Assembly (NCBI GenBank): GCA_040767195.1
Contig: JAXGPA010000001.1
Location: 864,001-928,000, forward strand
DNA from: Syntrophales bacterium
GTDB lineage: Bacteria > Desulfobacterota > Syntrophia > Syntrophales > UBA6807
Length of the DNA: 64,000 nucleotides
Reading direction: 5' to 3'
Position numbers and translations under genes: made by a program. The notes beneath the pieces are model-generated. The model saw nothing but the letters and a program-made list of their open reading frames with translations, was not told the DNA's origin and ran no database searches. Of the stretch, positions 1 to 64,000 are shown in pieces; the first letter of the stretch is position 1; the number at the start of each line of letters is the position of its first letter.

Positions 1-1
1 G

Positions 2-889
2 GCGAAGTTTCCTAAAAAGCCCCTGACCTACGTCATCTGCTTCAACCCCGGCGGGGAATCGGACATCACCGCCCGGATCCAGCAAAAGCCCCTTGAAAAG
101 GTTCTCGGTGTTCCCGTGGTCGTCGTATACAAGGCCGGCGGCGGCGGCGCCGTGGGCTGGTCGGAGATGATGCGGACGGCGCCCGACGGCTACACCGTTT
201 ACGGCACCAATCTCCCCCACACCATCGTGCAGCCCATGACCCGGGGAAACACCGGCTATGAAACGGAAAAAATCGAAAACGTGTACTTTTTCGAGTTCAC
301 CCCCAACATCCTGGCGGTGAAAGCGGACAGCCCCATCAAAACGGTTCAGGATTTCGTCGAATTCGCCAAAAAAACCCCGGGGACCACGGTGGGGGGAAGC
401 GGCGAGCCGTCGGCGAACAGCCTGGGCACGGCCGCCTTCGCCAAGCTGACGGACACGAAGCTGACCTATATTTCCTTCACCGGTACCGGGGCCGCCGTTC
501 CCGCCCTCCTGGGAGGCCACGTGGTGGCCCTCATGACCTACACCTCCATGGCCGCCGAGTATCCCGACAAGATCCGGGCCCTGGCCGTGGCGGCGGACAA
601 GCGGGCCAACGCGCTGCCTGATGTGCCGACGTTCAAGGAACTGGGGTATGATTACGTGGAAGGCGCCTACCGGGGCGTGGCCGTTCCCCCGGGAACACCG
701 GACGATATCAAGAAAGTCCTGCAGGATGCCTTCGCGCAGGTGAACCAGGATTCCGGGGTGATCAAGAAGATGGAGGACCTGGGCTTCATCATGGAAGACT
801 ACGGCGAGGAAGCCTCCCGGGCCCTGGTGAAGAAACTGTCGGTATATTATGAAAATCTGTTGAAGGACCTGGGCCTTCTGAAAAAATAG
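2..889 (+). CDS. tctC: Tripartite tricarboxylate transporter substrate-binding protein (TctC/Bug family), 5'-truncated by window edge
   Basis: Frame open from base 2 (AKFPKKPLTYVICFNPGGESDITAR...); Bug-family motifs PGG.sD..AR, AGGGGAVG, PDGYT, LPDVPTFKELG; followed by tctA and tctB. Confidence 0.9.
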   Translation, partial: AKFPKKPLTYVICFNPGGESDITARIQQKPLEKVLGVPVVVVYKAGGGGAVGWSEMMRTAPDGYTVYGTNLPHTIVQPMTRGNTGYETEKIENVYFFEFTPNILAVKADSPIKTVQDFVEFAKKTPGTTVGGSGEPSANSLGTAAFAKLTDTKLTYISFTGTGAAVPALLGGHVVALMTYTSMAAEYPDKIRALAVAADKRANALPDVPTFKELGYDYVEGAYRGVAVPPGTPDDIKKVLQDAFAQVNQDSGVIKKMEDLGFIMEDYGEEASRALVKKLSVYYENLLKDLGLLKK

Positions 890-958
890 AAGGCCCTGTG
901 ACAGGGAGAGACTGAGAAGACACCGGCCTGCAAGGCCGGCGGAGAAGGAGTCGAAACC

Positions 959-2473
959 GTGATAGAGGCCGTCGCCAACGCCTTCGGGCATATTCTCACC
1001 CTCAAGGTTCTTCTCATGATCCTCGCCGGGCTTTTCGGGGGGCTCATCTCGGGGGCGCTGCCGGGGCTGACCGCCACCATGGCGGTGGCCCTGCTCGTGC
1101 CCTTCACCTTCTCCATGGACCCCACGGAAGGTCTCATCGTTCTCGGGGCCATCTACATGGCCTGCATATACGGCGGGGCCTTCTCGGCCATCCTGGTGAA
1201 CACGCCGGGCACCCCTTCCTCCATCGGGACCACCTTCGACGGCTATCCCATGGCCAAAAAGGGGGAAGGGGAGAAGGCCATCCTCGTGGCCACTTTCGCC
1301 TCCGTCTACGGCGGCATCGTGGGGGTCATCTTTCTCCTCTTCCTGTCGCCGCCCCTGGCGAACGTGGCCCTTCGTTTCGGCCCGCCGGAGTACTTCTGGA
1401 TGGCCGTTTTCGGCGTCACCATCATCTCTTCCCTCGCCTCCAAAAACGTCCTCAAGGGCTTTCTCGGGGGGGCCATCGGCCTTCTCATCAGCACCATCGG
1501 CATCGCCCCCATCGGCGGGGATGTCCGGTTCACCGCCGGCTATCCCCCCCTCCAGGGGGGCATAGAACTCATCGTGGCCCTCATCGGCTTCTTCTGCATC
1601 CCCGAAGTCCTGACCATGGTCACGGAGCGGCAGAAAACCTTCCACATCGCCGAGACGGAACACCGCAAGGGTCTTCTCCTCAAAACGTTCGTGGACGTCA
1701 TGAGAAGGCAGGGGAACCTCCTGCGGTCCTCCATCATCGGGACGGTCGTCGGGATTCTCCCCGGCGCGGGGGGGAGCGTGGCGAACCTGGTGGCTTATAA
1801 CGAGGCCATCCGGGTTTCCAAGACGCCGGAAAAATTCGGGACAGGAGAAGTGGACGGCATCATCGCCACCGAGTCCTCCAACAACGCCGTCGTCGGGGGA
1901 GGGATCATTCCCCTCGTCACCCTGGGCATCCCAGGAGCCCCGCCGGACGCCATTCTCTACGGGGTGCTCCTCATCCATGGTCTCCGGCCGGGGCCGGAAC
2001 TCTTCTCCATGCACTCGGAAATCATCTTCACCTTCATCATGTCCCTCTTCGTCGCCACGATTCTCATGCTTCCCGTGGGGGTCATCTCGGGACGGCTCCT
2101 CCACAAGACGGTCGTTCGGATCCCCATCCGGTTTCTCGCGCCGGTCATCTTCTTCCTCACCATCATCGGCTCCTACGCCATCCGGAACAACATCACCGAT
2201 GTTTACATCATGCTCACCCTGGGGGTCATCGGCTACGCCCTCAAGCGCCTCGAATTCCATCCCGGCCCCATCACGCTGGGTCTCATTCTCGGGCCCATCG
2301 GGGAAATGGGCTTCGTCCAGGCCCTTCTCATGGGGCAGATGCTTCCCAACAAGTGGATGATCTTCTTCAACCGGCCCCTGTCGTGGGTCCTGATCATCCT
2401 TTCCCTTTTTTCCCTCTTCTGGCCCCTTTTCATCAAGAAAATCGCCAAAGGCTGGAAAATAAAGGAGATGTAA
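959..2473 (+). CDS. tctA: Tripartite tricarboxylate transporter permease TctA
   Basis: 504 aa, hydrophobic; GALPGL, YGG..SAILVNTPGTPSS, DGYPMAKKG, GILPGAGG, ESSNNA, LGIPG motifs. Confidence 0.95.
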   Translation: MIEAVANAFGHILTLKVLLMILAGLFGGLISGALPGLTATMAVALLVPFTFSMDPTEGLIVLGAIYMACIYGGAFSAILVNTPGTPSSIGTTFDGYPMAKKGEGEKAILVATFASVYGGIVGVIFLLFLSPPLANVALRFGPPEYFWMAVFGVTIISSLASKNVLKGFLGGAIGLLISTIGIAPIGGDVRFTAGYPPLQGGIELIVALIGFFCIPEVLTMVTERQKTFHIAETEHRKGLLLKTFVDVMRRQGNLLRSSIIGTVVGILPGAGGSVANLVAYNEAIRVSKTPEKFGTGEVDGIIATESSNNAVVGGGIIPLVTLGIPGAPPDAILYGVLLIHGLRPGPELFSMHSEIIFTFIMSLFVATILMLPVGVISGRLLHKTVVRIPIRFLAPVIFFLTIIGSYAIRNNITDVYIMLTLGVIGYALKRLEFHPGPITLGLILGPIGEMGFVQALLMGQMLPNKWMIFFNRPLSWVLIILSLFSLFWPLFIKKIAKGWKIKEM

Positions 2474-2476
2474 GCC

Positions 2477-2917
2477 ATGCAAGGAGACCGAGCCGCCGCC
2501 ATCGTCTTTATTCTCGTATCCGTCGTCTTCTGGACCCAGACGTCGGGTCTCCAGTACAACGGGGCCATCTTCCCACGGGCCATCATCGTCTTCATCATCC
2601 TGCTTTCCGTCGGCCTGTTCGTTCAGAAAACCGTCGGAAAAGGGGAAGAACAAAAGACCTTTCTCCCGCCGAACCTGGGCTATGTTCTTTTTTCCATCGT
2701 CATCGTCGCCCTGTGGATTTACTGTCTCGACATCCTGGGGTTCATCGTTTCGAGCATCCTCTTTCTTTCCATCCTGACGGTGGTCATCGATGTCAGGAAA
2801 ACGAGCCCTCTTGGGATCATCCAGGTCGTCGCCATCCATGCGGCCCTGGTGGGCGCCTTCTGGGTCACCTTTCACCTGTTTCTCCTTGTCCCCCTCCCGG
2901 AAGGCTATCTTATCTGA
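2477..2917 (+). CDS. tctB: Tripartite tricarboxylate transporter small subunit TctB
   Basis: 146 aa, about 4 TM segments, FP motif, LGF..S, C-terminal F..FL.VPLPEG; directly after tctA. Confidence 0.85.
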   Translation: MQGDRAAAIVFILVSVVFWTQTSGLQYNGAIFPRAIIVFIILLSVGLFVQKTVGKGEEQKTFLPPNLGYVLFSIVIVALWIYCLDILGFIVSSILFLSILTVVIDVRKTSPLGIIQVVAIHAALVGAFWVTFHLFLLVPLPEGYLI

Positions 2918-2938
2918 ACACGATGCAGGAGACGGATC

Positions 2939-3691
2939 ATGAAGCAGTTTTTCAGTTTTTTCATTTTTCTTCTTTTTCTTTTCGTTTTGTGGAAAGTCCT
3001 CTCCCTTGCCTTCAGAATCCATGAAGGCATGGAGCTTGCGGGGCGAAGCGAGCCCTTTGCCCAGGCTCCCAGCCGGGCTGTTCTCACCATGGCCGTCGTC
3101 GGCGACAGTACCGCCGTGGGAACGGGGGTGACCAACCCCGCTTTTTCCGTCGCCGGCCGCATCGCCCGGGACTATCCCGCCGTGACGATTCGGAACCTCG
3201 GAAATGACGGGGAAAGATTTGAAGAGGTGGTCACACAGCTGGAAAAACTTCCCGACGGAAAATTCGACATTCTCCTCATCCAGGCGGGGGGCAACGACAT
3301 TCTCCGGTTCACACCCCTGGAAAGACTGGAACGGAAAGTCAGCGAGGTCCTCCATACAGCCCGGAAAAAAGGCCGCCATGTCTTTTTCATGAGCACCGGA
3401 AACGTGGGCCTCGCCCCCGCCTTCTTTGCCCCTATAAGCTGGATTTACGAGGAAAGAACCCGGAAGGCACGACGTATTTTCATAAGCGAGTCCAGCAGTC
3501 AGGGCGTGGAATACGTTGACCTCTTCCGGGAGCGCTCGGAGGACCCCTTCACGAAAGACCCCGAAAAATATTACGCTCCCGACATGCTGCACCCGTCAGA
3601 CGAGGGATACGGCCTGTGGTATGAAGAACTCATGAGGCAGACGCCCCTTTCTTCCCTTCTCTGGAAAGCGGAGCGGTCCCTGAATCCCTGA
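2939..3691 (+). CDS. SGNH/GDSL hydrolase family protein
   Basis: N-terminal membrane anchor; VVGDSTAVG (block I), GGND (block III), DMLHP (block V). Confidence 0.9.
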   Translation: MKQFFSFFIFLLFLFVLWKVLSLAFRIHEGMELAGRSEPFAQAPSRAVLTMAVVGDSTAVGTGVTNPAFSVAGRIARDYPAVTIRNLGNDGERFEEVVTQLEKLPDGKFDILLIQAGGNDILRFTPLERLERKVSEVLHTARKKGRHVFFMSTGNVGLAPAFFAPISWIYEERTRKARRIFISESSSQGVEYVDLFRERSEDPFTKDPEKYYAPDMLHPSDEGYGLWYEELMRQTPLSSLLWKAERSLNP

Positions 3692-3766
3692 AAATCAGGC
3701 CGGCAAACCCGGGGCTTCCCTCGGCACCCATGGCGCCGGCGCCCATGAAACAGGAAAGGACAACCC

Positions 3767-4549
3767 ATGGAAAAACTGAAAGATAAAACGGCCATCGTCA
3801 CCGGCGGCGGAACGGGCATCGGTTACGCCATAGCCAGGCGCTTTCATGAAGAGGGGGCCCACGTGGTCATCTGCGGGAGGCGCCTCGAAAAACTCAAGAA
3901 GGCCTCTTCGGCCATCACGCCGGCGGGGGAACGGGTTCTTGCCGTCAAGGCCGATGTCACCTCGGAAAAAGACATCGGGAAAGTCGTCCGCGCGGCGGCG
4001 GCCGAAACGGGGGGGATCGACGTCCTCGTGAACAACGCGGGGCTGATGCGCTTCGGGAAACTGGAGGAGGCGGGACCCGACTCGTGGGATCTCATGATGA
4101 CCACAAACGCGTGGGCTCCCTGGCGTTTCATGGTGGCCGTTCTGCCCGAGATGCGCAAGAGAGGCGGCGGAGCCATCGTGAATATCTCTTCCATCGCCGG
4201 GATCCGGACCCTCCCCGGCGCCGGCGTTTACTGCGCCTCCAAGGCGGCCCTCCAGGCGGTAACCCAGGTTCTGGCCATGGAAACGGCCCCCGATGGAATC
4301 CGGGTCAACGCCCTTTGCCCCGCCGTCGTGGAAGACACCGAGCTGGCCGACCCCATCTTCGGGCCGGAAAAGGTCTCGAATTTCTACGACACCATGCGCC
4401 CCCTTCATCCCCTGGGAAGAAACGGGAAACCATCGGACATCGCCGAAGCCGCCCTTTTCCTCGCTTCACAGGACAGCGCGTGGATTACGGGCGTTCTGCT
4501 TTCCGTGGACGGGGGACGGCACATGGCGACGAACCGGCCGATCATCTGA
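3767..4549 (+). CDS. SDR family NAD(P)-dependent oxidoreductase
   Basis: TGGGTGIG, NNAG, NISS, YCASK catalytic motif, VDGG. Confidence 0.93.
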   Translation: MEKLKDKTAIVTGGGTGIGYAIARRFHEEGAHVVICGRRLEKLKKASSAITPAGERVLAVKADVTSEKDIGKVVRAAAAETGGIDVLVNNAGLMRFGKLEEAGPDSWDLMMTTNAWAPWRFMVAVLPEMRKRGGGAIVNISSIAGIRTLPGAGVYCASKAALQAVTQVLAMETAPDGIRVNALCPAVVEDTELADPIFGPEKVSNFYDTMRPLHPLGRNGKPSDIAEAALFLASQDSAWITGVLLSVDGGRHMATNRPII

Positions 4550-4573
4550 CGGGCCGCGGGGGCGAGGGTGAAC

Positions 4574-5398
4574 TCACCTTTCGCCGGGGTCATGACGGAT
4601 GAGAACGTCTCTCCCGGAGAGGGGACAGGTAAAACGAAGGGAAAAGGCCCTGACCTCGAGACCCTCCCGGTTCTTGTTTCCCCGGCCGTACCGGGGATCG
4701 CCCAGGACGGGGCATCCGACGGCCTCGAAATGGCGCCTGATCTGGTGAAGGCGGCCGGTCCACAGGGTGACCTCGAGTTCTGAAACGTTTCTGGCGCCGT
4801 CATAGGCAATGACCTGGAAATCCGTCCGGGCCTCCTTTCCGTCCAGCGGCCGTTCGATGGTCCTCTTTTCTCCCACGGCAGCCGGGCTTCCCAGGACTTT
4901 CACGCGGTAACGCTTCTCCAACGCTTTTTCCCGGAAAAGGCCTGAAAGGGCGGCGGCGGCCTTCCTTGTGTGTCCCAAAAGAACAAGCCCCGAGGCTTCC
5001 CGGTCCAGGCGATGGACCAGGTAGATCGGGCGCCTTCCCCGGAAGTGACGTTCCGCCTGCCGTTCCAGGGAGCAGTGATCACCCCAGGGGGATCCCTGGG
5101 TCATGAGGCCCGAGGGCTTGAACCACACGGTATATTCCCGCCGGTCCTCCACGAGGTCAGCCGCCGGGGGAATGCGGGCGAGGATGTCCCGGTCGTAATA
5201 AAAGGCGACTTCGTCGCCCGGTCCGATGGCCGTGTCCATCTTTCGCAGGCGGATCCATTTTTGTCCCCTTCGTTTCAGCCGGAACGCCCCTTTTAAAAGG
5301 GCATCCTGAATCACCGAAAGAGGAAGGCCGCTTTTCCGGGCGAGAAAGTCCCCGGCCGGTGCTCCCTCCCCGGGCTTCACGATTTCCCGAAGGACCAT
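4574..5398 (-). CDS. RluA family pseudouridine synthase
   Basis: C-terminal part of the 4574..6568 ORF: KPSGL, VHRLDREASG, TGRLHQIRRH, GCPVLGDPRYG. Start placed at ATG 5398 after AGGGAAAAGG (alternative 5425). Confidence 0.88.
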   Translation of the reverse strand: MVLREIVKPGEGAPAGDFLARKSGLPLSVIQDALLKGAFRLKRRGQKWIRLRKMDTAIGPGDEVAFYYDRDILARIPPAADLVEDRREYTVWFKPSGLMTQGSPWGDHCSLERQAERHFRGRRPIYLVHRLDREASGLVLLGHTRKAAAALSGLFREKALEKRYRVKVLGSPAAVGEKRTIERPLDGKEARTDFQVIAYDGARNVSELEVTLWTGRLHQIRRHFEAVGCPVLGDPRYGRGNKNREGLEVRAFSLRFTCPLSGRDVLIRHDPGER

Positions 5399-5415
5399 TT
5401 CCTTTTCCCTCGCCG

Positions 5416-6483
5416 TTAGAGCCATTTTTTTCTCCGGAAATAGACGACCATCGTCCCGACGACGACGAGAATGACGAGCCAGACGGCGCCGTATCCCCAC
5501 TTCCAGTCCAGCTCGGGCATGTATTTGAAATTCATGCCGTAAATGCCCGCGATAAAGGTGACGGGGATGAAAAGCGTGGCGATGATGGTCAGGACCTTCA
5601 TGACCTCGTTCATCCGGTTGCTCAAGCTGGAGAGATAGAGGTCCATGAGGCCCGAAACCAGATCGTGAAAAGTCTCGACGGAATCGATAACCTGGATGGT
5701 GTGATCGTAAAGATCCCGGAGATAGGCCTGGGTGGATTCCCTGATGAGGTCCAGTTCCTCGCGAATCAGGACGTTGACGATCTCCCGCATGGGACGGACG
5801 GATTTTCTGAGGAACACCATGTCCTTCTTGAGGTCGTGGATGGCATTCATCATTTCCCTCGTCGGATTGCCGGCCAGATCCTCCTCCAGTTCCTCGATCC
5901 GGTCCCCCAGATATTCCAGGACCGGGAAATAATGATCCACGATGGTATCCAGGATGGTGTAGGCCAGGAAGTCGGCTCCCATCTTCCGCAGGCGCCCCCG
6001 CCCGGTCCGGATCCGGTTGCGGAGAGGCTCGAAAATGTCCCCGACTTTTTCCTGGAAGGAGATCACCCACGTCGGACCGAGGAGGAGGCTCAACTGTTCC
6101 GCTTCGATTTCCCCTGTTTCCCTGTTTCGGAAGAGCATCTTCCCGATGATCAGCACGTGTTCCTCGAAATTCTCGACCTTGGGATACTGGTTCGTGTTCA
6201 TGACGTCTTCCAGGACGAGGGGATGGATGTGAAAATGCCGTCCGATTTTTTCCATAACCTCCGGCGAGTGAACCCCGTCCACGTTGATCCAGGAAACCGA
6301 TGGCGTGTCCCGGAAGGGGAAACACGCTTCCACGGCATGGACCGTCTCTTCCCGGTAACCATCCCCGTCGTAGTCGAGGACGGTGATCCTGACCGCCTCC
6401 GTCCTCGACTCCCCCACGTGAACGAGAGATCCCGGCGGGAGCCCCACTTTCCTTGAAATGGCACCGCTGAACAATTTTTTCAT
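5416..6483 (-). CDS. corA: Magnesium/cobalt transporter CorA
   Basis: GLPPGSL N-terminus, HPLVLED, YLRDLYDH, GIYGMNF signature and MPEL. Confidence 0.96.
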   Translation of the reverse strand: MKKLFSGAISRKVGLPPGSLVHVGESRTEAVRITVLDYDGDGYREETVHAVEACFPFRDTPSVSWINVDGVHSPEVMEKIGRHFHIHPLVLEDVMNTNQYPKVENFEEHVLIIGKMLFRNRETGEIEAEQLSLLLGPTWVISFQEKVGDIFEPLRNRIRTGRGRLRKMGADFLAYTILDTIVDHYFPVLEYLGDRIEELEEDLAGNPTREMMNAIHDLKKDMVFLRKSVRPMREIVNVLIREELDLIRESTQAYLRDLYDHTIQVIDSVETFHDLVSGLMDLYLSSLSNRMNEVMKVLTIIATLFIPVTFIAGIYGMNFKYMPELDWKWGYGAVWLVILVVVGTMVVYFRRKKWL

Positions 6484-6500
6484 GACCCGTTCTCCCGGCC

Positions 6501-8117
6501 TCAGCCTTTATCGACGGCAGGATGAAGCCGATTATCCTCCACCGTGATCGTGAGAGGTCTCCGGTCATCCTGAGCCAGATAGGTCGTCGTCGTCGGGAAG
6601 GCGAATTCGATCCCCTCGGCCTCGAAGGCCCGCATGATCCGAAAATTCACCTTTTCCGAAAATTCCATGAACTTCCAGTAATCGGGGGGGGAATACCAGT
6701 AATACGCCAGGATGTTCAGGGACGTGTCGTTGAACTCGCTGAAGAAGGCCTTCGGCGGGTAGTCGGGGTGCATCCCCTCGTGGTCCCGCAGCGTTTCGCG
6801 GACGATCTCCAGGGCCTTTTCCACCTTGTCCGGCGGGGTGTCATAGGTGATGGTCAGGTTCATGACACGGCGGATGCTCGGCCGGCTCCCCACGTTCTCA
6901 ATGTTCCCCGCCGCCATTTTTTCATTGGGGACGGTCACCAGGTGCCCGTCGAAGGTGCGGATCCGGGTGCTCCGGAAACCCACGTCCTCCACGTAGCCGT
7001 CGATTCCCTCAGCGACGATGCGTTCCCCCACGATAAAGGGCTTGTCGAGCATGATCATGAGGCTCCCGAAAAGGTTTTTCAGGGTGTCCTGGGCGGCCAG
7101 GGCGAAGGCGAGGCCACCGATCCCGAGCCCGGCGAGGATGGCGTTCATGGGTTTGCCCGTCAGGGCCTGGAGGATGTAAACGGCCCCCAGGACGACGACG
7201 AGTATCTTGGAGGTCATCCGGATGAACTGGATGATGTTCCGGTCGAGCTTGCTGTCTTTCCGCCGGGCCATCCGGTTCAGTTCGAATTCGAGGACAGCGA
7301 GGAGACGATAGACGAAAAGGACGACCGCCAGTGTCGCCAGAACGTCCACCGCCGTTTTCAAAAGCCCGACGGCGGCGTCAGGAAGGGAAATCAGGGCATA
7401 AACGGCATAGACGGCGATGGCGAAAAGAAGAATCTTCATGGGCCTGGAGGCGGCCTCGAAAACCAGCCTGACCCGCATGGCCTCCTCTTTTTCCCCCAGG
7501 CCGTTCACCATGCCGCCGAGGAAGCGACCGAGCAGCCGCCCCCCCAGGTAAAGTCCCGCCAGGATGATCGCGAGGAAGCCATACCGGAGCCACGAGGAGT
7601 GAAAAAACCAGTCGGGAAAGAGGTGCTTCTGGCTGACGAGGAAAAGGGCGGCCACCAGGAGAACCGCCAGGATCCGGAAAACCGTCTTCACAGTCGCCAC
7701 TCTCTGCTCGGAGATGTTTTTTTGAATTCTCTGGGGAAGAAAAACAAGGACCCCGTCGAGAAGGGAGATGACCTGAAACAGGAACAGGATCGACGCCAGG
7801 GCAAAGAGAAAGGCTTCGAAACCATGGATGAGAAGGACCAGGTCCCCGGGGAGGCGGAGGGGTGTTTCCGCCGCCCTAAGGAGAAGCGCCACGACGGCGA
7901 CCCGCACAGACGGCCGGAAACCCTGGATCACGGAAACCCATTTTTCTCCCCCCTTGTCGAGGAAGTAACGGTTCGCTCTTCGCCTGCCGTATTCGAGAGC
8001 CAGGATACCGAGCCCGAGAATGAGCACGGACAGGCCGAACTGCCAGATTTCATTGCCGGCGGCGGCGGTTTTAAGGTGCTGGACCCACTGGTCGAGGATA
8101 TCCCTGAAATTCTGCAT
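6501..8117 (-). CDS. Small-conductance mechanosensitive channel (MscS family) with extended N-terminal TM region
   Basis: GIGGLAFALAAQDTLKNLFG, DKPF.VGE, G.RST.IRT.DG, VPN, GIEFAFPT. Confidence 0.92.
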   Translation of the reverse strand: MQNFRDILDQWVQHLKTAAAGNEIWQFGLSVLILGLGILALEYGRRRANRYFLDKGGEKWVSVIQGFRPSVRVAVVALLLRAAETPLRLPGDLVLLIHGFEAFLFALASILFLFQVISLLDGVLVFLPQRIQKNISEQRVATVKTVFRILAVLLVAALFLVSQKHLFPDWFFHSSWLRYGFLAIILAGLYLGGRLLGRFLGGMVNGLGEKEEAMRVRLVFEAASRPMKILLFAIAVYAVYALISLPDAAVGLLKTAVDVLATLAVVLFVYRLLAVLEFELNRMARRKDSKLDRNIIQFIRMTSKILVVVLGAVYILQALTGKPMNAILAGLGIGGLAFALAAQDTLKNLFGSLMIMLDKPFIVGERIVAEGIDGYVEDVGFRSTRIRTFDGHLVTVPNEKMAAGNIENVGSRPSIRRVMNLTITYDTPPDKVEKALEIVRETLRDHEGMHPDYPPKAFFSEFNDTSLNILAYYWYSPPDYWKFMEFSEKVNFRIMRAFEAEGIEFAFPTTTTYLAQDDRRPLTITVEDNRLHPAVDKG

Positions 8118-8150
8118 GACGCACCTCCAAATGTCTTTTCACGCCCACCG

Positions 8151-10820
8151 TCAATGGGCTTCATCCCAGTTTCGGCCCCCGCGAACCGCCACGACGAGGG
8201 GAACCCGCAGGGCGATCACCTCTTCCATCTCTTTCCGGATGACCGCCTCGGTTGCTTCTTCCTCGCTCTCGGGCACTTCGAAAACCAGTTCGTCATGAAC
8301 CTGGAGGATCATGTCCGCCGAAAGGGACTCCCGCTTCAAGCGATCCGCGATACGGATCATGGCCACCTTGATCAGGTCGGCAGCGGTTCCCTGAACGGGC
8401 GTGTTCACGGCCATCCGTTCGGCAAACTGGCGGACCGGGGCGCTGGAACTTCGAAGATCGGGAAGATACCGGCGGCGGCCGAGAAGGGTGGTAACGAAAC
8501 CTTCCCGTTCCCCCTTTTCCAAGGTTTCCGCGATGAAGGAACGAACGCCCTTGTATTTACGAAAATACTCGTCGATATATGCCTTGGCGAGCTTCTGGTC
8601 CACCCCGAGCTCCCGGGAAAGGCCGAAGGGGCTCATGCCGTAAAGAATCCCGAAGTTGATCACCTTAGCCTGTCGCCTCATGTCTTCGTTGACGAACTCG
8701 GGAAAGACGCCGAAGACGTCCGCGGCGGTCCGCCGGTGAATGTCCTCACCGGCCTCGAAGGTCCGGATGAGGGTCTTGTCATCCGAGAGATGGGCCAGGA
8801 TCCGAAGCTCGATCTGGGAATAATCGGCCGAGAGGAGGCGATGCCCCGGCGGGGCAATGAAGGCCTGGCGGATCCTTTTACCCTCCGTGGTCCGAACGGG
8901 AATGTTCTGGAGGTTCGGGTTGCTGCTCGACAGCCGGCCCGTGGCCGTGGCGGTCTGGTTGAAGGACGTGTGCACCCGGCCCGTTTCCGGGTTCACCAGG
9001 AGGGGCAGGGCGTCCACGTAGGTGGACTTGAGCTTCATCAGGCTGCGGTAAGCCAGGATCTCCGCCGGGAGTTCATAGGAACGGGCCAGGTCCGTGAGGA
9101 CGTCCACGTCTGTCGAGTGGCCCGTCTTGGTTTTCTTTCCCCGGGGAAGCTTCAGCTTCTCGAAGAGGATCTCCTGGAGCTGCTTTGGCGAGTTGATGTT
9201 GAAGGACTCGCCGGCGAGAATGTGGATTTTCTCTTCCGACAGGGCGAGAAGCGCCCCCAGGTCCCGGGACATGTCCCTGAGGAGTTCGGTGTCGAGGAGA
9301 ACGCCCTTCCTCTCCATGGCGGCGAGAACGGGAATGAGGGGCATCTCCACGTCATCGTAGAGCTTTCGTGAACCGTCTTTTTCCATGCGTTCCGTGAGGA
9401 CGGGGATGAGGCGATGAACCCGGTCGGCACACTGGCAGGCATAGGATCCGGTCTTCTCCGGGGGAAGGTCGGCCAGGGGGACGGCCCGGGCCCCGCTGCC
9501 GGCGATTTCCTTGAGGGAGGCGCACTCCCGGTTGAGATATTCCAGGGAAAGATCGGGGACATCAAAGGCCCGCCGGGTCGGGTTGATGATATAGGCGGCC
9601 ACCATGGTATCTCCCTTGACGCCGGACGGGGAGATTCCCCTTCGGGTGAAAAAAACCCGGGCGCTTTTCACGTCATGGCTCCACTTTTCAATCTTTTCGT
9701 CTTCCAGGGCCTTCTTCAGTTCGTCGAGAATCGGCCCCTCCCCCAGGACCGCCCCGGCGCCCGCCGCCGGAAGATAAAACGCCTTCCCCGGTGCCGGGCA
9801 AAGGGCCATGCCCACGAGATCCCCGTTCATGGCATCGGGGGAGGACAAAAGAACGTAAAAGACCCAGGGCCCCCGTTCCGGGAAAGTCCGGAGAATTTCA
9901 TCGAGCTCTTCCGGGCGGTTAACCGTCCGGAACGCCGTTTCCTCCGTTTCAGCCCGAACCTTGAGGGACTGCAGGAGGGACGAGAATTCGAACTCCACGA
10001 AAAGGTCTCTCAGGAGGGACGTTTCCGGTTGTCCGACCCGCAAGGTTTCCAGGTCTCCCTCCAGGGGCAGGTCGGTCCGGATGGTTACCAGTTCCCGGCT
10101 CAGCCGGGCCTGGTCGGCGAAGCGGTTGAGGTTCTCACGGACCCTTCCGTTGGAGAGTTTTCCGGCGCGGGCCAGGATCTCTTCCAGCGTCCCGAATTCG
10201 AGGACGAGCTTGAGCGCGGTCTTGGGACCGACTCCCGGAACCCCGGGCACGTTGTCCGAGCTGTCCCCCGTGAGTCCCATGATCTCCACCACCCGGTCGG
10301 GGCCGACGCCGAACCTTTCCCGGACCGCCGCCTCGTCGACGACCCGGTTCTTCATGGTGTCGAGGAGAACAACGCGGTCCGAAACGAGCTGCATGAAGTC
10401 CTTGTCCCCGGACACGATGACCACCCGGACACCCTGCCGCTCATAGTGCCGGGCCAGGGAACCAATGATGTCGTCGGCTTCCCACCCTTCTTTTTCCATA
10501 ACGGGTATTGACAACCCCCGGATCAGTTCCCGGATGGGGGGGAGCTGCTCCGCCAGCTCGTCGGGCATGGGTTTACGGGTTGCCTTGTAGTCCTCGAAGC
10601 TGTCATGGCGGAAGGTGGGCCCCCTGGTATCGAAAACGACGGCCATGTATTCGGCGTTTTTCTCCCTCAGGATCTTGAGAAGCATGTTGGTGAAGGCGTA
10701 GAGGGCGTTCGTGGGAAATCCCTTGGAATTCGTGAGCGGCGGCGTGGCATGAAAAGCGCGGTACACGAGGTTGCTCCCGTCCACGAGATAGAGGACGGGG
10801 TCTTCACGTTTCGTCGTCAT
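8151..10820 (-). CDS. polA: DNA polymerase I
   Basis: 5'-3' exonuclease domain (LVDGSN..YRAFHA, EADD, SGDKD, GDSSDNVPGVPGVGPKTA); polymerase motifs TGRLSS..PNLQNIP, DYSQIELR, K.INFGILYG, QVHDEL. Confidence 0.98.
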   Translation of the reverse strand: MTTKREDPVLYLVDGSNLVYRAFHATPPLTNSKGFPTNALYAFTNMLLKILREKNAEYMAVVFDTRGPTFRHDSFEDYKATRKPMPDELAEQLPPIRELIRGLSIPVMEKEGWEADDIIGSLARHYERQGVRVVIVSGDKDFMQLVSDRVVLLDTMKNRVVDEAAVRERFGVGPDRVVEIMGLTGDSSDNVPGVPGVGPKTALKLVLEFGTLEEILARAGKLSNGRVRENLNRFADQARLSRELVTIRTDLPLEGDLETLRVGQPETSLLRDLFVEFEFSSLLQSLKVRAETEETAFRTVNRPEELDEILRTFPERGPWVFYVLLSSPDAMNGDLVGMALCPAPGKAFYLPAAGAGAVLGEGPILDELKKALEDEKIEKWSHDVKSARVFFTRRGISPSGVKGDTMVAAYIINPTRRAFDVPDLSLEYLNRECASLKEIAGSGARAVPLADLPPEKTGSYACQCADRVHRLIPVLTERMEKDGSRKLYDDVEMPLIPVLAAMERKGVLLDTELLRDMSRDLGALLALSEEKIHILAGESFNINSPKQLQEILFEKLKLPRGKKTKTGHSTDVDVLTDLARSYELPAEILAYRSLMKLKSTYVDALPLLVNPETGRVHTSFNQTATATGRLSSSNPNLQNIPVRTTEGKRIRQAFIAPPGHRLLSADYSQIELRILAHLSDDKTLIRTFEAGEDIHRRTAADVFGVFPEFVNEDMRRQAKVINFGILYGMSPFGLSRELGVDQKLAKAYIDEYFRKYKGVRSFIAETLEKGEREGFVTTLLGRRRYLPDLRSSSAPVRQFAERMAVNTPVQGTAADLIKVAMIRIADRLKRESLSADMILQVHDELVFEVPESEEEATEAVIRKEMEEVIALRVPLVVAVRGGRNWDEAH

Positions 10821-10832
10821 GGCGTTTCTCTC

Positions 10833-11279
10833 TTACAGGTCGAAGGTGGCGTCGATCTTGAATTTTTTGACAGATCGAAGGTCAAGGATGTCCGATATGC
10901 CCGTTTTTTCCCGAAGGTCTCCGAGAAAATCCGCGATCTTCTCCGGCGAAGGGGCGATCACGGTAAACCAGACATTGTAGGAATGGTTTCTTTCATAGTT
11001 GTGGGTGACCCCCTCGCAGGCGTTGACCGTCTCGATGAACACCTCGAGACGCTCCGGGGGCACCCGGGCGGCGCAGAGGGTGCTCACGAACCCGAGCCGG
11101 CCCGGTTCGAAGACGGCGCCAATCCGCCGGATCACGCCTTGTTCCTTCAGCCGTTTCACCCGGGAAAAGGCCTCGTCCTCCGAGATCCCGAGAGCCTCCC
11201 CCACGATCCGGTAGGGTTCCGGATCGATAGGAAACCCCCTCTGGAGGCGGTTCAGGAGTTTTCTGTCCAGGTCGTCCAT
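10833..11279 (-). CDS. ahbA: Siroheme decarboxylase subunit alpha (Lrp/AsnC-like AhbA/NirD)
   Basis: FP...PY, IRRIG..F, STLCAA.V, VTHNY.R.H.YNVWFT; lies in Ahb heme cluster. Confidence 0.85.
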   Translation of the reverse strand: MDDLDRKLLNRLQRGFPIDPEPYRIVGEALGISEDEAFSRVKRLKEQGVIRRIGAVFEPGRLGFVSTLCAARVPPERLEVFIETVNACEGVTHNYERNHSYNVWFTVIAPSPEKIADFLGDLREKTGISDILDLRSVKKFKIDATFDL

Positions 11280-11294
11280 GATCTCGTCAGCCCG

Positions 11295-12392
11295 TCAAGG
11301 ACGGCGGCGGGATTCCGCCCGCGGCTCGTAAACGCAAAGAGGCTCTTCGGCGAGGTAGTCCCCCGTGGCCTCGAAGGCCCGGGCCCGGCACCCGCCGCAG
11401 ACCTTCAGAAATTCGCATCGGCCGCACTTGCCCCCGTAGAGATCGAGCCTTCGGAGTTTCCCGAAAACGGGGGACTCTTCCCAGATGACGGGAAAAGGAG
11501 ACTCGGAAATCTGCCCGCAGTCCACTTCCAGGTACCCGCAGGGCTGGACCTGGCCCGTGTGGGAAATGAAGCAGAAGGTGATCCCCCCCAGGCATCCCCG
11601 GGGCGTCGGACCCCCGTGTCCCCCGATAGCCGGGGACGCGCCCTTCCGGTTCCGGTCTTTCCCGTGCTGGCGCCGGATCCGGAAATAGTGGGGCGCGCAG
11701 GTCGCCTTGAGTTCCATGGGCACCCGGCCTTCTTTTTCAAGGAACCACAGCAGGGTTTTTTCGTAGTCCTCCGCCGATATCTCTTCCTCGGCCATTTCCT
11801 TTCCTCTCCCCGTGGGAACAAGAAGGAAAAGATGGTGAGCGGCGGCGCCCAGGGAGACGGCCAGATCGAGAATCCTCTCGAGGTCCGCCAGGTTTTCCCG
11901 GGTTACCGTCGTGTTGACCTGGAATTCCACGCCCGCTTTTTTCAGGGCCTCGATCCCGCGAAGGGCCCCGTCGAAGGCCCCGGGAACGGCCCGAAGGGCG
12001 TCATGGCTGGCGGCGTCGGGTCCGTCGAGGCTGACGCTCACCCGCCTGATGCCGGACTCCCGGATGCGATCCGCCGTTTTCCCGTCCACCCCGGTGCCGT
12101 TCGTGGCCAGGACCATCCGGAGGCCCAGGCTGTCCCCGTACCGTGCCAGGGTGAAAATGTCAGGACGGAGAAGGGGTTCCCCCCCCGTCAGGATGATGAC
12201 GGGACGGCCGACGGAGGCGATGTCGTCCAGAAGGGCGAGGCAGGCTTCCGTCCCCAGTTCGCCCCTGTAGGGACCTCTTTCCGATGACGCACGGCAGTGG
12301 CGGCAGGAGAGATTGCAGCTCCGGGTGACTTCCCAGGCCACCATCCGCAGGGGATGGGGCAGAATTTTCGGCGCGTCCCCGGAACCGGTCAT
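11295..12392 (-). CDS. ahbD: Radical SAM/SPASM heme b synthase (Fe-coproporphyrin III decarboxylase)
   Basis: [60 protein letters not shown]. Confidence 0.9.
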
Positions 12393-13372
12393 CTCGAGCC
12401 CTTGGAAAGAAACCGGGCCGCTTCCCGGGCGAAATAGGTGAGGATGATGTCCGCCCCGGCCCGCTTGATGGACAGGAGGGACTCCATCATGGCCCTTTCT
12501 TCGTCGAGCCAGCCCAGGTTGGCCGCCGCCTTGATCATGGCGAACTCGCCGCTCACGTTGTAGGCGGCAATGGGAAGGTCGAATTCCTGCCGGGCCCGGC
12601 AGATGATGTCCAGGTAGGGGAGAGCGGGCTTTACCATAATGATATCAGCACCTTCCTCCACGTCCAGGGTGATCTCCCGGATGGCCTCGTCACCGTTTCC
12701 CGGGTCCATCTGGTAGGCCTTTCGGTCGCCGAACTGGGGCGCGCTTTCGGCGGCCTCCCGGAAAGGCCCGTAGAAACAGGAGGCATACTTGGCCGAATAG
12801 GCCATGATGGGTATGTGATCAAAGTCCGCTTCATCCAGGGCCTCCCGGATTGCCGTGACCTGGCCGTCCATCATGGCCGAGGGCGCCACCATGTCCGCCC
12901 CCGCCCGGGCGTGGGAAACGGCGGTCTCGCCGAGAACCTCGATGGTGGGGTCGTTTTCCACATCCGTTCCCCGGAGCATCCCGCAGTGGCCGTGGCTCGT
13001 GTACTCGCACAGGCACACGTCGGTGATGACCAGGATGTCGGGAACCTTGTCCTTGAGGGCCGTGACGGCCCGCTGGACAATGCCGTCCCTGGCGAAGGCC
13101 CCCGTGGCGATTTCGTCCTTCTTTTCCGGAATCCCGAAGAGAAGGACGGCAGGAATCCCCAGATCCCGGGTGATCTTCACCTCTTTCACGAGCTGGTCCA
13201 CGGAGAGCTGAAAATTGCCCGGCATGGAAGCGATGGGTTTCTTCACGTTTTTTCCCGGCACCACGAAGAGGGGGTGAACGAAATCGTCCACGGACAGACG
13301 GGTTTCCCGGATCATTCTACGAAAATGCTCGTTCGCCCGGAGTCTTCTCGGTCTGTAGTCAGGATACTGCAT
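12389..13372 (-). CDS. hemB: Porphobilinogen synthase (ALA dehydratase)
   Basis: [20 protein letters not shown] zinc site, PS.MMDG, FYGPFR, YQMD, MVKPA. Confidence 0.98.
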
Positions 13373-13423
13373 GGAACTTCTCCTTTTTATGGGGTTTCAC
13401 GGCCCCCGATGAATGCAACGAAG

Positions 13424-13459
13424 ACCGCCTTCACCGCCTTCACCGCCTTCACGGCTTCG
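13424..13459. repeat. 9-bp tandem repeat (ACCGCCTTC x3 plus one degenerate copy)
   Basis: accgccttc accgccttc accgccttc acggcttcg, spanning the ahbC stop codon. Confidence 0.85.
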
Positions 13460-14639
13460 GGCCGGCGATTTCTTCGTCCGTGAGGTAGCAGGCGGGGTCG
13501 GGCGCCCAGACGTCGCCGGTGACGGCCTCCGCCCGGGCCCGGAAATTCCCGCCGCACACGGTAAGCCAGCGGCAGGCGGCGCAACGGCCCTTGACGTGCT
13601 TTTTCTTGTCCTTGAGTTTCGCCAGGAGTTCCAGGGACCGATCCTCCCAAACGGCACTGAAGGGCCTTTCCCGGACGTTCCCGAAACGAATGTTCCTCCA
13701 GAACTGGTCGGGGTGAATTTCCCCGTCCCAGCTCACGCAGCCGATGCCGCGCCCCGAGTTGTTTCCCTCGTTCATCCGGAGAAGCTCCAGGACTTCTCCC
13801 GCCCGTTCGGGATCTTCCTTGAGAAGGCGAAGATAGATGAAGGGCCCGTCGGCGTGGTTGTCCACGGTGAGGATCTCCTTGGGAAGGCCGCGGCGGAAGA
13901 GATCCCGGGTCCGGTCGAGGATGAGATTCACCGCTTTCCGCGTTTCCTCGTGGGACAGATCCTCCTCGACAAGGCGGGAACCCCGTCCGGCATAGACGAG
14001 ATGATAGAAGCAGGCCCGGGGGATGTCCTCCGCTTCCATGAGGTCGAACATGCGGGGAATCTCGCCGGCGTTTCGGCGATTCATGGTGAAGCGCAGCCCC
14101 ACCTTGATCCCTTCCTCCCGGCAGTACCGGATCCCGCGGAGAGCATCGTCGAAAGCCCCTTCGCGGCCCCGAAAACGGTCGTGGATTTCCTTCATCCCGT
14201 CCAGGCTCACCCCCACGTAGGAAAGACCGATTTTTCGGAATTCAGAGGCTTTTTCCTTCGTTATGAGCGTCCCGTTCGTGGAAATCACGACGCGCAGACC
14301 CTGTCCCACGGCAAAGCGGGCCAGTTCCGCCAGGTCCTTCCGGGCCAGGGGCTCCCCCCCGGAGAGAAGAATCACCGGGCAGCCATAAGCGGCGAGATCG
14401 CTGATGAGCGCCTTTCCTTCATCCGTTGAAAGCTCGTTCCCGTAGTCCAGGTCTTTCGCGGAAGCGTAGCAGTGAACGCAGCGAAGATTGCACCGGCGGG
14501 TCATGTTCCAGACGACCACAGGCTTCTTGTCCCGGGAAAACTGGAGAAGATGGGAGGGCAGCTTGCCAGACTCGGCGCCGTACCGGAGAACATCCGAGGG
14601 CTCCACGGCCCCGCAGTATAGCTTGGACACACCGATCAC
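13449..14639 (-). CDS. ahbC: Radical SAM 12,18-didecarboxysiroheme deacetylase
   Basis: MIGVSKLYCG, LPSHLLQFS.DKKPVVVWN, CNLRCVHCY, CFYHLVYAGRG, LTVDNHADG, CGGNFRARAEA, WAPDPACY. Confidence 0.93.
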   Translation of the reverse strand: MIGVSKLYCGAVEPSDVLRYGAESGKLPSHLLQFSRDKKPVVVWNMTRRCNLRCVHCYASAKDLDYGNELSTDEGKALISDLAAYGCPVILLSGGEPLARKDLAELARFAVGQGLRVVISTNGTLITKEKASEFRKIGLSYVGVSLDGMKEIHDRFRGREGAFDDALRGIRYCREEGIKVGLRFTMNRRNAGEIPRMFDLMEAEDIPRACFYHLVYAGRGSRLVEEDLSHEETRKAVNLILDRTRDLFRRGLPKEILTVDNHADGPFIYLRLLKEDPERAGEVLELLRMNEGNNSGRGIGCVSWDGEIHPDQFWRNIRFGNVRERPFSAVWEDRSLELLAKLKDKKKHVKGRCAACRWLTVCGGNFRARAEAVTGDVWAPDPACYLTDEEIAGPKP

Positions 14640-16192
14640 CGGCCGGTCTCCTTTTGGTCAGTCACGTCTGTTTTCCTTTCATAATATTTTCTCAGAGCGT
14701 CCACAAGCCCGGGTACGGAGTAAACCTCCTCCATGACGTGAATGGGAACGTTCCGCTTTTTCAAGGCCGCCGCCGTTACCGGCCCGATGGACGCCACCCG
14801 GACGTGTCCGGGGAGGGCGAAACGCTCTCCCATGATCGCAAAAAAGTTCTTCACTGTCGAGGGGCTCGTGAAGGTCAGAACATCCACGCGGCCTTGTTCC
14901 ATTTCCTTCTCAAGGACGGCGCGGTCCGTATCCGCCCGGACGGTCCGGTAGACGGGTACCACGTCGACGGCGGCCCCCATCCCTTTCAGGCCGTCGGGAA
15001 GAATGTCCCGGGCCTCTTCGGCCCGGGGCAGAAGAACCCGCTCCCCCCCGAGATCCACGCTTTCGAAAGACGCCACGAGGCCCTCGGAAACATAGACCGG
15101 TGGAACGAGATCAACCCCGATTCCATAGGCTTCAATCATTTTCGCCGTGGCCGGCCCGATGGCGGCGATCCGAACCCCCTTGAGCGCACGGAGATCCTTC
15201 CCTTTCTCCCGGAGCCGCTTCAGAAAGAAGCGAACCCCGTTGGCGCTGGTGAAGACCACCCACCGGTATGCTTCCAGACGGCCGAGGGCCTCGTCGAGAG
15301 GCCCGGTCCGCGACGATTCCCGGACCTGTATGACGGGGAAGTGAATCGGCCGGGCCCCCTCATCCCGAAGGAGTCGGGCCATTTCCCCGGCCTGGGCCGC
15401 CGGTCTCGTGATGACGACACCTTTGCCGAAGAGGGGCTTCGTTTCGAACCAGTTCATCATTGCCCGGAGACGGACCACCTCGCCGACAACCAGCACGGCG
15501 GGCGGTGTCATGCCCCGTTCCCGGGCCTGCCGCTCGATCGTTTCCAGGGTGCCGGTGACGGTCTCCTGGTCCGCCGTGGTCCCCCAGCGTATGAGGGCGC
15601 AGGGGGTGTCCGGGCTTTTTCCATGCTCCCGAAGGCCGGCGGAGATGCTTCCCAGGTTTTTCACCCCCATGAGAAAGACCAGGGTTTCGATTGCCGCGAG
15701 GCTTCCCCAGTGAACCCGGCTCTCCTTTTTGTCCGGGTCTTCGTGGCCGGTGACAAAGGCGACGGAAGAGGTGAACTCGCGGTGGGTCAGGGGGATCCCC
15801 GCATAGGCGGGTACGGCGATGGCGGAAGTCACCCCGGGGACGATTTCAAAGGGTATTTCCGCCCGGAACAGGACTTCCGCCTCTTCTCCACCCCGGCCGA
15901 AAACAAAGGGGTCCCCTCCCTTCAGGCGGGCCACGGTGTGGCCCTCCTTCGCCTCTTCCACCAGGATTTCGTTCAGCCTTTCCTGGGTGACCGTGTGGTC
16001 GCCCCCCTGTTTTCCCACGTAGATGAACCGGGCGTCCTCCCGGGCATGGCGGAGGATTTCCCGGTCCACCAGGTAGTCGTAGACGATCACGTCCGCTTCC
16101 CTGAGGCATGCCGCGGCGCGGAGGGTGAGAAGGCCGGGGTCTCCCGGACCGGCACCGATGATGTAGACCTTGTTTTTCTTCCTGTTTTCCAA
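14636..16192 (-). CDS. cobA: Fused uroporphyrinogen-III C-methyltransferase / uroporphyrinogen-III synthase (CobA-HemD)
   Basis: GAGPGDPGLLT, RLKGGDPFVFGRGGEE, PGVTSA; C-terminal HemD domain (ITRP, FTSANGV, IGPAT, FTSPSTV). Start uncertain: TTG 16192 after GGGGAG, or ATG 16240. Confidence 0.93.
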   Translation of the reverse strand: MENRKKNKVYIIGAGPGDPGLLTLRAAACLREADVIVYDYLVDREILRHAREDARFIYVGKQGGDHTVTQERLNEILVEEAKEGHTVARLKGGDPFVFGRGGEEAEVLFRAEIPFEIVPGVTSAIAVPAYAGIPLTHREFTSSVAFVTGHEDPDKKESRVHWGSLAAIETLVFLMGVKNLGSISAGLREHGKSPDTPCALIRWGTTADQETVTGTLETIERQARERGMTPPAVLVVGEVVRLRAMMNWFETKPLFGKGVVITRPAAQAGEMARLLRDEGARPIHFPVIQVRESSRTGPLDEALGRLEAYRWVVFTSANGVRFFLKRLREKGKDLRALKGVRIAAIGPATAKMIEAYGIGVDLVPPVYVSEGLVASFESVDLGGERVLLPRAEEARDILPDGLKGMGAAVDVVPVYRTVRADTDRAVLEKEMEQGRVDVLTFTSPSTVKNFFAIMGERFALPGHVRVASIGPVTAAALKKRNVPIHVMEEVYSVPGLVDALRKYYERKTDVTDQKETGR

Positions 16193-16364
16193 ATTCGTCA
16201 ATCTCCCCTTTGAGAAACGCTCCCCTGCCTGCCCGTTCATCTCTCCCGGCCTTCCGGTAAATACCCGCCGGAATCCGGCCCGGCGTCTTCGTCACCCCGC
16301 CGTCAGCCTGGTGTCCCCGCAGGAAAAAAAGATTCTTGAAATAAATTCTTTTTCGGCATGGCGC

Positions 16365-17300
16365 TCAGGTTCCCCTGCCGCGGTAAAACATATCCAGTAT
16401 GCCTTGACCGCCCCGGGAGAGAATCTTCTCCGCCAGGTCCCGGCCCATTTCCGGCCCCTGGCGGTAATCGCCCCGGTCCGACTCGGTAATGACCACCCGG
16501 CCGTCGACGCTCCCGAGAAGGCCCAGGAGGACGAGACGGTCGCCCTGCTTCCGGGCATGGACGGCCATGGGCACCTGGCACCCACCGCCCATGCGGGCGA
16601 GAAAGGCTCTTTCCGCGAAGACCTCCGCCGCCGTGTCTTCGTGGTGAAGAAAGGCTATCCGGTCCCGGGTTTTTTCGTCGTCCACCCGGATCTCGATGCC
16701 CAGAGCCCCCTGTCCCGCCGGCGGTATCATCCATTCCACGGATATGTACTGGGTAATTTCACCGGCCAGGCCGAGCCGCCTCATTCCCGCCGCCGCCACG
16801 ACGATTCCGTCCAGGTCTTCCGTTTCGATCTTCCGGAGACGGGTGTCCAGGTTGCCTCGAAGGGGCACCACATCCAGGTCGGGAAGCAGGTGCAGGAGCT
16901 GCATGGACCGCCTCATGGACCCCGTCCCTATTCTCGCCCCTTTCGGAAGTTCTTCCAGCTTCTTCCGGCTCCGGGATACAAGGACGTCCCGGGGGTCCTC
17001 CCTCCGGGGAACGGCCCCGATGACCAGGCCTTCCGGAAGCTCCGAGGGCATGTCCTTCATGCTGTGAACGGCCATGTCTATCTCCCCGGCCGCAAGGGAC
17101 TCTTCGATTTCCTTTACGAAAACGCCTTTTCCGCCGATTTTGACGAGGGCCACGTCCTGCAGTTTGTCTCCCCGGGTCCGAATGGGAACGATCTCGCTTT
17201 CCACCCCGGGATATCTTCCGGCCAGAGCCTTTTTCACGAACCCCGCCTGGGCCAGGGCCAATCGGCTCCCTCTCGTTCCGATGCGTATGATCTCTTTTAT
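16365..17300 (-). CDS. hemC: Hydroxymethylbilane synthase (porphobilinogen deaminase); inferred ATA start
   Basis: IRIGTRGS.LAL.Q, GGKGVFVKEIE, AVHSMKD, RGNLDTRL, GQGALGIE, GGCQVP. The conserved IGTRGS lies upstream of the ORF-track start at 17261. Confidence 0.93.
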   Translation of the reverse strand: MKEIIRIGTRGSRLALAQAGFVKKALAGRYPGVESEIVPIRTRGDKLQDVALVKIGGKGVFVKEIEESLAAGEIDMAVHSMKDMPSELPEGLVIGAVPRREDPRDVLVSRSRKKLEELPKGARIGTGSMRRSMQLLHLLPDLDVVPLRGNLDTRLRKIETEDLDGIVVAAAGMRRLGLAGEITQYISVEWMIPPAGQGALGIEIRVDDEKTRDRIAFLHHEDTAAEVFAERAFLARMGGGCQVPMAVHARKQGDRLVLLGLLGSVDGRVVITESDRGDYRQGPEMGRDLAEKILSRGGQGILDMFYRGRGT

Positions 17301-18628
17301 GATGACGTCTCCTTTTCTTCCGTTTCCGTTTTTCCGCCGTCCTGCCGCCCGCTTTCACTTCCAGGGCCGTCAAGGTGGAACAGATCCCGGACCGCCGCCA
17401 CATAAACCGGTGTCCCGTCGTTCTGGCTCGCCTCCTTGAGGCTCGTCACCGGCCCGTGGAGAATCTTGTTCACAACCCCGTGAACGAGTATTTCAACCCT
17501 TTCCCGGTCTTCCTCCCGAAGCTCTCGGATCCAGGAAAAGGATTTCTCCATCTCCCCGTGGATGATCGCATCGGCCCGGTCCTTGAGGGATCTTATGGTG
17601 GGAACCACTTCCAGGGTGTTTCGCCATTCGGCGAAGCGAATCACTTCTTCCTCCACGATCCGCTCGGCCTTTTCGGACTCTTCCAACCGGTTTTTCAGGT
17701 TTTCGTCGACGATCTCCTGAAGGTGATCGATATTGTAAAGATAAACATTGTCGATTTCACCCGCGGCGGGATCGATGTCCCGGGGAACGGCGATGTCGAT
17801 GAGAAAAAGAAGGCGGTTTTTCCGGCGCCGGAGGGCGTTTCGGGCCATCTCAGCGGTGACGACGAACCCGGCGGACCCCGTGGAGCTGATGACGATGTCC
17901 GCCTCTTTCAGGTGTTCCTCCAGGGCATCGAATCCCGTCGCGACCCCCTGGAACTCTTCGGCAAGACGGACGGCATTCTCGAAGGTCCGGTTCGCCACGA
18001 TGATCCGTCCGGCGCCGTTTTTCAATAGATGCCGTGCCGCGAGCTCGGACATCTCGCCGGCGCCGATGAGAAGGACCGTCTTTCCGCCGAGGCCGCCGAA
18101 AATTTTCTTCGCCAGGGCCACGGCGGCATAGCTCACGGAAACGGCATTGAACGCGATGGCTGTCTCCGTCCGGACCCTTTTGGCAACACGAAAGGCATGA
18201 TGGAGAAGCTTGTTGATCATGAGACCGGAGGTGCCGTTCTCCACGGACATCCGGTAGGCCTCCTTGACCTGTCCCAGGATCTGGGGCTCCCCCATGACCA
18301 TGGAATCCAGGCTCGAGGCCACCCGGAAAAGATGCCGGGTCGCCGTGTCGCCCCGATAGACGTACAGGCAGGACTCCAGTTCCTCTCCGGGCAGGTTTCC
18401 GTGGGAAAAGATGAATGCCTTTATCCCGTCAATACCCCGGGTCTCATCTTGCAGATCGGCCAGGACCTCCACCCGGTTGCACGTGGAAAGATACAGAACC
18501 TCCCGGAGATGGGGGAGGCTCCTCAAGGTTGTTATGGCCCGAGACGGATCGTCGCAGGATAGAGCCAGTCTCTCCCGGATCTCGACGGGGGCCGTCTTGT
18601 GGTTCATTCCTATGAGAACGACAGGCAT
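17297..18628 (-). CDS. hemA: Glutamyl-tRNA reductase
   Basis: Starts MPVVLIGMNHKTAPVEIRE (ATG 18628); STCNRVE, LDSMVMGEPQILGQVK, GAGEM, DIAVPRD. Confidence 0.97.
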   Translation of the reverse strand: MPVVLIGMNHKTAPVEIRERLALSCDDPSRAITTLRSLPHLREVLYLSTCNRVEVLADLQDETRGIDGIKAFIFSHGNLPGEELESCLYVYRGDTATRHLFRVASSLDSMVMGEPQILGQVKEAYRMSVENGTSGLMINKLLHHAFRVAKRVRTETAIAFNAVSVSYAAVALAKKIFGGLGGKTVLLIGAGEMSELAARHLLKNGAGRIIVANRTFENAVRLAEEFQGVATGFDALEEHLKEADIVISSTGSAGFVVTAEMARNALRRRKNRLLFLIDIAVPRDIDPAAGEIDNVYLYNIDHLQEIVDENLKNRLEESEKAERIVEEEVIRFAEWRNTLEVVPTIRSLKDRADAIIHGEMEKSFSWIRELREEDRERVEILVHGVVNKILHGPVTSLKEASQNDGTPVYVAAVRDLFHLDGPGSESGRQDGGKTETEEKETSS

Positions 18629-18632
18629 ACCT

Positions 18633-19448
18633 TTAAAAAAAATCGTGGACGGTCGTAAAAAACGCGTGCACGCCCGCCAGAGAAAAAAGGAGAACGGCGA
18701 AGGCGAGAATGGACAGAAAGGCCGCCTTCCGCCCCTTCCACCCGATGGCAAGGCGCTGGTGAACCAGGATAACGTAAAGGACCCACGCAAGAAGCGTAAA
18801 AACCTGCTTCGGGTCCCACTGCCAGGGCCTTCCCCAGACCGCCCCAGCCCAGACAGCTCCGGCGATGATTCCCACGGTGAAAAAAACGAATCCCCACAGG
18901 AGGGAAAGGTGGTTGATCCTGTCCAGGTCTCGGAGGGATGGAAGATAACGGCTGAATCGAAAAGCCGTTTTCCTCCGCAGGGCATGGTCCTGCAGAAGGT
19001 ACATGGTCCCGGCGAGACAGGCCAGAACGAGGAGAGCTTCTCCCGTGAGGGTGAAAAAAACGTGGGCCGGCACCCAATATCCCCGGAGGATGTCGGGGAC
19101 GACGTTCTCTCCCGTGAGCCCCAGGGACGTCGCCATCATGAGAAGGAAGGAAAAAGGCGCCACAAAGGCCCCGAGGACACGGGTCTTCGTCATGGTCTGA
19201 AACACGAGATAGCCCCCGGAAACAGCCCAGGCCAGAAAGGACAGAGACTCATACAAGGTGATTACAGGGCCCTGTCCAGAAAGCCGCCAGCGCCCGATGA
19301 TGAACAGGGTGTGGATGGCGAAGGCCGCGAAAAGGACCCACGTGGAGATCCGGGCGACGGAAACCCTTCGGACCAGGAGGGAGACCAGGTAGCCTGCCGT
19401 ACTCACGAGGTATGCGAAAAGAGCCGCCTTGAATAACCAGGTTTCCAT
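18633..19448 (-). CDS. ccsA: Cytochrome c biogenesis / heme-handling membrane protein (CcsA/HemX family)
   Basis: Multi-TM protein, conserved His (IHT, PAH), G..WA...WG..WQWDPKQ (WWD domain); ATG 19448. Confidence 0.88.
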   Translation of the reverse strand: METWLFKAALFAYLVSTAGYLVSLLVRRVSVARISTWVLFAAFAIHTLFIIGRWRLSGQGPVITLYESLSFLAWAVSGGYLVFQTMTKTRVLGAFVAPFSFLLMMATSLGLTGENVVPDILRGYWVPAHVFFTLTGEALLVLACLAGTMYLLQDHALRRKTAFRFSRYLPSLRDLDRINHLSLLWGFVFFTVGIIAGAVWAGAVWGRPWQWDPKQVFTLLAWVLYVILVHQRLAIGWKGRKAAFLSILAFAVLLFSLAGVHAFFTTVHDFF

Positions 19449-19450
19449 GA

Positions 19451-20101
19451 TCAATCCAGAGGGATGTCTTCCCCGACCCGTTCCCGGATCAGTTCCCGGA
19501 CCTCGTCCCACCGCTCTTCCCGGATACAGGCGAGGAGAGGAGCGTCAAGAAGATCCTCGAAAATCCGTCGATTGGCTTCGGGCCCCGCCCCTTTTTCGAG
19601 GATCTTCCGCCTGATCTTACCCATGATCCGGAGGAGCGTGCCGTATTCCGGGCCATACCGTTCCTCCAGTTCTTCGCGGATTCTCCGGGCCAGGGCGGGA
19701 CTCCTGCCCCCCGTGGAAACGGCCACGGAGAGATCCCCCCTGTTAAAAACGGCGGGAACGATGAAGTCGCACCGGGACGGTTCGTCCACGATGTTCACGA
19801 GAACGCCCCTTTTACGGGCATCCTCGAAAATCCGACGGTTTATTTCCGGCCGGTCGGTGGCGCCTATGACCAGGAAAACGCCATCCAGGTAGCGGTCCTC
19901 GTAAGGGCCTCCCAGGTGCTCGATCCTTTTTTCCTGAACGAGCCCCCTCAGGAGATCCGTCAGGCTTATGGCCGCCAGGGCCACCGAAGCGCCGCATTCC
20001 AGGAGGGAGAGGACTTTACGCTCCGCCACCTCACCGCCGCCGATGACGACGCATTTCCTGTTTGAAATGTCGAGACAAACGGGGTAGTATTTTAAAGTCA
20101 T
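19451..20101 (-). CDS. Precorrin-2 dehydrogenase / sirohydrochlorin ferrochelatase (SirC/CysG-N/Met8 type)
   Basis: YYPVCL, GGGEVAERK, ATD, VN.VD.P..CDF.VPA, STGGRSPALA. Confidence 0.92.
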   Translation of the reverse strand: MTLKYYPVCLDISNRKCVVIGGGEVAERKVLSLLECGASVALAAISLTDLLRGLVQEKRIEHLGGPYEDRYLDGVFLVIGATDRPEINRRIFEDARKRGVLVNIVDEPSRCDFIVPAVFNRGDLSVAVSTGGRSPALARRIREELEERYGPEYGTLLRIMGKIRRKILEKGAGPEANRRIFEDLLDAPLLACIREERWDEVRELIRERVGEDIPLD

Positions 20102-20293
20102 CGCATCCCTTCAGGTCCCGATTCGTTAGAAAGATAAAATTGTTACCACGACGGATGGGAAAACTCAAGGAGCTTGATCTTTCAGAGGCGGGCCCCTTCA
20201 CGGGACCTGCCGGGAGAAATCCCGGGCCCACAAGGGGAACCTCAGAGATCATGGGGATCGGATCGGACATTCCAGAGAGGAGACACACGGCAC

Positions 20294-21235
20294 ATGCCTT
20301 CACAAAGCCAAAAGTGGGTTGAAATCACCATTGCGGCGCCCATCGCCCTGGCCGACGCAATCTCCAGCTTTATCACCGACCAGGGATCCCTCGGCGTCAT
20401 CGAGGAAGAGATCGTGGTGGATGCCTTTGACGACATCGACGAGCAGGAGGGATCGGGAAAGATCAGGGCTTATTTTCCCGATGACCATACCGCCGCCATG
20501 AAAGTGAACGCTCTCGGGGATTACCTGAAAAGCCTCTCCCAGATGTTTCCCGAGCTCGACCCGCCGGAGATGAAAGCGGAAACCATCGCCGACCCCGACT
20601 GGGAGGAACAGTGGAAAAAGTATTTCAAACCCCTCCGGATCAGCCGGGACATCGTCATCAAGCCGACCTGGGAACGTTACGCCCCCTCCGGCCGGGACAT
20701 CGTCATCGACATCGATCCCGGCATGGCCTTCGGGACGGGCCAGCATCCTTCTACCCGCATGTGCATCAACGCCATGGAAGAAATTATCCCCAAGGACCGC
20801 ACCTTTGAGACATGGCAGGTCCTCGACGTGGGAACAGGTACGGGGATCCTGGCCATATCGGCGGCCAAGCTCGGCGCCCAACGGGTCATCGCTCTCGACC
20901 TTGACCTGAAAGCGGTCGAAATCGCTGAAAAAAATATAACAATCAACCGGGTCGAAGACCGGATCGAGATCCTGAACCAGGACGTTCTGACATACCAGGG
21001 CCGGTTTAACCTCATCGTCGCCAATCTGACGGCCTCGACCCTGATTCCCCTTCGGACCCATCTTGACGGCATGCTGGAACCGGGAGGCTACCTCGTTCTC
21101 TCGGGCATCATAGAAAAAGACGCTCCCATGGTGGAAGAAACGTTTCTTCGCCAGGAAAGCCTGTCCTCTCACCAGCTCCTTTCGGAAAAAGAATGGGTCT
21201 GCTTCGTCCTGCAAAAGAGGAGAGAAGCGCCTTGA
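20294..21235 (+). CDS. prmA: 50S ribosomal protein L11 methyltransferase
   Basis: DW...WK.YF.P, P.WE, IDPGMAFGTG.HP.T, LDVGTGTGILAI, VANL, LSGI; ATG 20294. Confidence 0.95.
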   Translation: MPSQSQKWVEITIAAPIALADAISSFITDQGSLGVIEEEIVVDAFDDIDEQEGSGKIRAYFPDDHTAAMKVNALGDYLKSLSQMFPELDPPEMKAETIADPDWEEQWKKYFKPLRISRDIVIKPTWERYAPSGRDIVIDIDPGMAFGTGQHPSTRMCINAMEEIIPKDRTFETWQVLDVGTGTGILAISAAKLGAQRVIALDLDLKAVEIAEKNITINRVEDRIEILNQDVLTYQGRFNLIVANLTASTLIPLRTHLDGMLEPGGYLVLSGIIEKDAPMVEETFLRQESLSSHQLLSEKEWVCFVLQKRREAP

Positions 21236-21999
21236 CCCTCCCCCGTTTATACCTTCCCGACGTGACGGACGGCAAAACCGTCGTTCAGGCGAAGGGGAAG
21301 GAGCTGCATTATCTTAAATCCGTTCTCCGCCTTTCCGAAGGCAGCGAGATCCGTCTTTTTGACGGCACAGGCGGCCAGTGGCGGGCCCTCGTCGAGCGCT
21401 ACGACGACGAGGGGGCCTCCCTGCGGATCCTGGAAAAAGACGAACCGGCTGCTTCCGCCCTGGAAATCACCCTGGCCCAGTCCCTGCCCAAGGCGGACAA
21501 GATGGATTTCATCGTCCGAAAGGGGACGGAACTCGGCGCGGGCCGGATCATCCCCTTTATTTCATCCCGTTCCGTTTCCAGGCCCGATGCGGGCCGCCAG
21601 GAAAACCGGATTTTGCGGTGGCGCCGGATCGCCGCCGAGGCCGCCCGACAGTCGGGACGTTCGGTGGTCCCGGAAATAACGGACATCCTTTCCTTCGAAA
21701 CGATGCTGTCGCGCCGGCAGGCGGGGAACCTGGGACTCTTCTTCTGGGAAGACGAGAAAAATCGGTTCCTCAAATCCCTCCTGGGAGGACCTTCCGCCCG
21801 GGAGCAATCCCGGTTCTTCATCGTCGTCGGCCCGGAAGGGGGGTTTTCCCGGGATGAGGCGGACCGGGCCATGTCCGACGGTTTTATGGCGGTGACGCTC
21901 GGCCCTTACATCCTTCGGACGGAAACGGCCCCCCTGGCCATCCTGTCGATTCTCCAGTACGAGAAAGGCTCTTTTTCAGAAAGGACATGCCATGAGTGA
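21232..21999 (+). CDS. rsmE: 16S rRNA m3U1498 methyltransferase
   Basis: HYL.SVLRL, K.DKMD..V.K.TELG, EAARQSGR, VGPEGGF, LG..ILRTETA; TTG start overlaps prmA stop. Confidence 0.95.
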   Translation: MTLPRLYLPDVTDGKTVVQAKGKELHYLKSVLRLSEGSEIRLFDGTGGQWRALVERYDDEGASLRILEKDEPAASALEITLAQSLPKADKMDFIVRKGTELGAGRIIPFISSRSVSRPDAGRQENRILRWRRIAAEAARQSGRSVVPEITDILSFETMLSRRQAGNLGLFFWEDEKNRFLKSLLGGPSAREQSRFFIVVGPEGGFSRDEADRAMSDGFMAVTLGPYILRTETAPLAILSILQYEKGSFSERTCHE

Positions 22000-22495
22000 C
22001 GGGTATTTCGGCGGATTTTTCCGCCGCTTCACAGCGTTCATGATCGACCAGTTTTTCCTTGCCATGCTCTACACAGCCATTTTCTTCGTCAGCGCGAAGC
22101 TTCTCGGTATCGACATGTATTCCCTTCTGGATTTCACGACGTGGCGAAGCCCACGGGACATGAGCCCCCTTCTCCTGTCCTATTACGGAATGACCACGAT
22201 CCTGAACATGACCTACTTCACCTATTTTCACGGGACGACCGGGCAGACCCCGGGCAAGAAAATGCTCGGCCTCAGGGTCGAAAGGACAGGCGGAGATCCC
22301 ATGACGCCGGGGATCGCCTTTCTCCGGTGGGTCGGTTATTTCGTCTCGGCCATCGTCCTGTACCTGGGGTATCTGTGGGTCATCGTGGACAGGAAAAAGC
22401 AGGCCTGGCACGACAAGATCGCCGGCACGGTGGTGGTGCGGACATCGTGGGACAGACCCGCTCCGGCGGCCGTGGACGCGGAAAAAATACCTTGA
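21992..22495 (+). CDS. RDD family membrane protein
   Basis: GF.RR..AF.ID, GQTPGK..LGLRV, Q.WHDKIAGT.VV. Confidence 0.92.
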   Translation: MSDGYFGGFFRRFTAFMIDQFFLAMLYTAIFFVSAKLLGIDMYSLLDFTTWRSPRDMSPLLLSYYGMTTILNMTYFTYFHGTTGQTPGKKMLGLRVERTGGDPMTPGIAFLRWVGYFVSAIVLYLGYLWVIVDRKKQAWHDKIAGTVVVRTSWDRPAPAAVDAEKIP

Positions 22496-22521
22496 CAAAA
22501 AAGCCGCTTCGGTTTTATGAT
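22492..22521 (+). promoter_or_regulatory. Sigma70-type promoter for tRNA-Phe
   Basis: TTGACA(22492)-N18-TATGAT(22516), 20 nt upstream of the tRNA. Confidence 0.7.
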
Positions 22522-22541
22522 CCATTCCCTCAAGAAAAGAC

Positions 22542-22617
22542 GGGTCGGTAGCTCAGTCGGTAGAGCACTGGACTGAAAATCCAGGTGTCGGCAGTTCGAT
22601 TCTGCCCTGACCCACCA
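22542..22617 (+). tRNA. tRNA-Phe (GAA)
   Basis: 76-nt cloverleaf: acceptor GGGTCGG/CTGACCC, D arm GCTC/GAGC, anticodon stem CTGGA-ctGAAaa-TCCAG, T arm GGCAG-TTCGATT-CTGCC, encoded CCA. Confidence 0.98.
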
Positions 22618-22623
22618 GGATGC

Positions 22624-22660
22624 AAAAAGGGCCGCAAAGTGATTTTGCGGCCCTTTTTTT
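22624..22660. terminator. Bidirectional intrinsic terminator after tRNA-Phe
   Basis: AAAAAGGGCCGCAAA-gtgat-TTTGCGGCCCTTTTTTT. Confidence 0.9.
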
Positions 22661-22850
22661 ATTTTCGAATGATCGGATGATTATAAAGATCCCTCGTCGA
22701 TACCATCCTCAGTGATCGAAGAGAGATGAAGGCTTTTTTTCAGGTTTTGCCTGTAGCACAATAATCAAATTTTGGGCAGTGGAATAAAGTCCGTTGTTTT
22801 TGTAACACGAGGCTCATTGTGGAGACCTTCGCCGACAAAGAACGGCGCAA

Positions 22851-23762
22851 TCAGTCCCTGGCAATTACGGGAGCGGCGCGACTGTTTTCCCTCAATCGAA
22901 GAAAGGACAGAATCGCCAGGGCCAGCAGGATGAGGATGATGCCCCCGGCCTCACAGTCATTGATTCTTTCTCCGATCTCAATCCACGATGAGGTCATGCC
23001 GATCACCGGTATGGCGAGGAGCCCCATGCCGCCAACACCGGCGGGAAGGTTTCGAATCACGTTGATATAGAGGATGAAGGCCAGGGCCGAGACAAGCAAA
23101 CCGTTATAAATCATGGCACCCACAAGATAGGGGGTCCAGGAGACGGGTTCGGAGGGGATCAGGAAGGCGGTGACGATGAGGGGCAGGGCCCCGAAAAAGG
23201 TCTGCCACGTCGTTACCGACAGGAGGTCGAAACCCTCTCGTTTCTGCAGCATCTTGATGAAGACGGCGCCGACCCCCCAGCAGACACCCGCCAGAACGGC
23301 AAGAATTTTGCTCATGAAGGTTCCCCCCATGGACCATGGCTCGAGGAGAAAAACAAGGCCCATGAAAGAGGCCGACACGGGAATCCAGTAGAGTCCTCCA
23401 AATTTTTCCCCAAGAAAAATCCAGGCGAATATCATGATCCAGAAAGGCATCGTGTAGACCAGAATAGCGGTTTTCCCGGCGCCCCCGCTGACCAGGGCCC
23501 ACATGATGAGCCCCGTCCCTGCGGCAGTCTGCGAAAACCCCAGCAAGGCGATCAGGACGGCGTTCCGGGGCCTGAGAGACAGACCCTTCCAGGCCATGAA
23601 CCCCATGAGGACGAGGGCCCCCATGGCCATTCTCGCGGCGTTGAAATCGAAAGGACCCATGAATGCGAGGGATTTCTTCATGACCACCCAGTTGTATCCC
23701 CATATGGCGGTAAGAAGAGCCAGTCCCGCCAAGGGCTTATATGACCTGACAGACAGGGGCAT
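22851..23762 (-). CDS. EamA/DMT family transporter
   Basis: About 10 TM segments, IWG.NWVVMK, AILVYTMPFW...AW..LGE, two EamA halves. Confidence 0.9.
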   Translation of the reverse strand: MPLSVRSYKPLAGLALLTAIWGYNWVVMKKSLAFMGPFDFNAARMAMGALVLMGFMAWKGLSLRPRNAVLIALLGFSQTAAGTGLIMWALVSGGAGKTAILVYTMPFWIMIFAWIFLGEKFGGLYWIPVSASFMGLVFLLEPWSMGGTFMSKILAVLAGVCWGVGAVFIKMLQKREGFDLLSVTTWQTFFGALPLIVTAFLIPSEPVSWTPYLVGAMIYNGLLVSALAFILYINVIRNLPAGVGGMGLLAIPVIGMTSSWIEIGERINDCEAGGIILILLALAILSFLRLRENSRAAPVIARD

Positions 23763-24043
23763 GATCGATCCTTCCTCCTCTGCGGGCCCGATGGTGCCGC
23801 CCCTTCGGGGTCCCCGGGAAACCGCATCTCAACGCTCTGACGTCGTCATCGGATAGCACACCCATCGCTGTCACCGCAAGCGATATCGCTGGAATGCGCA
23901 TCCCCCGGGCCTTTCATCGCCGCCTGCGCCCCAGCCCTTGTGCCACACCTGGGGGAAAGGAGGCCCGGGGCCAGTTTTTCATTGACAAATACGGGGAAAG
24001 CATCCAAAAGAAACAACAGCGCCAATAAGGGGGACCACAACGC

Positions 24044-25156
24044 ATGGCAAGGCGAAGCCGGGAAGTCTATCAGTTTAAAGTCACCTTGAGGGGTATACGC
24101 CCGCCCGTCTGGAGAAGGATCCAGGTCCCGGAGAACTATTCCTTCTGGGACCTTCATGTGGCCATACAGGATGCCATGGGGTGGCTCGATTGCCATCTTC
24201 ACGCTTTTTACATGGCCAACCCCGTAACGGGCCAGCGGGAAGAAATCGGCATCCCCGATGAGGAATGGGCCGGCGACAAGATTTTACCGGGGTGGAAAAA
24301 GAAAGTCGCCCGCTATTTTACCCCGGAAAATAAGAAAGCCCGCTACGTGTATGATTTTGGCGACGACTGGGAACATGATGTCGTCCTGGAAAAGATTCTA
24401 CCCCGAAATGAAAACGTTTTTTATCCGTGCTGCATAGCGGGCAGGCGATCGGCCCCGCCGGAGGACTGCGGGGGCCTGTGGGGTTATGAAAACCTGCTCC
24501 AGGGGCTTGAAAACCCCGATCACGAAGAGCACGAGGAAATTATCGAATGGGTGGGTGAGGATTTCGATCCCGACGATTTCAACAAGGAAGCCATCGTTTT
24601 TTCCGATCCCCGGAAGCGCCTGGAGAGCGCCTTTTCCGAAAACGCCCGGGAAGATGAGCATTCCGGGGAGGAAGAAGAAATGGAAGACAGGGAGTTTTTT
24701 CTGGAACCCTGGGTCGAACTCTGGGACAAGGTGCGCCGGCGTGATGTTTCCGACCTTTCCCCGGGGGAAGAGAAAATCGCCCGGATCATGCAGGACCACG
24801 AATCGATTTTTTCTGAAACACTGGACAAGGTAAAACAGGGCGGGGCCGACGAAGAGGAGGACATTGGCCTTCTTTTCCATGTCCTGATCCACATGACCGT
24901 GGAAGATCAGCTCGAAAGAGGCAAGCCGCTTGAGATACGGTCCTTTTATGAAGCCATGAAAGAGCAGGGGTGCAGCCATCACGACACGGTTCATCTTGCC
25001 GGGTCTCTTTGGGCCAGCCTTTTTCTGGAATCCACCTATGAGAAAAAGCGTTTTCCCTCTCAAAAATACAGAAACCGACTGAAAAAATTCAAAGACATGA
25101 AGCCCAGGGAGATCTGGGATCTTTTGAAAAAAGAACAATTCCAGGAAATCAAATGA
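24044..25156 (+). CDS. Plasmid pRiA4b ORF-3 family protein with C-terminal DUF1841-like domain
   Basis: YQFKVTL...PPVWRRIQVP, LH.AIQ.AMGW...HLH.F, Y.YDFGDDW.H, PPEDCGG; C-terminal H..IH..VE.QL..G.P..IR..Y......HD..H. Confidence 0.85.
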   Translation: MARRSREVYQFKVTLRGIRPPVWRRIQVPENYSFWDLHVAIQDAMGWLDCHLHAFYMANPVTGQREEIGIPDEEWAGDKILPGWKKKVARYFTPENKKARYVYDFGDDWEHDVVLEKILPRNENVFYPCCIAGRRSAPPEDCGGLWGYENLLQGLENPDHEEHEEIIEWVGEDFDPDDFNKEAIVFSDPRKRLESAFSENAREDEHSGEEEEMEDREFFLEPWVELWDKVRRRDVSDLSPGEEKIARIMQDHESIFSETLDKVKQGGADEEEDIGLLFHVLIHMTVEDQLERGKPLEIRSFYEAMKEQGCSHHDTVHLAGSLWASLFLESTYEKKRFPSQKYRNRLKKFKDMKPREIWDLLKKEQFQEIK

Positions 25157-25221
25157 TCCTGGGATGTTGTTTTGATGACCGGTGATCCGTCAACCAGCGT
25201 GATGAAAACCGGGAGAGCGCC

Positions 25222-25596
25222 GTGAATAAAACAACCCAGGACACGGAGCGGCAGGCAAACCGGCAGGAAATCGCGGACCGTTTCAGGGAAAGGGAACAAA
25301 AGGCCTTCTGTCATGAAGGAGAAAAAATTTTAAAGTATTACGTCCTTTTCGGCCATGAAGGACTTCCTTCCGTACTCACTTATCTCGACAAAATGGGAAA
25401 AACGCCGATCCGCGGCCTTGAAAACGACGGGGTGGATCAATTGATCAACCGGGTTCTCGATGACGAAGAGGGCTACCTGGCTTATAAACTCGGCCTTGTC
25501 AGGGAAGCGGTGGACGGCATGGAAATCGACGACCGGCTGACAGGCCTGGTGAGCCGCTTCCTGGCGTTCCTCGGGCGGGAGGGGAATGGCCGGTGA
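25222..25596 (+). CDS. Hypothetical protein
   Basis: 124-aa ORF with GGGAG RBS, protein-like composition, followed by a terminator. Confidence 0.6.
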   Translation: MNKTTQDTERQANRQEIADRFREREQKAFCHEGEKILKYYVLFGHEGLPSVLTYLDKMGKTPIRGLENDGVDQLINRVLDDEEGYLAYKLGLVREAVDGMEIDDRLTGLVSRFLAFLGREGNGR

Positions 25597-25628
25597 ACCC
25601 CAGGGGCCCGGAGAACCCGGAGGAACAG

Positions 25629-25661
25629 AAAAAGCGGGGCCTCTGGAAACCCCGCTTTTTT
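25629..25661. terminator. Bidirectional intrinsic terminator
   Basis: AAAAAGCGGGG-N10-CCCCGCTTTTTT between convergent genes. Confidence 0.85.
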
Positions 25662-25731
25662 AGCTGATCCAGCTGTTCTTGTTTCAAGCCCGCTGCGGGG
25701 AAGTTTCTCCCGGCGGGAAACGAATTGGCTG

Positions 25732-26166
25732 CTATTTGCCGCCTGAACCACTAGGCAGGACATCGATGACCGTGATCATTGTTGCCCCCGTGAATAGCAT
25801 GCCCTCTGTCGTTTCGCCGGTGAGCCTGAGCTCGTTCTCACCGGGGCATTCCAAATCTCCCGTGTCGACGAGGGCCTTCACCTCGCTCATGACGAACTTC
25901 GCCACGAAATTCCCCTGGTTGTCCGCTTTCCACCAGCTTATGGGGACGTCGTTCAACGTCACGGTCCCGCCGACAACTTGCCCGTACGCGATGCTCGTGT
26001 GCACGGTTACCACCTGACCCGAGCTCTGGATGTTCAGGGTGGCCGGGGACACTTGAATTGAAATATCCAACGAAGCGAACGAGGGTGTCGGGCCCTGAAG
26101 AAAGGCGATTGACAAAACGAGATACAAAGAAAAGCCAGGAAAAAATGACCGCTTGCGTTTTAGCAT
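25732..26166 (-). CDS. Hypothetical exported protein
   Basis: AAGGAGG RBS; basic N-terminus, hydrophobic stretch and SFA-type signal peptide; beta-rich mature region. Confidence 0.7.
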   Translation of the reverse strand: MLKRKRSFFPGFSLYLVLSIAFLQGPTPSFASLDISIQVSPATLNIQSSGQVVTVHTSIAYGQVVGGTVTLNDVPISWWKADNQGNFVAKFVMSEVKALVDTGDLECPGENELRLTGETTEGMLFTGATMITVIDVLPSGSGGK

Positions 26167-26417
26167 AAGAGCCTCCTTGTGATTATTTCAATCAGCGATA
26201 TCCGGTGTGCGTGAAAAATCTGCTTACAGACTCCTCTTCCGGCGTAGGTGACCTGCTTCTCGGGGAAAGACCTTTTTCTCACCTTTTCTAGGCCTTTTTC
26301 ATACGTCCTTTCCATCTTTTTGAAATCAAAACGATCCAACAGCCCGTTGGTTACAACTCTCAGCGATGCGTCAAATGATCGGTCACGAATGCGTCTTTCA
26401 CTGCATGGGCATTCCGT

Positions 26418-28493
26418 TCAATTTTTCTCCCCGAATCGGAGCATCCGGGCGTTGACGGCCACGATCACCGTGCTGAGGGACATGAGGATCGCCCCGACGG
26501 CCGGCGATATGACGAGACCGGCCTTGTAAAACACCCCGGCGGCCAGGGGGATGGCGATAACGTTGTATCCCGTGGCCCACCAGAGATTCTGGACCATCTT
26601 CCGGTAGGTCGCCCGGCCGAAAAGAACGAGGGAAGCCACATCGCCGGGATTGCTGTTCACCAGGACGATGTCCGCCGTCTCCGCCGCCACGTCGGTCCCC
26701 GAACCGACGGCGATTCCCACATCCGCCTGGGCCAGCGCCGGGGCATCGTTGACCCCGTCGCCGGTCATGGCGACGAATTCCCCCTGGGACTGGAGCGCCT
26801 TGATTTTCTCCTGCTTTTCGTGGGGGAGGACTTCGGCGAAAGTCCCGTCGAGACCCAGTTCACGGGAAATGGCCTCTGCCACCGTCCTGTTGTCTCCGGT
26901 AAGCATGAGGCAGCGGATCCCGGAAGTTTGAAGCCGTTTTACGGCGTCCCGGGACTCCTTCCGAACCCGGTCCGCCAGTCGGATCTCTCCGACGGGATCG
27001 CCTTCCCTGAGCACGTAGACCACCGTGGACGCCCCGTCCTCCCCTTCCTGCCCCGGCGTGGCGATTCCTTTTTCCCGGAGATATCCCGGGCTCACGACGC
27101 CGATTCGTTTTCCTCCTATTGCTCCCATTATGCCCTTTCCCTTGAGGGCCTCGAAATCGTTTACACTCTCCCGGTTCGCGCCTTTTTCTTCCGCCTCCCG
27201 GAGAATGCCCGAGGCGATGGGATGCTCCGAATTTCGTTCCAGTGAGGCGGCAAGGGTCAAAATCTCTCTCTCGTCAACGGTTTCGTCGAGGGACCGGACC
27301 CCGGTGACCCCGAAAGTCCCCTCCGTCAGGGTGCCCGTCTTGTCGAAGACCACCGCCGTGATCTTCCGGGCGTTTTCGAAGGCCGTCCTGTTGCGGATGA
27401 GAAGGCCGTTGGCGGCGCAAAGGGCCGTCGACACCGCGACGACCAGGGGGATGGCGAGCCCCAGGGCGTGGGGACAGGTAATGACCATGACCGTCACCAT
27501 CCGCTCCATAGCGTAAGCGAAATCGCGTCCGATGAAGAGCCACGCCGCCAGTGTCGCCGTACCGGCGCCGATGGCCACGAGGGTGAGCCACAGGGCGGCC
27601 CGGTCGGCGAGATGCTGGGTCTTCGATTTCGAGTCCTGGGCCTGCCGGACCAGTGAAACGATCTTTGAAAGGTAGGAATCCTCTCCCGTCTTTTCGATCC
27701 GGGCCTCCAGGGATCCTTCCCCGTTCAGGGCCCCCCCGATGAGGGCGTCTCCCTCCTTCTTTCGAACGGGCTTCGATTCTCCCGTGATCAGCGCTTCGTT
27801 GACGTAGCTTTGACCACGGACGACAACGCTGTCGGCGGGGACCTTTTCTCCCGGCCGGACCAGAACCATATCGCCGGGGGACAGCTCGGCCAGGGAAACC
27901 TCCACAACGTCCCCGTTCCGAAGCACGTGGGCCTCGCTGGGCATGAGCCTGGCCAGTTCCTGAAGGGCCCGGGAAGCCCCGAGGACGGAACGCATCTCGA
28001 TCCAGTGTCCGAGAAGCATGATGTCCACGAGGGTCACCAGCTCCCAGAAAAAGATTTTCCCCGGAAGGCCGAAGACCACAGCGGCGCTGTAGAAATAGGC
28101 CACCGAAATGGCCAGGGCGATGAGGGTCATCATCCCCGGGGCGCCCTTTTTCACCTCGCCGGCAAATCCGTTGAGAAAAGGCCATCCCCCGTAGAGAAAG
28201 ACAAAGCTGGACAACAGAAGGAGCACGGCGGTGCTCCCGGGAAAGGTCATGGAAATGCCCAGAAAATTGCCTATCATGGGAGAGAGGACCAGGACAAAGG
28301 GCGTGAGAGCCAGGGAGATGAAGAACCGCCTGCGGAAATCCTCGATCATGCCCCGGTGGTGGGCTTCGTGGTCGTGATGTCCCTTGGAAGCCCGGCCTTT
28401 TCCGGCGGCTTCGCCGCCGTGGGCGGCGTGATCATGTCCACCCGGGGCCTCCTCAGAAGATCCATGGTGATGGGAGCGTGTCTTTTCCTTCAT
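26418..28493 (-). CDS. copB: Copper-translocating P1B-3 type ATPase (CopB-like)
   Basis: His-rich N-terminus, TGES, CPHALGLA, DKTGTLT, SEHP, GDGVNDAPAL, YN..AIP, MSLST. Confidence 0.92.
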   Translation of the reverse strand: MKEKTRSHHHGSSEEAPGGHDHAAHGGEAAGKGRASKGHHDHEAHHRGMIEDFRRRFFISLALTPFVLVLSPMIGNFLGISMTFPGSTAVLLLLSSFVFLYGGWPFLNGFAGEVKKGAPGMMTLIALAISVAYFYSAAVVFGLPGKIFFWELVTLVDIMLLGHWIEMRSVLGASRALQELARLMPSEAHVLRNGDVVEVSLAELSPGDMVLVRPGEKVPADSVVVRGQSYVNEALITGESKPVRKKEGDALIGGALNGEGSLEARIEKTGEDSYLSKIVSLVRQAQDSKSKTQHLADRAALWLTLVAIGAGTATLAAWLFIGRDFAYAMERMVTVMVITCPHALGLAIPLVVAVSTALCAANGLLIRNRTAFENARKITAVVFDKTGTLTEGTFGVTGVRSLDETVDEREILTLAASLERNSEHPIASGILREAEEKGANRESVNDFEALKGKGIMGAIGGKRIGVVSPGYLREKGIATPGQEGEDGASTVVYVLREGDPVGEIRLADRVRKESRDAVKRLQTSGIRCLMLTGDNRTVAEAISRELGLDGTFAEVLPHEKQEKIKALQSQGEFVAMTGDGVNDAPALAQADVGIAVGSGTDVAAETADIVLVNSNPGDVASLVLFGRATYRKMVQNLWWATGYNVIAIPLAAGVFYKAGLVISPAVGAILMSLSTVIVAVNARMLRFGEKN

Positions 28494-28955
28494 GGTCTTG
28501 TACCTCAAAGATTCCTTAAAGACCGGACCTTTTTTTCCATATCCTGAAATACAGCGTATTCAGGGGCCAGCGCTGCGGGCCGTAAAAAGCGATGATCCGT
28601 CGGAACAATCGGATGACCGGGACAGGCAGGTGTTTCCGGTATGGGGATTCCCCCGGGGGCGCAATATTCGTGCATGACCCTCCGTATGAGGTCCCCACTT
28701 TCGTGAGTCAAAGAAAATTACCGAACCGCTCTTTCTGTTTTTCTTTCATGCGAAAATAGCACGGACAGGTCAAAAAAGCGATCCCTGGGGCCGCCGGAAA
28801 ACCCTCTTGCTTCTTTGTCTTTTCCCGCAGGGGTCAAGACAGAAATCCATGCCGCTTCCCGAACAAATGGGAACCCGAATCGTCACATCAAGGGGGTCTC
28901 TCCCGGCGGAGAGGAAACCTTTCTGTTTCAAAACGAAGAAACGGCTCTCTGGACA

Positions 28956-30365
28956 TCAGCGAACGGGGACGCTCCATCGGGCGTTCACGACGCGGCCCGT
29001 GTAAAAAAGGGCGACGAGGGCGGCGGCCCAGGTGATTCCAAAAATGCCCCACCATATGCCCAAAAGGCCGACACCCAAATACTGCATCAGGGAGAAAACC
29101 GCCACAGGAACGATGACCTGACGGGCCAGGCCGATGTAAACGGCGAAAAAAGGCCTTTTCATGCCCTGGAGGGCGGAAACGGATGTATACAGAATGATAT
29201 AGGCCCAGGAAATGAAGGCGGCAATCCTGAGATAGGTGACCCCTGAACGAATGACCGCGCCGTCACCGGTGAAAAGCCTCATCATGGGATCGGCGGCGAT
29301 AAAAACCAACAAGGCCCCCACAGCCATGACCAAAAGGCCATATTTGAGAGACGTTGCCAGGGTTTCTCGAACCCGGTCCATCAAGCGTGCCCCGTTGTTC
29401 TGCCCGACAAGCGCCAGGGTCGCCATATTAAGCCCGATCACCGGCAGAAGGGCGATCTGCTCGATACGAAGCGCCGTTCCGTAAGCCGCCACGGCTTCCT
29501 TCCCGAAAGCGCTCACGTAGTATGTGATCACAAAAGCCCCGATGGCCACGGTCATCATGTTCAGGCTTGCCGGGAAACCCTGGCGGAAAATATCGGCAAA
29601 ATAACCGAACTGTGGTGACAGCATGGCCAGGCACTGCCGACAGAGGAGACCCGACCGGATTGCCCGGTAAAAGAGATACACACATCCCCCCATCTGGATG
29701 ACCACCGTCGCCCACGCCACCCCGGCGATCCCTAAAGCGGGAAAACCGAACCCCCCGAACATGAACCACGGATCGAGAAGGATATTCAGAAAAAAACCGG
29801 CCACGAGAAAGTTTCTGAAGCTTGCCGTGTCCCCCTGGGCGTTCAGCGAGGAATTGACGACATAAGCGATCATGAAAAAAACGGACCCGTAAATGATGAC
29901 GTCCATGTATCGGAGGGCCGTGGCAAGGTAAGACCCTTCCGCCCCGAGAGCCCGAAACAGAAAAGGAGAGGCGATCAATCCTGTCAAGGTGAGAAAAAAC
30001 CCTGTCAAGAGGGCGAATGTAAGAGACTGGGCCGTGTATGCCATGGCCTTCACCCGGTCCCCCTCACCCAAGGCGTTGGCTATGAGGGCCGTGGATCCCG
30101 TGCCGAGACCGGTTCCCATGGCAATGAGAATGAAAAATACGGGAAAGGAGATGGAGAGAGCCGCCAGGGCCTCCGTGGACAGGATTCCGGCAAAATAGGT
30201 GTCCACGGCGTTATACATGGTGTTGAAAAAATAACCGATACTTGCCGGTACGGCAATCCTGCGGATATGCCGGGCGAGGGACCCCCGGGTCAGATCCTCA
30301 CCGGTCGTTCCCGCTTCAAGGGGAGCGGGCAGGCGTGGACGCACAGGCGTCGGTCCCGGCACCAT
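28956..30365 (-). CDS. MATE family efflux transporter
   Basis: DLT.GS, YN.VDT.FAG, LNILLDP.F.FG, G..G.AWAT, VGQNNGA; about 12 TM segments. Confidence 0.92.
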   Translation of the reverse strand: MVPGPTPVRPRLPAPLEAGTTGEDLTRGSLARHIRRIAVPASIGYFFNTMYNAVDTYFAGILSTEALAALSISFPVFFILIAMGTGLGTGSTALIANALGEGDRVKAMAYTAQSLTFALLTGFFLTLTGLIASPFLFRALGAEGSYLATALRYMDVIIYGSVFFMIAYVVNSSLNAQGDTASFRNFLVAGFFLNILLDPWFMFGGFGFPALGIAGVAWATVVIQMGGCVYLFYRAIRSGLLCRQCLAMLSPQFGYFADIFRQGFPASLNMMTVAIGAFVITYYVSAFGKEAVAAYGTALRIEQIALLPVIGLNMATLALVGQNNGARLMDRVRETLATSLKYGLLVMAVGALLVFIAADPMMRLFTGDGAVIRSGVTYLRIAAFISWAYIILYTSVSALQGMKRPFFAVYIGLARQVIVPVAVFSLMQYLGVGLLGIWWGIFGITWAAALVALFYTGRVVNARWSVPVR

Positions 30366-30480
30366 GGTTCACCCGCTCCCCGTGACACGTGACAGATATC
30401 GGTCATACATGAAACACACCCCGAATAACGGCTGTATACGGTCCGGCAAGAAACGGACCCTTCCCCGGTCATCCCCCGGC

Positions 30481-31224
30481 TCATGAGGCCTTGACGGCCG
30501 TGTAAAGACAGGTAATGCCGAACGTGAGGGCATGGCACCGGACATGGGAAAACCCGGCCTCCTCAAGAATGCGAATGAACCCCTTCGGGGCGGGAAAATG
30601 CATAATGGAATCGGCCAGGTAATGATAGGCTTCAGGGTTGCGAGAGAACGAGCGGGCTATCCGGGGAAGAACCCGGCCAAGATAAAACTCGTAGAAATCA
30701 CGGAAAATCTTCATGTCGGGAAAGTGCATTTCGAGGATCACGATCCGCCCCCCGGGAACAAGGATCCTTAATGCTTCCCGGAGCGCCCCGGGCCTGTCGG
30801 GCATGTTCCGGATCCCGAAGGCGATGCCTGCCGTGTCGAAAGACGCGTCGGGAAAGGGCAAGGCCATGGCGTCGGCCCGAACGAGGGCCATCCTCGACCC
30901 CGGGGTCTTTTCGCGGATTTTTTCCGCCGCCACCGTGACCATCTCTCCGACAAAGTCGACGGCCGTCACGAAAACCTCTCCGTGGCGTCGGGCCACCGCC
31001 AGGGCCAGATCCCCCGTTCCCGTGGCGATGTCGAGATAGCGGCCGGTTTTTCCAAACCAGCCCTTTTCGGCGGCCGCCCGTCGCCAGGCCACATCCCGCC
31101 TGAAGCTGAAGAGGCGGTTCAGAAAGTCATAGGTTCCCGTTATGGTGGCGAAAATGTCCCTGACCATGGCCCGGTGGGCGGCCGCGTCCAGGGACGACAC
31201 AGGCTTGTATTTCCGATGGGACAT
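30481..31224 (-). CDS. menG: Ubiquinone/menaquinone biosynthesis C-methyltransferase (UbiE/MenG)
   Basis: F..I...YD.LNR..S...D..WR, LDIATGTGD, LPF.D.SFD, FGIRN, AY.YL..SI; ATG 31224 (ORF track starts at 31275). Confidence 0.88.
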   Translation of the reverse strand: MSHRKYKPVSSLDAAAHRAMVRDIFATITGTYDFLNRLFSFRRDVAWRRAAAEKGWFGKTGRYLDIATGTGDLALAVARRHGEVFVTAVDFVGEMVTVAAEKIREKTPGSRMALVRADAMALPFPDASFDTAGIAFGIRNMPDRPGALREALRILVPGGRIVILEMHFPDMKIFRDFYEFYLGRVLPRIARSFSRNPEAYHYLADSIMHFPAPKGFIRILEEAGFSHVRCHALTFGITCLYTAVKAS

Positions 31225-31360
31225 CAGACAAGGTTCTTGACGTTCTGGTTCATCGTCCACGTGAAGCGCCGCCATCGGTACCAGGAAGGACGAAAAGCGG
31301 GCCTATCGGATCACCCGGCCGCGGCGACGGCCTAAAAAGGGCTTTCATCGACGGAACATG

Positions 31361-32611
31361 TCACTGAGAGGCGGCGAGTTTATCGTCCCAGACACGGATG
31401 AGATAGCCTTTCTGCTCCTCGAAAAGAAGGGCCTGTTCTTCCACCAGTTCCTCCGCTTCTTCGGAGCTCATGTCCCAGCTCTGCCGGACGAAGGAGGCCA
31501 CCCGGGCATAGTAGAGGGGGGTGACGAGATCGATGAGCTTGTAACGGTTCACCTTCCAGGCGTGAAAAGTCGCCGCCAGTTCGTAAAGGGCCTGGATCCA
31601 CGTTCTCGTGGGAAGCCGGAAGACGGAAGGTTCCATGGTGGAGGCCTCCCGGATGGCCTCGAAACACTCGGGGCAGAACAGGTCCTTCCACAGGGAGGAG
31701 AACTGCTGGAACCCGACTTTGAAATGATCCACCAGGCCTTCGAGATTGACGGCCACCGGTTCCGGTTCGATGTGGTTTTCAAACCCGAAGGTCTCCACCG
31801 GCTCGCTTCCCTCGACTTTTTTCCAGTGACTCTCGTAGCTTTCCATGAGTGAAAAGATCGTCCAGACCACCTGGCGGAACATGGGTCCCAGGTGTTGCCC
31901 GGGATCCTTGGCATCGTGGATTTTCACCCCGAGATTGGACTGGCAGATCTTGAAGCCCTGGTTGATGGCGTTGGTGGTCATCCAGATGTCGATGCCGTAT
32001 CGGGCCACGTCGGTTTCCCAGACGTCCTGATCGACGTAGAACTTGGCCACGCTCCGGGAAAGGGCGAAGTCCCCCCCGATGGGCTGACGGATCCGCTTCC
32101 CGTACAGGGCCCGGGTGAGATTGTACACGATGTTGTTGGTGATGGTCCCGTCATACTTGTGGCGCACATAGACGGGGGCCACGAAATCATACCCCCCCTG
32201 CATGACGGGGTCGATGAGATATTTCACCCAGTCGGGGGTAATGCTCCGCAGATCCGAGTCCACAACGGCGCAGGCCTTCACCTGGAGGCGGGCCGCCGCC
32301 TCGAAAACGGAACGAAGGGCCGTGCCCTTCCCACCGGGTCCCCGGTAGATGGAAACGATTTTTTCCTGCCAGGGCTTGATCTGGAATTCCTTGGCCACCT
32401 CCCGGGTGTCGTCGGTGGACCCGCCGTCGGCGACGACGATGACGCTTCGCCTGTCCTTGAAGTGCCTGGCCAGACCGTGGCTGACCTTCTGAATCACGTG
32501 CTCGATGGTTTTTTCATTGTTGAAAGAGGGAATCCCCACGAGAATGTCCGCCTGCTCGATTTCCTCCAGCCGCTTTCCCGTGTATCCTCTCAGGGCGGTG
32601 TTGTAATGCAT
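31361..32611 (-). CDS. GT-A glycosyltransferase, glucosylglycerate/mannosylglycerate synthase-like
   Basis: VGIPSFNN..TI, DGGSTD.T, GKG.A, VDSDL.SI.P.W, Y.RHKYDGTITN, RQPIGGDF, GIDIW.T, K.HD.KDP; ATG 32611. Confidence 0.8.
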   Translation of the reverse strand: MHYNTALRGYTGKRLEEIEQADILVGIPSFNNEKTIEHVIQKVSHGLARHFKDRRSVIVVADGGSTDDTREVAKEFQIKPWQEKIVSIYRGPGGKGTALRSVFEAAARLQVKACAVVDSDLRSITPDWVKYLIDPVMQGGYDFVAPVYVRHKYDGTITNNIVYNLTRALYGKRIRQPIGGDFALSRSVAKFYVDQDVWETDVARYGIDIWMTTNAINQGFKICQSNLGVKIHDAKDPGQHLGPMFRQVVWTIFSLMESYESHWKKVEGSEPVETFGFENHIEPEPVAVNLEGLVDHFKVGFQQFSSLWKDLFCPECFEAIREASTMEPSVFRLPTRTWIQALYELAATFHAWKVNRYKLIDLVTPLYYARVASFVRQSWDMSSEEAEELVEEQALLFEEQKGYLIRVWDDKLAASQ

Positions 32612-32752
32612 GGCGTTTCCTCTCGATTTTTTACAATTTACCTTATCATATCGGCCAAAGGGTAACAACCTCGACGGCGCCGGGGCAGCCGCGAACCGTC
32701 GGTATCCCTGCATGACAAAAGGATGAAAAAGGAAAAACAAGAGAAAAGAACG

Positions 32753-32808
32753 GCTTCACGGGATCTTCATCTTTCTGTCACACCTTTGTAACATAAAAAC
32801 CGTAGGAT
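32753..32808 (+). promoter_or_regulatory. Pho-box array and -10 element of the pstS promoter
   Basis: Four half-sites at 11-bp period (GCTTCAC 32753, TCTTCAT 32764, CTGTCAC 32775, TTGTAAC 32786), then TAGGAT at 32803; resembles the PhoB consensus CTGTCAT-N4. Confidence 0.8.
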
Positions 32809-32856
32809 GCCTTCCAGGATGACATGAAAGGAAAAAATCGACCGAGGAGGTCCCAA

Positions 32857-33675
32857 ATGAAAAAAAGCAGATTCATCCAGACCCTGGTCGCCGTGACCGT
32901 CCTTTGCTTCGGCACGACGGCATTCGCGGCGACCCAGGTCGTCGTCAACGGGTCGACCACCGTGCTTCCCGTAGCCCAGGCGGCGGCGGAAGCGTACATG
33001 AAAAGCCGCAGCGACGTGAGCATCTCCATCTCCGGCGGCGGTTCGGGAAACGGCATCAAGGCCCTCATCGACGGCACGACGGACATCGCCAACTCGTCCC
33101 GCTTTCTCAAGGACAAGGAAGTCCAGTCGGCCATGGAAAAAGGCGCCTACCCCGTCCCCTTCCGGATCGCCATGGACGCCATCGTCCCCATCGTCCACCC
33201 CCGTAACCCCGTCAAGGACCTCACCATCGAGCAGCTGAGCCTCATTTACCAGGGAAAGATCAGGAACTGGAAGGAAGTGGGCGGGGAAGACCTCCAGATT
33301 GTCATCGTGTCCCGGGACACCAGTTCCGGCACCTACGAGGTCTGGGAGGAAAAGGTCCTTCACAAGGCCAAGGTGAGCCCCCGGGCCCAGCTCCAGGCCT
33401 CGAACGGCGCCGTCTCCCAGGCCGTTTCCAAGAACCGCTACGCCATCGGTTACATCGGCTTCGGATACCTGAACAAGGACGTGAAGGCCCTGCAGGTGAA
33501 CGGCATCGAAGCGACCATGGAATCGTCCCTCGCCGGCGTCTACCCCGTCTCCCGTCCCCTCTTCATGTTCACCCGAGGATGGCCCACCGGTGCCGTGTCC
33601 GATTTCATGAACTACATCCTGAGTCCCAAGGGCCAGGAAATCGTCAAGAAGGAAGGGTACATCCCCCTTTACTAA
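32857..33675 (+). CDS. pstS: Phosphate ABC transporter substrate-binding protein
   Basis: GAGGAGG RBS, signal peptide, GSTTV.P, GGGSGNG, DIA.SSR, SR...SGT, AIGY. Confidence 0.95.
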   Translation: MKKSRFIQTLVAVTVLCFGTTAFAATQVVVNGSTTVLPVAQAAAEAYMKSRSDVSISISGGGSGNGIKALIDGTTDIANSSRFLKDKEVQSAMEKGAYPVPFRIAMDAIVPIVHPRNPVKDLTIEQLSLIYQGKIRNWKEVGGEDLQIVIVSRDTSSGTYEVWEEKVLHKAKVSPRAQLQASNGAVSQAVSKNRYAIGYIGFGYLNKDVKALQVNGIEATMESSLAGVYPVSRPLFMFTRGWPTGAVSDFMNYILSPKGQEIVKKEGYIPLY

Positions 33676-33729
33676 ACCTCCCGGGCTTCATGCCTCGGGT
33701 TTTTCAGAAAAGCATCATTTTGCGGAACC

Positions 33730-33755
33730 GGAGGCGGTTGAAAAATACCGCCTCC
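33730..33755 (+). other. Intergenic stem-loop between pstS and pstC (possible mRNA-stabilising hairpin)
   Basis: GGAGGCGGT-N8-ACCGCCTCC with no downstream U-tract. Confidence 0.55.
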
Positions 33756-33796
33756 CGTCGTATTCTGATTGCTGAAAAAGCAGGCTGCCAAAGGCC

Positions 33797-34684
33797 ATGA
33801 CACGAACCCTGAAAGAAAAACTCATTAAACAGGTCTTTTTTCTCCTTGCCCTGGTCTCCGTCGTCGTTTTGGGGCTCATCGTCATCTTTCTCTTCATGGA
33901 AGGCCTTCCCATTTTCCTGGTAACGTCCCTGAAAGACTTCCTTTTCGGTGTCGAGTGGTATCCCACCTACGATCCCCCCGATTTCGGGATCGGGGCCCTC
34001 ATTGTCGGGTCCTTCGCCGTCACCCTCGGTGCCACTGTCATCGCCGTTCCCCTCGGCATTTTATCGGCCGTCTACATTTCCGAGATCGCCCCGGGGCCGG
34101 TCAAGGAGGTTTTCAAGCCCGTCGTCGAGCTTCTCGCCGGCCTCCCCTCGGTTGTCCTCGGCTTCTTCGGCATGGCCGTCATCGCCCCCTGGATGCAGGA
34201 AACCTTCGATCTGCCCACGGGACTCAACATCGCCAACGCTTCGCTTGTTCTCGCCTTCATGGCCATACCCACCATCTCGAGCATTTCCGAGGATGCCCTC
34301 TACGCCGTTCCCCAGGAATTCAAGGAGGCCTCCTACGCCCTCGGGGCGACGAAGTTCGAAACCATCACCCGGGTGATTGTCCCCGCGGCCCTCTCGGGTA
34401 TCTCCACGGCCGTCATTCTCGGCATGGCCCGGGCCATCGGGGAAACCATGGTGGTTCTCATGGTGGCGGGCGGCGCGGCCATGATCCCCGAAAGTATCTT
34501 CGATTCCGTCCGGCCCATGCCCGCAAGCATCGCCGCCGAAATGGGGGAAGCCCCCTTCCGGAGCGATCACTACCATGCCCTTTTCGCCACGGGAATCGTC
34601 CTGTTTTTCCTGACTCTGGGGTTCAATCTCATCGCCGACTACGTATCCAACAAATTCAAGGAAACGGGTTCCGCAACCTTATGA
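33797..34684 (+). CDS. pstC: Phosphate ABC transporter permease
   Basis: [20 protein letters not shown]...[20 protein letters not shown]. Confidence 0.95.
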
Positions 34685-35535
34685 AATGGCGATATCTGAA
34701 ACAGAACGTCTTCTTCCTCATGGTCCGCCTGTCGGCCCTGTCCATCGCCGTCGCCATCGGGGCCTTCCTTTTTTATATCTTCTACCACGGCGCCGGCGTC
34801 ATCAGCTGGAGCTTCCTCACCGAACCCCCGCGGGATGCCATGACGAAAGGTGGGATCATGCCGGCCATCCTGGGGACCTTCTACCTGACCCTGGGGGCCC
34901 TCATGATTGCCCTGCCCCTGGGGATCACGTCGGCCGTCTATCTCAGCGAGTATGCCAAACAGGGACCCGCGGTCCGGATCATCCGTATCGGCGTGAACTG
35001 CCTGGCCGGGGTTCCCTCCATCGTTTTCGGTCTTTTCGGCCTCGGGCTCTTCGTGGTGTTTCTGCAATTCGGGTCGTCCATCGCCTCCGGCGCCCTGACC
35101 CTCGGGTTTCTCATCCTGCCGACCATCATCGGGGCATCCGAGGAAGCCCTGAAAGCCGTTCCCAGAACATTCCGGGAGGCCTCCCTGGCGCTCGGCGTTT
35201 CCAAGTGGCAGACCATCTTCCGGATTGTTCTTCCCAGCGCCCTCCCGGGGATTCTCACCGGCTCGATCCTCGGTATTGGCCGGGCGGCGGGGGAGACGGC
35301 GCCCATCATGTTCACCGCCGCGGCCTTTTTCACGCCCCTTCTCCCCAAATCCATATTCGACCAGGTCATGGCCCTGCCTTACCACGTGTACGTCCTGGCG
35401 ACGGCGGGGACCCACATCGAGGAAACGCGGCCCATCCAGTACGGCACCATCGTCGTTCTCGTCGCCCTCGTCCTGGGGATCGATCTTGTCGCCATCATCA
35501 TCCGAAGCTGGATCCGAAAAAAGAAAAGGTGGTAA
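34681..35535 (+). CDS. pstA: Phosphate ABC transporter permease
   Basis: Real start ATG 34681 (ATGA overlap with pstC); [35 protein letters not shown]. Confidence 0.95.
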
Positions 35536-35537
35536 TC

Positions 35538-36302
35538 GTGCAGGACAATAACACCATCATCCAGTGCCAGAATGTAAATTTCTATTACGGAAACTTCCGG
35601 GCCCTGACGGATGTGACCATGGACTTTGAACAGAACCGGGTGACGGCCCTCATCGGCCCGTCGGGATGCGGGAAGTCCACCCTCCTGCGACTGCTCAACC
35701 GGATGAACGACCTCATCGACGGAACCCGGGTGGAAGGGCGTATCCTTTTCGAGGGAAGGGACATTTACGGGGACAAGGTCGACCCCGTGGAAGTCCGGAA
35801 ACGCATCGGCATGGTCTTTCAGAAGCCCAACCCCTTCCCCAAGTCCATTTTCAACAACATCACCTACGGTCCCCGTCTCGCGGGACTGCAGAGAAAAAGC
35901 GACCTGGAGGCCCTGGTGGAGCGGAGCCTGAAGCAGGCCTCCCTCTGGGAGGAGGCCAGGGACATTCTGGGCCAGTCCGCCATGATGCTCTCCGGTGGCC
36001 AGCAGCAGCGCCTGTGCATCGCCCGGGCGCTGGCCATGAAACCGGACATCCTCCTCATGGACGAGCCCACGTCCGCGCTGGATCCCATTTCCACCGCGAA
36101 AATAGAGGAATTGATTGACGAATTGAAAAAACAGTATACGATTATCATCGTTACCCACAACATGCAGCAGGCCGCCCGGGTCTCCGACAGTACCGGCTTC
36201 TTCTACCTGGGGAAACTCATCGAGTTCAATCCCACGGAGAAGCTCTTTACCAACCCCGATGAAAAGCAGACGGAAGACTACATCACGGGGCGTTTCGGCT
36301 GA
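35538..36302 (+). CDS. pstB: Phosphate ABC transporter ATP-binding protein
   Basis: [59 protein letters not shown] 35538. Confidence 0.97.
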
Positions 36303-36343
36303 TCCGGAAAGGACGAGGACGGAAGGAAAGGAAAGGGAACACT

Positions 36344-37042
36344 ATGAAAGTCCACACCAGCTCCCAGTACGAACGTGATCTGAAGGACGTCAAGGAGAGT
36401 CTCGTCTATCTGGGCGCCCTCGTGGAAAAGGCCATCGACAAGGCCGTCAAGGCCCTCCTGGACCGGAATTCCGATCTCGCCCGGAACACCATCGCCGGCG
36501 ACCGGGTCATCGACCGCCTGGACGAGGAAATCGAGGAAAAATGCATCACCCTTCTCGCCCTTCGCCAGCCCATAGCCCGGGACCTCCGGTTCATAACCAC
36601 GGCCATCAAGATCAACGGACACCTGGAACGGATCGGCGACATGGCGGTGACCATCGCCAAGAGGGCCATCGCCCTGAACGAGGAACCCCAGCTGAAACCC
36701 TACATCGACCTGCCCCGGATGGCGGAAATCGCCGAGGGGATGATCCGGAACAGCCTGGACGCTCTGATCCAGGAGGACGTCACCCTGGCAAACCGGGTCC
36801 GGCGGGAGGACGACATCATCGACAAGCTGAACGAGCAGATTTTCCGGGAGCTTCTCACCTTCATCATGGAAGACCCCAAGACCACCCACCGGGCGCTCCT
36901 CATCATGCAGATCTCCAAGAACCTAGAGAGAATCTCCGATCACGCCAAGAGCATCGCCGACATGGTGGTTTTCCTGGTAACAGGCAGGAACGTTCGCCAC
37001 GAGTATCCCGGCGAACCCAACGGGGCGGCGTCCCGGGAGTGA
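36344..37042 (+). CDS. phoU: Phosphate signalling protein PhoU
   Basis: Two PhoU repeats: QP.A.DLR, LERIGD, D..D, LERISDHA.SIA. Confidence 0.95.
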   Translation: MKVHTSSQYERDLKDVKESLVYLGALVEKAIDKAVKALLDRNSDLARNTIAGDRVIDRLDEEIEEKCITLLALRQPIARDLRFITTAIKINGHLERIGDMAVTIAKRAIALNEEPQLKPYIDLPRMAEIAEGMIRNSLDALIQEDVTLANRVRREDDIIDKLNEQIFRELLTFIMEDPKTTHRALLIMQISKNLERISDHAKSIADMVVFLVTGRNVRHEYPGEPNGAASRE

Positions 37043-37064
37043 AAAAGGAAACCGGAAGGGAATC

Positions 37065-38852
37065 ATGAGGGGAAATCTTTTTTACAAGGTCCTGGCCACC
37101 TACATCATCATCGTCCTTACGGCCATGGCCGTGGTCGGCTACATGGGAAGCCGCCAGCTCCGGGAGCGGGTTCTGCGGGAAACAGAGGCCAACCTGAAAA
37201 CCTTCGCGGGCATGGTCGCCCTCATGGCCTCCAAGGAATCGATCAAAGAGAGGATCGCCGAGCTGACCGCCCTGTCGGAAGCCCGGATCACCCTCATCGA
37301 CGGCAACGGCGACGTTCTGGCCGATTCGGACGCCCCGAACGCCGAGATGGACAACCACCTGAACCGCCCGGAAATCCAGGAAGTCCGGGTCCGGGGAACG
37401 GGAACGGCCATTCGGTTCAGCCGGACGCTGGGCATGGACACCATGTATGTCGCCGTCCCTTTCCGAAAGGACGGGAAGATCACGGGATATCTCCGGTTGG
37501 CCCGGCCTCTCGAGGAAATCCGGAAGGCCATCGGTCATTTTTCCTTTCTCCTGTTCCAGTCCTTCCTTCTCGTGGGGGCCCTTTCCTTTCTCATCGCCTT
37601 TCTTTTCACCTCCCGGCTCGTCACACCCATCCAGGAGATGGAACGGTTCACAACGAGGCTCAAAGAAGGGGAACCCGCCGGAACCCTCCTCATCGACTCG
37701 CCCGACGAGGTGGGGCGGCTTGCCCGGAACATCAACGCCATGGTCCTGGAGCTCCAGGAAAGCGCCCGTGTGGCCGGCGAGGAAAAAAGCAAGCTTGAAG
37801 CCGCCTTCGCCAGTATGACCGACGGCGTTCTCGTCCTCGATGATGAAGGGCGCATCGAGGCGATGAACTCGGCCTTCAAGGCCATGCTCGACATCCGCCG
37901 GAGGGATATCCTGGGCAAGACGCCCATCGAGGCCATCCGGAACCTGGAGCTGCAGGAGGCCCTGGACCTCTTCAGAAAAACGGGGGCCCCGGTGACCCGC
38001 GAGATCAAAATTTCCGGCGGGGACCGGCTCATTCTCGACGTCACCATATCGGCGATCCAGGATCTTCCCCGGAACGAAGAAAAAACGATGATCGTCTTTC
38101 ACGATGTGACCCGCCTGAAAAAACTGGAGCGGATGCGGGTGGATTTCGTCGCCAACGTGACCCATGAAATCCGAACCCCCCTGACGGCGATCCTCGGGTT
38201 CATCGAAACCCTGAAGGAAGGCGCCCTGGACGACCGGGAAACGGCGGTCCGCTTCCTCGATGTCATCGCCCGGCACGCCCACCGGCTGAAAAGGCTGGTG
38301 GACGATCTCCTCGTCATCTCGGACATCGAGACGGGAGAAATGAGATTCAACATGGAAACCACCTCGGCGAAGGCCGTCCTGGAATCCCTTCTGCCCATCG
38401 TCGAACAGAAGGCCTCGGCGAAGAACATCGCCCTGGAGCGCCAGATCCCCCAAGACCTGCCTCCCATCCGGGCGGACCGGGACCGGCTTTGCCAGATTTT
38501 TCTGAATGTCCTCGACAACGCCGTAAAATTCACCCCCGAGGGGGGAAAGGTGCGGGTGAACGTCTACGCCGACGGGATGACCAATCTGAACGTAGACGTG
38601 GAAGACACGGGCCCGGGCATCCCGAAAGATGAAATCCCCCGCCTGGGCGAGCGTTTTTACCGGGTTGACAAGACACGGTCCCGGGAACTCGGCGGAACAG
38701 GCCTGGGACTTTCCATCGTGAAGCATCTCCTGAAAGCCCACGGTGGTGAAATGAAAATCGAAAGTTTTCGGGGCCGGGGAACGACGGTCACCCTGGCTTT
38801 TCCCGTCTCGGCGGCAGGCAGCGTCGTCAACCCAGAAAAAGACCTTTCCTGA
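37065..38852 (+). CDS. phoR: Phosphate regulon sensor histidine kinase (HAMP-PAS-HisKA-HATPase)
   Basis: NH..RPE periplasmic motif, DEVG.L, FVANVTHEIRTPLT, N.LDNAVKF, ERFYRVDK.RSR..GGTGLGL. Confidence 0.92.
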   Translation: MRGNLFYKVLATYIIIVLTAMAVVGYMGSRQLRERVLRETEANLKTFAGMVALMASKESIKERIAELTALSEARITLIDGNGDVLADSDAPNAEMDNHLNRPEIQEVRVRGTGTAIRFSRTLGMDTMYVAVPFRKDGKITGYLRLARPLEEIRKAIGHFSFLLFQSFLLVGALSFLIAFLFTSRLVTPIQEMERFTTRLKEGEPAGTLLIDSPDEVGRLARNINAMVLELQESARVAGEEKSKLEAAFASMTDGVLVLDDEGRIEAMNSAFKAMLDIRRRDILGKTPIEAIRNLELQEALDLFRKTGAPVTREIKISGGDRLILDVTISAIQDLPRNEEKTMIVFHDVTRLKKLERMRVDFVANVTHEIRTPLTAILGFIETLKEGALDDRETAVRFLDVIARHAHRLKRLVDDLLVISDIETGEMRFNMETTSAKAVLESLLPIVEQKASAKNIALERQIPQDLPPIRADRDRLCQIFLNVLDNAVKFTPEGGKVRVNVYADGMTNLNVDVEDTGPGIPKDEIPRLGERFYRVDKTRSRELGGTGLGLSIVKHLLKAHGGEMKIESFRGRGTTVTLAFPVSAAGSVVNPEKDLS

Positions 38853-38864
38853 GGCGCGGAACAC

Positions 38865-39593
38865 ATGAAAAAACCATCCCAAAAAGCCCCCTTCGGCATC
38901 CTGATCGTGGATGACGAGAAAGACCTGGTCGATCTCGTGGCTTACAACCTGGAAAGGGAAGGTTACGCCGTCCTCAAGGCCTACGACGGCGAAGAAGCCC
39001 TCGACATCATCCGGTCCCGGAAGCCCGATCTCGTTCTTCTCGATCTCATGCTTCCAGGAATCCAGGGCCTGGAAATCTGCCGGATTGTCCGGAGCACCCC
39101 CGAAACGGCGGCTCTTCCCATCATCATGCTCACCGCCAGGGGCGAGGAGACGGACAAGGTCATCGGTCTCGAAATGGGTGCCGACGACTACGTCGCCAAG
39201 CCCTTCAGTGTCCGGGAACTCCTGGCCCGGGTGAGGGCGGTCCTTCGCCGTTACGACATGGCCCAGGAGAAGGAAAGGCCCAAAATGATCCGGCACGGAG
39301 AGCTCCACATCGACCACGACGCCCACGAGGTGACCTTGGGGGACCGGAAAATCACCTTGAGCCCCACGGAATTCCGCCTCCTGTGGTTTCTCGCCCGGAA
39401 CCCCGGGAGGGTCTTTACCCGTGAGATGCTTCTCGACCGCGTCTGGGGCGATGATACCTTCGTGGAACCGAGAACGGTGGACGTCCACGTCCGCAGGCTC
39501 CGCTCCCAGATCGAACCGGACCTGTCAGCCCCCCGCTTCGTCCTCACCGTCCGGGGCGTCGGCTACAAGTTCGCCGGGGCCGACGAGACCTGA
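38865..39593 (+). CDS. phoB: OmpR-family response regulator PhoB
   Basis: VDDE, LDLMLP, MLTA, GADDY..KPF, winged-helix RTVDVHVRRLR, TVRGVGY; within the pst operon. Confidence 0.9.
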   Translation: MKKPSQKAPFGILIVDDEKDLVDLVAYNLEREGYAVLKAYDGEEALDIIRSRKPDLVLLDLMLPGIQGLEICRIVRSTPETAALPIIMLTARGEETDKVIGLEMGADDYVAKPFSVRELLARVRAVLRRYDMAQEKERPKMIRHGELHIDHDAHEVTLGDRKITLSPTEFRLLWFLARNPGRVFTREMLLDRVWGDDTFVEPRTVDVHVRRLRSQIEPDLSAPRFVLTVRGVGYKFAGADET

Positions 39594-39768
39594 AAACCCG
39601 ACCTTCCGGCCGCGAAAAACCTTTTACTGTTGTTGGATTCAAGCGTTTCGGATTCCGCCCCGTGACAGAAGACGGGCCAGAACCGTCGGCTGCGAGAGCA
39701 TGATGCCGGTCAGCAATCCTGCAAATACCGTTTCCCCATTTCCCGCGGCAGGGATTCATGAGTCGCCC

Positions 39769-40149
39769 TTATTTTTTTGAAAAATACTTTACCTGACGCA
39801 TACCCTCAAAATCCGAATCCTGGGTCCACAAGGTGGCGTTGAATTCCCGCGCCGTCGCGAGAATGATGGCATCCGCCATGGGAAGATCGTATTCCAGGCT
39901 CACTCTAGAAGCGGCGATTGCCAACGATGGGTTCAGATCCACAACCGAACCTTTCTGCATGGCGGCAACGGCCTGCAGTGCCTCATTCTCGCCGGATTCC
40001 CTGAGAATGACCTTGAAGACCTCGTATATCGTCACCGTCGGGACAACGAGCGCGTCCGAATCGCTGAGCGGGAGAAGGAAATGCCCGGCATTGGGTTCAT
40101 CGGCGAAGTATGCTAGCCAGCCGGAAGAATCGACAATATTCATATTCAT
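39769..40149 (-). CDS. vapC: PIN-domain toxin (VapC family)
   Basis: VDSSGW, VP...IYEV.K, L.MAD.IILATA, TQD.DF. Confidence 0.9.
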   Translation of the reverse strand: MNMNIVDSSGWLAYFADEPNAGHFLLPLSDSDALVVPTVTIYEVFKVILRESGENEALQAVAAMQKGSVVDLNPSLAIAASRVSLEYDLPMADAIILATAREFNATLWTQDSDFEGMRQVKYFSKK

Positions 40150-40352
40150 ATTCGATCCTTCTCTCGCTTGAATTCCGTATCGATGCCCTTGAGAAATCCC
40201 CGGAGTTCCTTGATATCCTTTTCCGGTATCAATTCAATACGTCCCGCATATTCGATAACCTGCATTTTTTGACCTGGACGAAGATTCAATGCCTCCCGGA
40301 TGGTTTTAGGTATAACGACCTGATATTTCGGTGATACGGTTACCGTTTGCAT
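40146..40352 (-). CDS. AbrB/MazE/SpoVT family antitoxin
   Basis: VS.KYQVVIPK.IRE.L.L.PG; ATGA overlap with the PIN toxin; GGAGG RBS. Confidence 0.9.
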   Translation of the reverse strand: MQTVTVSPKYQVVIPKTIREALNLRPGQKMQVIEYAGRIELIPEKDIKELRGFLKGIDTEFKREKDRI

Positions 40353-40363
40353 ACAATACCTCC

Positions 40364-40411
40364 ATCGATAACTATTCGTATTACGATATTACAATCGATA
40401 GGTTTTGTCAA
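40364..40411 (-). promoter_or_regulatory. TA-module promoter with palindromic operator
   Basis: Minus-strand TTGACA(40411)-N17-TATCGT; ATCGAT palindromes at 40364 and 40394 flank TCGTA-T-TACGA (40376-40386). Confidence 0.65.
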
Positions 40412-40449
40412 TCACGCTGACTTCTTTTATGGGATTCTATCCGAAACGG

Positions 40450-41211
40450 TCAATCCTTTGCTCTCCCCACGGGGGCGATGTAGATGGTGAACTCCTCCTC
40501 CCCGTCCAGGCGAAGGAGACGGTCCATGGCGTCCTGGTCGTAGGCGGCCACGGCACAGGTTCCCGCGCCGATGGCCTCGCAGGCCAGGTAGAGGTTCTGG
40601 CAGACGTGGCCCGCGTCGAGAGCCAGGACCTTGTAGGAGGCCGCCCCGTAGCGCCACTCCATCCGGTAGGGGATGACCGTCCAGATGAAGGTCACCGCCG
40701 CCCGCCGGGGGTAGGGCTGGCCGTACAGGGCCTCCACGAGTTTCTGGCCGGCGTTTTCCTCCCGGAATTCCAGCAAAAGCTGGTGCTCCAGGGGCAGGAA
40801 GCGGTAGAAGGCCGGCTCCAGGCCGGCCACGTCGAGGACGCACAGGTAGGTCTCAAAGGCGTGGCGGCATCCCGCCGACGGCACGGTGCGGTAGGCGTGA
40901 CCGGCATCGAGGACCTGGCGGATGCCCTGTGTGGCCCACAGGAGAAAGGAGAGCTCGTCGAGGGTGAGAGGATCCTTTCTGTAAAGACGCCGGCTCTGCC
41001 TTCCCGCGATGGCCTGCGCAAGGTCGATGTTTCCGACTCCTTTCCAGGCACCGGGTTTCGGGAGACTCGCCGGGGTCGCCCTTTCTGGAAAGGGCTTTTC
41101 GACGGGAGGCGGGGGGAGGCCCCGGTTCTGGTCCGTCTTCCGGAAGTCCACCTTTTTCCGGACGCCGTCCTTGAGAAAGGACCGATACGTCTTTATGAGA
41201 TCTTTTTCCAT
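40450..41211 (-). CDS. SagB/ThcOx-like nitroreductase family protein
   Basis: R.SRR.Y, ELS.LLWATQG, RTVPSAG.RH..E.Y, WRY....Y....LDAGH..QNLYLA. Confidence 0.9.
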   Translation of the reverse strand: MEKDLIKTYRSFLKDGVRKKVDFRKTDQNRGLPPPPVEKPFPERATPASLPKPGAWKGVGNIDLAQAIAGRQSRRLYRKDPLTLDELSFLLWATQGIRQVLDAGHAYRTVPSAGCRHAFETYLCVLDVAGLEPAFYRFLPLEHQLLLEFREENAGQKLVEALYGQPYPRRAAVTFIWTVIPYRMEWRYGAASYKVLALDAGHVCQNLYLACEAIGAGTCAVAAYDQDAMDRLLRLDGEEEFTIYIAPVGRAKD

Positions 41212-41454
41212 GGTTCCTCCCTCCTGGTTTTCCGCAGCCGGTTTTTATGGTGTCTTCGGTAACATCCCTCCCGGGAATGGATCGCCGCCTGTCCATGACG
41301 GGTTGGTTCACTTTAGGACGCCCGGAGGAAGGTTGTCAATCCCTGCCGTTTTCCGCCGGGAAAAACACGGGGTGACAAATCCTCTTTTTTTCTGTAAAAA
41401 AAGCCCAAGGACTCCGGGATGTCCTTCCGGAGGATTCATTCAGGGGAAAGAATT

Positions 41455-43686
41455 GTGAGCACTCGGAACGTTTCCTCTCTTCAGGGAAAGAACATGGCCG
41501 GGAACGTCTTCGCCGGATTTCTCTCGGGCATCATGACCCTCATCGGGGGCATCTCCTACGCCGCCTTAATTTTTTCAGGGATTCTGTCAGGATACCTGGA
41601 AATCGGTATCGGAAGCGCTCTCATCAGCGCCACCATCATCGGCGGTCTCATGGCCTGGAGAAGCTCTTCCCCCATCGTCATCGCCGGTCCCGATGCCAAC
41701 ATATCGGCCATTCTGGCCCTGCTGACGGCTTCCATTCTCTCGAATCTCGCCGCCGACGCCCCCCGGGAGACCGTTTTCTCCACCGTGTGGGCGGTCATCG
41801 CCGCCAGCACCCTCGCCTGCGGCTTCTTTCTTTACATGGTCGGTCGTTTTCGCCTGGGACGATGGATCCGGTTCATCCCCTATCCCGTTGTGGGAGGGTT
41901 TCTCGCCGGCACGGGATGGCTGCTCATCCGGGGGGCTTTCAAGGTCATGAGCGGTGTTCCCCTGACCCTTTCGGATATTCCCGCGCTCCTTCAGAAAGAC
42001 GTCTTTCATCACTGGCTTCCCGGGGTTCTGTTCGCCCTCCTGCTACTGGCCGCCGTCTCGCGCTGGAAAAGTTTCCTCGTCATGCCCTCCCTGGTCATTG
42101 CAGCCATCGCCGCGACCCACGGGATTCTCTTCACCTCGGGCATACCCGTTGCGGAGGCCGCCCGGGAAGGCTGGCTTCTGTCGCCTCTTCCGTCGAACCT
42201 GTTCTTCCACACCTTTCAATCCCTCGATCCCGGGCGGATCGACATCGCCTTCAGCTTCCGTGACTCGGGAAACGTCATCGCCCTTCTGCTCATCGCGGCC
42301 ATCGTTATTCTCCTCAACTCGGCGAGCGTCGAAATCTCCACGGAAAAGGAAATGAACCTGGACCGGGAACTGAAAATGACGGGGCTTTCCAACGTGGCCG
42401 CCGCCCCCTTCGGCGGGATGGTGGGTTGCATCGCCCTCAGCCGGACGCTCATGAACTGGAGCGCCGGGGCCGACTCCCGCCTGTCCGGCATCGTGGCGGC
42501 CCTGACGTGCGGCATGATTCTCTTTGCCGGGGCGCCCCTTCTGTCCTTTCTGCCCCGGCCCGTTCTCGGGGGACTTCTTCTCTATATCGGCCTGGTCCTT
42601 TTTCTCGAGTGGGTGTACCGTGGATGGTACCGTTTCTCCCGGTTCGACTATTTCCTTGTCCTCGCCATCGTCGTCATCATCGCTTTCCGGGGCTTTCTTC
42701 CCGGCGTGGCCCTGGGGCTCGTGGTGGCCTGCCTGCTCTTCGCCTTCCACTACAGCCGCATCCCCATCATCAAGCACGAACTTTCCGGCGTGTCCTTCCG
42801 GAGCAACGTGGAACGGTCCCAGCACCAGCAGTCCCTTCTCAAGGAAAAAGGGAACAGCATGCACATCCTCCACCTCCAGGGATTCATTTTCTTCGGGTCT
42901 GCCTACCCGCTCCTCCTGGACCTGAAAGACCGGATGGAACGGACCGATCCCGCCCCCCTGAAATACCTGCTCATCGACTTCGGCAAGGTGAGTGGTCTCG
43001 ATTCCTCCTCCATTCACATCTTTTCCCGGATCCGTCAGGTGGCGGAAGAAAACGGCGTTCGGCTCATTTTTTCCCGTCTCAACCCCCGGAACGAGCATCT
43101 TCTCAAGTCGGCGGGCGGCATCGCCCCCGTCAGAAACGAAAAGGGGGGGGCTTCCATCCTCGTCTTTCCAGACCTCGATTACGCCATGGACTGGTGCGAA
43201 GAGGAGATCCTTCGGGAGGCCGGTGTCGAAACGGAAGAACCGGGCGCCACCCTGGAGGACCATTTCGAAGAACTCTTCGAGAAGAAAGGCCTGTGGGCCC
43301 ACTTCCGGACATACCTGGACAAGATGGACATGGAAAAGGGATCGGTCATCTTCCGCCAGGGGGAAGAGGCCGACGACATGATTTTCGTCGAATCGGGGGA
43401 GGTCACGGCCTTTCTGGAGTTGGATAACGGGGGACGGAAACGCCTGCGCACCATGGGGGCGGGCACGGTGGTGGGGGAAATGGGGCTCTATCTCGACACG
43501 CCCCGATCCGCCACGGTAGTCACCGAGAAGCCTGGCGTTCTCTACCGCCTGACCCTGAAAAATTTTCGAAAAATGGAACAGGAGAACAGCCCGCTGGCCG
43601 CCCTGGTCCACCAGTTCGTCATCCGCCTTCTCGCTCGCCGGCTCGCCCACGCCAACGTCGAGATCGAGCATCTGCTCCGGGAGTGA
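41455..43686 (+). CDS. SulP family anion transporter with STAS and cNMP-binding domains
   Basis: R.IPYPVVGGFLAG.G, LQG.IFFG and D...V.GLD.S (STAS), GTVVGEMG...PRSAT (cNMP). Start uncertain (41419/41455/41494). Confidence 0.9.
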   Translation: MSTRNVSSLQGKNMAGNVFAGFLSGIMTLIGGISYAALIFSGILSGYLEIGIGSALISATIIGGLMAWRSSSPIVIAGPDANISAILALLTASILSNLAADAPRETVFSTVWAVIAASTLACGFFLYMVGRFRLGRWIRFIPYPVVGGFLAGTGWLLIRGAFKVMSGVPLTLSDIPALLQKDVFHHWLPGVLFALLLLAAVSRWKSFLVMPSLVIAAIAATHGILFTSGIPVAEAAREGWLLSPLPSNLFFHTFQSLDPGRIDIAFSFRDSGNVIALLLIAAIVILLNSASVEISTEKEMNLDRELKMTGLSNVAAAPFGGMVGCIALSRTLMNWSAGADSRLSGIVAALTCGMILFAGAPLLSFLPRPVLGGLLLYIGLVLFLEWVYRGWYRFSRFDYFLVLAIVVIIAFRGFLPGVALGLVVACLLFAFHYSRIPIIKHELSGVSFRSNVERSQHQQSLLKEKGNSMHILHLQGFIFFGSAYPLLLDLKDRMERTDPAPLKYLLIDFGKVSGLDSSSIHIFSRIRQVAEENGVRLIFSRLNPRNEHLLKSAGGIAPVRNEKGGASILVFPDLDYAMDWCEEEILREAGVETEEPGATLEDHFEELFEKKGLWAHFRTYLDKMDMEKGSVIFRQGEEADDMIFVESGEVTAFLELDNGGRKRLRTMGAGTVVGEMGLYLDTPRSATVVTEKPGVLYRLTLKNFRKMEQENSPLAALVHQFVIRLLARRLAHANVEIEHLLRE

Positions 43687-43907
43687 CCGCTACGGAAACC
43701 CCGCCTTTTCACCAGGAACCTCCCGGCTGATGCGTCCCTGGCCGCCTGACGTTCGTGAATCGCTGAAGACGGCTGCAAACAGGACGGCAAAACCTATCTT
43801 TTGCGGCAGGATTCGGCGCCTTGCGAAGAATCGCTTTTTAGGTTACTAATACGGGAAATTAACGAGATTGACTCGGCTTTTCACGAAACGGCCGAAGGAG
43901 GACAGGC

Positions 43908-44561
43908 ATGATGGATAGAAGGTTATTTTGCGCCGTTATCGTTTTTTTCATGGCATCGGCCGTTCTTGGCGGTTGCCAGACCACGTACTACGCCGTCTGG
44001 GAAAAATTAGGCAAGGAAAAGCGGCACCTTCTCCGCGACAACGTGGCGGCGGCAAGCGAAGAACAGAAGGAGGCCTCGGAAACATTCAAGGACGTTTTGA
44101 CCCGGATGAAGGAGATGTACGGGTTCCAGGGCGGGGACTTGGAAGAGGTGTACGAGAACCTCCGGGCCGACTACGAGGAAAGCGAGGAAAGAGCCAACGC
44201 CGTTCACAAGCGGGTCGCCATGGTGGAACAGATCGCGGCGGATCTTTTCCGGGAATGGCAGGGCGAAATCAACGAAATGAAAAGCCAGAAGCTCAAAAGC
44301 CAGAGCGCCCAGTCCCTGCGGGAGGCGAAAAGGCAGTATGCCAAGCTTCACGACACCATGGTTAAAGCCGAATCGAGAATGGACCCCGTTCTGGCGCAGC
44401 TGAAGGACAACGTTCTTTACCTGAAGCACAATCTGAACGCCCAGTCCATCGGAGCCCTGAAAAAGGAAGCGGGGAGCATCCAGGTCGAAATCGACAGGCT
44501 CATCAAGGATATGCAGGCTTCCATCGCGGAGGCGGACACCTTTCTGAAGACCTTTAAATAA
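43908..44561 (+). CDS. DUF2959 family lipoprotein
   Basis: Lipobox LGGC; YY...EK.G.EKR.LL, A.DLF.EW..E, DNVLYLKHNLNA..IG.L. Confidence 0.85.
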   Translation: MMDRRLFCAVIVFFMASAVLGGCQTTYYAVWEKLGKEKRHLLRDNVAAASEEQKEASETFKDVLTRMKEMYGFQGGDLEEVYENLRADYEESEERANAVHKRVAMVEQIAADLFREWQGEINEMKSQKLKSQSAQSLREAKRQYAKLHDTMVKAESRMDPVLAQLKDNVLYLKHNLNAQSIGALKKEAGSIQVEIDRLIKDMQASIAEADTFLKTFK

Positions 44562-44564
44562 ATT

Positions 44565-45110
44565 ATGACACGTTTCATGGCCCTATACGCTGTCCTTCTG
44601 TTCCTGGCCTGCTCAACGGCGCCGGAACTTCCCGAACTGGTGACGGTTTCCCATGTGGACCTGCGGCAATACCTTGGAAAATGGTATGAAATCGCACGCC
44701 TGCCGGCGTGGTTTCAGAAAGGGTGCCTTCAATCCACGGCAACCTACGGTCTCGACGAATCCGGCCAAATCACCGTTCTGAATGAATGCCTGATGAAAGA
44801 CGGAACAAGAAAAAGCGCCTCCGGGCGCGCCTCCATTGTGGACCGTCAAAGCCAGGCGAAGCTCGAGGTTGTTTTCGACAACTGGTTCTCCCGGATATTT
44901 CCCGGCCTCGTCAAAGGGAAGTACTGGATCCTCTACGTCGATCCCGGTTATCGGAACGCCGTGGTGGGAACGCCGGACAGAAAATACCTGTGGTTTCTGT
45001 CCCGGAACCGGACGGTCGAGGACGCAACGTACGCGGAACTTGTCCGCTTCGCCGAAAGCAGGGGATTTGAGACGGATCGACTGATCCGGGCTGAGGAAGC
45101 GGGTATTTGA
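44565..45110 (+). CDS. Bacterial lipocalin (Blc-like) lipoprotein
   Basis: Lipobox FLAC; VD..QYLGKWYEIAR, YWIL..D..Y, YLW.LSR. Confidence 0.92.
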   Translation: MTRFMALYAVLLFLACSTAPELPELVTVSHVDLRQYLGKWYEIARLPAWFQKGCLQSTATYGLDESGQITVLNECLMKDGTRKSASGRASIVDRQSQAKLEVVFDNWFSRIFPGLVKGKYWILYVDPGYRNAVVGTPDRKYLWFLSRNRTVEDATYAELVRFAESRGFETDRLIRAEEAGI

Positions 45111-45169
45111 GAACGCGCGAACGGGAAAAGACAGGGGCCCTGCAAGAAAAACAAAGGAGGTTCTGTTTA

Positions 45170-45742
45170 ATGCCTGAAAACACATGGCAGAAAAAAAATG
45201 GGGCGGTCTGCCTTCTCTTGCTGCTCCTTTTAACAATCGCCCCGCCGTCCGTTGCCCTGTCCGCAACGGCCCGGGAAATCGACGTCAGCGTGGACGTCAC
45301 CCTGGAGCGCTTTGAGAAAGAAGTGAACGGCGGCAAGGAATTCCTCGAAAGCGCCAAAGGGGTTCTCGTCTTCCCGAAGGTCGTCAAGGCGGGGTTCGGC
45401 GTAGGCGGGGAATACGGCGAGGGGGCCTTGCGGATCGGCGGGAAAACGGTGGACTATTACAACACCGTGTCCGCCTCCATCGGGTTCCAGCTCGGGGCAC
45501 AGGTCAAATCGATCATCCTGGTTTTCATGACCGACGAGTCGCTCCGCAAATTCAGGCTCAGCCCCGGCTGGGAAGTCGGCGTAGACGGGTCCGTCGCCCT
45601 GGTGAAAATCGGCGCCGGCGGGACCATCGACACGACGACGATCAAGGAACCCATCGTCGCCTTCGTGTTCGGCCAGAAGGGGCTCATGTACAACCTGACC
45701 CTGGAGGGATCGAAATTCACCAAGCTGGAAAAGAAGGAATAG
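45170..45742 (+). CDS. YSC84/SYLF-domain lipid-binding protein
   Basis: GGAGG RBS, signal peptide, AKGVLVFP.V.KAG...GG.YG.G, S.GFQ.G, KGLM...L.G.K. Confidence 0.85.
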   Translation: MPENTWQKKNGAVCLLLLLLLTIAPPSVALSATAREIDVSVDVTLERFEKEVNGGKEFLESAKGVLVFPKVVKAGFGVGGEYGEGALRIGGKTVDYYNTVSASIGFQLGAQVKSIILVFMTDESLRKFRLSPGWEVGVDGSVALVKIGAGGTIDTTTIKEPIVAFVFGQKGLMYNLTLEGSKFTKLEKKE

Positions 45743-45758
45743 GGAAGAGAAGAGGGTG

Positions 45759-45794
45759 AGCCCGGGGATCCTCGGTAAACGGAAACCCCGGGCT
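45759..45794. terminator. Hairpin between convergent SYLF and dfx genes
   Basis: AGCCCGGGG...CCCCGGGCT inverted repeat; weak U-tracts. Confidence 0.5.
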
Positions 45795-45816
45795 TGAATT
45801 CACGGAAAGAGGCTGG

Positions 45817-46191
45817 TTACGCTTTCCACAAACCGTGGATGTTACAGTATTCCCGGGCCTGACCACCGGCCGCGGCGGAAGGGAAGACCGCTTCCGGGGC
45901 CTCGCCGGGCTTGAGAAACCGCCGGTAAACCGTTTCTCCGGTCACCATCTCGATCCACTCGATGTAGTGCTTTTCTTCCATGGGATGAGGGTCGCTTCCG
46001 ACCTTCACCTTCACGGCGTTTTCCGCTTTTTCCACAACCGGGACATGTTTCTCCTGGGCTGCGTCAACGGTGTTCTCCCTGAAAAGCCTCATGGGCTGAT
46101 TGCAGCAGACGAGCTCGCCCTTGCCGGCGTGAAGCATCTCGACAATATTGCCGCAGACATCGCATTTGTACACTTCAAGACGTTTCGTCAT
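45817..46191 (-). CDS. dfx: Desulfoferrodoxin (superoxide reductase)
   Basis: YKC..CGN.V, L.CC..PM, EKHVP, HPM...HYIEWI, YCN.HGLW. Confidence 0.96.
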
Positions 46192-46203
46192 GAATGACCC
46201 CCC

Positions 46204-46689
46204 TCAACCCTTTCGGTATTTCTCCTTCATTTTGGACAGCAGGGAGAAATGCCTCCTTTCTTCATCAATCACGGCGTCAACGGCGGCGTGCTGATCCTTG
46301 GAAATGAAATTCTTGAGTTCATGATAGTACAAGATGGAATCGAGTTCCCGGCGGATGGCGAAATCCAGTGCCGAAGGCGTGTCCTTGACACCCGCCAGTT
46401 CCCTGTCCATCACCTCTTTTTTGAAGATGATGTTGTTGTCCGCGTAATTTTTCAAATAGGCGGCATACTCGCCGGGGAAACTCTCCGGAGGGTCCACCCG
46501 GTCGACCCCGGAAAGCATGCGGCTGTAAATGGCCTTGTGCTTGTCTTCCTCGACGGCCAGCTTGGCGAACATCTCCTTGGCGTCCTCTTCCGGCGCGATC
46601 TGTACGGCATATCGATAAAAATTCGCTCCGTTTTCCTCTATTCTCATAGCAATCTGGAGGACATCCCCCGCTTCGACCAGGACACTCAT
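46204..46689 (-). CDS. Ferritin-like / rubrerythrin-family di-iron protein
   Basis: A..IE..G..FY, EE.KH, A..RE.DSILYY, EE..H. Confidence 0.88.
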   Translation of the reverse strand: MSVLVEAGDVLQIAMRIEENGANFYRYAVQIAPEEDAKEMFAKLAVEEDKHKAIYSRMLSGVDRVDPPESFPGEYAAYLKNYADNNIIFKKEVMDRELAGVKDTPSALDFAIRRELDSILYYHELKNFISKDQHAAVDAVIDEERRHFSLLSKMKEKYRKG

Positions 46690-46738
46690 AAACGACCTCC
46701 TTCGTTCTTATTCTGCGCTTGGCGAATACGTGTTTATT

Positions 46739-46767
46739 AATCTATGTCCCGTTACCGGGAATGTCAA
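46739..46767 (-). promoter_or_regulatory. Sigma70-type promoter of ferritin-like/dfx genes with palindromic spacer
   Basis: TTGACA-N17-TAGATT on the minus strand; spacer contains TCCCG-GTAA-CGGGA. Confidence 0.7.
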
Positions 46768-46807
46768 TGAAAAGCAAGGCAATTCGACGATTCACCCCCC
46801 CGGCTTT

Positions 46808-47329
46808 TTACCCGTTCCCCTCACCCCTGTACGTGGGAGCCCTTTTCGGTGATTTTCCTCCCTTGACCCGGTGATAGTGATCATAGGTCATGGGGTTTCC
46901 CCCGGCCAGCATTTTACCGGCCTCCACCAGCCCTATGAAAAGGGTGTGGGTGCCGCAGTCGAAGCGGCCGACGATTCTTCCCTCCATACAGGCAACGGCG
47001 TTGTCCAGAACGACGGGAGCTCCCGTCACCCCCCTTTCCCAGTGAACGCCCTCGAACTTGTCGAAATCACGGCCGCACCGGAACCCGAAATTTCCAATGA
47101 AGGCCATGGGCGTTTCCTCGGACAGGACGGAAACGGCGAACACCCCGTATTTTTCGAGATATTCGTGGGTCAGGTTTTTCTTGTTGATGCTCAAGGCGAC
47201 CTGGGGCGGTGTCGCGGTCACCTGGAACACGGCATTGGCCACCTGGCCGTTTCTTTTTTCCCCGTCACCGGCCGTGACCACGTAGAGGCCGTACGTGAGT
47301 TGATGCAGGGCTTTTGAATCCAGTTTCAT
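46808..47329 (-). CDS. Flavin reductase family protein
   Basis: L.YGLYVVT, NGQ.AN..FQ, NK.NLTH, FGF..GR..DKF, GTHT.F.G, PMTY..YH..KGG. Confidence 0.88.
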   Translation of the reverse strand: MKLDSKALHQLTYGLYVVTAGDGEKRNGQVANAVFQVTATPPQVALSINKKNLTHEYLEKYGVFAVSVLSEETPMAFIGNFGFRCGRDFDKFEGVHWERGVTGAPVVLDNAVACMEGRIVGRFDCGTHTLFIGLVEAGKMLAGGNPMTYDHYHRVKGGKSPKRAPTYRGEGNG

Positions 47330-47375
47330 GTTCCTCCCCCGGAACGGCCCGCAGACATTTCGGGTTCTTTGACCT

Positions 47376-47849
47376 TCAGCGACCCTCGTATCGGGTCCAG
47401 GTGTTGGAACGGGGCGGGAACACCACGGCCTGAAAGTCCCCCGCCACTTTCACCCGCGTCCGGGCCTCCATGAGAGAGTACCAGATGCCCAGGGGATATT
47501 TCCTGTTGTCAACGATGACGAACCCCTGGAGGGGCAGGATAAGAACGGAGGCCCTCTGGCGCATGTTTTCGACGATCTCCCCCAGTGTTTCGGGGGTGAA
47601 GTCCCGCTTCTTCCAGACATCCGTCACGAGGGTCCAGTCCTCGTTAATGCCGATGATCGCGTTGGGAAATTCATCCGGGCCGCTCGTGTAATAAACAAAG
47701 CCTGGCTTGACTTCGTGTTTTTCGAAGGCCTCCGTCACCTCGTCACTGGGCAGGATCTGGCCGTAGTTGGCGCTCAGGTAGCGCCCGTAGAGGAAAATTA
47801 ACGCCCCGACGATGACGCCCAGAAGGATGAAGAGAGAAAGGGGATCCAT
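47376..47849 (-). CDS. Hypothetical membrane-anchored protein
   Basis: AGGAGG RBS before ATG 47849; single N-terminal TM segment. Confidence 0.65.
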   Translation of the reverse strand: MDPLSLFILLGVIVGALIFLYGRYLSANYGQILPSDEVTEAFEKHEVKPGFVYYTSGPDEFPNAIIGINEDWTLVTDVWKKRDFTPETLGEIVENMRQRASVLILPLQGFVIVDNRKYPLGIWYSLMEARTRVKVAGDFQAVVFPPRSNTWTRYEGR

Positions 47850-47992
47850 AAAGCCTCCTTCGTTTTTTTTTCCTTGTCCCATTGGACCGGGTTCCTCCCG
47901 CAGAATTTCCATCGACACTCATTAAAATACCGCCGGCGGCTTCACGAATCGCTGTTGAAAAGTGCGTTTTCCTGATTCGGAAACTCTTTTCA

Positions 47993-50968
47993 TCAGTTTT
48001 TCAAGGAAAACTCCACCCGGCTTTCCCGGACGCCGCTCTTTTCCTGGGGAACCAGTTCCCGGGGCTCCATGAGGAAAAGACGCTCTTTTTCCACCTGGCC
48101 GCCGGACAGAAGGAAATCCCTCACGTTGGCGGCCCGATCATAAGCCAGCTTTCGCAGGTCGCCGTCGGTTATCTCCAGGTGATCCAGAACCATCTTCTTC
48201 CGTTCCGCCTCGGAAAGCGCCTTTTCGTCGACCCCTTTCCGTTTTTCCGCCGGCACCGTTTCCCGGTAAACCGTCTTCAGGAACCGCTCATATTCCTCGG
48301 GTTCCACCCTCAAAATGCCGTCGGCAGGTGGTTTTCGTCCTTTTTCGGCCAGGTCTTTCACTTTTTCGGCCTTGATCCGGTCCTCCAGGCGGGCCTCCCG
48401 AAGGGCTCTCCCATCCTGTTCGGGATTCACGTGGCCGGTGATCTCGAGCTTTAAAAGGGGCCTGTCATAAAGGGCCCTGGCAAGCGTTTCGAGTTTTTTC
48501 CGGGCCTCCTCGTCCAGATCGGTCTCTCCCGGGAGAAACTCAACGTATCCCAGTTCCTCTCCGCCACCGAAAACCGCCCCCAGGAGGGCGAAGGGCGCCG
48601 TCACCGCCTTAACGATGAGATTTCCCAATACCTTCAGGATAATTCCGCCGATACTGAACTCAGGGTCGTCGGTCTGCCCGGAAAGGGGAATGTCGAGATC
48701 GATTTTTCCCTGGCGGTCCTTCAGAAGAGCAATGGCGAGCTTGATGGGAAGGCCGACGGCGTCGGGGCTTTCGACGGGGTCCCCGAGAGTGAACTGGTCG
48801 ATGAGGACGGCGTTTTTCGCATCCAGTTTGTTGTTCTCAATGTGATACTTGAGGTTGAGAAAAAGTTTTCCCTTGTCGATGGGATACCCCAGATATTTTC
48901 TGCCGTACGGGGTGAGCGGGCTCAGGTCGACATTCTGAAAGATCACCTTGAGGTCCACAAAGAGGTCTTCCCCCAGCGGATTGACCTGCCCTTCGATGAC
49001 AAGGGGAATGACCTTTTCGTAGGTGCCCTTGAGACGGACGTCGGCACGGCTTTTTTCGTCGGAGAAAAGCCCTTCCACCGTTCCTTCCATGTCATAGAGA
49101 TTTGCCGTGAACGCAGGGGAGACGTGAAGATCCGTAAAATCAATCCTTCCCTTGTCCAAGGTGACTTTGTCGATGGCCACGGTCTCGAAAAAGGGCTTTT
49201 TGACCGGTCCGGCGGCGGCCTCGGGCGTCTTTTCCTTCGCCGGCTTTCCCTCTGTCTTTTCCGGCCCGCTTTCGTCTCCCTTTTCTTTTACCACATCGAG
49301 AAGGTTGCTCGATTTGTCGGGCCTGATGACGATCCGGGCGTAAAAGTCGGATCCCATGACTTCCTGAATTTTCAAGATGTTAGGCTCCAGGCTCAGCTCC
49401 AGTCCTTCCACGAGGGCGGTCTGAAAACGAAGCAGTTCTTCTCCTTTCGTGGCCTCGGCGGAAGAATAATCCTTTGCCTTGATCGATCCGGCGAAGGCAA
49501 CCGCGGGCGGAGACGAACTTTCTTTCTTGACACCGACGGTTCCGTCCAAGGAAACGGACCCGCCTGTCACGAGGAGGTTCAGGTTTTCCAGCACGTATGG
49601 CTGGAAGGGATACAGGGCCATGTCCTCGACCAGGATTCTCGCCTGAAAATCGAGAGGGTCGACACCCAGGGTGCCGTCTGTCAAAAAGGTTCCCTTGTCA
49701 GGGTCACGAAAGGCGAGGGAGACCGTTCCCTTGTCCCCGGAACCTGTGGAAAGGTTTTCCGCTGCAAGTCGAAGGTCCAGAAGTTCGATGGTCGCCGGGG
49801 CCTCCAGGGACGCGTCTTCAAAGACCACCCGGTAGCCTTCCAGGTTCAGGGCGGCGAGGAGCACCCGGGGAACGGCCTTTTCGGCGTTCTCCGTCGGCGG
49901 CAAAGCGTTTTCGGTCCCCGTGGATTCACTCGCCTTCGGTTCCGGCATGGCGACGAGACGGCCCACATTGAGGGACCCGTCCTTGAGCCGCTTCAACAAA
50001 AGAGCTCCCCCGGAGGACGCCACCTCACCGATGGTGATCTGGCGTTTTGCGAGATCGGCATCGACGGCGCGGACGGCGAAGAGGGGAATCTCCACGAAGG
50101 GGCGGCCCGCCCCCGGTTCCAGGAGGCGGAGATCCGTCAGGGTGACCGCCAGGCCGGACAGGATCGCCCCGGGGGGCGTTTCCTCTCCCCGGTATTGGAA
50201 GCCGGTACTCATGTTTACCTTTCCCGTTTCCCAGGAAAAAGCGAGAATGTCCCGTACGTACGGGAAATACTTGCCCGGAAAGAGGTCCGCCAGCGTCACC
50301 GTCCCGTCCGAGGCAAGGGGGCTCATGGAAAACGTCCCTTCCCCTGTCACCGTTTCAGCGATCTCCGTCGTCACGGCAAGGGCGAATTCCGCCTTCGATC
50401 CCGGAACCGTCCGGAAATGCCTGACGTTCACGTCAATGGGGTGGAGGGTGGTCTCGAAGGACCCGGCGGGAACCCTGTCGGTGAATTGAACCTTACCCCC
50501 CAGGAGCGCGAAGCGGTCTACTTCCACGGGGAGGGGTTTCAATCCTTCTTCTTCTTTCGCAGTCCCGGCTTCTTTTTCAGGAGATGGGGGAAGGAGCGCC
50601 TGGAGATTCACTGTCCCGTCGGAAAAACGCTCCACCCTGGCAAAAGGTTCGACGACGGCGATTTCACGGATCACCAGGGCCCGCCTGATAAGCGACATGG
50701 ATTGAATGTTGCCGTAAACCCGCTTGAAGGAAAGGAGGACCGTTGAACCGTCTTCCTCCATGATCCTGAGTCCCTCCACAGCCATGGACAGGGCGAAAGG
50801 GTTGGTCACCACGTGATCCACGGTGACCTCCCGTTGGAGTGCTTGCTTCATTTCTTTCGTGAGAAGACTCTGGACGTGAATGGGCAGAAGGGCAAACCCG
50901 AAAAAGGCGTAGAGAGCGACAAGGAAAAGAATCACCCTGAGAAAGGTTCGCTTTGTTTCCTTCTTCAT
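47993..50968 (-). CDS. DUF748 domain-containing protein
   Basis: N-terminal anchor, repeated beta-rich segments, PY..KY.GY.I.KGKL, LP..LA.ALL.DR.G.ID.D.P..G..DDP.FS, APF..LG; ATG 50968. Confidence 0.88.
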   Translation of the reverse strand: MKKETKRTFLRVILFLVALYAFFGFALLPIHVQSLLTKEMKQALQREVTVDHVVTNPFALSMAVEGLRIMEEDGSTVLLSFKRVYGNIQSMSLIRRALVIREIAVVEPFARVERFSDGTVNLQALLPPSPEKEAGTAKEEEGLKPLPVEVDRFALLGGKVQFTDRVPAGSFETTLHPIDVNVRHFRTVPGSKAEFALAVTTEIAETVTGEGTFSMSPLASDGTVTLADLFPGKYFPYVRDILAFSWETGKVNMSTGFQYRGEETPPGAILSGLAVTLTDLRLLEPGAGRPFVEIPLFAVRAVDADLAKRQITIGEVASSGGALLLKRLKDGSLNVGRLVAMPEPKASESTGTENALPPTENAEKAVPRVLLAALNLEGYRVVFEDASLEAPATIELLDLRLAAENLSTGSGDKGTVSLAFRDPDKGTFLTDGTLGVDPLDFQARILVEDMALYPFQPYVLENLNLLVTGGSVSLDGTVGVKKESSSPPAVAFAGSIKAKDYSSAEATKGEELLRFQTALVEGLELSLEPNILKIQEVMGSDFYARIVIRPDKSSNLLDVVKEKGDESGPEKTEGKPAKEKTPEAAAGPVKKPFFETVAIDKVTLDKGRIDFTDLHVSPAFTANLYDMEGTVEGLFSDEKSRADVRLKGTYEKVIPLVIEGQVNPLGEDLFVDLKVIFQNVDLSPLTPYGRKYLGYPIDKGKLFLNLKYHIENNKLDAKNAVLIDQFTLGDPVESPDAVGLPIKLAIALLKDRQGKIDLDIPLSGQTDDPEFSIGGIILKVLGNLIVKAVTAPFALLGAVFGGGEELGYVEFLPGETDLDEEARKKLETLARALYDRPLLKLEITGHVNPEQDGRALREARLEDRIKAEKVKDLAEKGRKPPADGILRVEPEEYERFLKTVYRETVPAEKRKGVDEKALSEAERKKMVLDHLEITDGDLRKLAYDRAANVRDFLLSGGQVEKERLFLMEPRELVPQEKSGVRESRVEFSLKN

Positions 50969-51189
50969 ATGCTCATCCCCCTTTCTCCGTTTCGGCCCAC
51001 CCGTTCTGACGGCAGGACGCCCGACGGCACCGCTTTCACCGGTCTGTCGATGGGAAACGTTCTCTGAACGAAACGGGTATTTCCCCCGGGGTTGTCGTTT
51101 CAAACCCCGGGGAAATACAGGGTCAGAATAGGAAAAAAACATCCCCCCTTCAAGGAAAAAAAGGAAAGGCTATTTTTTGTTATGTTATT

Positions 51190-52416
51190 TCAAAAGGATG
51201 AAGCCGAAGCCGTCCTGTCTGCGGCGCCGTTTGTCACCCGTCTCAACTGCCGCAGAGCCTGGCGGATCCGCTGCTCATTTTCCACGAGGGCGATCCGCAG
51301 ATAGCCTTCTCCCTCGGGACCGAAACCGATACCCGGCGACAGGACGACTTCGGCCTCTTCAATGAGACGCATGGAAAAATCCAGGGAGCCCATTTCCCGG
51401 AAGGGCTCGGGAATCCTCGCCCAGACGAACATGCTCGCCTTCGGTTTCTCCACCGGCCATCCCAGGGCGTTAAGCCCGTCACAGAGGACATCCCGTCTTT
51501 TTTCATAAACTTTCACCTGCTCTTCAATGAAGTCTTCGCAGTCCCTGAGAGCGACGATGGCGGCGATCTGGATGGCCTGGAAAAGCCCGTAATCATAATA
51601 TCCCTTTATCTTGCCAAGGGCTTCCACGATCTTTCCGTTGCCGACGCAGTACCCGACCCGCCATCCTGCCATGTTGTAGGATTTTGACAGGGTCCCGAAC
51701 TCCACGGCCACGTCCCGCGCCCCCGGGACCTGCAGAAGGCTCGGGGCGTCATAACCGTCAAAGGTCACCCGGCCGTAGGCAAAGTCGTGGACGATGACAA
51801 AGCGGTGCTTTTTCGCCAGCCGGACCGCTTCTTCAAAGAAGGGGAGGGAAACGGTCTTCGTCGTTGGATTGTGGGGATAATTGAGAAAGAGCGCCTTCGG
51901 AGCGGGACGGGCTTCACGGCAGAGGGTGTCCACCGTCCGCAGGAGGGTCTCGTCATCGTCGACGGGAACGGGAAGCACCGAGGCGCCGGCGATCACGGCG
52001 GAATAAATGTGAATGGGAAAGGCGGGCACGGGAACGATCACCGCATCCCCGGGACCGAGAAGTGCCAGAGACAGGTGGGAAACCCCTTCCTTGGACCCGA
52101 TGGTGCAGATGACCTCCTTCTCCGGAACGAGGGACACGCCATACTGCCTGTCGTAATACCGGGAAATCTCCCGGCGCAGGTTGTGGATTCCCGGAGCAAC
52201 GGAGTATCGGTGGTTCCGGGCGTCACGGACGACGGCGCAGAGTTTCTCCACCACCGGCCCGGGGGTCGGGTCGTTGGGGTTGCCCATGGCCAGGTCGATC
52301 ACGTCGATGCCCTGCCTTCGCTTTTCCTGCTTGATGCTGTTGAGCCGCCCGAAAAGATAGGGCGGCAGAAGATCCATGCGGTCCGCCAGCTTGATAAAAT
52401 CCTCTTTGCCTTCCAT
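51190..52416 (-). CDS. alaC: PLP-dependent class I aminotransferase, AlaC-like glutamate-pyruvate (alanine) transaminase
   Basis: LPPY.F, MGNP, VEKLC, TIGSKEG, PIHIY.AVIAGA, SKSYNMAGWR.G, IK.Y.DYG.F, PKASM.VWA.IP, SPGIGFG, AL.EN..RIRQA; these segments match E. coli AlaC as recalled. Confidence 0.82.
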   Translation of the reverse strand: MEGKEDFIKLADRMDLLPPYLFGRLNSIKQEKRRQGIDVIDLAMGNPNDPTPGPVVEKLCAVVRDARNHRYSVAPGIHNLRREISRYYDRQYGVSLVPEKEVICTIGSKEGVSHLSLALLGPGDAVIVPVPAFPIHIYSAVIAGASVLPVPVDDDETLLRTVDTLCREARPAPKALFLNYPHNPTTKTVSLPFFEEAVRLAKKHRFVIVHDFAYGRVTFDGYDAPSLLQVPGARDVAVEFGTLSKSYNMAGWRVGYCVGNGKIVEALGKIKGYYDYGLFQAIQIAAIVALRDCEDFIEEQVKVYEKRRDVLCDGLNALGWPVEKPKASMFVWARIPEPFREMGSLDFSMRLIEEAEVVLSPGIGFGPEGEGYLRIALVENEQRIRQALRQLRRVTNGAADRTASASSF

Positions 52417-52450
52417 CGTTTTACATCCTCCATCAGAAAATAATCAGGCC

Positions 52451-52486
52451 AATAAAAAAGCCATGAACGGCAAGGTCCACGGCCTT
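52451..52486 (-). terminator. Attenuator terminator 2 in the alaC leader
   Basis: RNA AAGGCCGUGGAC-cuugcc-GUUCAUGGCUUU followed by UUUAUU. Confidence 0.75.
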
Positions 52487-52491
52487 CGAAT

Positions 52492-52537
52492 AAAAAAAAG
52501 GCCATGGACGGTTCGATGATCGAATTGCCCATGGCCT
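52492..52537 (-). terminator. Attenuator terminator 1 in the alaC leader
   Basis: RNA AGGCCAUGGGC-aa-UUCGA-uca-UCGAA-cc-GUCCAUGGCC followed by U8. Confidence 0.85.
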
Positions 52538-52559
52538 GTGATGCTTTTATGTAAGGGAC

Positions 52560-52649
52560 TTACGGAAAAGCGCCACCCGCCATGGGCCCTGGAGCCCTGG
52601 CGGCCATAGCTGCGGCCATCCGGCTGGTCTTTTCCTCAAACACTCTCAA
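52560..52649 (-). CDS. Putative Ala-rich attenuator leader peptide MRVFEEKTSRMAAAMAARAPGPMAGGAFP
   Basis: TTG start after GAGGA RBS; 29 codons with 8 Ala (GCC, GCA, GCT and GCG all used); stop lies 22 nt before terminator 1. Confidence 0.75.
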   Translation of the reverse strand: MRVFEEKTSRMAAAMAARAPGPMAGGAFP

Positions 52650-52678
52650 TTTACATCCTCTGAATATTTTACCGCTTC

Positions 52679-52706
52679 AGAATACACGAGGCACCTTGTT
52701 TGTCAA
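52679..52706 (-). promoter_or_regulatory. Sigma70-type promoter of the alaC leader
   Basis: TTGACA(52706)-N16-TATTCT on the minus strand. Confidence 0.7.
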
Positions 52707-52948
52707 TCTTTTTTTCTTCCTCTGCTTCCCAGCTTCACGGTTGCCCCGGTCCCGTCTCCGCGCGGGACCTGTTAAGCGGTTCGCGAGACCCGTCCTCGAC
52801 CGGCTGAAAAGGCCGGCAAGCACGATGGCTGGAACGCATTGCGCTCTCTCCATGCCGATCGGGGCGTTGCGGTCATAAGGGCCTGTCCGTAACCGGACTT
52901 CACCGGGTTGAGTCGGGAAGGAAGCCGTACGGGTGGACGCCTTTTGCC

Positions 52949-53242
52949 TCACACTTTTTCAAGAACCGATTTGACCTTTTCCTCGATCCTACCCATTCCG
53001 CCTTTCCGGTAATCGGCGGTCAGGATCATGTACACGCGGTCACAGTCCTGCTCCAGCTCAGCGAAGCAGCGACGGACAAGGTCCATGACCTCTTCCGTGT
53101 CCCCCTCTATGACCGTGCTCATGGGGCCCACCTTGTGGGGCAGGGCGCTTTCCCGGATCAGCCGGACCACCCGGGCCACGTAGGGACTGACGCTTTCCCC
53201 TTTATCCATGGGGAAAATGGTGAGATTGACAAGGGTGCTCAT
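52949..53242 (-). CDS. MTH1187/YkoF family thiamine-binding protein
   Basis: FP...GESVS.YVA, GPM.T.IEG, RV......D.R, .EKV.SV; GGAGG RBS. Confidence 0.9.
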   Translation of the reverse strand: MSTLVNLTIFPMDKGESVSPYVARVVRLIRESALPHKVGPMSTVIEGDTEEVMDLVRRCFAELEQDCDRVYMILTADYRKGGMGRIEEKVKSVLEKV

Positions 53243-53439
53243 ATTCCCTCCCTACGGCTTTTTTATAAAAGAAACACAAACAATTCAAAGGGATGAATCA
53301 ATACGTCGGGATACTGCCCGTTACCGGAAAATCATGAAGCGTTGAAATGACGTCCGTTTTTATGGGATTGCCCCCATCCCTTTTTTCTGATACGTGAAAA
53401 AATACAAAATATCAAGGCGGGTTTCCGGACAGGACGGTC

Positions 53440-53916
53440 ATGCAGGTCAAGTACCCGGACAGGCAGCTTTCCCTCTTCAGAACCCGGATGATGGATGCCC
53501 TGAATCCGGACCACGAACTCGTCCGGGCCGCCCGGCGGATCGACTGGAAAGGTCTTCATGAATTTCTGCTGCCCTGCTACAGTTTGTCGGGCCGGATGGG
53601 CAAACCCATCCGGCTCATGGCGGGACTCTATTTTCTCAAACGCCGATATGACTGCTCCGACGCCGCCGCCCTGGAGGAGCTGCATGAGAATATATACTGG
53701 CAGCATTTCTGCGGATTCTCCTCTTTTCAGAAAGGCCCCCTCCTGGACGCCAAGGCCCTGGTCCGCTTTCGAAAAAGGCTTGGAACGGAACGGATGGCCC
53801 GTCTTGACGGGCTTTTCGAAAACACCTGGAAGGACCTCCCGGTGCCGAAAGGCACGGGGTTTCCACGGTTCCGGGCCCGCCCTTCCTTTCGCCGGAACAG
53901 GCGGCCTTCATCGTAA
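53440..53916 (+). mobile_element. IS5-family transposase N-terminal (DUF772-like) domain only; no DDE domain
   Basis: Q.SLF, L.P.H.LV.....IDW, GR...P.RLMAGL..LK....SD, EN.YWQ.FCG, D...L.RFRKRLG; ORF ends at 158 aa. Confidence 0.75.
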
Positions 53917-53961
53917 AGAGTCTTATCAGGTTCCTGCGTTTCTTTCTTATGACCGGCTCCG

Positions 53962-55281
53962 GTGTCTCCCGTGAAAAGCACGAAGCGGAATTTGCGATAC
54001 GATCTGGCCGACCGGCCGCCTTTTTTCGATTCCCTGTCCCTGGGCTTTCAGTGGTTTTTCGTTCTCATCCCGGGGGTCATCATCATCGGGAATATCGTCG
54101 GCAGAATCGAATTCGCCGATTTCGCAAACCAGACCCTCTATCTTCAGAAGACCGCCTTCGTGTGTGCCATCGTCCTTCTCGTCCAGATTTACCGGGGACA
54201 CCGGCTGCCCATCATCGCCGGGCCCTCGACGATCCTTCTCGTGGGCATTCTTTCAAGCCAGGGTGCCGCCTTCGCCGACATCTACAGCGCCATCATCCTG
54301 GGGGGAGGCATCCTCTCCCTGGCCGGTGTCACCGGCTTGTTCGGACAGGTGCGGCGTTTTTTCACGTCCCGGATCATCGCTGTTGTCCTTCTTCTCATCG
54401 CTTTCACACTCTGCCCCACCATTCTCAACCTTTTCACCCACGGCGAGGGGACGGCGTCGCCCTTTGAGGGGATTCTTTTCGCCACGGGCCTCACCTTCGC
54501 CATGATTCTCCTGTACCGCCTGGCCGGAGACGCCTGGCGGTCCCACATCATCCTGGCAGGGACCCTGGCGGGGAGTCTTCTCTATTTCCTCTTTTTTCCG
54601 GCCGCCCTGACATCCGGCAACGGAGGGCAGCCCCTGTTCGCCCCCCTTTTCGAAAACCTCCATCTCGGCCTGTCCGTGGAACCGGGGCTTCTCCTGGCGT
54701 TTCTCATCTGTTTTTTCGCCCTGGCCATCAACGACCTGGGCTCCATCGAGTCCCTGAACGTTCTTCTCGCCCTGCCGGAGGGTTCCCGAAGGATCACCCG
54801 GGGCATCACCCTGACCGGCCTTGGAAACATCCTGGCGGGCTTTTTCGGCGTCATCGGGCCGGTCAATTATTCCATGAGTCCCGGCCTCATCCTGTCCACG
54901 GGAAGCGCCGCCCGCTTTCCTGTCGTCCTTTCCGGTCTGTTCCTTCTTATACTTGCCTTTTCCCCCGCCGTGATCGGGCTGGCCGGCCGGATTCCCTCGC
55001 CCGTCATCGGGGCTGTCATGCTCTACATCACCGGCTCCCAGATCGTGGCGGGGCTGCTCATCGTCTTTGAGTCCACGGCGACGCTGGACTTTCAGGAAGG
55101 ACTCATCATCGGGCTGCCCGTCCTCCTGGGGACCATGGTGGCCTTCGCGCCGCCGGAAGTGATCCAGGCGATTCCCTCATCGCTCCGTTCCATGCTGGGA
55201 AACGGTTTTGTCATCGGGGTGGGGTCCTCCCTTCTCCTGGAACATGTTATCCTGAAAAAAAGAAAGGGGGCGTCGTCATGA
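53962..55281 (+). CDS. NCS2 family purine/pyrimidine permease
   Basis: LRY...DRPP, GFQW, Q...GHRLP...GPS, IPSPV.G, NG...G; about 12 TM segments. Confidence 0.85.
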   Translation: MSPVKSTKRNLRYDLADRPPFFDSLSLGFQWFFVLIPGVIIIGNIVGRIEFADFANQTLYLQKTAFVCAIVLLVQIYRGHRLPIIAGPSTILLVGILSSQGAAFADIYSAIILGGGILSLAGVTGLFGQVRRFFTSRIIAVVLLLIAFTLCPTILNLFTHGEGTASPFEGILFATGLTFAMILLYRLAGDAWRSHIILAGTLAGSLLYFLFFPAALTSGNGGQPLFAPLFENLHLGLSVEPGLLLAFLICFFALAINDLGSIESLNVLLALPEGSRRITRGITLTGLGNILAGFFGVIGPVNYSMSPGLILSTGSAARFPVVLSGLFLLILAFSPAVIGLAGRIPSPVIGAVMLYITGSQIVAGLLIVFESTATLDFQEGLIIGLPVLLGTMVAFAPPEVIQAIPSSLRSMLGNGFVIGVGSSLLLEHVILKKRKGASS

Positions 55282-56306
55282 AAGCCATGGTACTGACCCG
55301 CATGGTCGACCTGGAAAAAGAGCCGGCGCCCCTTTCGCCGGCAGAAGTCCCCGTCCCGGAGCCGGGGCTGGGCGAGATTCTCCTCAAGGTGTCCCGGTGC
55401 GGCGTGTGCCACACCGAACTGGATGAAATCGAGGGCCGGACGCCGCCGCCCAGACTGCCCGTCATCCCCGGTCACCAGGTGGTCGGCCGTGTCGTCAAGA
55501 AGGGAAAGGACGCCCGCCGTTACCAGGAAGGGGACCGGCTCGGCGTAGGATGGATTTACGACGCCTGCGGACAGTGTTCCTTCTGCCGCGAGGGGCGGGA
55601 AAACCTCTGCGCTGCCTTCCGGGCCACGGGACGGGACGTCGACGGCGGTTACGGGCAGTATATGACCGTGCCGGAAAACCACGCCCACCCCATCCCGGGG
55701 GTCTTTTCCGATTCCGAGGCGGCCCCCCTTCTGTGCGCCGGGGCCATCGGTTACCGGTCCCTGGCCCTGTCGGGCCTTCGGGACGGGCAGAACCTCGGGC
55801 TCACGGGATTCGGCGCCTCGGCCCACCTGGTCCTTCGCCTGGCCCGGGAAACCCATCCCCGGTCTTCTGTTTTCGTTTTCGCCCGAAGCGAAAAGGAAAG
55901 GGATTTCGCCCGGGAGCTCGGGGCCGCCTGGGCAGGGGACACGGCGGACACGGCACCGGAGAAGCTGCACGCCGTCATCGACACGACCCCGGCCTGGAAG
56001 CCCGTGGTGGAAGCCTTGAGAAATCTCGAACGGGGCGGGCGGCTCGTCATCAACGCCATCCGGAAGGATGACCGGGACCGGGAGGAACTTCTCCGGGTGG
56101 ACTACCCGGAACACCTGTGGATGGAAAAGGAAATCAAGAGTGTCGCCAATGTGACAGGAGAAGATATCGCCGCGTTCCTGGCGCTGGCGGCGGAAATCCC
56201 CATTCGGCCCACGGTGGAGGAGTTCGACCTGGAGCGGGCCAACGAAGCCCTGGGGGAGTTGAAGAACCGGAAAATCCGGGGCGCCAAGGTTCTCAAGATT
56301 CCCTGA
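55278..56306 (+). CDS. Zinc-dependent alcohol dehydrogenase family protein
   Basis: CGVCHT.LD, PGHQ, C..C..C.......C structural zinc site, APLLCAG.IGYR, GFGASAH, SVAN.T. Confidence 0.92.
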   Translation: MKAMVLTRMVDLEKEPAPLSPAEVPVPEPGLGEILLKVSRCGVCHTELDEIEGRTPPPRLPVIPGHQVVGRVVKKGKDARRYQEGDRLGVGWIYDACGQCSFCREGRENLCAAFRATGRDVDGGYGQYMTVPENHAHPIPGVFSDSEAAPLLCAGAIGYRSLALSGLRDGQNLGLTGFGASAHLVLRLARETHPRSSVFVFARSEKERDFARELGAAWAGDTADTAPEKLHAVIDTTPAWKPVVEALRNLERGGRLVINAIRKDDRDREELLRVDYPEHLWMEKEIKSVANVTGEDIAAFLALAAEIPIRPTVEEFDLERANEALGELKNRKIRGAKVLKIP

Positions 56307-56482
56307 AAGATCAGTTTTTTACAAGTCTTTAAAGAATCTTTTTTGCGTTTTTATGTATGACTTTGTCAAAGAGGGCCGCAAGGCGGGCGTGTGAATCGAG
56401 AGGAATGAACCGCGTGGACCGCCGCCTCGCGGTGCAGGAAAGGGGAGGAAGCGCCGCACATGGAGGGTGTTTCCCGAAGCCG

Positions 56483-58090
56483 TCAGCGTTTCCCGATGTG
56501 GAGAATGCCCTTGGTGATATTGCACAGGTGATCGTTCAGCCGGCCGATGTAGGTGAGGATATCGGAGAAGACGAGCCCCGATTCGTTCATGCAGACCCCC
56601 TCCTCGAGGCGCTTGAAGTGGTTCATCTTGTACTGCACGATGAGTTCGTCGATTTCCTTCTCGATCATGAGGGTGATGCTCGCTGACTTGTGGTCATCGC
56701 TTCGAAGGGCTTTTTGCGTGAAATTCATGAGGGTCTGGGTCTTGTCGAATATCCGGGCGAGTTCCGCCTGCGCCGTGGCGGAAAAACTGAGATTTTCCTC
56801 ATAAAGACGCTGGGACAGCCTGGAGATGTCCTGGCAGTAATCCCCAACCCGCTCCAAATCGTTCACGCTGTGGATCAGGGCGGGAACGATGCGCCGTTTC
56901 TGGTCCGGCAGCTCCCCTTTCGTGATCTCCACCAGATAGGCCGTAATGTCCCGCTGCATCTCATCCACCGACTGCTCGTCGATGGAGATCTCGTTTTTCA
57001 GCTTGTGATTGTACTGGGCGATGCACTGCCTGGCCTTTTCGAGCATTTCCTGGTCGATGGCGAGCATGACCGAGAGCTGGCGGATGACCGCCTTGATGGC
57101 CAGTTCCGGCGTTGCCAGCAGGTTTTTGTCCAGATACTTCGTTTCTTTCTTTTCGTAATCCTCCCCGGGAACGATTTTCGCCAGGGCCTTCAGGAAAAGA
57201 GGTACGAAAGGCAGGAAGATCATCGTGTTGATGAGGTTGAAAGCGGTGTGAAAGTTGGCGATCTGCCGGGAAAGGTCCCCCGAAAGGTCCGGCAGATAGT
57301 GAAGGTATAAAGGGACCATGGGCAGGGCCACCGCCGTTCCCAGGACGTTGAACATGGCGTGGCCGAAGGCCAGCCGGCGGCTGGCGAGCTTGCCGCCGGT
57401 GCTGGCGATGAGCGCCGTGATGCAGGTCCCTATGTTGTCCCCCAAAACCAGGAACATGGAGGCCTTCAGGTCCAGGAGACCCGCCGAGGCAAGGGCGATG
57501 ACCATCCCGATGGTCGTGCTGCTGCTTTGAAGAAGCATGGTCACGAAAATGCCCGTGACGATACCCAGGATGGGGTATGTTCCGAACCGCAAGAAGAGGT
57601 CAAGAAGCTCTTCGTTTCCTGCCAGGGGCTTCACCGCCGCCGTCATGATGTTGAGACCGAGAAAGAGCATGCCGAACCCGAGAAGGGCCCGACCCTTGTT
57701 CTGGTGTTTCGATTTCCGGGCGAAAAAGAAAACGAAGGAGCCGACGAAGACAAAAAAGAGCGCCGACTTGGTCAGCTTGAAGGCAATGAGCTGGGCGGTG
57801 ATGGTCGTTCCGATGTTGGCCCCGAAGACAACGGGCAGGGCTGCCGCCAGGGTGATCAGGCCCGCGTTGATGAAACCGATGAGAAGGACGGACGTGGCGC
57901 TGGAACTCTGGACGATGGAAGTGAACCCGGCGCCGACGAGCATGGACATGACGCGGTTCGTGGTGATCTTGTCGATGAGGTTCTTGAGAAGCCCCAGGGA
58001 GAGTTTCTGAAGGGAATCGCTGAGGAGGTAGATTCCGTAAATGAAAAGGCCGAGTCCACCTAGGATGTTGAAAATGATGTTTAAATCCAT
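56483..58090 (-). CDS. Na+/phosphate cotransporter family protein with C-terminal PhoU domains
   Basis: GGLGLF.YG, QSSSAT, GANIGTT, QSSSTT, GDNIGT, IAN.HT.FN, DLERVGD. Confidence 0.92.
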   Translation of the reverse strand: MDLNIIFNILGGLGLFIYGIYLLSDSLQKLSLGLLKNLIDKITTNRVMSMLVGAGFTSIVQSSSATSVLLIGFINAGLITLAAALPVVFGANIGTTITAQLIAFKLTKSALFFVFVGSFVFFFARKSKHQNKGRALLGFGMLFLGLNIMTAAVKPLAGNEELLDLFLRFGTYPILGIVTGIFVTMLLQSSSTTIGMVIALASAGLLDLKASMFLVLGDNIGTCITALIASTGGKLASRRLAFGHAMFNVLGTAVALPMVPLYLHYLPDLSGDLSRQIANFHTAFNLINTMIFLPFVPLFLKALAKIVPGEDYEKKETKYLDKNLLATPELAIKAVIRQLSVMLAIDQEMLEKARQCIAQYNHKLKNEISIDEQSVDEMQRDITAYLVEITKGELPDQKRRIVPALIHSVNDLERVGDYCQDISRLSQRLYEENLSFSATAQAELARIFDKTQTLMNFTQKALRSDDHKSASITLMIEKEIDELIVQYKMNHFKRLEEGVCMNESGLVFSDILTYIGRLNDHLCNITKGILHIGKR

Positions 58091-58164
58091 GAAAACAACC
58101 TGTGTGGTCTACCTTTGCGTCCGTTGCGGTTTATGGTAACAGGCACGCGGTGTTTTTCACGGGC

Positions 58165-58192
58165 AAATTACAATGATTGCCGCTTTTGTCAA
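58165..58192 (-). promoter_or_regulatory. Putative sigma70 promoter of the Na/Pi cotransporter
   Basis: TTGACA-N16-TAATTT on the minus strand. Confidence 0.55.
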
Positions 58193-58558
58193 GTATTTTC
58201 CTTATTACACATAGAATTCAATCAGTTAAATTCAAAACGTCCTCTCCCGGGAACCGAGGGGACATGGCGCTTCATTTTTCAGAATGTAACGGCATGAACA
58301 AGAATTTGGCCGGACGGACCCTGTCAGAACACCTGTTGAATGGATGCCCGTGAAAGTCCGAGACATTCAGTTCGCCTCACGCATTCAAACCGGGGATGGA
58401 AGCGGTCTTGTCATTCCCGGGCGGCGAAGGTCCGGCTGATTGCACTATAAAAAATGGCAGAACTCTCATTTTGAGTGTGGTACATTTTTTATTGTTAAGG
58501 TAATTTAAGTCAATGCATCGCAACTTTTAATCAATAAGAAGCAGAAGAAAGTCAAATC

Positions 58559-59158
58559 ATGATAGAGAAATTAAGGATACATGCAACACAGGCATTCACT
58601 GTTTTATTATTTTTAATCCTTTTGTTTACAAGCAGTGCCTGGGAAGAGAAAAGCCCTGTTGTCACAATAATTTTATTCTTTCTGGGGGCTGTTCTTGTCG
58701 GCATTGCTTCCATGGGACGTTTATGGTGCTCCATTTATATTGCAGGGTATAAAACGGACAGATTAATCAAAGAAGGCCCCTATTCCATATGTAGAAATCC
58801 TTTATACTTTTTCAGTTTTATAGGCGCTTTGGGGGTCGGTATGGCTACCGAGTCATTCCTGATCCCTTTTCTTATCATGATAACATTTACAATCTATTAC
58901 CCCATGGTCATTAAAAGCGAAGAATCTGAAATGCTAAAAAAACACGGCAAGGAGTATGAAGCCTATCTCGGCCTGGTCCCATCTTTTTTCCCCCATATAT
59001 CGAAGCTGAAAGAACCTGACAGCTACATTACAAAACCGATAATCTTTAGAAAACATATATTCAGCGCTCTGTGGTTTGTGTGGCTGCTTGGTATCCTGGA
59101 GCTCATCGAAGGATTTCACGAATTACATGTTCTGCCCGTAATATTCCGTATTTATTAG
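58559..59158 (+). CDS. Isoprenylcysteine carboxylmethyltransferase (ICMT/PEMT) family membrane protein
   Basis: GR.W....I.G.K...L...GPYS..RNPLY, EE..L...G.EY..Y...VP.F.P; AT-rich relative to neighbours. Confidence 0.88.
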   Translation: MIEKLRIHATQAFTVLLFLILLFTSSAWEEKSPVVTIILFFLGAVLVGIASMGRLWCSIYIAGYKTDRLIKEGPYSICRNPLYFFSFIGALGVGMATESFLIPFLIMITFTIYYPMVIKSEESEMLKKHGKEYEAYLGLVPSFFPHISKLKEPDSYITKPIIFRKHIFSALWFVWLLGILELIEGFHELHVLPVIFRIY

Positions 59159-59300
59159 CAATATCCAGGTTTGCCTGCCCTATCTCCATGTCGGGCTTGT
59201 TTAGCGAAAGGAAGTCCATGTTTTATATAGATGATTTTCATCCATGTTTTGCAACTTCCGCCTTTTTACGCTAACGTAGTGAAAAACTTTCAGGATTGAC

Positions 59301-60767
59301 ATGGGCGCCCGATTTTCAGTCATCATCGTCGCGGGACTTCTCGCCTCTCAACTCATTGGAACCCTGCAGGTTTTTATCTCGAACCGCGCCATTGTCCGCT
59401 CCATGTCGGCCCTTCATGACCGGGGGCTCCTCACGGTCCCAAACCAAACCCTTTTCGCGGGTCTCCAGGAACCGGGACCCGCTTTTTTCGGCGGGTTGTT
59501 CTTCACCTTCACCATCGGGGCCGCCCTCACCGTCTCGACCCTCGCTCTCACACAGGCCGTCCGCCCGGTCAGGGGAATCTCCCGGCATTTTCTCTGCGGG
59601 GGCTTTTTTCTTCTGTTGACATTCTGTCTTTTCGGGGTCAATAAAAACGGCTTCAATCCCGTCGGTTCGGCCTATTTCATCGTTTTACCCGTGTTGACGG
59701 CAGTTCTGGCGAGGCTTCTTCTCACCACGGAAGACCCGCCACGGTCTCCCTGGAATATTCTCGCCCCGGCGGCTTTTTTTCTATTTACGCTTCCTTTTCT
59801 CGCGTCGGCGGCGGGGCCGGATTTTTTCCACCAGGTCCGTGACCGGTGGCTGCTCGCCCACCCCTGGGGCAGGGCAATCAACGACGCCTATTACCGCTGC
59901 ACCCTTCACGCGGCCGAATCGGTCAAGTCATTCGATCAGAAGCTCATACGGACATACCGTTTCGATGGGAACCGGGAGGGAAAGGACGCTTTTCTTCTGC
60001 GAAGGACCTTGAACGGAAAAGACGTCTTTTCCCTGTCCGCTTCGGAGGTGGATCTCGTCGTCCATGCCGAGGGCGATGTCCTTTACCTCGGCGTCCCGGG
60101 AAAACGGGTCCTCGCAACAGACATTGCGGCGTTCCTGGCGGGCGGCCCGGCCTGGCTCGAGCGGTTTTCCGACCGAGCGGACCGGTGGAAATTCTTTCGA
60201 CGGGCCACTTTTTTCGCCATGGTCCTTCTTTACCCGGCGATCCTGTTCTTTCTTGTCTACGCCATCGTTTGCCCCATGCTGCCGGCCCGTTTGGGACCTC
60301 GGCAGCGTCCTCTCATCGCCTCCGGGATTTCCTTTGTCCTTATCACCGGCGGGGCCTTCCTTCTGACCCCCGGGCGCGAAGCCCCGGTCCCCCTCGAGGA
60401 GATTCCCGCCATGCTTAAATCGGAAAGGACTGAAAGGCAGGCCCGGGCACTCCGGACCCTTTGCGGTCACGGCAGCGATGTCAGTTCCTTTCCCACGCTG
60501 AAGGAAAGCCCTTCCCCCGCCGTCCGGTACTGGTTTGCCCGGTGCCTCGAGAAAAGTCCTTCGGCAGAGGCGACGGGCCTGCTCCTGGGTCTCATGGAAG
60601 ACAGCCAGGTCACGGTGGCCACGACGGCCATGGAGGTCCTGGCAAGGCGGAAGGACCGGGCCGCGATCCCGGCCATTCTCGATAAACTCGCGGGATCCCG
60701 CCACTGGTACGTTCAGTGGTACGCCTACCGCGCGTTGAGGAGGCTTGGATGGTGTCAGTCCGGATAA
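59301..60767 (+). CDS. Multi-pass membrane protein with C-terminal HEAT-like repeats
   Basis: Several TM segments; C-terminal SP.VRYW.A..L, L..D....V...A...L, WYVQWYAY.ALR.LGW; ends WCQSG. Confidence 0.75.
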   Translation: MGARFSVIIVAGLLASQLIGTLQVFISNRAIVRSMSALHDRGLLTVPNQTLFAGLQEPGPAFFGGLFFTFTIGAALTVSTLALTQAVRPVRGISRHFLCGGFFLLLTFCLFGVNKNGFNPVGSAYFIVLPVLTAVLARLLLTTEDPPRSPWNILAPAAFFLFTLPFLASAAGPDFFHQVRDRWLLAHPWGRAINDAYYRCTLHAAESVKSFDQKLIRTYRFDGNREGKDAFLLRRTLNGKDVFSLSASEVDLVVHAEGDVLYLGVPGKRVLATDIAAFLAGGPAWLERFSDRADRWKFFRRATFFAMVLLYPAILFFLVYAIVCPMLPARLGPRQRPLIASGISFVLITGGAFLLTPGREAPVPLEEIPAMLKSERTERQARALRTLCGHGSDVSSFPTLKESPSPAVRYWFARCLEKSPSAEATGLLLGLMEDSQVTVATTAMEVLARRKDRAAIPAILDKLAGSRHWYVQWYAYRALRRLGWCQSG

Positions 60768-61402
60768 CGGGAAAAACGGTGCTTCTCGCCCTGGCCGCCG
60801 TCGTGGTCCTGGAATCGTCGGGGGCTCTTCTTCTTCGCGCCCTGAAGACGCCGCCCCTTCCCACGGTGGGGATCTTTCGCCTCCTGGAAGCGATTGCCTT
60901 TCTTTACCTTCTGAGAAGCCAGGGGGGTCTGGCTGCTACCGTGGGCATCAGCGGGCAGTCTCTTCTTCGCGACGCGGGACGGGGCCTCCTGTGGTCCGCC
61001 GGATTCGGGCTTGTCGTTTTGGCCATCTCTTCTCTCGTTTTCCTTGCCAGAGGACGCCTCGTCGATCTTCTGCCCTTCGCCCACCCCTCGCCGCTTTCTC
61101 TTCTGCCTGTTCTCCTGGCCGTCGGGGCATTCATCAGCCCCGTGGCGGAAGAGCTTTTCTTCCGCGGGATCCTCTTCGGATACCTCCGCCGCTGGGGCTT
61201 CCTCCCGGCTCTTGTCCTTTCCACCGCTCTTTTCGCCTTCATCCACCCGCCTGGGCAGGGATTTCCCGTTACCCAGGTCATCGGGGGCGTTCTTTTTGCC
61301 ACAGCTTATGAGGTGGAAAAATCCCTGGTGGTGCCCATGGTCATTCACGGACTGGGCAATGGCGCCATTTTTTTGCTTTCCTACTATCCCGAACTCTTTT
61401 GA
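60749..61402 (+). CDS. CPBP (type II CAAX / Rce1-like) intramembrane glutamic protease
   Basis: P..EELFFRG, LFA..H, H...N motifs; ATG 60749 after GAGGAGG, overlapping the upstream gene. Confidence 0.92.
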   Translation: MVSVRITGKTVLLALAAVVVLESSGALLLRALKTPPLPTVGIFRLLEAIAFLYLLRSQGGLAATVGISGQSLLRDAGRGLLWSAGFGLVVLAISSLVFLARGRLVDLLPFAHPSPLSLLPVLLAVGAFISPVAEELFFRGILFGYLRRWGFLPALVLSTALFAFIHPPGQGFPVTQVIGGVLFATAYEVEKSLVVPMVIHGLGNGAIFLLSYYPELF

Positions 61403-61511
61403 GCCAGGGGCGCCGCGGGACGACATCCTGTAAAAGCAGCCGGAGGGACCGCCGGATGACTTGGAGAGACGATCCCACGCCGGGATTCTCGTCCAAACAG
61501 GGTCGTTTTTT

Positions 61512-63185
61512 TCAGGACTCCCGGCGGGCTTGAGGGGACAGGAGCCTTCGAGCGAGGCGATGGGCGGCCCGTTCCTTCGGACCATCAAGAAACCGGCGGT
61601 TTTCACGCACCGCCTGTCCCGCCTCTTCGAGAAAATAGGCCAGGCATTCCCTTTCTTCCAACGTCTCTTCGCCCCGGGCCTTTTCCCCGGACATTCGGGC
61701 CAGCATGGCCAGGATCCCGAAAAGGTGGAGGCTCAAAGAGGTCACCCGGCGAAGGAAATACTCCTTTTCCCCTACCTTCCTCCCGTATAAGGCCAGGCCG
61801 AAGAGAAGCCGGCGGCGGATCATGCCGGCAAGACAGCGGGCCCTCCGGACCGCCCGCCGGGGGACACCCGCGGGGACCGCCATGTCCCAGGGACGGGGAT
61901 GAAGGGATTTCAGCCACGCCCCGAGAAAAAACCGCCACCGCTTCATCCCCTTCAGGGCCTGAAACTCTTTTCCGAGCCGTCCGAGGGCATAAAGGGCGGG
62001 ATAGATGGAGTGGATTTCCGTCGTCCCCTCGAAGATGGTGGTCACCCGGAAATCCCGCATGCGCTTTTCGTAGGGCTGGGTGGCGATGAACCCCGACCCC
62101 CCGGCGACCTGGAGGGCGTCGTAGACGGCATCCCACGCCCGGGTTGTCCCGTAGAGCTTGCAGTGGGAGGTTTCGATGACCGGATCGGCCCTTCGCTCCC
62201 CTTCCAGGAGGGGAACGGCCAGATCCGTCATGGCCTCCATGACCGATTCATGGATCCGGCACCGGATGATCTTCTCCTGGACCAGCTCAAAATTACCGAT
62301 GGGAACGCCGAACTGGACCCGTGAGGCGGCCCGGGCGGTCATGTCCTTCACCGATTGCCCGGTGACGCCCCGTGAGGCGGCGATGAGGCCGAGCCGGCCG
62401 TAGTTCAGAACGTTCATGGCGATGGCGAATCCCTCTCCCGGTTCTCCAATCCGGTTTTCCACGGGAACCCGGACATTCTCGAACCTGATCATGGCGGTGG
62501 AGCTGGTCTTGAGGCCCATCTTGGGCATGTCTTTCCCGATCCGGACGCCCTCCCAGGCCGTTTCCACGATGAAGGCCCCCAGGGACCCCGGCCGGGCCGG
62601 GTCCAACTGGGCGAAGACGGTGAGGCCGCCGGCGTAGTTGGCGTTGGTGATGTAGGTCTTGACACCGTTCAGGACATAATGGGTGCCGTCCGCCGAGAGT
62701 TCCGCCTTCGTTTCGATATGACGGGCATCGGACCCGACATTCGGTTCCGTCAAGGCATAGGAAAAAATCATCTCCCCCCGGGCCGCCGGCGGGAGGTACT
62801 TCCGCTTCTGCTCCTCCGTCCCGTAGAGATCGACGGCCTTCACGCCGATGAAAAGATGGGCGAGAAAAACGAGGGCCGCCGACATGTCGGCGGCGGAGAC
62901 CGCCTCCACGACCCGCAGGAGATCCCGAAGCCCGATACCCGCCCCGCCATGAGATTCGGGTATGGACATGCCGAAAAGTCCCGCCTCGCCCATGGCCCGG
63001 AGCATCTCCGGGGGGATGCGGCCCGTCTCTTCCAAGGCCTGGGGCGGCCAGGTCTTCAGGAGATCTTCGAACCGGTCCAGGAATACCCGGACCTTCCCGT
63101 CTTTCACCGGCCGGTCTTGACGGAGAAGCACCCTTTCGTCGAGGACACCCCGGTACAGTTTTTCCATGAACCCGTCGTTTTCCAT
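61512..63185 (-). CDS. Acyl-CoA dehydrogenase (long form with C-terminal extension)
   Basis: GLFG..IP...GG.G, ALTEP..GSD, K.YITN, KMG...S.T, R.QFG.PI, GG.GF, RD.R...IFEGT.EI. Confidence 0.93.
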   Translation of the reverse strand: MENDGFMEKLYRGVLDERVLLRQDRPVKDGKVRVFLDRFEDLLKTWPPQALEETGRIPPEMLRAMGEAGLFGMSIPESHGGAGIGLRDLLRVVEAVSAADMSAALVFLAHLFIGVKAVDLYGTEEQKRKYLPPAARGEMIFSYALTEPNVGSDARHIETKAELSADGTHYVLNGVKTYITNANYAGGLTVFAQLDPARPGSLGAFIVETAWEGVRIGKDMPKMGLKTSSTAMIRFENVRVPVENRIGEPGEGFAIAMNVLNYGRLGLIAASRGVTGQSVKDMTARAASRVQFGVPIGNFELVQEKIIRCRIHESVMEAMTDLAVPLLEGERRADPVIETSHCKLYGTTRAWDAVYDALQVAGGSGFIATQPYEKRMRDFRVTTIFEGTTEIHSIYPALYALGRLGKEFQALKGMKRWRFFLGAWLKSLHPRPWDMAVPAGVPRRAVRRARCLAGMIRRRLLFGLALYGRKVGEKEYFLRRVTSLSLHLFGILAMLARMSGEKARGEETLEERECLAYFLEEAGQAVRENRRFLDGPKERAAHRLARRLLSPQARRES

Positions 63186-63223
63186 TACCCGACTCCTTTT
63201 TTTTCAGACCGTTTCGCCGGCGT

Positions 63224-63835
63224 TCACTCGGCCAGTTTCGGGAGAGCCTTTATCTTTCCGGGGAAAAGACGGTAATACCAGCCCGGCCGGTTTTCACCGT
63301 AGAAAGCCGCCACCCGGTCCCACAAGCCTTCCGGCGGGGTCACCGCCTGAAGGGACAGCGCCATGATCCGTTCATCGCCAAGACAGGCTTCCAGAATCCA
63401 CCCGTCCGATTCCGCCCCATCGTAAGAGTCCGTGACGGACATGCCGTTGGCCATGAACGTGTCGGCCACGGTTTCGGCCACCGACCGGTTCGGCGACGAG
63501 GGGGAAGCGATGTTGGCGAGGATACGGCCGATGGCGGCCTGGGCAAAGACGGGGGGCGTGAAGGCGCACTGCAGTCCTCGGATCATGTGCCGGAAACCGG
63601 ACCGGTCCAGGTTGGGCACGCGGGACTCGTAATAAAGATAGAGCCGCCCCGCAACGGCCCAGTAAAGACTTTTCCGGCCCTGGTAGACGATGGGGAGCCC
63701 GCGTTCTTCCGCCCGGTCGGTGAGATTTTGAAAGAGAGGCGCCAGTTCCTCTTCCCCCCGCCGGATGAGCTCGCCGGCCAGAAGGTACCAGAAGGGGGCG
63801 TCCTGAACATGGGGAAAGGGATTACGTTCACTCAT
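63224..63835 (-). CDS. Hypothetical protein
   Basis: 203-aa ORF overlapping the upstream CDS end and ending 38 nt before the acyl-CoA dehydrogenase. Confidence 0.65.
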   Translation of the reverse strand: MSERNPFPHVQDAPFWYLLAGELIRRGEEELAPLFQNLTDRAEERGLPIVYQGRKSLYWAVAGRLYLYYESRVPNLDRSGFRHMIRGLQCAFTPPVFAQAAIGRILANIASPSSPNRSVAETVADTFMANGMSVTDSYDGAESDGWILEACLGDERIMALSLQAVTPPEGLWDRVAAFYGENRPGWYYRLFPGKIKALPKLAE

Positions 63836-63998
63836 TTTTTTTAAAAAGATCCTCCATTTTTTTCCGGGCCGCGCCTCCGGTGGTCGCCCCCGTCGTCGAA
63901 TCTTCCCGGTAGACGAAATAATCGCAGAAATTGCTCCGCTCCTTGTCCAGAACCCGCTCCGCCTGGGGCTCCCGGCACTGGTTGTAGGCCCCGGGGTC
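63828..63998 (-). CDS. Partial small Cys-containing hypothetical protein (5' end outside window)
   Basis: Own translation: ...DPGAYNQCREPQAERVLDKERSNFCDYFVYREDSTTGATTGGAARKKMEDLFKKNE*. Confidence 0.7.
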   Translation of the reverse strand, partial: DPGAYNQCREPQAERVLDKERSNFCDYFVYREDSTTGATTGGAARKKMEDLFKKNE

Positions 63999-64000
63999 GT

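Follow-up and report, generated by a model that had tools for sequence, protein, structure and literature searches.

A candidate alanine-codon attenuator with two coupled terminators upstream of an AlaC-like aminotransferase gene in Syntrophales

The classical attenuators of enterobacteria are trpL, hisL, leuL, thrL, ilvL and pheL, and the his leader among them comprises six segments. In Bacillus subtilis (B. subtilis), alaT may be preceded by an alanine T-box. Attenuation has reportedly been surveyed comparatively by Vitreschak in 2004 and by Lopatovskaya in 2010. In the searched sections of PMC6522883, the regulation of B. subtilis alaT is given as unknown. According to the consulted part of a preprint (bioRxiv 10.1101/2023.06.02.543512), the uORF of mycobacterial whiB7 is an experimentally tested, alanine-enriched transcription attenuator with a Rho-independent terminator. 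As described there, it acts through a transcription factor, it responds to many starvations and to antibiotics, its alanine residues (25-40%) are dispersed through the uORF, and its output raises the alanine aminotransferase AspC, with which it forms a loop. Alanine attenuation as such thus has a precedent, although a broad and indirect one. An earlier reading of the present DNA, made from the sequence only, stated that no characterised alanine version was known; this was too strong in view of whiB7, but no direct version, that is, a cis-acting alanine leader on an aminotransferase gene, was found in our literature search, in which subscription journals were poorly covered. The term 'alanine' is absent from the searched text of PMC2965389, PMC8632094, PMC4833913 and PMC11109978, and term searches within PMC6522883 and PMC1183508 gave no such leader in the text covered. 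An overlap of the leader described below with the aspC motif or the uORF candidates of PMC11109978 is possible.

Here, we analysed a window of 64,000 nucleotides from the genome of a Syntrophales bacterium, in which an AlaC-like gene is preceded by a leader that is very probably a ribosome-mediated transcription attenuator gauging charged tRNA-Ala. Like the classical attenuators, it has a short ORF in which cognate codons are clustered, a protector, an antiterminator and an intrinsic terminator that exclude one another, and a position directly 5' of a probably biosynthetic gene; the six-segment his leader is the closest classical layout. Unlike them, it would sense alanine, it has two serial U-tailed terminators joined by an additional pairing, and it occurs in Desulfobacterota. 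With whiB7, in so far as the consulted part of the preprint describes it, it shares an alanine-enriched uORF controlling a terminator and a tie to an aminotransferase that, in the present case, is probably alanine-forming. However, its alanine codons form a compact run, it lies in cis directly 5' of the enzyme gene and it has two terminators. The novel aspects are the amino acid sensed by a direct leader, the coupling of two terminators and a scaffold that is common to several leaders, while the mechanism itself is textbook.

Layout of the leader and the modelled switch

All features of the locus are on the minus strand of the window.

52679..52706, minus strand: sigma-70-type promoter-like site TTGACA-N16-TATTCT, 10 of 12 consensus matches, presumed to set the transcription start
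52656..52660, minus strand: leader RBS GAGGA, 6 nt 5' of the TTG, assigned by sequence
52560..52649, minus strand: leader ORF with TTG start, 29 codons, 8 of them for alanine, all four alanine codons used
52593..52616, minus strand: control codons 12-19, 6 alanine codons per 8, assigned by sequence, codon conservation and modelled stalls
52577..52603, minus strand: protector hairpin A:B (A 52603-52593, B 52588-52577)
52587-52579, minus strand: antiterminator arm inside B, with a 9-nt match to the 5' arm of terminator 1
52538..52576, minus strand: spacer hairpin that contains the stop codon of the leader, formed in either modelled state, placing B beside C
52492..52537, minus strand: terminator 1, C:D, 11 pairs and U8 (C 52537-52527, D 52509-52499)
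52454..52486, minus strand: terminator 2, E:F, followed by U6 (E 52486-52475, F 52468-52460)
52426..52431, minus strand: RBS GGAGGA of the aminotransferase gene, assigned by sequence
51190..52416, minus strand: class I aminotransferase of 408 aa, an AlaC-like paralogue by profile, identity and tree, presumed to be the regulated gene

The sequence-only reading had already placed the promoter, the RBS, the leader, the protector, the antiterminator arm and the terminator with its U8, and each of them was found at its position. All the stems that it listed are present, but it overlooked another one, at 52486-52454, which has a U6 tail. The 5' arm of this terminator 2, E, is complementary to D, the 3' arm of terminator 1, which gives the alternative pairing D:E. 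The leader therefore comprises six segments, which pair either as A:B, C:D and E:F or as B:C and D:E. Instead of the 1:2 / 2:3 / 3:4 logic that had been proposed, the layout has six segments and two coupled terminators.

The promoter-like site is weak when considered alone, since TTGACA-N16-TATTCT was found once against 0.7 times expected from shuffles. TTGAC lies 5' of the alanine run in 25 of 25 leaders, a count to be read with the fact that the selecting script demanded TTGAC when picking the run. Translation of the leader could begin at the TTG or, in the same frame, at an ATG at 52619. An identical 11-nt stretch is found at the RBS of the leader (52660-52650) and at that of the enzyme gene (52430-52420). 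A GC-rich spacer of about 245 nt (52707-52948) separates the promoter from an MTH1187-family gene, 3' of which no terminator was seen in the window. This spacer is single-copy and missing from the sister genome, and it was for these reasons rejected as a part of the attenuator. An IS5-family transposase fragment of 158 aa is located at 53440-53916 on the plus strand. Assembled RNA contigs (four runs of one study) cover the body of the gene, those of a single run also cover a portion of the leader, and a variant of the spacer with 19-22 differences is seen among the contigs. The contigs neither cover nor bridge 52432-52505 and are uninformative on transcript ends and levels, and no weight was given to them. 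An Rfam scan of the element, a check that the sequence-only reading had suggested, gave no family at the gathering score; the best score was 25.4 bits, to an unrelated family.

Based on this layout, transcription would start near 52672. With ample alanine, a ribosome translating the leader would reach its stop codon and cover B; C:D and E:F would then form, and transcription would terminate at either U-run. When charged tRNA-Ala is scarce, the ribosome would pause at about codons 14-19 and cover A, leaving B free. B would pair with C upon the emergence of C, the freed D would pair with E, and neither terminator would form. The polymerase would proceed into the gene of the AlaC-like aminotransferase, which most likely converts pyruvate to alanine. 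That a stall on alanine codons frees B and allows read-through had been proposed from the sequence, and this step is supported by conservation, by synonymous variation, by covariation and by folding with a masked ribosome.

In the folding model, both terminators of the window sequence reach a probability of 0.95 without a ribosome and of 0.99 with a ribosome at the stop codon. With a ribosome on the last alanine codons, the terminators fall to 0.00, and B:C and D:E rise to 1.00. For the whole window leader, the fold is switched when the modelled ribosome stalls at codon 14, 16, 17 or 19, and not when it stalls at codon 12 or 13. The model thus has a stalled ribosome freeing the antiterminator arm and a ribosome at the stop codon covering it, as expected of an attenuator. 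The masked folding put forward in the sequence-only reading therefore switches the window sequence, but full-length equilibrium folding of 33 leaders lost C:D upon a stall in only 12-14, and C:D was lost without a ribosome in 5. The equilibrium values of E:F are meaningless for L003, L004, L242 and L096, whose columns are misaligned. The Phe leader of the same genome switches in this model and its aromatic and Val leaders do not, which makes equilibrium folding an incomplete test. In transcripts cut after C, B:C formed in 30-32 of the 33 leaders when stalled, in none with the ribosome at the stop codon, and in 29 when ribosome-free. Because of this last count, the cut-transcript test mostly reflects geometry, the role of the protector is unsure, and the outcome without translation is not predicted by the model.

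Conservation of the alanine run and of both RNA states

Homologues were taken from 41 relatives, from a scan in which each species was represented by a single genome and which gave 80 loci, from 401 genomes of the phylum and from 301 genomes of the class. In a protein tree of 119 of the 121 homologues, the query falls within a clade of 48 rows (SH-aLRT 96). Alanine-rich uORFs with covarying stems 5' of orthologues, which the sequence-only reading had named as a check on its proposal, were found: a leader with an alanine run and three hairpins occurs at 34 distinct orthologous loci (25, a further 8, and L275 from a model search), related loci among them being non-independent, and both RNA states covary in the larger of two groups, of 21 sequences. 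All of the 16 orthologues found among the 301 genomes of the class have the leader. In a held-out search of the class, 10 of 10 new loci carry it, two of them repeating L013 and L014, and L247 has the weakest run. A fixed screen called the leader at 24 of 47 loci in the clade and at none of 71 homologues outside it; this screen missed the true leaders L003 and L048, gave a wrong peptide for L004, counted the identical L024 and L095 separately and omitted 3 short loci. Covariance model R1 found no comparable match in 95 leaderless loci (best 20.7 bits). In about 20 loci of the clade, those of the Desulfobacula/Desulfopila groups and L015-L017, no leader was seen in the stretch covered by the analysis. 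By record name, the carriers include Syntrophales, Syntrophobacteraceae, Desulforhabdus, Desulfococcus and Desulfosarcina.

The element could be a product of chance, in which a GC-rich spacer, two ordinary terminators and an accidental alanine-rich frame came together. Small ORFs with an alanine run do arise by chance in GC-rich DNA, 3 per 772 upstream regions, and 2 of these have a terminator-like site, one being the present leader; moreover, the loose regular expressions also caught tRNA-like stretches. However, an accident would hardly recur at 34 loci and in 16 of 16 members of the class sample, be absent from all 71 homologues outside the clade, and covary, and we regard chance as having a negligible share. 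The loose matches L102, L104 and L106 (tRNA-like by eye), L065 and L085 were rejected. A pattern scan of metagenomes was itself treated as chance, its pattern being too loose: 0 of 120 stretches had an aminotransferase match, and among the rows listed with at least 4 alanine codons per 8, 0 of 43 had a U-run.

In three loci (L003, L014 and L004), the gene 3' of the aminotransferase appears to encode an ATP-cone protein of the nrdD type. In L003 and L014 it overlaps the aminotransferase stop codon by 4 nt, and there it may be co-transcribed under the alanine leader.

The 263-nt region folds with z = -3.59, and none of 200 shuffles was as good. The leaders are divided into two groups, in which B is offset by one codon, and these were aligned separately (21 and 12 sequences). 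In the larger group, 16 pairs of the terminated state are changed on both sides, and in the antiterminated state 9 pairs, with 21 cells, are so changed; in neither state does any of 500 shuffles reach the covariation score, and slid controls score far below it. By helix, the paired fraction and the number of pairs with two-sided change are 90% and 6 for C:D, 94% and 7 for E:F, and 81% and 6 for D:E, and B:C is 89% paired. A:B is weaker, its outer part being 70% and its inner part 27% paired. The smaller group includes the window leader; its terminated state shows 90% pairing and 6 pairs with two-sided change, and 26 of 500 shuffles reach the score of this state. There, 87% of the cells of A:B and 98% of those of C:D are paired, as are 81% in the four closing pairs of the spacer hairpin. 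The antiterminated state of this group, 90% paired and nearly invariant, has no two-sided change, and 488 of 500 shuffles reach its score. All these counts are inflated by kinship among the sequences. Among 33 leaders, a stretch of 8 nt with at least 5 U comes after D in 22, after F in 27, and after either of them in 32.

Because the two final codons of the run are alanine by construction, codon statistics were restricted to codons -4 to -2, which are alanine in 29, 27 and 28 of 33 leaders, respectively. In these codons, third positions have an entropy of 1.5-1.9 bits, compared with 0.4-0.9 bits at positions 1 and 2. Third positions therefore vary while the first two are largely kept, which indicates selection on the amino acid and not on an RNA repeat. 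These data bear on the possibility that the element is a riboswitch or a protein-bound RNA, in which untranslated GCN repeats serve for pairing. It is true that part of the alanine run lies in helix A:B, and that leader starts and RBSs are variable and weak in some relatives. Nevertheless, the pattern of codon positions argues against this possibility, as do the in-frame start that is present in all 25 leaders examined, the lack of an Rfam match, and the use of the same scaffold with other amino-acid runs that fit the downstream pathway. We consider an untranslated element very improbable.

Outside the run, the N-terminal leader sequences are unrelated to one another (25 leaders). In L003, L249 and L067 the leader ends 12-18 nt past the alanine run and the downstream RNA segments are retained, from which it follows that the C-terminal part of the peptide is dispensable. 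Alanine is the sole residue conserved in the control window; sensing of methionine was rejected because Met is not conserved there. A short uORF, a codon-conserved run of a single amino acid and mutually exclusive antiterminator and terminator pairings, which are features of ribosome-mediated attenuators, are present.

The amino acid that is counted could still be incidental, if the leader, like the whiB7 uORF, senses general translation speed or ribosome stress. Alanine is a common residue (8.3% of codons across 1000 long ORFs from this genome), and the sensitivity of attenuators has been modelled, in the part of PMC1183508 that was searched, as scaling with the inverse of codon frequency; the whiB7 leader, as far as the consulted part of the preprint goes (10.1101/2023.06.02.543512), responds to many starvations. 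Yet alanine makes up 27% of the leader residues and is alone in being conserved, the fold is switched only by a narrow codon run, and the downstream gene encodes a metabolic enzyme. General sensing thus appears improbable to us, and gauging of charged tRNA-Ala is the preferred reading.

The AlaC-like aminotransferase

Among 66 NCBIfam families, the aminotransferase matches AlaC (PRK08175) best, with 528.1 bits, which is below the equivalog cut-off of 647 bits. The naming of the gene as AlaC-like in the sequence-only reading holds for the best match; owing to the cut-off, however, the alanine-forming activity itself is a deduction. The enzyme has 53% sequence identity to Escherichia coli AlaC (YfdZ) over 380 aa and AlaC-type motifs, and its best match in the PDB is 2x5d from Pseudomonas aeruginosa. 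Unlike AlaC itself, it belongs to a separate clade, which bears the leader and forms a stand-alone paralogue. From these sequence comparisons, the enzyme likely forms alanine from pyruvate.

An LL-diaminopimelate aminotransferase, the alternative that had been named with the original proposal, is contradicted by several results. The profiles PRK09276, TIGR03540, PRK09148 and PRK08636 are all below cut-off, there is no dap context, and the tree places the enzyme on a separate branch from DapL (100/100). The DapL of the genome is encoded by a separate gene, which is above its own cut-off and adjoins dapF.

The leader could also be a real alanine-sensing attenuator on an enzyme that is not mainly alanine-forming, one that catalyses another transamination or for which alanine is needed or yielded indirectly. 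The score below the AlaC cut-off fits such an enzyme, and so does its clade, which is distinct from that of the canonical AlaC-like gene of the phylum. The latter, of which 2 of 3 tested pass the AlaC cut-off, has no leader and precedes what we take to be a homoserine-dehydrogenase-like gene in 18 of the 20 loci shown (L101-L121). Furthermore, there is another alanine route in the genome:

G000:C7:22869-23882, minus strand: aspartate 4-decarboxylase (L326), above cut-off

The presence of this gene means that the AlaC-like enzyme is not the sole possible source of alanine. Against such an enzyme, the protein is nearer to AlaC than to the DapL of the genome (40% identity), and DapL, aspartate aminotransferase-like and HisC genes are each present separately. 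The genome has 9 genes of the class I/II aminotransferase family, and none of the other eight has alanine transaminase as its best match. No alanine dehydrogenase was found in the genome, which is 98.8% complete. In addition, the leaders that share the scaffold match their own pathways. A non-alanine enzyme is, on balance, rather unlikely, and an alanine-forming one is preferred. The original reading had taken the leader as independent support for alanine as the product; this is partly circular, as the leader supports the enzyme and the enzyme supports the leader. The neighbour of the canonical gene raises a question of its own, whether that gene serves aspartate-family metabolism.

A terminator scaffold common to other leaders

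Covariance models of the alanine leader gave weaker matches in 143 of 150 genomes of the same order and in 41 of 150 of the phylum. Of these matches, 28 were inspected, more than 300 further weak ones lying outside that set, and 24 of the 28 are leaders with the same two-terminator module. They comprise 1 Ala leader, 8 Phe leaders before the gene of a periplasmic binding protein (PF13458, as tested for L260), 9 Trp/Tyr/Phe leaders before a DAHP synthase (family tested for L261), 4 Trp leaders before genes that we recognise as trpB-, trpE- and aroF-like, 1 Leu leader and 1 further Phe leader. The other four (L262, L295, L296 and L298) are plain terminators and were rejected as leaders. Eleven rows align across C, D, E and F. 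The following leaders were located in detail.

G000:C7:139136-139264, minus strand: Phe-rich leader L260 on the two-terminator scaffold, also in 7 other inspected genomes
G000:C6:48521-48628, minus strand: Trp/Tyr/Phe-rich leader L261 on the same scaffold, before a DAHP synthase
G000:C8:17784-18045, minus strand: Val-rich leader L257 with the two terminators of the same scaffold, before a presumably ilvB-like gene
G000:C8:15170-15341, minus strand: Ile-rich leader L256 with one terminator, before a presumably ilvB-like gene

The last two are 2.7 kb apart. The context of L260 suggests that its binding protein belongs to a transporter of phenylalanine or of aromatic amino acids. Other families of the phylum also have leaders on the scaffold that are rich in Leu, Phe or Trp (L299, L303, L294, L297, L300 and L302); L303 precedes a protein of no recognised identity, and no downstream ORF was found within the locus of L299.

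The alanine leader resembles the tandem-terminator aro/trp/ilv leaders of Syntrophales in its C-D-E-F module, with the same spacing and the same self-complementary CCRYGG cores. It differs from them in its control codons, in its AlaC-like target and in the sequences of A and B. Among the indirect lines of support for the attenuation mechanism, the strongest is this agreement between codon run and pathway in leaders built on one scaffold. The C-D-E-F scaffold would descend from a common ancestor, although self-complementary cores could also converge.

A wider interpretation, to which we give about even chances, is that two interlocked terminators governed by a single stalled ribosome form a portable chassis in Desulfobacterota, which was duplicated and retuned by its control codons (Ala, Phe, Trp/Tyr/Phe, Trp, Leu, Val). 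The alanine version would then be a direct and alanine-specific one on an alanine-forming enzyme, marking the clade of the AlaC paralogue as the regulated source of alanine. Theory expects sensitivity to be low for so common an amino acid, and a sharper response may be what the second terminator provides.

If the proposed mechanism is true, alanine would join the amino acids that are gauged by classical cis-acting leaders, having so far been gauged only indirectly, through whiB7. An attenuator would also imply that transcription and translation are coupled in this lineage. As the leaders of one genome have a common terminator module and differ in their control codons, a change of specificity of attenuators would become testable, and the same set would allow a test of whether the coupling of two terminators brings a gain in range or sensitivity. 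Finally, the leader would provide a functional clue for the AlaC-like clade in syntrophic and sulfate-reducing bacteria.
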